Virus record (IMG/VR): IMGVR_UViG_2706794677_000002 | DNA from: a virus | Lineage: Duplodnaviria > Heunggongvirae > Uroviricota > Caudoviricetes | Length of the DNA stretch: 19,859 nt | Strand: one strand, 5' to 3' | In this document: one piece after another, positions 1 through 19,859 of the stretch | Numbering within the stretch: the first letter of the stretch is position 1 | How the letters are laid out: each line of letters starts with the position of its first letter | Position numbers and translations under genes: made by a program | Notes under the pieces: model-generated | The model's input: only the letters and a program-made list of their open reading frames with translations | Databases searched by the model: none | Told to the model about the DNA's origin: nothing

Positions 1-257
1 GGTTATCGCTCGCCACGGGAATATCTGCGGCAGCGGGCTTGTAATGGGTTAAGTGATAACAGATGTCTGGAAATATAGGGGCAAATCCAATCGTCGCCGT
101 ATTCCCGTATTAACAGAGACCGTAGCCCGACGGGGAACTCCTTCTGCGCGAGTGTGCGGGAATAATCAAAAACGATGCACACCGGGGTTACCGGGTACAC
201 ATATTTCATCATGCCAGCGAGTCCGGTTCTGGCACGGAAGAAACCGGACGTTATGAT

Positions 258-668
258 TTAGTGCGGAAATATTTGTGTAGTGTTCTGTATGTTCTCAGTA
301 AAGAGTAATGAATTATCAAAGGTATAGTAATACCTTTTGTTTTCGTGGATATTTGTAATCCATCTGAAAACCCCTGCTGTAGCAAGATTTTTCCTGTATT
401 CGTAAAATGATAACTCTCCTGATTTGAATCCTTTTAAGGTGGCTTCTATAAGGCATTTATTTTTTGAAAATCTTACATTTACAACCTTACCCTGTCCTTT
501 TATTAAAACCGTATTATCGTTTTCAAGAACAAGATGAATATTCTCTGTGGCTAAATAGTAAATGTAATGTGAGACATTGTGACGTTTTAGTTCAGAATAA
601 AACCAGTGATAGTTTAAATTATTTCGCACTTTATCGAATATTTGTTTAAAAATGGCAACCTGAGCCAT
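258..668 (-). CDS. hypothetical protein, about 136 aa, in an AT-rich moron block; function unknown
   Basis: Longest minus-strand ORF in a visibly AT-rich stretch. The ATG at 668 has a GGAAGG Shine-Dalgarno-like motif 7 nt upstream; the alternative ATG at 683 has none. Stop TAA at 258-260. Sits 57 nt downstream of, and co-oriented with, the orf64-like gene. No motif I recognise; protein is rich in Tyr/Phe/Asn/Lys. Confidence 0.55.
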
Positions 669-725
669 TGTAGTACCTTCCATGTGATATGAGGGGGCGT
701 AGTCTGCACGATTATCTAAATTGCT

Positions 726-959
726 TCAATCTGGTCTAACCTGTTTTCTGAGCAATTCAGTAATGTCACTCTTTTCTTTGTTTGCTTCAGGCGAAACTCT
801 TTTTTCTGAGCACAGTCTCCGGCGGCAGGCTTCAATGACCCAGGCTGAGAAATTCCCGGACCCTTTTTGAACAAGAGCGATGTTAATTTGTTCAATCATT
901 TGGTTAGGAAAGCGGATGTTGCGGGTTGTTGTTCTGCGGGTTCTGTTCTTCGTTGACAT
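726..959 (-). CDS. small right-end protein, homolog of lambda orf64 (YlcI-like), with a divergent C-terminal tail
   Basis: 77-aa minus-strand ORF. The first ~52 residues (MSTKNRTRRTTTRNIRFPNQMIEQINIAL.QKGSGNFSAWVIEACRRRL) match the small ORF next to cos at the lambda right end as I recall it; the last ~25 residues differ. ATG at 957-959, stop TGA at 726-728. Confidence 0.7.
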   Translation of the reverse strand: MSTKNRTRRTTTRNIRFPNQMIEQINIALVQKGSGNFSAWVIEACRRRLCSEKRVSPEANKEKSDITELLRKQVRPD

Positions 960-1158
960 GAGGTTGCCCTGTATTCAGTGTCGCTGATTTGTATTGTCTG
1001 AAGTTGTTTTTACGTTAAGTTGATGCAGATCAATTAATACGATACCTGCGTCATAATTGATTATTTGACGTGGTTTGATGGCGTAGATGCACGTTGTGAC
1101 ATGTAGATGATAATTATTATCATTTTGCGGGTCCTTTCCGGCGATCCGACAGGTTACG

Positions 1159-1170
1159 GGGCGGAAGGCG
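1159..1170 (+). other. cosN: cosN core corresponding to the 12-nt cohesive end; sequence GGGCGGAAGGCG where lambda has GGGCGGCGACCT
   Basis: Placed by alignment of the conserved flanks: ACAGGTTACG on the left, CGCGGGTTTTCG on the right. Confidence 0.65.
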
Positions 1171-1269
1171 CGCGGGTTTTCGCTATTTATGACAATTTTC
1201 CGGTTTAAGGCGTTTCCGTTCTTCTTCGCCGTAACCTAATGTTTTTATTTAAAACACCCCCTGAAAAGA

Positions 1270-1320
1270 AAGGAAACGACAGGTGCTGAAAACGGGCTTT
1301 TTGGCCTCTGTCGTTTCCTT
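1270..1320. repeat. inverted repeat AAGGAAACGACAG ... CTGTCGTTTCCTT, equivalent to the lambda cosB R2 and R1 gpNu1-binding sites
   Basis: Perfect 13-nt inverted repeat (1270-1282 and 1308-1320) directly visible; a third CGTTTCC copy (R3-like) lies at 1211-1217. Confidence 0.8.
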
Positions 1321-1347
1321 TCTCTGTTTTTGTCCGTGGAATGAACA

Positions 1348-1867
1348 ATGGAAGTCAACAAAAAGCAGCTGGCTGACATTTTCGGTGCGAGTATCCGTAC
1401 CATTCAGAACTGGCAGGAACAGGGAATGCCCGTTCTGCGAGGCGGTGGCAAGGGTAATGAGGTGCTTTATGACTCTGCCGCCGTTATAAGATGGTATGCC
1501 GAAAGGGATGCTGAAATTGAGAACGAAAAGCTGCGCCGGGAAGTTGAAGAACTGCGGCAGGCCAGCGAGACAGATCTCCAGCCAGGGACTATTGAGTACG
1601 AACGCCATCGACTTACGCGTGCGCAGGCCGACGCACAGGAGCTGAAAAATGCCAGAGACTCCGCTGAAGTGGTGGAAACCGCATTCTGTACTTTCGTGCT
1701 GTCGCGGATCGCAGGTGAAATTGCCAGTATTCTCGACGGGATCCCCCTGTCGGTGCAGCGGCGTTTTCCGGAACTGGAAAACCGACATGTTGATTTCCTG
1801 AAACGGGATATCATCAAAGCCATGAACAAAGCAGCCGCGCTGGATGAACTGATACCGGGGTTGCTGA

Positions 1868-1893
<26 letters not shown>
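1348..1893 (+). CDS. nu1: terminase small subunit gpNu1
   Basis: 181 aa, near-identical to lambda Nu1 as recalled (MEVNKKQLADIFGASIRTIQNWQEQGMPVLRGGGKGNEVLYDSAAV...); winged-helix DNA-binding N-terminus; first gene after cos. Confidence 0.97.
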
Positions 1894-5606
<3,713 letters not shown>

Positions 5607-5626
<20 letters not shown>

Positions 5627-6926
5627 TCTCCCGCATATTGCCAGCATGGCTTTTAATGAGCCGCTGATGCTTGAACCCGCCTATGCGCGGGTTTTCTTTT
5701 GTGCGCTTGCAGGCCAGCTTGGGATCAGCTGCCTGACGGATGCAGTATCCGGCGACAGCCTGACTGCCGGAGAGGCACCCGCGGCGCTGGCGTTATCCGG
5801 TGATGATGACGGACCACGACAGGCCCGCAGTTATCAGGTAATGAACGGCATCGCCGTGCTGCCGGTGTCCGGCACGCTGGTCAGCCGGACGCGGGCGCTG
5901 CAGCCGTACTCGGGGATGACCGGTTACAACGGCATTATCGCCCGTCTGCAACAGGCTGCCAGCGACCCGATGGTGGACGGCATTCTGCTCGATATGGACA
6001 CACCGGGCGGAATGGTGGCGGGAGCATTTGACTGCGCTGACATCATCGCCCGTGTGCGTGACATAAAGCCGGTATGGGCGCTGGCCAATGACATGAACTG
6101 CAGCGCAGGTCAGCTGCTTGCCAGTGCCGCCTCCCGGCGTCTGGTCACGCAGACCGCCCGGACAGGCTCCATCGGCGTCATGATGGCTCACAGTAATTAC
6201 GGCGCTGCACTGGAGAAACAGGGCGTGGAAATCACGCTGATTTACAGCGGCAGCCATAAGGTGGATGGCAACCCCTACAGCCATCTACCGGATGATGTCC
6301 GGGAAACATTGCAGTCCCGGATGGATGCAACCCGCCGGATGTTTGCACAGAAGGTGTCGGCATATACCGGCCTGTCCGTGCAGGCTGTGCTGGATACCGA
6401 GGCTGCAGTGTACAGCGGTCAGGAGGCCATTGATGCCGGACTGGCTGATGAACTTGTTAACAGTACCGATGCGATCACCGTCATGCGTGATGCACTGGAT
6501 GCACGTAAATCCCGTCTCTCAGGAGGGCGAATGACCAAAGAGACTCAATCAACAACTGTTTCAGCCACTGCTTCGCAGGCTGACGTTACTGGCGTGGTGC
6601 AAGCGACGGAGGGCGAGAACGCCAGCGCGGCGCAGCCGGACGTGAACGCGCAGATCACCGCAGCGGTTGCGGCAGAAAACAGTCGCATTATGGGGATCCT
6701 CAACTGTGAGGAGGCTCACGGACGCGAAGAACAGGCACGCGTGCTGGCCGAAACCCCCGGTATGACCGTGGAAACGGCCCGCCGTATTCTGGCCGCAGCA
6801 CCACAGAGTGCACAGACGCGCAGTGACACTGCGCTGGATCGTCTGATGCAGGGGGCACCGGCACCGCTGGCTGCAGGTAACCCGGCATCTGATGCCGTTA
6901 ACGATTTGCTGAACACACCAGTGTAA
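5607..6926 (+). CDS. C: capsid assembly protease gpC (minor capsid protein C)
   Basis: GTG at 5607 preceded by GAGGAGG; 439 aa beginning (V/M)TAELRNLPHIASMAFNEPLMLEP..., matching lambda C. The six-frame ORF extends upstream to 5472, but that part overlaps the B 3' end and is not the expected start. Confidence 0.93.
6321..6926 (+). CDS. nu3: scaffolding protein gpNu3, in-frame internal start within C
   Basis: ATG at 6321 in the C frame gives a 201-aa product (MDATRRMFAQKVSAYTG...), the same nested arrangement as lambda C/Nu3. Confidence 0.85.
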   Translation: MDATRRMFAQKVSAYTGLSVQAVLDTEAAVYSGQEAIDAGLADELVNSTDAITVMRDALDARKSRLSGGRMTKETQSTTVSATASQADVTGVVQATEGENASAAQPDVNAQITAAVAAENSRIMGILNCEEAHGREEQARVLAETPGMTVETARRILAAAPQSAQTRSDTALDRLMQGAPAPLAAGNPASDAVNDLLNTPV

Positions 6927-6935
6927 GGGATGTTT

Positions 6936-7268
6936 ATGACGAGCAAAGAAACCTTTACCCATTACCAGCCGCTGGGCAATAGTGACCCGGCTCATACCGC
7001 AACCGCGCCCGGCGGATTGAGTGCGAAAGCGCCTGCAATGACCCCGCTGATGCTGGACACCTCCACCCGTAAGCTGGTTGCGTGGGATGGCACCACCGAC
7101 GGTGCTGCCGTTGGCATTCTTGCGGTTGCTGCTGACCAGACCAGCACCACACTGACGTTCTACAAGTCCGGCACGTTCCGTTATGAGGATGTGCTCTGGC
7201 CGGAGGCTGCCAGCGACGAGACGAAAAAACGGACCGTGTTTGCCGGAACGGCAATCAGCATCGTTTAA
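6936..7268 (+). CDS. D: capsid decoration protein gpD
   Basis: 110 aa from the ATG at 6936 ([27 protein letters not shown]...); matches lambda D. Confidence 0.95.
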
Positions 7269-7291
7269 CTTTACCCTTCATCACTAAAGGC

Positions 7292-7312
7292 CGCCTGTGT
7301 GGCTTTTTTTAC
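7292..7312 (+). terminator. stem-loop plus T-run between D and E (GCCGC-CTGT-GTGGC followed by TTTTTTT)
   Basis: 5-bp stem including one G-T wobble and a 4-nt loop, followed by 7 T; directly visible. Probably an attenuating or stabilising structure rather than a full terminator, since E must be expressed downstream. Confidence 0.4.
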
Positions 7313-7323
7313 GGGATTTTTTT

Positions 7324-8349
7324 ATGTCGATGTACACAACCGCCCAGCTGCTGGCGGCAAATGAGCAGAAATTTAAGTTTGATCCGCTGTTTCTGCGTCT
7401 CTTTTTCCGTGAGAGCTATCCCTTCACTACGGAGAAAGTCTATCTCTCACAAATTCCGGGACTGGTAAACATGGCGCTGTACGTTTCGCCGATTGTTTCC
7501 GGTGAGGTTATCCGTTCCCGTGGCGGCTCCACCTCTGAATTTACGCCGGGATATGTCAAACCCAAGCATGAGGTGAATCCGCAGATGACCCTGCGTCGCC
7601 TGCCGGATGAAGATCCGCAGAATCTGGCGGACCCGGCTTACCGCCGCCGTCGCATCATCATGCAGAACATGCGTGACGAAGAGCTGGCCATTGCTCAGGT
7701 CGAAGAGATGCAGGCAGTTTCTGCCGTGCTCAAGGGCAAATACACCATGACCGGTGAAGCCTTCGATCCGGTTGAGGTGGATATGGGCCGCAGTGCGGCG
7801 AACAACATCACACAGTCCGGCGTCACGGAGTGGAGCAAGCGTGACAAGTCCACGTATGACCCGACCGACGATATCGAAGCCTACGCGCTGAACGCCAGCG
7901 GTGTGGTGAATATCATCGTGTTTGACCCGAAAGGCTGGGCGCTGTTCCGTTCCTTCAAAGCCGTCAAGGAGAAGCTGGATACCCGTCGCGGCTCTCATTC
8001 CGAGCTGGAGACAGCGGTAAAAGACCTGGGCAAAGCGGTGTCCTATAAGGGAATGTATGGCGATGTGGCCATCGTCGTGTATTCCGGACAGTACGTGGAA
8101 AACGGCGTCAAAAAGAACTTCCTGCCGGACAACACGATGGTGCTGGGGAACACTCAGGCTCGCGGTCTGCGCACCTATGGCTGCATTCAGGATGCGGACG
8201 CACAGCGCGAAGGCATTAACGCTTCTGCCCGTTACCCGAAAAACTGGGTGACCACCGGCGATCCGGCGCGTGAGTTCACCATGATTCAGTCAGCACCGCT
8301 GATGCTGCTGGCTGATCCTGATGAGTTCGTGTCCGTTCAACTGGCGTAA
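7324..8349 (+). CDS. E: major capsid protein gpE
   Basis: 341 aa from the ATG at 7324 (MSMYTTAQLLAANEQKFKFDPLFLRLFFRESYPF...); matches lambda E. Confidence 0.97.
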   Translation: MSMYTTAQLLAANEQKFKFDPLFLRLFFRESYPFTTEKVYLSQIPGLVNMALYVSPIVSGEVIRSRGGSTSEFTPGYVKPKHEVNPQMTLRRLPDEDPQNLADPAYRRRRIIMQNMRDEELAIAQVEEMQAVSAVLKGKYTMTGEAFDPVEVDMGRSAANNITQSGVTEWSKRDKSTYDPTDDIEAYALNASGVVNIIVFDPKGWALFRSFKAVKEKLDTRRGSHSELETAVKDLGKAVSYKGMYGDVAIVVYSGQYVENGVKKNFLPDNTMVLGNTQARGLRTYGCIQDADAQREGINASARYPKNWVTTGDPAREFTMIQSAPLMLLADPDEFVSVQLA

Positions 8350-8351
8350 TC

Positions 8352-8375
8352 ATGGCCCTTCGGGGCCATTTTCTC
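8352..8375 (+). terminator. stem-loop after E (GGCCC-TTCG-GGGCC) followed by a T-rich tract
   Basis: Perfect 5-7 bp stem with a TTCG loop at 8352-8368, then ATTTTCTCTCT; directly visible. Function is inferred. Confidence 0.3.
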
Positions 8376-8390
8376 TCTGTGGAGGAGTTC

Positions 8391-8789
8391 ATGACGAAAG
8401 ATGAACTGATTGCCCGTCTTCAGGAGCTGGGTGAGCAATTGAACCGCGATGTCAGTTTGACGGGAACGAAAGAAGAACTGGCGCTTCGTGTGGCAGAGCT
8501 GGAAGAAGAGCTTGATGACACGGATGAAACTGCCGGTCAGGACACCCCTCTCAGCCGGGAAAATGTGCTGACCGGGCATGAAAATGAGGTGGTATCAGCG
8601 CAGCCGGATACCGTGATTCAGGATACGGCTGAACTGGTCACGGTCGTGGCACTGGTGACGCTGCATACTGATGCACTTCACGCCACGCGGGATAAACCTG
8701 TGGCATTTGTGCTGCCGGGAACGGCGTTTCGTGTCTCTGCCGGTGTGGCAGCCGAAATGACAGAGCGCGGCCTGGCCAGAATGCAATAA
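8391..8789 (+). CDS. FI: DNA packaging / head assembly protein gpFI
   Basis: 132 aa from the ATG at 8391 with GGAGGAG 6 nt upstream (MTKDELIARLQELGEQLNRDVSLTGTKEELALRVAELEEELDD...). Confidence 0.95.
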   Translation: MTKDELIARLQELGEQLNRDVSLTGTKEELALRVAELEEELDDTDETAGQDTPLSRENVLTGHENEVVSAQPDTVIQDTAELVTVVALVTLHTDALHATRDKPVAFVLPGTAFRVSAGVAAEMTERGLARMQ

Positions 8790-8800
8790 CGGGAGGCGCT

Positions 8801-9154
8801 GTGGCTGATTTCGATAACCTGTTCGATGCTGCCATTGCCCGCGCCGATGAAACGATACGCGGGTACATGGGAACGTCAGCCACCATGACATCCGGTGAGC
8901 AGTCAGGTGCGGTGATACGTGGTGTTTTTGATGACCCTGAAAATATCAGCTATGCCGGACAGGGCGTGCGCGTTGAAGGCTCCAGCCCGTCCCTGTTTGT
9001 CCGGACTGATGAGGTGCGGCAGCTGCGGCGTGGAGACACGCTGACCATCGGTGAGGAAAATTTCTGGGTAGATCGGGTTTCGCCGGATGATGGCGGAAGT
9101 TGTCATCTCTGGCTTGGACGGGGCGTACCGCCTGCCGTTAACCGTCGCCGCTGA
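8801..9154 (+). CDS. FII: head-tail joining protein gpFII
   Basis: 117 aa from the GTG start at 8801 with GGGAGG upstream (MADFDNLFDAAIARADETIRGYMG...). Confidence 0.95.
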   Translation: MADFDNLFDAAIARADETIRGYMGTSATMTSGEQSGAVIRGVFDDPENISYAGQGVRVEGSSPSLFVRTDEVRQLRRGDTLTIGEENFWVDRVSPDDGGSCHLWLGRGVPPAVNRRR

Positions 9155-9165
9155 AAGGGGGATGT

Positions 9166-9744
9166 ATGGCCATAAAAGGTCTTGAGCAGGCCGTTGAAAA
9201 CCTCAGCCGTATCAGCAAAACGGCGGTGCCCGGTGCCGCCGCAATGGCCATTAACCGCGTTGCTTCATCCGCGATATCGCAGTCTGCGTCACAGGTTGCC
9301 CGTGAGACAAAGGTACGCCGGAAACTGGTAAAGGAAAGGGCCAGGCTGAAAAGGGCCACGGTCAAAAATCCGCAGGCCAGAATCAAAGTTAACCGGGGGG
9401 ATTTGCCCGTAATCAAGCTGGGTAATGCGCGGGTTGTCCTGTCCCGCCGCAGGCGTCATAAAAAGGGGCAGCGTTCATCCCTGAAAGGTGGCGGCAGCGT
9501 GCTTGTGGTGGGTAACCGTCGTATTCCCGGCGCGTTTATTCAGCAACTGAAAAACGGCCGGTGGCATGTTATGCAGCGTGTGGCCGGGAAAAACCGTTAC
9601 CCCATTGATGTGGTGAAAATCCCGATGGCGGTGCCGCTGACCACGGCGTTTAAACAGAATATTGAACGGATACGGCGTGAACGTCTTCCGAAAGAGCTGG
9701 GCTATGCGCTGCAGCATCAACTGAGAATGGTAATAAAGCGATGA
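9166..9744 (+). CDS. Z: tail completion protein gpZ
   Basis: 192 aa (MAIKGLEQAVENLSRISKTAVPGAAAMAINRVASSAISQ...). Confidence 0.95.
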   Translation: MAIKGLEQAVENLSRISKTAVPGAAAMAINRVASSAISQSASQVARETKVRRKLVKERARLKRATVKNPQARIKVNRGDLPVIKLGNARVVLSRRRRHKKGQRSSLKGGGSVLVVGNRRIPGAFIQQLKNGRWHVMQRVAGKNRYPIDVVKIPMAVPLTTAFKQNIERIRRERLPKELGYALQHQLRMVIKR

Positions 9745-10136
9745 AACATACTGAACTCCGTGCAGCCGTACTGGATGCACTGGAGAAGCATGACACCGGG
9801 GCGACGCTTTTTGATGGTCGCCCCGCTGTTTTTGATGAGGAAGATTTTCCGGCAATTGCCGTTTATCTCACCGGCGCTGAATACACGGGCGAAGAGCTGG
9901 ACAGCGATACCTGGCAGGCGGAGCTGCATATTGAAGTTTTCCTGCCTGCTCAGGTGCCGGATTCAGAGCTGGATTCGTGGATGGAGTCCCGGATTTATCC
10001 TGTGATGAGCGATATCCCGGCACTGTCAGATTTGATCACCAGTATGGTGGCCAGCGGCTATGACTACCGGCGCGACGATGATGCGGGCCTGTGGAGTTCA
10101 GCCGATCTGACTTATGTCATTATCTATGAAATGTGA
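9741..10136 (+). CDS. U: tail tube terminator protein gpU
   Basis: 131 aa ([48 protein letters not shown]...); start overlaps the Z stop. Confidence 0.95.
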
Positions 10137-10143
10137 GGACGCT

Positions 10144-10884
10144 ATGCCTGTACCAAATCCTACAATGCCGGTGAAAGGTGCCGGGACCACCCTGTGGGTT
10201 TATAAGGGGAGCGGTGACCCTTATGCGAACCCGCTTTCAGACGTTGACTGGTCGCGTCTGGCAAAAGTTAAAGACCTGACGCCCGGCGAACTGACCGCTG
10301 AGTCCTATGACGACAGCTATCTCGATGATGAAGATGCAGACTGGACTGCGACCGGGCAGGGGCAGAAATCTGCCGGAGATACCAGCTTCACGCTGGCGTG
10401 GATGCCCGGAGAGCAGGGGCAGCAGGCGCTGCTGGCGTGGTTTAATGAAGGTGATACCCGTGCCTATAAAATCCGCTTCCCGAACGGCACGGTCGATGTG
10501 TTCCGTGGCTGGGTCAGCAGTATCGGTAAGGCGGTGACGGCGAAGGAGGTGATTACCCGCACGGTGAAGGTCACCAATGTGGGACGTCCGTCGATGGCAG
10601 AAGATCGCAGCACGGTGACGGCGACGACCGGCATGACGGTGACACCCGCCAGTGCTTCCGTAGTGAAAGGGCAGAGCACCACGCTGACCGTGGCATTCCA
10701 GCCGGATGGCGCAACCGACAAGAGCTTCCGTGCGGTGTCTGCGGATAAAACAAAAGCCACCGTGTCGGTCAGTGGTATGACCATCACCGTGAAAGGTGTT
10801 GCTGCAGGCAAGGTCAACATTCCGGTCGTATCTGGTAATGGTGAGTTTGCTGCGGTTGCAGAAATCAACGTCACCGCCAGTTAA
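10144..10884 (+). CDS. V: major tail tube protein gpV
   Basis: 246 aa from the ATG at 10144 ([36 protein letters not shown]...), with a C-terminal Ig-like segment as in lambda V. Confidence 0.96.
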
Positions 10885-10899
10885 TCCGGAGAGTCAGCG

Positions 10900-11322
10900 A
10901 TGTTCCTGAAAACCGAATCATTTGAACATAACGGTGTGACCGTCACGCTTTCTGAACTGTCAGCCCTGCAGCGTATTGAGCATCTCGACCTGATGAAACG
11001 GCAGGCAGAACAGGCGGAGTCAGACAGCAACCGGAAGTTTACTGTGGAAGACGCCATCAGAACCGGCGCTTTTGTGGTTGCGATGTCCCTGTGGCATAAC
11101 CATCCGAAGAAGACGCAGATGCCGTCCATGAATGAAGCCGTTAAACAGATTGAGCAGGAAGTGCTTACCACCTGGCCCACAGAGGCAATTTCTCATGCTG
11201 AAAACGTGGTGTACCGGCTGTCCGGTATGTATGAGTTTGTGGTGAATGATGCTCCTGAACAGGCAGAGGACGCCGGGCCTGCAGAGCCTGTTTCTGCGGG
11301 AAAGTGTTCGACGGTGAGCTGA
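10900..11322 (+). CDS. G: tail assembly chaperone gpG
   Basis: 140 aa (MFLKTESFEHNGVTVTLSELSALQRIEHLDLMKRQAEQAESD...), ending ...PVSAGKCSTVS. Confidence 0.95.
   Translation: MFLKTESFEHNGVTVTLSELSALQRIEHLDLMKRQAEQAESDSNRKFTVEDAIRTGAFVVAMSLWHNHPKKTQMPSMNEAVKQIEQEVLTTWPTEAISHAENVVYRLSGMYEFVVNDAPEQAEDAGPAEPVSAGKCSTVS
11298..11304 (+). promoter_or_regulatory. programmed -1 ribosomal frameshift slippery heptamer G GGA AAG (G to G-T)
   Basis: GGGAAAG lies in the G frame 6 codons before the G stop, and the T frame is open from this point. This is the well-known lambda G/GT arrangement. Confidence 0.85.
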
Positions 11323-11738
11323 GTTTTGCCCTGAAACTGGCGCGTGAGATGGGGCGACCCGACTGGCGCGCCATGCTTGCCGGGATGTCATCCACGGAGT
11401 ATGCCGACTGGCACCGCTTTTACAGTACCCATTATTTTCATGATGTTCTGCTGGATATGCACTTTTCCGGGCTGACGTACACCGTGCTCAGCCTGTTTTT
11501 CAGCGATCCGGAGATGCATCCGCTGGATTTCAGTCTGCTGAACCGGCGCGAGGCTGACGAAGAGCCTGAAGATGATGTGCTGATGCAGAAAGCGGCAGGG
11601 CTTGCCGGAGGTGTCCGCTTTGGCCCGGACGGGAATGAAGTTATCCCCGCTTCCCCGGATGTGGCGGACATGACGGAGGATGACGTAATGCTGATGACAG
11701 TATCAGAAGGGATCGCAGGAGGAGTCCGGTATGGCTGA
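11304..11738 (+). CDS. T: T segment of the tail assembly chaperone fusion gpG-T, expressed only through the -1 frameshift from G
   Basis: 144-codon open frame in the -1 frame relative to G (..FDGELSFALKLAREMGRPDWRAMLAGMSSTEYADWHRFY...) with no independent ribosome-binding site; matches lambda T. Confidence 0.9.
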   Translation: MFDGELSFALKLAREMGRPDWRAMLAGMSSTEYADWHRFYSTHYFHDVLLDMHFSGLTYTVLSLFFSDPEMHPLDFSLLNRREADEEPEDDVLMQKAAGLAGGVRFGPDGNEVIPASPDVADMTEDDVMLMTVSEGIAGGVRYG

Positions 11739-14292
11739 ACCGGTAGGCGATCTGGTCGTTGATTTGAGTCTGGATGCGGCCAGATTTGACGAGCAGATGG
11801 CCAGAGTCAGGCGTCATTTTTCCGGTACGGAAAGTGATGCGAAAAAAACAGCGGCAGTCGTTGAACAGTCGCTGAGCCGACAGGCGCTGGCTGCACAGAA
11901 AGCGGGGATTTCCGTCGGGCAGTATAAAGCCGCCATGCGTATGCTGCCTGCACAGTTCACCGACGTGGCCACGCAGCTTGCAGGGGGGCAGAATCCCTGG
12001 CTGATCCTGCTGCAACAGGGTGGTCAGGTTAAGGACTCCTTCGGCGGGATGATCCCCATGTTCAGGGGGCTTGCCGGCGCGATCACCCTGCCGATGGTGG
12101 GGGCCACCTCGCTGGCGGTGGCGACCGGTGCGCTGGCGTATGCCTGGTATCAGGGCAACTCAACCCTGTCCGATTTCAACAAAACGCTGGTCCTTTCCGG
12201 TAATCAGGCGGGACTGACGGCAGATCGTATGCTGGTCCTGTCCAGAGCCGGGCAGGCGGCAGGGCTGACGTTTAACCAGACCAGCGAGTCACTCAGCGCA
12301 CTGGTTAAGGCGGGGGTAAGCGGTGAGGCTCAGATTGCGTCCATCAGCCAGAGTGTGGCGCGTTTCTCCTATGCATCCGGCGTGGAGGTGGACAAGGTCG
12401 CTGAAGCCTTCGGGAAGCTGACCACAGACCCGACGTCGGGGCTGACGGCGATGGCACGCCAGTTCCATAACGTGACGGCGGAGCAGATTGCGTATGTTGC
12501 TCAGTTGCAGCGTTCCGGCGATGAAGCCGGGGCATTGCAGGCGGCGAACGAGGCCGCAACGAAAGGGTTTGATGACCAGACCCGCCGCCTGAAAGAGAAC
12601 ATGGGCACGCTGGAGACCTGGGCAGACAGGACTGCACGTGCATTCAAATCCATGTGGGATGCGGTGCTGGATATTGGTCGTCCTGATACCGCGCAGGAGA
12701 TGCTGATTAAGGCAGAGGCTGCGTTTAAGAAAGCAGACGACATCTGGAATCTGCGCAAGGATGATTATTTCGTTAACGATGAAGCACGGGCGCGTTACTG
12801 GGATGATCGTGAAAAAAAACGCCTGGAGCGGGATGCAGCCCAAAAGAGGGTAGATCAACAGCGTCAACAGGACAAAAATGCGCAGCAGCAGAGCGATACC
12901 GAAGCGTCACGGCTGAAATATACCGAAGAGGCGCAGAAGGCTTACGAACGGCTGCAGACGCCGCTGGAGAAATATACCGCCCGTCAGGAAGAACTGAACA
13001 AGGCACTGAAAGACGGAAAAATCCTGCAGGCAGATTACAACACGCTGATGGCGGCGGCGAAAAAGGATTATGAAGCGACGCTGAAAAAGCCGAAACAGTC
13101 CGGCGTGAAGGTGTATGCGGGCGATCGTCAGGAAGACAGTGCTCATGCGGCCCTGCTGACGCTTCAGGCAGAACTCCGGACGCTGGAGAAGCATGCCGGA
13201 GCGAATGAGAAAATCAGCCAGCAGCGCCGGGATTTGTGGAAGGCAGAAAGTCAGTTCGCGGTACTGGAGGAGGCGGCACAACGTCGCCAGCTGTCCGCAC
13301 AGGAGAAATCCCTGCTGGCGCATAAAGACGAGACGCTGGAGTACAAACGCCAGCTGGCTGCACTTGGTGACAAGGTTACGTATCAGGAGCACCTGAATGC
13401 GCTGGCGCAGCAGGCGGATAAATTCGCACAGCAGCAACGGGCAAAACGGGCAGCCATTGATGCGAAAAACCGGGGGCTGACTGACCGGCAGGCAGCGCGG
13501 GAAGCCACGGAACAGCGCCTGAAGGAACAGTATGGCGATAATCCTCTGGCGCTGAATAACGTCATGTCAGAGCAGAAAAAGACCTGGGCGGCTGAAGACC
13601 AGCTTCGCGGGAGCTGGATGGCAGGCCTGAAGTCCGGCTGGAGTGAGTGGGAAGAGAGCGCCACGGACAGTATGTCACAGGTTAAAAGTGCAGCCACGCA
13701 GACCTTTGATGGTATTGCACAGAATATGGCGGCGATGCTGACCGGCAGTGAACAGAACTGGCGCAGCTTCACCCGCTCCGTGCTGTCCATGATGACAGAA
13801 ATTCTGCTTAAGCAGGCAATGGTGGGGATTGTCGGGAGTATCGGCAGCGCCATTGGCGGGGCTGTTGGTGGCGGCGCATCCGCGTCAGGTGGTACAGCCA
13901 TTCAGGCCGCTGCGGTGAAATTCCATTTTGCAACCGGGGGATTTACGGGAACCGGCGGCAAATATGAGCCAGCGGGGATTGTTCACCGTGGTGAATTTGT
14001 CTTCACGAAGGAGGCAACCAGCCGGATTGGCGTGGGGAATCTCTACCGGCTGATGCGCGGCTATGCGGAAGGTGGTTATGTGGGCGGTGCCGGAAGTCCG
14101 GCGCAGATGCGGCGGGCTGAAGGCATTAATTTTAATCAGAACAATCACGTGGTGATTCAGAACGACGGTACGAATGGTCTGCCAGGTCCACAGATGATGA
14201 AGGCCGTGTATGACATGGCCCGCAAGGGTGCCCGTGATGAAATTCAGACACAGATGCGTGATGGTGGCCTGTTCTCCGGAGGTGGACGATGA
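11731..14292 (+). CDS. H: tail tape measure protein gpH
   Basis: 853 aa, Ala/Gln/Lys-rich coiled-coil middle and Gly-rich C-terminal region; same length as lambda H (MAEPVGDLVVDLSLDAARFDEQMARVRRHF...). Confidence 0.97.
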   Translation: MAEPVGDLVVDLSLDAARFDEQMARVRRHFSGTESDAKKTAAVVEQSLSRQALAAQKAGISVGQYKAAMRMLPAQFTDVATQLAGGQNPWLILLQQGGQVKDSFGGMIPMFRGLAGAITLPMVGATSLAVATGALAYAWYQGNSTLSDFNKTLVLSGNQAGLTADRMLVLSRAGQAAGLTFNQTSESLSALVKAGVSGEAQIASISQSVARFSYASGVEVDKVAEAFGKLTTDPTSGLTAMARQFHNVTAEQIAYVAQLQRSGDEAGALQAANEAATKGFDDQTRRLKENMGTLETWADRTARAFKSMWDAVLDIGRPDTAQEMLIKAEAAFKKADDIWNLRKDDYFVNDEARARYWDDREKKRLERDAAQKRVDQQRQQDKNAQQQSDTEASRLKYTEEAQKAYERLQTPLEKYTARQEELNKALKDGKILQADYNTLMAAAKKDYEATLKKPKQSGVKVYAGDRQEDSAHAALLTLQAELRTLEKHAGANEKISQQRRDLWKAESQFAVLEEAAQRRQLSAQEKSLLAHKDETLEYKRQLAALGDKVTYQEHLNALAQQADKFAQQQRAKRAAIDAKNRGLTDRQAAREATEQRLKEQYGDNPLALNNVMSEQKKTWAAEDQLRGSWMAGLKSGWSEWEESATDSMSQVKSAATQTFDGIAQNMAAMLTGSEQNWRSFTRSVLSMMTEILLKQAMVGIVGSIGSAIGGAVGGGASASGGTAIQAAAVKFHFATGGFTGTGGKYEPAGIVHRGEFVFTKEATSRIGVGNLYRLMRGYAEGGYVGGAGSPAQMRRAEGINFNQNNHVVIQNDGTNGLPGPQMMKAVYDMARKGARDEIQTQMRDGGLFSGGGR

Positions 14293-14618
14293 AAACCTTC
14301 CGCTGGAAAGTGAAACCCGGTATGGATGTGGCTTCGGCCCCTTCTGTAAGAAAGGTGCGCTTTGGTGATGGCTATTCCCAGCGAGCGCCTGCCGGGCTGA
14401 ATGCCAACCTGAAAACGTACAGCGTGACGCTTTCTGTCCCCCGTGAGGAGGCCATGGTACTGGAGTCGTTTCTGGAAGAGCACGGGGGCTGGAAAGCCTT
14501 TCTGTGGACGCCGCCTTATGAGTGGCGGCAGATAAAGGTGACCTGCGCAAAATGGTCGTCGCGGGTCAGTATGCTGCGTGTTGAGTTCAGCGCAGAGTTT
14601 GAACAGGTGGTGAACTGA
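14289..14618 (+). CDS. M: tail tip protein gpM
   Basis: 109 aa (MKTFRWKVKPGMDVASAPSVRKVRFGDGYSQRAPAGLNANLKTYSV...); start overlaps the H stop. Confidence 0.95.
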   Translation: MKTFRWKVKPGMDVASAPSVRKVRFGDGYSQRAPAGLNANLKTYSVTLSVPREEAMVLESFLEEHGGWKAFLWTPPYEWRQIKVTCAKWSSRVSMLRVEFSAEFEQVVN

Positions 14619-15316
14619 TGCAGGATATCCGGCAGGAAACACTGAATGAATGCACCCGTGCGGAGCAGTCGGCCAGCGTGGTGCTCTGGGAAATCGATCT
14701 GACAGAGGTCGGTGGAGAACGTTATTTTTTCTGTAATGAGCAGAACGAAAAAGGTGAGCCGGTCACCTGGCAGGGGCGACAGTATCAGCCGTATCCCATT
14801 CAGGGGAGTGGTTTTGAACTGAATGGCAAAGGCACCAGTACGCGCCCCACGCTGATGGTTTCTAACCTGTACGGTATGGTCACCGGGATGGCGGAAGATC
14901 TACAGAGTCTGGTCGGCGGAACGGTGGTCCGGCGTAAGGTTTACGCCCGTTTTCTGGATGCGGTGAACTTCGTCAACGGAAACAGTGACGCCGATCCGGA
15001 GCAGGAGGTGATCAGCCGCTGGCGCATTGAGCAGTGCAGCGAACTGAGCGCGGTGAGTGCCTCTTTTGTACTGTCCACGCCGACGGAAACAGATGGCGCT
15101 GTTTTTCCGGGACGTATCATGCTGGCCAACACCTGCACCTGGACCTATCGCGGCGATGAGTGCGGTTATCACGGTCCGGCGGTCGCGGATGAATATGACC
15201 AGCCAACGTCCGANNNNNNNNNNNNNNNNNNNNNNNNNNNNNNNNNNNNNNNNNNNNNNNNNNNNNNNNNNNNNNNNNNNNNNNNNNNNNNNNNNNNNNN
15301 NNNNNNNNNNNNNNNN
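14618..15316 (+). CDS. L: tail tip protein gpL; the 3' end lies inside the N-masked gap, so the end coordinate is estimated from the 232-aa length of lambda L
   Basis: The first 198 aa are visible (MQDIRQETLNECTRAEQSASVVLWEIDLTEVGGERYFFCNEQNEKGEPVTWQGRQYQPY...CTWTYRGDECGYHGP...) and match lambda L; the Cys cluster of the C-terminal domain is partly masked. Confidence 0.85.
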
Positions 15317-15463
15317 NNNNNNNNNNNNNNNNNNNNNNNNNNNNNNNNNNNNNNNNNNNNNNNNNNNNNNNNNNNNNNNNNNNNNNNNNNNNNNNNNNNN
15401 NNNNNNNNNNNNNNNNNNNNNNNNNNNNNNNNNNNNNNNNNNNNNNNNNNNNNNNNNNNNNNN
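15214..15463. other. masked or unknown sequence (run of N) covering the L 3' end, the L-K intergenic region and possibly the K 5' end
   Basis: 250 consecutive N. Confidence 1.
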
Positions 15464-15481
15464 CCGGAGGCGTATTTCCGT

Positions 15482-16081
15482 ATGTCGCCGGAAGACTGGC
15501 TGCAGGCAGAGATGCAGGGTGAGATTGTGGCACTGGTCCACAGCCACCCCGGTGGTCTGCCCTGGCTGAGTGAGGCCGACCGGCGGCTGCAGGTGCAGAG
15601 TGATTTGCCGTGGTGGCTGGTCTGCCGGGGGGCGATTCACAAGTTCCGCTGTGTGCCACATCTTACCGGGCGGCGCTTTGAGCACGGGGTGACGGACTGT
15701 TACACGCTGTTCCGGGATGCTTACCATCTGGCGGGGATTGAGATGCCGGATTTTCATCGTGAGGATGACTGGTGGCGTCACGGTCAGAATCTCTATCTGG
15801 ATAATCTGGAGGCCACAGGGCTGTATCAGGTGCCGTTGTCAGCGGCGCAGCCGGGCGATGTGCTGCTGTGCTGTTTTGGTTCATCGGTGCCGAATCATGC
15901 CGCCATTTACTGTGGTGACGGCGAGCTGCTGCACCATATTCCTGAACAACTGAGCAAACGAGAGAGGTATACCGACAAATGGCAGCGACGCACACACTCC
16001 CTCTGGCGTCACCGGGCATGGCACGCATCTGCCTTTACGGGGATTTGCAACGATTTGGCCGCCGCATCGACCTTCGTGTGA
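15482..16081 (+). CDS. K: tail tip assembly protein gpK (JAMM/MPN-like plus NlpC/P60-like domains); the N-terminus may extend upstream into the masked gap
   Basis: 199 aa from the ATG at 15482 (MSPEDWLQAEMQGEIVALVHSHPGGLPWLSEADRRL...), matching the lambda K length; contains the HSHx7SxxD metalloprotease-like motif. The frame stays open upstream to the gap edge. Confidence 0.88.
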   Translation: MSPEDWLQAEMQGEIVALVHSHPGGLPWLSEADRRLQVQSDLPWWLVCRGAIHKFRCVPHLTGRRFEHGVTDCYTLFRDAYHLAGIEMPDFHREDDWWRHGQNLYLDNLEATGLYQVPLSAAQPGDVLLCCFGSSVPNHAAIYCGDGELLHHIPEQLSKRERYTDKWQRRTHSLWRHRAWHASAFTGICNDLAAASTFV

Positions 16082-16650
16082 AAACGGGTGCCGAAGCCAT
16101 CCGGGCGATGGCCACACAGCTCCCTGCGTTTCGTCAGAAGCTGAGCGACGGCTGGTATCAGGTGCGTATTGCCGGGCAGGATGTTAGCACGTCCGGATTA
16201 ACGGCACAGTTACATGAGGCTCTGCCTGACGGCGCTGTGATTCATATTGTTCCCAGAGTCGCCGGGGCCAAGTCAGGTGGTGTATTCCAGATTGTCCTGG
16301 GAGCAGCCGCCATTGCCGGATCATTCTTTACCGCCGGAGCCACCCTTGCAGCATGGGGGGCTGCCATTGGTGCCGGTGGTATGACCGGCATTCTGTTTTC
16401 TCTCGGTGCCAGTATGGTGCTCGGCGGTGTGGCTCAGATGCTGGCACCGAAAGCCAGAACTCCCCGCACACAGACAACGGATAACGGTAAGCAGAACACC
16501 TATTTCTCCTCACTGGATAACATGGTTGCCCAGGGCAATGTTATGCCTGTTCTGTATGGTGAAATGCGCGTGGGGTCACGTGTGGTATCTCAGGAGATCA
16601 GCACGGCAGACGAAGGGGACGGTGGTCAGGTTGTGGTGATTGGTCGCTGA
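15979..16650 (+). CDS. I: tail tip assembly protein gpI
   Basis: 223 aa (MAATHTLPLASPGMARICLYGDLQRFGRRIDLRVKTGAEAIRAMATQL...), overlapping the K 3' end as in lambda; Gly/Ala-rich hydrophobic C-terminal half. Confidence 0.95.
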   Translation: MAATHTLPLASPGMARICLYGDLQRFGRRIDLRVKTGAEAIRAMATQLPAFRQKLSDGWYQVRIAGQDVSTSGLTAQLHEALPDGAVIHIVPRVAGAKSGGVFQIVLGAAAIAGSFFTAGATLAAWGAAIGAGGMTGILFSLGASMVLGGVAQMLAPKARTPRTQTTDNGKQNTYFSSLDNMVAQGNVMPVLYGEMRVGSRVVSQEISTADEGDGGQVVVIGR

Positions 16651-16710
16651 TGCAAAATGTTTTATGTGAAATCGCCTCCGGGCGGTTTTATCGTTTATGG
16701 AGCATGACGA

Positions 16711-19700
16711 ATGGGTAAAGGCAGCAGTAAGGGGCATACCCCGCGCGAAGCGAAGGACAACCTGAAGTCCACGCAGCTGCTGAGTGTGATCGATGCCATC
16801 AGTGAAGGGCCGGTTGAAGGTCCGGTGGATGGATTAAAAAGCGTGCTGCTGAACAGTACGCCGGTGCTGGACAATGAGGGGAATACCAACATCTCCGGCG
16901 TCACGGTGGTGTTCCGGGCAGGTGAGCAGGAGCAGTCACCGCCGGAGGGGTTTGAATCCTCCGGCTCCGAGACGGTGCTGGGTACGGAAGTGAAATATGA
17001 CACGCCGATCACCCGGACCATCACGTCGGCAAACATTGACCGACTGCGTTTTACCTTCGGTGTACAGGCACTGGTGGAAACCACCTCAAAGGGAGACAGG
17101 AATCCGTCTGAAGTTCGCCTGCTGGTTCAGATACAGCGTAACGGTGGCTGGGTGACGGAAAAAGACATCACCATTAAGGGCAAAACCACCTCGCAGTATC
17201 TGGCCTCGGTGGTGGTGGATAACCTGCCGCCGCGCCCGTTTAATATCCGGATGCGCAGAATGACGCCGGACAGCACCACAGACCAGCTGCAGAACAAAAC
17301 GCTCTGGTCGTCATACACCGAAATCATCGATGTGAAACAGTGCTACCCGAACACGGCACTGGTCGGCGTACAGGTGGATTCGGAGCAGTTCGGCAGCCAG
17401 CAGGTGAGCCGTAATTATCATCTTCGCGGGCGCATTCTGCAGGTGCCGTCGAACTATAATCCGCAGACGCGGCAATACAGCGGTATCTGGGACGGAACGT
17501 TAAAACCGGCATACAGCAACAACATGGCCTGGTGTCTGTGGGATATGCTGACCCATCCGCGCTATGGCATGGGGAAACGTCTTGGTGCGGCAGATGTGGA
17601 TAAATGGGCGCTGTATGTCATCGGCCAGTACTGTGACCAGTCGGTGCCGGACGGCTTTGGCAGCACGGAGCCGCGCATCACCTGTAATGCCTGGCTGACC
17701 ACACAGCGCAAGGCGTGGGATGTGCTCAGTGATTTCTGCTCGGCGATGCGCTGTATGCCGGTATGGAACGGGCAGACGCTGACGTTCGTGCAGGACCGAC
17801 AGTCGGATAAGGTGTGGGCCTATAACCGCAGTAATGTGGTGATGCCGGATGATGGCGCGCCGTTCCGCTACAGTTTCAGCGCCCTGAAAGACCGCCATAA
17901 TGCCGTTGAGGTGAACTGGATTGACCCGGATAACGGCTGGGAGACGGCGACAGAGCTTGTGGAGGATACGCAGGCCATTGTCCGTTACGGTCGTAACGTC
18001 ACGAAGATGGATGCCTTTGGCTGTACCAGCCGGGGGCAGGCACACCGCGCCGGGCTGTGGCTGATTAAAACGGAACTGCTGGAGACGCAGACCGTGGATT
18101 TCAGCGTGGGTGCTGAAGGGCTTCGTCATGTACCGGGCGATGTCATTGAAATCTGCGATGATGACTATGCCGGTATCCGCACCGGCGGGCGCGTGCTGGC
18201 GGTGAACAGCCAGACCCGGACGCTGACGCTCGACCGTGAAATCACGCTGCCATCCTCCGGCACCACGCTGATAAGCCTGGTTGACGGGCAGGGGAATCCG
18301 GTCAGCGTGGAGGTCCAGTCCGTCACCGACGGCGTGAAGGTAAAAGTGAGCCGTGTTCCTGACGGTGTTGCTGAATACAGCGTGTGGGGGCTGAAGCTGC
18401 CGACGCTGCACCAGCGATTGTTCCGCTGCGNNNNNNNNNNNNNNNNNNNNNNNNNNNNNNNNNNNNNNNNNNNNNNNNNNNNNNNNNNNNNNNNNNNNNN
18501 NNNNNNNNNNNNNNNNNNNNNNNNNNNNNNNNNNNNNNNNNNNNNNNNNNNNNNNNNNNNNNNNNNNNNNNNNNNNNNNNNNNNNNNNNNNNNNNNNNNN
18601 NNNNNNNNNNNNNNNNNNNNNNNNNNNNNNNNNNNNNNNNNNNNNNNNNNNNNNNNNNNNNNNNNNNNNNGCTGACAGTCCGGGCAGTAAATGCGTGGGG
18701 GCAGCAGGGCGATCCGGCGTCGGTATCGTTCCGGATTGCCGCACCGGCAGCGCTGTCGCGGATTGAGCTGACGCCGGGCTATTTTCAGATAACCGCCACG
18801 CCGCATCTTGCGGTTTATGATCCGACGGTACAGTTTGAGTTCTGGTTCTCGGAAAAGCGGATTGCGGATATCAGGCAGGTTGAAACCACAGCACGCTATC
18901 TTGGCACGGCGCTGTACTGGATAGCCGCCAGTATCAATATCAAACCGGGCCATGATTATTACTTTTATATCCGCAGTGTGAACACCGTTGGCAAATCGGC
19001 ATTCGTGGAGGCTGTTGGTCAGCCGAGTGATGATGCATCCGGTTATCTGGATTTTTTCAAAGGCGAGATAGGGAAAACCCATCTGGCTCAGGAGCTGTGG
19101 ACGCAGATTGATAACGGTCAGCTTGCGCCTGACCTGGCTGAAATCAGGACGTCCATTACGGATGTCAGCAATGAAATCACGCAGACCGTCAATAAGAAAC
19201 TGGAAGACCAGAGTGCGGCAATTCAGCAGATACAGAAGGTTCAGGTTGATACAAATAATAACCTGAACAGCATGTGGGCTGTGAAGCTGCAGCAGATGCA
19301 GGACGGACGCCTTTATATCGCGGGTATTGGTGCCGGTATTGAGAACACCCCTGACGGCATGCAGAGTCAGGTGCTGCTGGCGGCGGACAGGATTGCGATG
19401 GTTAATCCTGCGAATGGCAACACAAAACCGATGTTTGTTGGTCAGGGCGATCAGATATTCATGAACGACGTGTTCCTGAAACGCCTGACGGCCCCCACCA
19501 TTACCAGCGGTGGAAATCCATCGGCATTTTCCCTGACTCCGGACGGAAAGCTGACCGCTAAAAATGCGGATATCAGTGGCAGTGTGAATGCGAACGCCGG
19601 GACGCTCAACAATGTCACGGTAAATGAAAACTGTACGATTAAGGGCATGCTGGAGGCGACTCAGGTCAGAGGTGACTTCGTTAAAGCTGTATCCAAATCA

Positions 19701-19859
19701 TTTCCGAAACAGGCTGGTACGTGGGGTAACACGGAAACACCAAACGGGACGGTTACAGTCACCATAAGCGATGATCATAACTTTGACCGCCAGATTATTA
19801 TTCCGCCCATTATTTTTAACGGTATAGCGTATGACGATCCGGGGAGCGGAAATAACCCA
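16711..19859 (+). CDS. J: tail tip / host-specificity protein gpJ (central tail fiber), interrupted by an N-masked gap and truncated at the window end
   Basis: ATG at 16711 ([37 protein letters not shown]...); ~573 aa are visible before the gap. After the gap the J sequence ([25 protein letters not shown]...[21 protein letters not shown]...) continues in a shifted frame to the window edge with no stop. Lambda J is 1132 aa. Confidence 0.93.
18431..18670. other. masked or unknown sequence (run of N) inside gene J
   Basis: 240 consecutive N. Confidence 1.

Follow-up and report, generated by a model that had tools for sequence, protein, structure and literature searches.

Here, we present an analysis of a gene located upstream of cos in a window of 19,859 nucleotides (the term is used throughout for the whole stretch of DNA analysed). 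The content of the window is that of a lambda-like phage or prophage, with a right-end accessory region (1 to ~1158), cos, Nu1 (1348-1893), and A (from 1868). The GC content of the segment 250-815 is 33.7%, compared with 55.7% for the whole window, 53.0% for the left flank (1-249), 43-44% on the right up to Nu1, and 54% in Nu1/A. The dip spans ~250 to ~700, which is essentially the extent of a minus-strand ORF at 258-668 (31.4% GC). This ORF starts with an ATG at 668-666, ends with a TAA at 260-258, and encodes a protein of 136 aa. Read directly from the sequence, a Shine-Dalgarno-like GGAAGG (676-681, minus strand) precedes the ATG at 668 by 7 nt; an alternative in-frame ATG (683-681), which overlaps GGAAGG, would give a 141-aa product. 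Both ATGs and GGAAGG are invariant in an alignment of the window with Qin, lambda, and DLP12. A second gene (726-959, minus strand) is co-oriented with the ORF, in the same frame, and 57 nt upstream of it. The AT-rich block, the minus-strand ORF with GGAAGG before its ATG, and the co-oriented neighbor at a distance of 57 nt had been described in the original prediction, and all three stand as written.

An ATG-initiated ORF of at least 136 aa was found in none of 2000 mononucleotide shuffles of 250-815 (mean 42, maximum 108). Compared pairwise with the three alleles of lambda, DLP12, and Qin, the gene has a dN/dS of 0.21-0.35. The central codons 56-97 have values of 0.33-0.77 versus 0.07-0.29 at the ends, the ratio being below 1 everywhere, and the entropy over 67 unique E. 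coli-group sequences follows the same pattern, being higher in the central segment. Because dN/dS is well below 1, we conclude that the frame 258-668 is coding and, as judged from these alleles, under purifying selection. A non-coding or chance ORF at this position was also considered and is excluded by the shuffles, dN/dS, and the solved structure of a homolog described below.

The upstream gene at 726-959 (stop TGA at 728-726) encodes a 77-aa YnfO-type DUF3950 protein of the YlcI/YnfO family (Pfam PF13132, E=2e-20; NCBIfam NF041551), which differs from K-12 YnfO at two residues. The ynfO-ydfO pair in Qin matches this arrangement; based on the K-12 annotation, the Qin-type geometry is identical to the base, with ynfO of 234 bp, 57 nt, ydfO of 411 bp, cos, and nohA. 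The ylcI-type versions in lambda and DLP12 are 64 aa in length and have a different C-terminal tail.

The ORF at 258-668 is preceded by a leader/regulatory region of ~75 nt (669-745, minus strand), which is conserved from a PdhR-box-like sequence (729-745; core TGGTCTAACC at 732-741) to the ATG. This leader contains a sigma-70-like site (minus strand; -35 TAGACC at 738-733 and -10 GATAAT at 716-711) with a score of 9/12; the sigma-70-like matches are weak, with 4 sites versus 2.5 expected in shuffles, and the -10/-35 spacing in the lambda copy would be 19 nt. When the upstream regions of the four copies (window, Qin, lambda, and DLP12) are aligned, this conservation extends across the Qin-type and lambda/DLP12-type layouts alike; beyond the leader, the two layouts have unrelated sequence, and the junction falls exactly at the leader's upstream edge. 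It follows that the gene brings a leader of its own irrespective of its upstream neighbor. At the other end, no terminator-like site was found after the ORF, and the stability of the hairpin at 221-250 does not exceed that of shuffles (z=-0.57).

The sequence 3' of the ORF (90-257, minus strand) is part of the same conserved module and comprises most of a small ORF, which is annotated in the phages ev099 and PhiR49_1 and is truncated here by IS2 at 89/90. Positions 1-89 (plus strand) are the end of this IS2 and include the InsD C-terminus and the terminal inverted repeat. L042, a 100% match to the window, has a complete IS2 copy of 1331 bp, which is flanked by the 5-bp direct repeat ACGAT. IS2 is not in PhiR49_1. 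For ~78 of 80 IMG/VR loci, homology starts exactly at position 90, and this sharp stop at 89/90 is explained by window 1-89 being the IS2 end.

Family assignment and relation to lambda, DLP12, and Qin

The 136-aa protein matches the Pfam family PF07166 (DUF1398) over the full profile (1-119 of 119) with 147 bits versus a gathering cut-off of 22 (E=3.3e-43). A further match is to PHROG 413 (label 'head protein'); no NCBIfam family matched. At the protein level, it is 75.7% identical to lambda lambdap78 (NP_597781), 77.2% to DLP12 YbcV, and 75.0% to Qin YdfO, and the differences from lambdap78/YbcV fall mostly in residues 58-97. Judged by these identities, the protein represents a third allele group that is no closer to YdfO than to YbcV. 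We are almost certain that window 258-668 is a lambdoid DUF1398 gene, i.e., an ortholog of lambdap78, DLP12 ybcV, and Qin ydfO, in its usual place in the interval from the lysis cassette to cos, with transcription antisense to the late operon. The original prediction had tentatively suggested a DUF1398/YbcV-type protein, and the full-length PF07166 match, obtained in the profile search that it had itself proposed, proves this guess exactly correct. Its description of the ORF as unknown is not correct: the names 'DUF1398 domain-containing protein' and 'YlcI/YnfO family protein' are already in use in PGAP annotation, the gene being named in thousands of genomes, and a homolog has a solved structure (PDB 2HH8). 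The match to a conserved lambda-family gene is also the outcome that the original prediction had named as speaking against it, and the gene is indeed conserved, though functionally uncharacterised.

Using blastn, we found that window 89-742 aligns with lambda(DE3) (L001 1501-2153) at 82.6% identity, and that window 797-1400 aligns with L001 2767-3370 at 94.9% and is collinear with the first match. DNA homology to lambda is, therefore, continuous through 89-742, contrary to the earlier suggestion that the AT-rich block interrupts the lambda-like sequence. Rather, the true interruption in this region is IS2. The main structural difference from lambda is the absence of ~560 bp carrying lambdap79/ybcW: the junction segment between the Qin-type and lambda layouts (743-796) is 54 nt long where, based on blastn, lambda has ~613 nt with lambdap79/ybcW and the ylcI tail, and no lambdap79 homolog was found anywhere in the window. 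Lambda has been reported to escape the Vulcan defence by recombining with Qin and deleting lambdap79 (bioRxiv 10.64898/2026.09.04.749371). We note that this recombination yields exactly the layout of the window.

These comparisons bear on the possibility that a foreign AT-rich moron with a novel ORF replaced the usual lambda gene and brought exclusion or defence cargo with it. The block is AT-rich, and the region adjoining cos varies among lambda-like phages, as such an event would predict. However, lambda, DLP12, and Qin share the gene, its place, its strand, and its GC content, with 75-77% protein identity; the GC content is 32.6% for lambdap78 and 31.6% each for ybcV and ydfO. Because AT-richness is shared by the four alleles (31-33% GC), it is no mark of a recent insertion here, and low GC is an old trait of the whole DUF1398 gene family, the lambda copy included. 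In addition, lambda homology runs through 89-742, the absence of lambdap79 is the only structural difference, and the protein has no match among the PADLOC defence models. A foreign replacement is refuted by the lambda alignment, and we consider it extremely improbable. Nor is there a cassette replacement of the kind that had been proposed: lambda, too, carries lambdap78 here, in the same orientation, encoding a protein 75.7% identical to the one described above. The small opposite-strand lambda gene invoked in that proposal does exist (lambdap79, ybcW-like), but it lies between lambdap78 and the ylcI-like ORF and not in the place of the DUF1398 gene.

Distribution of the gene and its link to the YnfO-type neighbor

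In IMG/VR, at least 80 viral contigs encode a protein identical over all 136 aa, and relatives are present in 373 contigs. Among 5426 complete E. coli genomes, 5376 contain DNA related to the ORF, a count that includes the chromosomal paralog ycgX; 1063 records in this search have a copy that is at least 99% identical, and at least 80% of window 1-1400 is present in one place in 2446 of the 5426 genomes. DUF1398 genes are also retained in cryptic prophages, besides the chromosomal paralog ycgX. Within phages, the gene is tightly linked to cos and Nu1. To count presence and absence at the same site, we used contigs with the variant cosN and a left flank of at least 1.3 kb. The DUF1398 gene is absent from ~50 of these ~61 lambda-like contigs with the same cos and present in ~8. 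Three contigs have a YnfO-like gene without DUF1398. Since only some of the same-cos contigs have it, the DUF1398 gene acts as an optional cassette in phages, and the label 'accessory, moron-like' is fair. The same variation bears out the earlier suggestion that accessory genes vary in the stretch from the lysis genes to cos. As for the features expected of a moron, the gene has a distinct base composition (31.4% GC versus 55.7%) and is present or absent at the same site in close relatives; where a moron would have its own promoter and terminator, we found the conserved ~75-nt leader with its weak sigma-70-like site and no terminator-like site, the post-stop hairpin having z=-0.57.

Distant DUF1398 genes occur in Kluyvera, Klebsiella, Salmonella diarizonae, Raoultella, Epilithonimonas/Chryseobacterium, and Streptococcus suis. 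The Bacteroidota copies are located in a stable, conserved, non-phage housekeeping neighborhood, and the Kluyvera copies are found near a GGDEF protein. At 44 distant DUF1398 loci, neither DUF3950 nor Nu1 was found within 5 kb, and the genomic context of 48 distant homologs revealed no recurrent functional partner. Because these distant genes have no DUF3950 or terminase genes nearby, the DUF1398 domain works on its own.

Could the YnfO-like and DUF1398 proteins nevertheless form a two-gene module, either toxin-antitoxin-like or a regulator with its effector, in which YnfO represses the operon and neutralises or controls the DUF1398 protein? The two genes are co-oriented, in the same frame, and 57 nt apart in the window and in Qin, and they are co-inherited beside cos. 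Moreover, at the N-terminus of the YnfO-type protein, RNIRFP precedes two helices, which in our reading of the sequence is reminiscent of a ribbon-helix-helix motif, and we presume that the protein may be a ribbon-helix-helix DNA binder. This fold receives no backing from structural data: a single-sequence AF2 model has helices at 19-31 and 37-50 at low confidence (pLDDT 55), and no sequence match to the YnfO-like protein was found in the PDB. The genomic evidence also argues against a module. In lambda and DLP12, the two genes are ~600 bp apart with an opposite-strand gene between them, the DUF1398 gene retains its own conserved leader, DUF3950 is lacking within 5 kb of the 44 distant DUF1398 genes, and the three contigs mentioned above have the YnfO-like gene on its own. 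Thus, the obligate adjacency or co-occurrence of a type II toxin-antitoxin system is not observed in lambda, in DLP12, or at the 44 distant loci. A ybcV::kan mutant from the Keio collection has been made and used (PMC3945230), and the expression studies consulted mention no toxicity. Altogether, we regard a two-gene module as quite improbable. Database clusters of apparent DUF3950-DUF1398 fusion proteins (P0014, 233 aa, 761 members; P0010) were examined separately and rejected as artefacts, because the L134 DNA has an in-frame TGA that was read as Trp by the gene caller; these proteins, therefore, do not speak for a module either.

Protein features and candidate functions

The solution NMR structure of YdfO (PDB 2HH8), a soluble protein, is that of a homolog with 75% identity to the protein encoded in the window (phmmer E=2.9e-67). 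The YdfO fold is a tandem duplication of a two-helix, three-strand (alpha2-beta3) unit, and the protein conforms to it. The family motif Y-x-[YH]-[FY]-[LV]-[AS]-T-x-N is present at residues 34-43, and the family motif [AS]-G-[VI]-[FYA]-[KR]-W is present as AGVFRW at residues 98-103. L27, T41, G84, Y35, N43, G99, and the K/R-W pair are invariant or nearly so across distant homologs. No catalytic constellation, i.e., an acid/base or nucleophile set, was found among the family-invariant residues L, T, G, N, Y, and W. The protein has a mass of 16 kDa, a pI of 9.4, a net charge of +6, and a GRAVY of -0.41, and is soluble and hydrophilic. It has no transmembrane segment (maximum Kyte-Doolittle 19-residue mean 0.39), and inspection of the N-terminus revealed no export signal, signal peptide, or lipobox. 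The original prediction had recognised neither a transmembrane segment, a signal peptide, nor a catalytic motif, in agreement with the hydropathy maximum and the invariant residues. Among PDB and viral folds, no informative fold neighbor was found except YdfO itself.

A structural or packaging role, as implied by the database labels 'head protein' (PHROG 413, RefSeq) and 'putative envelope protein', was also considered, as was an accessory function in packaging linked to cos. Besides the labels, the tight linkage of the gene to cos and Nu1 speaks in favor of such a role. In a genome-wide CRISPRi analysis of lambda, however, knock-down of lambdap78 gave plating efficiencies of 1.9 and 1.3, with no effect on plaque formation, and the gene scored as non-essential (PMC10695390), which argues against the 'head protein' label. 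Similarly, the 'envelope protein' label is contradicted by a basic, hydrophilic protein that lacks a signal peptide and a membrane segment. Moreover, the gene lies on the strand antisense to the late operon, homologs are found outside prophages, and there are many lambda-like contigs in which cos and Nu1 are the same but the gene is missing. The linkage to cos is explained by cos-stimulated recombination, which moves the whole end region (PMC3945230). A structural or packaging function is, therefore, very improbable, and the 'head protein' and 'envelope protein' labels that are propagating in phage databases are unsupported.

Alternatively, the DUF1398 protein could be involved in conflict between phage and host or among phages, whether by providing defence, by countering it, or by being sensed by a defence system; exclusion, defence, and anti-defence had been named in the original prediction as common functions of such cargo. 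The gene occupies an accessory hotspot with bor-type genes close by, and only some of the related phages carry it; its central codons 56-97 evolve faster and have higher entropy; and its immediate neighbor in lambda, lambdap79, has been reported as the activator of the Vulcan NADase defence (bioRxiv 10.64898/2026.09.04.749371). Because lambdap79 was reported (September 2026) as the trigger of an NADase defence, the difference between the lambda-type and Qin-type layouts gains a possible selective meaning. On the other hand, the DUF1398 protein had no significant match among the PADLOC-DB defence models (the best was Csx23, E=0.025, 12.6 bits) and no fold similarity to known defence or anti-defence proteins. 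Also arguing against conflict, dN/dS is below 1 everywhere, the Bacteroidota homologs reside in stable, non-phage chromosomal neighborhoods, and no phenotype has been published. On balance, a role in conflict is unlikely. In its most specific version, which we hold to be distinctly unlikely, DUF1398 would be a conflict player (an exclusion factor, a counter-defence protein, or a decoy/sensed protein) with the faster-evolving central helices (residues ~58-97) as the interaction surface, and the lambdap79-less Qin-type layout would be a selected escape configuration and not a neutral indel.

Expression, proposed explanation, and known systems

In the literature searched, DUF1398, ybcV, ydfO, ycgX, and lambdap78 appear only in expression or catalogue mentions, with no direct functional datum for any member, and a 2025 survey could draw no inference for ycgX (PMC12356324). 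In K-12, PdhR genomic-SELEX peaks are located at ybcV/ybcW and ynfO-ydfO, and ybcV mRNA is 10-fold lower in a pdhR deletion (PMC7660256). Expression of ybcV/ybcW increases >1000-fold when T4 MotB perturbs H-NS repression (PMC7827196); this rise may instead stem from DE3 prophage induction and not from relief of H-NS repression. According to published transcript data, ybcV is also upregulated in sabinene-adapted cells. After exposure to an ionic liquid, ydfO mRNA increases ~100-fold as measured by qPCR, and the same study states that over-expression of YdfO raises oxidative-stress resistance (PMC4077768), a claim that we set aside. Altogether, the K-12 transcript data are compatible with a xenogeneic gene that is normally expressed at a low level and conditionally de-repressed. 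As for the oxidative-stress statement, we assume that it may confuse YdfO with YfdO of CPS-53.

The explanation that a lambdoid DUF1398 gene is present here as an accessory unit is, in our judgment, highly likely overall. How this unit functions is a more tentative matter: we suggest, at somewhat less than even confidence, that the gene is an autonomous, prophage-borne accessory unit, dispensable for lambda, and that its product is a small cytoplasmic binding protein acting in the lysogen or under stress. According to this model, the ~75-nt leader with its sigma-70-like promoter and PdhR-box-like site travels with the gene and would direct its transcription. In the prophage, the AT-rich DNA would probably be held at low expression by xenogeneic silencing and be de-repressed on stress or induction. 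The product is predicted to be a soluble, basic cytoplasmic protein with the YdfO fold, and would bind a macromolecule, either a protein of host or phage or a nucleic acid, rather than catalyse a reaction, because the invariant residues L, T, G, N, Y, and W do not include an acid/base or nucleophile set. The idea of a binding protein, thus, derives from negative evidence, i.e., absent catalytic residues and absent fold neighbors. In this model, the benefit probably goes to the lysogen rather than to lytic growth.

The gene in the window and its Qin-type arrangement are already known and annotated, and the structure of a homolog is solved. Nevertheless, DUF1398 is among the few lambda genes without a known function, yet it is present in about half of E. 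coli genomes, and any phenotype would be broadly relevant.

Compared with known morons, the DUF1398 gene shares with bor and lom a position in an accessory region, AT-richness, an orientation opposite to late transcription, and dispensability for plaque formation. However, known phenotypes are associated with Bor and Lom, both of which are envelope proteins, while the DUF1398 protein has no export signal. Lambda lambdap78 and DLP12 YbcV, which are near-identical to each other, share with the gene in the window the family, the length of 136 aa, the position, the strand, ~32% GC, and the GGAAGG leader. The surroundings differ: in lambda and DLP12, bor is located downstream, and lambdap79/ybcW lies between the DUF1398 gene and the ylcI-like gene, whereas the window has IS2 downstream and no lambdap79. 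Qin, the gene order of which matches that of the window, is a decayed prophage; by contrast, the module in the window adjoins an apparently complete lambda-like head gene set, of which Nu1 and A are seen. Among the phages compared, ev099 (Radostvirus; gp71) and PhiR49_1 (in which the protein is named 'YbcV') have 98.6-98.8% DNA identity over window 90-1162 and 90-1400 and share the gene order. Both differ from the window in lacking IS2 at 89/90, and PhiR49_1 has the canonical lambda cosN, while the window carries a variant cosN.

IS2, the cohesive end and masked bases

The left end of the window is formed by an IS2 element, of which the C-terminus of InsD and the terminal inverted repeat are present (1-89), followed by one copy of the 5-bp target duplication (90-94; ACGAT on the minus strand). 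In L042, the identical IMG/VR contig, IS2 is complete (1331 bp) and splits the small ORF that lies on the downstream side of the DUF1398 gene. Because IS2 ends there, almost all related loci lose homology precisely at position 89/90.

The window carries a variant cohesive end, GGGCGGAAGGCG, at 1159-1170, while lambda has GGGCGGCGACCT. The two differ at 5 of the 12 bases, all within positions 7-12, and the flanks are otherwise identical. We found the variant in 78 IMG/VR contigs and also in PhiR46_1, a deposited phage genome with E. coli ECOR13 as the listed host; the canonical end is present in over 60 further loci retrieved for comparison, among them those of lambda, Qin, DLP12 and PhiR49_1. 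Parts of the window are hidden by three runs of N (3152-3431, 15214-15463 and 18431-18670; 770 bases altogether), the first of which falls within gene A for the large subunit of terminase.

Annotation of the DUF1398 family

The ynfO-like gene (726-959, minus strand) and the DUF1398 gene (258-668, minus strand) share one reading frame and are separated by a single TGA (726-728; 1505-1507 in the compared locus L134) and 57 nt. In the large protein-database clusters P0014 (233 aa; 761 members) and P0010, the two ORFs appear as one fusion protein. We rejected this fusion as an annotation artefact, which arose because the gene caller translated TGA as Trp; users of such annotations should watch for entries of this type.

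The family of the DUF1398 protein is labeled "head protein" in PHROG 413 and RefSeq phage records, and "putative envelope protein" in lambda-type GenBank records. Neither label suits the protein because it is non-essential, soluble, cytoplasmic and encoded antisense to the late operon. For the ortholog YdfO of Qin, overexpression has been stated to increase resistance to oxidative stress (PMC4077768). This may be a mix-up of names, as the study of cryptic prophages cited there reportedly concerns YfdO of prophage CPS-53, and the statement was left out of the evidence.

DUF1398 paralogs outside phages

DUF1398 paralogs are also found outside phages in Kluyvera (L087-L091 and L103) and in Epilithonimonas/Chryseobacterium (L110-L130). 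The Kluyvera paralogs have as neighbours a GGDEF membrane protein and a small ORF of 74-139 aa, a setting reminiscent of E. coli ycgX, which adjoins the bluR-bluF region. The Bacteroidota paralogs lie inside a conserved block with ORFs that, judged by eye only, are of housekeeping type, e.g., metallophosphoesterase-like and pyridoxamine-phosphate-oxidase-like. From these Kluyvera and Bacteroidota neighbourhoods, no functional link could be drawn.

Lack of lambdap79 and the Vulcan defence

The window has no counterpart of the lambda gene lambdap79/ybcW; the junction where it is missing is at 743-796, corresponding to 2154-2766 of the lambda(DE3) locus. According to a 2026 preprint, the Vulcan NADase defence is activated by lambdap79, which lambda escapers lost through recombination with Qin (bioRxiv 10.64898/2026.09.04.749371). 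Natural phages of the Qin type, such as that of the window, would be predicted to evade Vulcan; the recombination in the lambda escapers gives the same layout as that of the window.

Follow-up and report, generated by a model that had tools for sequence, protein, structure and literature searches.

The 19,859-nt stretch of viral DNA analysed here (IMG/VR record IMGVR_UViG_2706794677_000002, assigned to the Caudoviricetes; hereafter the window) carries, in an otherwise ordinary cos site of the lambda type, a nicking segment, cosN, that reads GGGCGGAAGGCG at positions 1159-1170, the single occurrence of this 12-mer within the window. We regard this 12-mer as a natural and probably functional cosN allele that would be cut by a lambda-type terminase. 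It is a further case of a kind of variation already described, and nothing points to a new specificity or a new mechanism. Among the alleles compared on a lambda-type terminase background, that of the window has the most divergent right half, with five changes.

We aligned window positions 1080-1360 with lambda (PV340536), phage 2H10, PhiR70_1 and the left end of phage Perceval. Where the window has GGGCGGAAGGCG, lambda has GGGCGGCGACCT, which is also the 12-mer of phage 2H10 and of the left end of Perceval. Window and lambda are separated by five substitutions - C to A at bp 7, G to A at bp 8, A to G at bp 9, C to G at bp 10 and T to G at bp 12 - with bp 1-6 and bp 11 the same in both, and all five aligned sequences agree in the flanks, CAGGTTACG to the left and CGCGGGTTTTCGCTATTTATGA to the right. 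A preliminary description of this DNA had claimed that five of the last six cosN bases differ from lambda while the flanks and first six bases are lambda-like, and with this the alignment agrees; its identification of the 12-nt segment as the cohesive end also holds, as does the statement that this end is not complementary to that of lambda, 7 of the 12 positions matching.

The clustering of these changes is pronounced. Window and lambda differ at 17 of the 275 other aligned positions (6.2%), and at this background five or more changes within six positions have a probability of P = 5e-6; against the nearest canonical relative (locus L062), which is about 0.5% divergent and whose closest other differences to cosN lie at -32 and +35, the same cluster has P = 3e-11. 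The five mismatches to GGGCGGCGACCT place the window outside the canonical lambda cohesive-end group (lambda, 21 and 434), and the pattern is that of a natural right-half variant, in which only bp 7-12 differ from lambda and no change falls in the left half, the flanking CG pairs or cosQ. The elements of the site and the adjoining genes, with window coordinates, are as follows.

1129..1135, plus strand: cosQ, GGGTCCT, the packaging-termination subsite, at -30 to -24 from the top-strand nick and identical in lambda
1157..1172, plus strand: cosN, 16 bp, CG-GGGCGGAAGGCG-CG, the 12-bp cohesive segment with CG outside each nick
1159..1164, plus strand: cosN bp 1-6, GGGCGG, invariant in the alignment
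1165..1170, plus strand: cosN bp 7-12, the variant half, an allele that recurs in contigs, genomes, plasmids and phages
1208..1223, plus strand: cosB R3, AGGCGTTTCCGTTCTT, cos bp 50-65, identical to lambda
1232..1244, minus strand: putative I1 (IHF site of cosB), TAACCTAATGTTT, cos bp 74-86, assigned by position and from the annotation of phage 21
1267..1282, minus strand: cosB R2, AGAAAGGAAACGACAG, the exact 16-bp reverse complement of R1, identical to lambda
1308..1323, plus strand: cosB R1, CTGTCGTTTCCTTTCT, identical to lambda and in the same position as R1 of phage 21, bp 150-166
1348..1893, plus strand: Nu1 (TerS), 181 aa, lambda-type, Pfam Phage_Nu1 PF07471 over the full profile, E = 2e-101
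1868..3825, plus strand: gpA (TerL), with an apparent split from a run of N at 3152-3431

Judged by its sequence, the window holds a complete lambda-like cos, comprising the cosN core with its CG pairs, cosQ, a complex cosB and the Nu1 and TerL genes. The definition of cosN and the conservation of its flanking CG pairs are taken from published work (PMC9026076, PMC4669245), as are the position of R3 at cos bp 50-65 in lambda and the 16-bp sequence that R2 and R1 have in common (PMC9026076); the cosQ heptamer and its offset match the curated cosQ of phage 21 (OL657228.1). The distance from cosN to R3, the site at which TerS would anchor TerL for the bottom-strand nick, is as in lambda. Within this spacer, window position 1193 (cos bp 35) shows a change from A to C (TATGACAATTTT), with spacer length the same, which is found in 7 of 19 variant carriers sampled versus 2 of 117 canonical sequences. 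At the putative I1 the window (TAACCTAATGTTT) and lambda (TAACTTAATGTTT) are one base apart, but the same change occurs in Perceval, a canonical-cosN phage, and is therefore unrelated to the cosN allele. We also considered a templated origin of the variant half from cosB, given that AAGGCG is found in R3 too (1208-1213), but this is a mere 6-mer with mismatching neighbouring bases and was rejected.

As displayed in the window, gpA resembles a pseudogene, with a 541-aa ORF, a frame change and a 72-aa ORF. We reject this as a masking artefact, in that 280 N stand in for 248 real bases. Locus L009, which matches the window at 100% identity wherever the latter is unmasked, encodes an intact gpA of 641 aa, as do all 12 carriers with enough sequence, and an intact gpA gene of 1,926 nt is annotated in further carrier genomes and in PhiR46_1. 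The masked runs of the window (3152-3431, 15214-15463 and 18431-18670) all lie clear of cos.

The allele recurs widely. An exact 31-mer spanning the variant site is present in 14 IMG/VR contigs. Among complete E. coli genomes, a 38-mer query, built such that every 28-base seed holds the whole 12-mer, finds the variant site (ACG, the 12-mer and 13 nt) in 169 places in 158 of 5,426 genomes, 153 of these places being chromosomal and 16 on plasmids. The corresponding query for the canonical site matches 8,115 places in 4,281 complete genomes; the variant accounts for about 2% of lambda-type cos sites in this set. PLSDB holds 23 plasmid records with the variant, from E. coli, E. fergusonii, E. albertii and Shigella sonnei, and two deposited phages, PhiR46_1 and YDC107_1, carry it as well. 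When 120 IMG/VR contigs were sampled on the conserved flanks without regard to allele, 115 proved canonical, two had GGGCGTCAGGCG, one GGGCGGCGACCG and one GGGCGACGACCT, with one contig untallied, and a scan of all IMG/VR for a base other than T at bp 12 gave 18 contigs, 14 of which have the variant allele. Species-representative genomes, scanned for conserved flanks with a base other than T at bp 12, gave no sign of the variant in other species, all six matches being chance ones in unrelated GC-rich MAGs.

The variant is enriched on N15-like phage-plasmids. Plasmid replicons account for 16 of the 169 variant places versus 20 of the 8,115 canonical ones (odds ratio 42, Fisher P = 2e-18, these places being phylogenetically non-independent), and the variant replicons, for example NZ_CP055252.1 and NZ_CP101200.1, include phage-plasmids of about 46 kb. 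PhiR46_1 (PV340565.1) exemplifies these plasmids: it is a linear, N15-like phage-plasmid that combines telL/telR, ParAB and a primase with a full lambda-like set of head and tail genes. It is deposited as a phage with ECOR13 as host, and by that GenBank host field it is putatively plaque-forming. YDC107_1 is classified as a Ravinvirus. It is a reasonable guess that the N15-like phage-plasmid lineage is the main reservoir of the allele. Our literature search found no paper describing PhiR46_1 or the PhiR phages. A dedicated survey of this kind of variation (Vahanian et al. 2017, Virology 509:140) lies outside the searchable full text, in which GGGCGGAAGGCG, its complement and GGGCGTCAGGCG retrieved only unrelated plant and Streptomyces papers.

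How has one 12-mer come to be so distributed? Over the 2.6 kb of cosB-Nu1-A, carriers form at least five lineages that are interleaved with canonical sequences, some having canonical nearest neighbours, and mean pairwise differences over the same 2.6 kb are 60 between variant sequences, 66 between variant and canonical sequences and 45 among canonical sequences. The regions upstream of cos likewise vary among carriers, being iss/bor-type, KilA-N/DUF1398, methyltransferase or IS-disrupted, and lysis and moron modules differ. The interleaved lineages and varied upstream regions indicate that the allele has been reshuffled among many backgrounds, while the presence of five differences within 6 bp in backgrounds that are about 0.5% divergent rules out recent independent point mutations. 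We take the 12-mer to be an old allele that has moved among lambda-type prophages, 21-type prophages and N15-like phage-plasmids by recombination. This could have happened through ordinary recombination in the conserved 60-bp block of cosQ, cosN and spacer, or alternatively through a cohesive-end heteroduplex of the kind described by Feiss et al. (2015, PMC4669245), amounting to the swap of a nick-site cassette; as the cosN flanks are invariant from -31 to +34 relative to L062, the two routes are indistinguishable. Alleles a single step from the canonical one also occur on lambda-type flanks, though rarely: GGGCGGAGACCT (C7A) in the deposited phage PhiR70_1 (L003), and GGGCGGCGACCG (T12G) in L067. 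A third such single-step allele on lambda-type flanks, GGGCGACGACCT (G6A) in L095, alters the supposedly constrained left half.

The published genetics of cosN bear directly on the function of such an allele. Lambda-like phages often depart from lambda at bp 7-12 (at bp 9 and 12 in N15 and phiD326; at bp 8, 9 and 11 in Gifsy-1); conservation extends over cosQ, the flanking CG pairs and the left half of cosN, the last being under selection (Feiss et al. 2015, PMC4669245). Cleavage of cos was not measurably affected by mutations in the right half; lambda TerL gave equal yields with lambda cosN and with N15 cosN, in which bp 9 and 12 are changed, and the asymmetry between the halves reflects the anchoring of TerL by TerS at cosB (PMC4669245). 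In addition, the endonuclease centres of TerL are not especially sequence-specific (Hawkins et al. 2022, PMC9026076). Of the engineered mutants, C11G is without phenotype and the symmetric G2C cuts yield about 10-fold (PMC4669245), C11G being a single engineered change as opposed to the natural five-base replacement of the window allele, which retains C11. The altered nicking efficiency proposed in the preliminary description runs contrary to these genetics, where right-half changes do not measurably alter cleavage and N15 cosN gives full yield (PMC4669245). The published yield test covers the two changes of N15; the Gifsy-1 allele has three and that of the window five, beyond the number covered by the published tests consulted.

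Set beside known cos systems, the allele is closest in context to lambda, whose cosN GGGCGGCGACCT is common to 21, 434, 2H10, Perceval and most E. coli lambda-like prophages. Like lambda, the window has cosQ, CG pairs at both nicks, bp 1-6, bp 11, the R3 distance and lambda-type cosB, Nu1 and gpA; unlike lambda, it differs at bp 7, 8, 9, 10 and 12, and the ends are non-complementary. Three other natural alleles, among them those of N15, mEp237 and Gifsy-1, which we re-read directly from sequence, are also changed in the right half only. The cosN of N15, mEp237 and phiD326 (GGGCGGCGTCCG) shares T12G with the window allele, but has two changes (bp 9 and 12) versus five, and N15 has a simple single-R cosB and a TerL about 65% identical to that of lambda, whereas carriers of the window allele have lambda-type cosB, Nu1 and gpA. 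Gifsy-1 (GGGCGGCAGCGT) has 8A and 9G as in the window allele, and mEp213/LLS (GGGCGGCGCGCT; PMC12315714) has 10G; both show other combinations of changes, together with divergent terminases and head genes, where those of the window are nearly identical to lambda.

The window allele also resembles a satellite-type cosN sequence, GGGCGTCAGGCG, present in IMG/VR loci L108, L132 and L142. Here bp 8-12 read AGGCG as in the window allele, and the region from cosQ to cosN and the first 22 bp after cosN are also the same; bp 6-7 are TC versus GA, however, and cosB is unrelated. This cos (at about position 5456 of the oriented locus in L108) adjoins the gene of a 175-aa protein of the Phage_Nu1 Pfam family with a divergent N-terminus, for which a PDB search for RppC or Nu1 returned no match. 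Upstream there is an AlpA-like ORF, and the element borders on a truncated lambda E capsid gene, of which the 3' part is left. It has the look of a satellite of the PICI type embedded in a helper, comparable to 11capE (bioRxiv 10.1101/2022.07.18.500453).

If the allele is functional, as we believe, lambda-type Nu1 and gpA, indistinguishable from those of canonical phages, would bind cosB through Nu1, and gpA would cut at the two edges of the 12-bp segment, the top strand being nicked 5' of bp 1 and the bottom one after bp 12. TerS at R3 would position the bottom-strand nick of TerL irrespective of local sequence, and a second TerL would nick the top strand at the conserved left half. With the bottom nick set by R3-bound TerS, the sequence of bp 7-12 would matter little and would be free to vary. 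Each virion end would then have a 12-nt 5' overhang, the left one reading 5'-GGGCGGAAGGCG and the right one 5'-CGCCTTCCGCCC. These are complementary to each other, but five of their 12 positions would not pair with a lambda end. GC content is 10/12 in both alleles, and nearest-neighbour dG37 is -17.8 kcal/mol for the variant versus -18.2 kcal/mol for lambda; the annealing stability of variant ends is predicted to be essentially that of lambda ends. The nick positions, cleavage efficiency and viability in carriers we infer.

An alternative is that this cosN is decayed and non-functional, representing damage in prophages that no longer package and that has spread vertically or by hitch-hiking. 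Most carriers are indeed known as prophage sequence only, and at least two, E24377A and Z1323CEC0019, are truncated, defective remnants in which terS or gpA directly precedes tail or lom fragments. Decay would nevertheless have had to change five of six adjacent bases while leaving intact cosQ, the CG pairs, bp 1-6, R3, R2 and R1, Nu1 and a gpA of 641 aa. It would also have to account for at least five recombinant backgrounds with differing neighbour modules, and for the presence of the allele on phage-plasmids of about 46 kb in four species. Moreover, the altered positions are exactly those reported to be unconstrained (PMC4669245). We consider decay unlikely.

The geometry of cutting might instead be altered, with the bottom nick shifted so that the overhang differs in length or position from the 12 nt of lambda. 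Two features of the variant could be read in this way. First, the substitutions produce an alternating GCGCGCG tract that spans the site of the bottom-strand nick (window 1168-1174). Second, rotational symmetry is changed relative to lambda, with pairs 3/10 and 6/7 lost and pair 4/9 gained, such that a symmetry partner is lost at bp 10 and gained at bp 9. Placement of the bottom nick has, however, been attributed to R3-cosN spacing and TerS anchoring rather than to local sequence (PMC9026076, PMC4669245), and both this spacing and the CG outside the nick are retained in the window. A shifted nick is on these grounds decidedly improbable.

If carriers instead formed a separate class of cosN specificity, with a gpA or Nu1 adapted to the variant, the terminase proteins should bear its mark. 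Some associations do exist. The strongest in gpA is N9D/S21A, found in 7 of 12 variant versus 2 of 33 canonical carriers, and in Nu1 a haplotype of 11 substitutions spanning residues 71-148 (Q71L, Q78H, I82L, Y84F, D95T, R103K, D104E, G123R, A126S, E144D and V148I) is common to 5 of 15 variant carriers (L008, L010, L016, L138 and L139) and to none of 65 canonical ones; the haplotype is absent from the other variant carriers and so is not needed for the allele. Counting further in favour of such adaptation, Arens et al. are said to have described, in 1999, mutations in lambda gpA that extend endonuclease specificity to cosN mutants. Yet none of the 37 variable columns in gpA separates the 12 variant from the 33 canonical carriers, and no residue of Nu1 is diagnostic among 15 variant and 65 canonical carriers: no position in either protein is both fixed in carriers and missing from canonical phages, and several carriers have a gpA or Nu1 closest to that of canonical relatives. 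The co-variation with gpA proposed in the preliminary description is thus not borne out in gpA, nor is there any in Nu1. In addition, the 12-mer also occurs beside a 21-type cosB, with the terminase genes deleted in the one example examined, and lambda TerL shows no specificity for lambda versus N15 cosN (PMC4669245). A co-evolved endonuclease seems to us very improbable.

The last alternative, a sequencing, assembly or contig-junction artefact at a prophage cos, which had also been raised at the outset, can be dismissed with near certainty: cos is a natural linear end at which assemblers occasionally mis-join, and there are masked stretches elsewhere in the window, but the same site is found in 14 IMG/VR contigs, 158 genomes, 23 plasmids and 2 phages, that is, in more than 150 independent assemblies from various laboratories and platforms, including closed genomes, and within continuous sequence.

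With a natural, functional allele as the preferred reading, does it mark a distinct packaging specificity, as was initially suggested? A separate packaging-specificity class is distinguished by its R sequences and by the DNA-binding domain of TerS. In the window R3, R2, R1 and Nu1 are all of lambda type, and as specificity resides in cosB and TerS, a new packaging specificity is unsupported. The same 12-mer also occurs with 21-type cosB and TerS. In the E. coli E24377A prophage remnant (L151; NC_009801.1, 1280101-1286128), variant cosN is followed by phage-21-type R3, R2 and R1 and by a chimeric TerS with a 21-like N-terminal DNA-binding region and a lambda-like central part; head and tail genes are deleted here, the TerS gene having a lom fragment and then stfR directly after it. 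About half of the 158 variant genomes match from -3 onward only, which is consistent with divergent, 21-type-like left flanks. Canonical cosN is likewise found beside 21-type cosB, in phage 21 and PhiR57_1. Since variant and canonical cosN each occur with 21-type cosB, the cosN allele is uncoupled from cosB/TerS specificity, and the distinct cos specificity type of the preliminary description finds no support here in the usual sense of packaging specificity.

What might the allele mean for the phages that carry it? A two-base mismatch between cohesive ends costs about 4-fold in viable yield and can persist through replication, with both alleles recovered in progeny (PMC4669245). It is conceivable, though we think it doubtful, that the two 12-mers act as cohesive-end compatibility types among near-identical lambda-like phages. 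If this were true, a chromosome packaged from a hybrid concatemer, in which one cos is canonical and the next is variant, would have ends mismatched at 5 of 12 positions and would probably not circularise. Prophages and phage-plasmids resident in one cell would then be partly hindered from recombining productively or being packaged together. Rare survivors may pass on the 12-mer as a nick-bounded cassette by the heteroduplex route demonstrated with mismatched lambda and N15 ends; transmission as a cassette would explain why the same 12-mer is found within lambda-type, 21-type and phage-plasmid flanks. Were compatibility types real, the enrichment on N15-like phage-plasmids would reflect lineage isolation and not drift.

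In practical terms, tools and oligonucleotides that assume GGGCGGCGACCT miss about 2% of E. coli lambda-type cos sites, and about four in ten of those on phage-plasmids. This affects cos-site finders, oligonucleotides for end-labelling or tethering, and the logic of cosmid or in vitro packaging, and annotators should not mistake the variant site for an error of assembly. The value of the allele lies mostly in annotation and methods, and for lambda-like phages it provides an extreme natural illustration of the functional asymmetry of cosN.

Follow-up and report, generated by a model that had tools for sequence, protein, structure and literature searches.

The J gene in the stretch of viral DNA analysed here (hereafter the window; 19,859 nt, Caudoviricetes) probably derives from a lambda-like J that gained two separate distal modules by homologous recombination, and its phage 434-type tip is predicted to use OmpC; we place the probability of this reading at about 0.8. 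In an otherwise lambda-like late operon, the two distal modules of J would have been acquired separately through homologous recombination among lambdoid prophages. The first would be a phage 21-type alpha-helical shaft with its upper fibre, 28 residues longer than that of lambda, which by analogy with lambda would keep the FNIII domains closed and refold once the receptor is bound. The second would be a phage 434-type C-terminal Ig-like receptor-binding domain (RBD), for whose trimeric tip docking on the porin OmpC, and not on LamB, is predicted; this docking would then trigger tail opening as in lambda.

The window (19.9 kb) was a lambda-type late operon, and megablast against a phage collection gave a lambda match of 96.2% identity over 93% of its length. 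The gene order of the late region was collinear with lambda, and the features under the matches included terminase, portal, tape measure and J; slightly better matches than lambda were obtained with the temperate coliphages Chlobot, Kati and several PhiR phages. J was located on the plus strand at the end of the lambda-type tail operon, the position of the gpJ family. Its residues 1–573 (16711–18430), covering the hub domains and FNIII-A, were lambda-like, with 96.9% protein identity to lambda J 1–573, and Pfam assigned them to the gpJ family through FNIII-A_GpJ (E 4e-42) and Phage-tail_3 (E 4e-43). In the part of J that follows an internal gap, Pfam detected Ig_J_second (residues 29–129 of the post-gap translation), Phage_Tail_Tip (183–311) and a partial Ig_GpJ_C (340–385), in gpJ order. 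The PDB matches were the lambda gpJ tail-tip structures 8IYK and 8XCG and gpJ713 constructs, with E 4e-164 for the lambda gpJ chains.

Three runs of N were present in the window (3152–3431, 15214–15463 and 18431–18670), the third of them inside J. This third run consisted of 240 N versus 346 nt in five to six near-identical IMG/VR contigs; the contigs giving 346 nt (L028, L029, L095, L115 and L128) had 0–15 mismatches in the flanks and J in frame. The length and frame of the run are therefore false, so that the post-gap J frame begins at 18672 (lambda J residue 690), and the apparent stop at 18673–18675 in the list of open reading frames is an artefact of a run that does not preserve the frame. 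The run hides J residues ~574–689 (116 codons). Judged by close relatives, the full J would have 1165 aa, and the window stops at residue 1085. The initial annotation had estimated that the last ~80–90 codons lay outside the window, and exactly 80 were found in every close relative. An intact J reading frame of 1165 aa is predicted to end in ...TVIVTKKAASGISIR. Elsewhere in the window, the N run at 15214–15463 probably also accounts for a 487-aa open reading frame (14618–16081) that has the appearance of an L-K fusion.

We cut the post-gap J into four segments at the visible breaks in its alignment to lambda J (NC_001416) and compared each with lambda, 434 and 21. Segment A (18672–19019, plus strand; J residues 690–805, the end of FNIII-1 and FNIII-2, matched by Pfam Ig_J and Ig_J_second) showed protein identities of 96.6% to lambda, 98.3% to 434 and 98.3% to 21. 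Segment B (19020–19457, plus strand), which corresponds to the alpha-helical shaft and upper beta-prism, was 41.8% identical to lambda, 42.5% to 434 and 97.3% to 21, and was longer than lambda by a net 28 residues. Segment C (19458–19619, plus strand), which Pfam Phage_Tail_Tip covers and which is the conserved lower beta-prism (central straight fibre), was 94.4% identical to lambda, 90.7% to 434 and 85.2% to 21. Segment D (19620–19859, plus strand), the first half of the RBD, cut at residue 1085 and matched in part by Pfam Ig_GpJ_C, was 43.8% identical to lambda, 92.5% to 434, 43.8% to 21 and 91.2% to the J of lambda h434 imm21. At the nucleotide level, identity to lambda in 60-nt windows fell from 100% at 18942–19001 to 10–15% at 19092–19181 (10% at 19122–19181), returned to 97–98% at 19452–19601 and then dropped to 40% at 19692–19751. 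Such a contrast between high and low identity along J is far beyond chance. The results agreed with the initial annotation, which had J tracking lambda, departing, returning and departing again: all four peptide strings it quoted were present in the translation of 18672–19859, and in the alignment against lambda J and its homologs the distal region was clearly less lambda-like than the rest of the gene. Its start of divergence at 19000 fell in the right region; the actual start was slightly inside, at ~19020, between VEAVG and QP.

The tip was of the 434 type. The 80 RBD residues inside the window had the high identity to 434 J given above for segment D, and the 80 residues past the window, read from IMG/VR contigs identical over 18672–19859, were 96% identical to 434. 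The whole 160-residue RBD was 94% identical to 434 versus 38% to lambda, with indels at the hot-spot loops. The lambda-type LamB-binding RBD (lambda J ~980–1132) did not match, falling to 33.8% identity beyond the window. At least six IMG/VR contigs were identical over all 1188 post-gap nucleotides, had 0–3 mismatches upstream and carried an intact 1165-aa J. The last 40 nt of the window were found in at least 123 loci, all of which continued as 434-type, and the full 80 residues were undisrupted in 121 of the 123. The last 80 residues in this particular phage are thus presumably also 434-type.

To relate this tip to host range, we compared the J genes of lambda, 434 and lambda h434 imm21 site by site at the 374 positions that distinguish lambda from 434. 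Lambda h434 imm21, a laboratory hybrid, has the h434 host-range allele (PMC9119081), and OmpC is the receptor of phage 434 and of lambda carrying the 434 tail fibre gene (PMC3509688, PMC11101478). Through J nt 2115, all 80 informative sites of the hybrid were those of lambda, and from nt 2133 on 293 of 294 were those of 434. Since 270 of the 374 differences fall at or after nt 2850 (from residue 950 on), the h434 host range maps to the RBD shared with the window. In phage phi458, which has 79 of the 80 RBD residues inside the window in common with it, the C-terminal 159 residues of J were 95% identical to lambda h434 imm21 (tblastn). Given the 434-type RBD in the window and the use of OmpC by 434, OmpC rather than LamB is the best prediction for the receptor, by homology to the 434 host-range allele. 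This supports the earlier proposal of a receptor other than LamB, for which the second divergent block alone is relevant; likewise, its description of the divergent distal J as the receptor-binding, host-range region holds for segment D, which is an RBD and not that of lambda, and fails for segment B, which is shaft and upper fibre.

Our search found no published receptor assignment for a phage with exactly this RBD allele, and searches on phi458, cdtI, mEp332, the PhiR phages and Ayreon yielded none, nor did the texts searched name a receptor for ev099 or WGPS6; the words 'receptor' and 'OmpC' were absent from the text of the phi458 paper. Three candidates were set aside. Phage phi330, an OmpC-dependent long-tailed EHEC phage (PMC12502783), was rejected as direct evidence, its RBD being reported as only 35–40% identical to that of 434. 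The engineered OmpC-targeting gpJ chimera A8 was not of the same tip type, being 81% identical to the phage 21 RBD, and neither was the engineered gpJ chimera 1A2, whose end reads 21-like; the DNA strings of the window that were looked for in the supplement of PMC11338833 were absent from it. As a separate observation, the OmpC-targeting tip in PDB 9wca/9wcb (A8 gpJ 713) shows this same 81% identity to the phage 21 RBD, and tips of the 21 type may therefore be directed at OmpC as well. In that case, OmpC would be the target of two or more J tip families of E. coli prophages that look unrelated.

The RBD of the window was not identical to that of 434, and the differences bear on how exactly the specificity of 434 can be carried over. 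Six of the 80 in-window residues differed, including a three-residue patch that reads KSFPKQAG versus KAFPKKVG (S/Q/A versus A/K/V) at 19695–19715, J residues about 1031–1037. The KAFPKKVG form was that of 434 and most relatives, and the S/Q/A patch, missing from the 434 RBD, was also found in phi458 and in about 12 of 119 IMG/VR loci among the matches listed. The DNA around it was 83–87% identical to 434, MB56 and WGPS6 and 100% identical to phi458, and the patch looks like the result of a micro-exchange within the tip. In the alignment it adjoins the lambda S1012 host-range hot spot, and residue 1012 of lambda is one of two that are critical in the LamB-to-OmpF switch (PMC6646904); a shifted preference among OmpC alleles is therefore possible. 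On this basis, the RBD could have the 434 fold but a shifted specificity, directed at only some OmpC alleles, which are highly polymorphic, or at another general porin, e.g. OmpF. The minority status of the patch, its position near residue 1012 and the finding that the gpJ chimeras A8 and 1A2 accept different OmpC alleles (PMC11338833) speak for such a shift, but we consider it unlikely given the 94% identity to 434 over the 160-residue RBD, compared with ~38–44% between RBDs of known different receptors. Equally doubtful is a combined effect, in which KSFPKQAG would retune the 434-type tip to other OmpC alleles while the longer shaft would alter the transmission from receptor to tail opening; if this were true, shafts and tips of different types could not be combined at will.

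E. coli SCPM-O-B-8794 (L009) has the terminal 40-mer of the window, but another allele. In the IMG/VR locus L019, the RBD frame at the 3' end of J runs into an internal J segment (…GNQGAGKGVSFLLRLTVTADDGSERLV), owing either to recombination of one J copy with another or to a chimeric assembly.

We also considered that J belongs to a defective prophage and is non-functional, in which case a receptor prediction would be moot for this element. The 116 codons under N and the missing 3' end leave room for this, and E. coli genomes contain several J copies (median 2, in up to 13 places), many of them cryptic. However, both visible parts of J are open in frame, the contigs with 0–3 mismatches to the window have the intact 1165-aa J, the 19.9-kb late region matches lambda collinearly with 96% identity, and phi458, whose J is 99% identical in the post-gap part, forms plaques (PMC9701743). 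A defective J is thus distinctly improbable.

Retention of LamB as the receptor, with the differences from lambda J being neutral for receptor choice, is very unlikely. The window and lambda J do belong to the same fold family (Pfam Ig_GpJ_C and the PDB lambda gpJ matches), and LamB can be common to unrelated phages. Against this, just 38% of the 160 RBD residues match those of lambda, the hot-spot loops contain indels, and the 434 RBD to which it is 94% identical belongs to the phage whose host-range allele transfers OmpC use to lambda (PMC3509688). Lambda J (NC_001416; PDB 8IYK, 8XCG, 8XCJ) has the same domain order, with 97% identity as far as residue 805 and 94% for the lower fibre, and presumably the same tail-opening mechanism; in contrast, its shaft and upper fibre are 42% identical to the window and 28 residues shorter, and its RBD, at 38–44% identity, binds LamB.

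To return to the two acquired modules, their origin was examined in a multiple alignment of the window with lambda, 434, lambda h434 imm21, 21, Lambda_2E9, phi458 and an E. coli MB56 prophage. The alignment revealed four pairings: a short shaft with the lambda RBD in lambda, a short shaft with the 434 RBD in 434, a long shaft with the 21 RBD in 21, and a long shaft with the 434 RBD in the window, phi458 and MB56. The long, 21-type shaft thus occurred with a 21-type RBD in phage 21 and Lambda_2E9 and with a 434-type RBD in the other three. Phage 434 J (OL657226) and the h434 allele (lambda h434 imm21, OM418627) have the RBD type, trunk and lower fibre in common with the window, whereas 434 has a short lambda-type shaft and upper fibre, its segment B being without the 28-residue insertion. 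Conversely, the J proteins of phage 21 (OL657228) and Lambda_2E9 (LR595860) were 97–99% identical in segment B (98.6% for Lambda_2E9), with the same 28 extra residues and the same length, but they carry a third kind of RBD, with 44% identity to that of the window. The J of phi458 (OP434518) has the same long shaft and 434-type RBD, with 393 of 396 post-gap residues identical and only point differences. The same module pairing was found in cdtI, ev099, Ayreon and the long-tailed Stx phage WGPS6, at 93–98% DNA identity and again with point differences only. Among at least 101 typable IMG/VR loci with this RBD (counted among the matches listed and fetched by the last 40 nt of the window, hence all with a 434-type tip), the shaft was long in 70 and of the short lambda type in 31.

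These pairings show that the shaft and RBD modules assort independently and that the two divergent blocks of J are swapped modules rather than products of drift. Segment C was conserved in all aligned phages and lay nearer to lambda and 434 than to 21, so that the switch between 21-like and 434-like DNA lies near 19480. The distal J had been described as a mosaic and a recombination hotspot, which fits its two modules of different donor type, and exchange of the specificity region has been published (PMC6646904). Accelerated point mutation under diversifying selection in one lineage, without recombination, is hardly credible as the source of the blocks: diversifying selection is known on the J specificity region (PMC6646904), but each block is 92–100% nucleotide-identical to a different named phage with flanks common to all, the block boundaries are sharp and fall at domain junctions, and the same RBD occurs with both shaft types.

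We then placed the exchanged modules on the domains of lambda gpJ, whose shaft comprises residues 809–861 (domain names follow PMC11101478). According to published work on lambda gpJ, LamB binding causes the shaft to refold, the FNIII domains are released and the tail opens. Segment B lay between two conserved motifs used as anchors, YLDFFKG at lambda aa 816 and IFMNDVF at lambda aa 923, and corresponded to lambda residues 806 to about 922, i.e. the shaft and upper prism, while segment D started at lambda residue 978, ~20 residues before the Pfam Ig domain. Mapped in this way, both exchange points are at or adjoining domain boundaries. The 28 additional residues of segment B sat within the shaft, in which hydrophobic residues were spaced 3–4 apart and the sole Gly/Pro break was at NGQLAP. 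With this pattern, the longer shaft may form a longer trimeric alpha-helical bundle. A single-sequence AlphaFold2 model of the 396-residue post-gap fragment had helices in the shaft, but its mean pLDDT of 35 and pTM of 0.21 made it unusable, and it was dropped as support for the shaft. Because the same module occurs with different RBDs, segment B, as a shaft and fibre module outside the RBD, is uninformative on the receptor. Another junction at the start of the shaft was seen in the IMG/VR locus L124, where a 434-type tip with a lambda-type shaft is fused to non-lambda-trunk sequence (…QLIPASDVRREFAIWAKAVVQVLETLPDILERD…), which suggests that the FNIII-2/shaft boundary is used with other tail types too.

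To assess how common these modules are, we counted them in the complete E. coli genomes (n = 5426). Of these, 2106 had the first half of the 434-type RBD (19620–19859), 3609 the long shaft module (19060–19440) and 2647 the lambda-type shaft. The lambda-type RBD was found in just 98, all at ≥99% identity, and laboratory strains such as J53 were among the listed rows. The 434-type tip is therefore about twenty times commoner than that of lambda in complete E. coli genomes, and lambda is an atypical reference; divergence from lambda is the norm and no peculiarity of this phage. Maddamsetti et al. (PMC6646904) described J residues 960–1132 as an independently recombining specificity module and reported nested indels upstream of it, which they left unexplained and which may correspond to the shaft-length polymorphism seen here. 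A mosaic J with a 434-type tip is thus nothing new, but a very common and already described arrangement, and the majority state, in E. coli prophages. Its use lies mainly in annotation, in that the J of this prophage can be labelled confidently as carrying a host-range domain of the 434 type, for which OmpC is the receptor predicted; in addition, the natural pairings of shaft and tip show engineers the junctions that tolerate swaps, namely the FNIII-2/shaft and lower-prism/RBD boundaries.

Upstream of J, between the stop of I (16650) and the start of J (16711), we observed a GC-rich hairpin followed by a T run at 16671–16690 (GCCTCCGGGCGGTTTT). At this site, the GenBank entries for phages 434 and 21 have an annotated terminator ahead of J.
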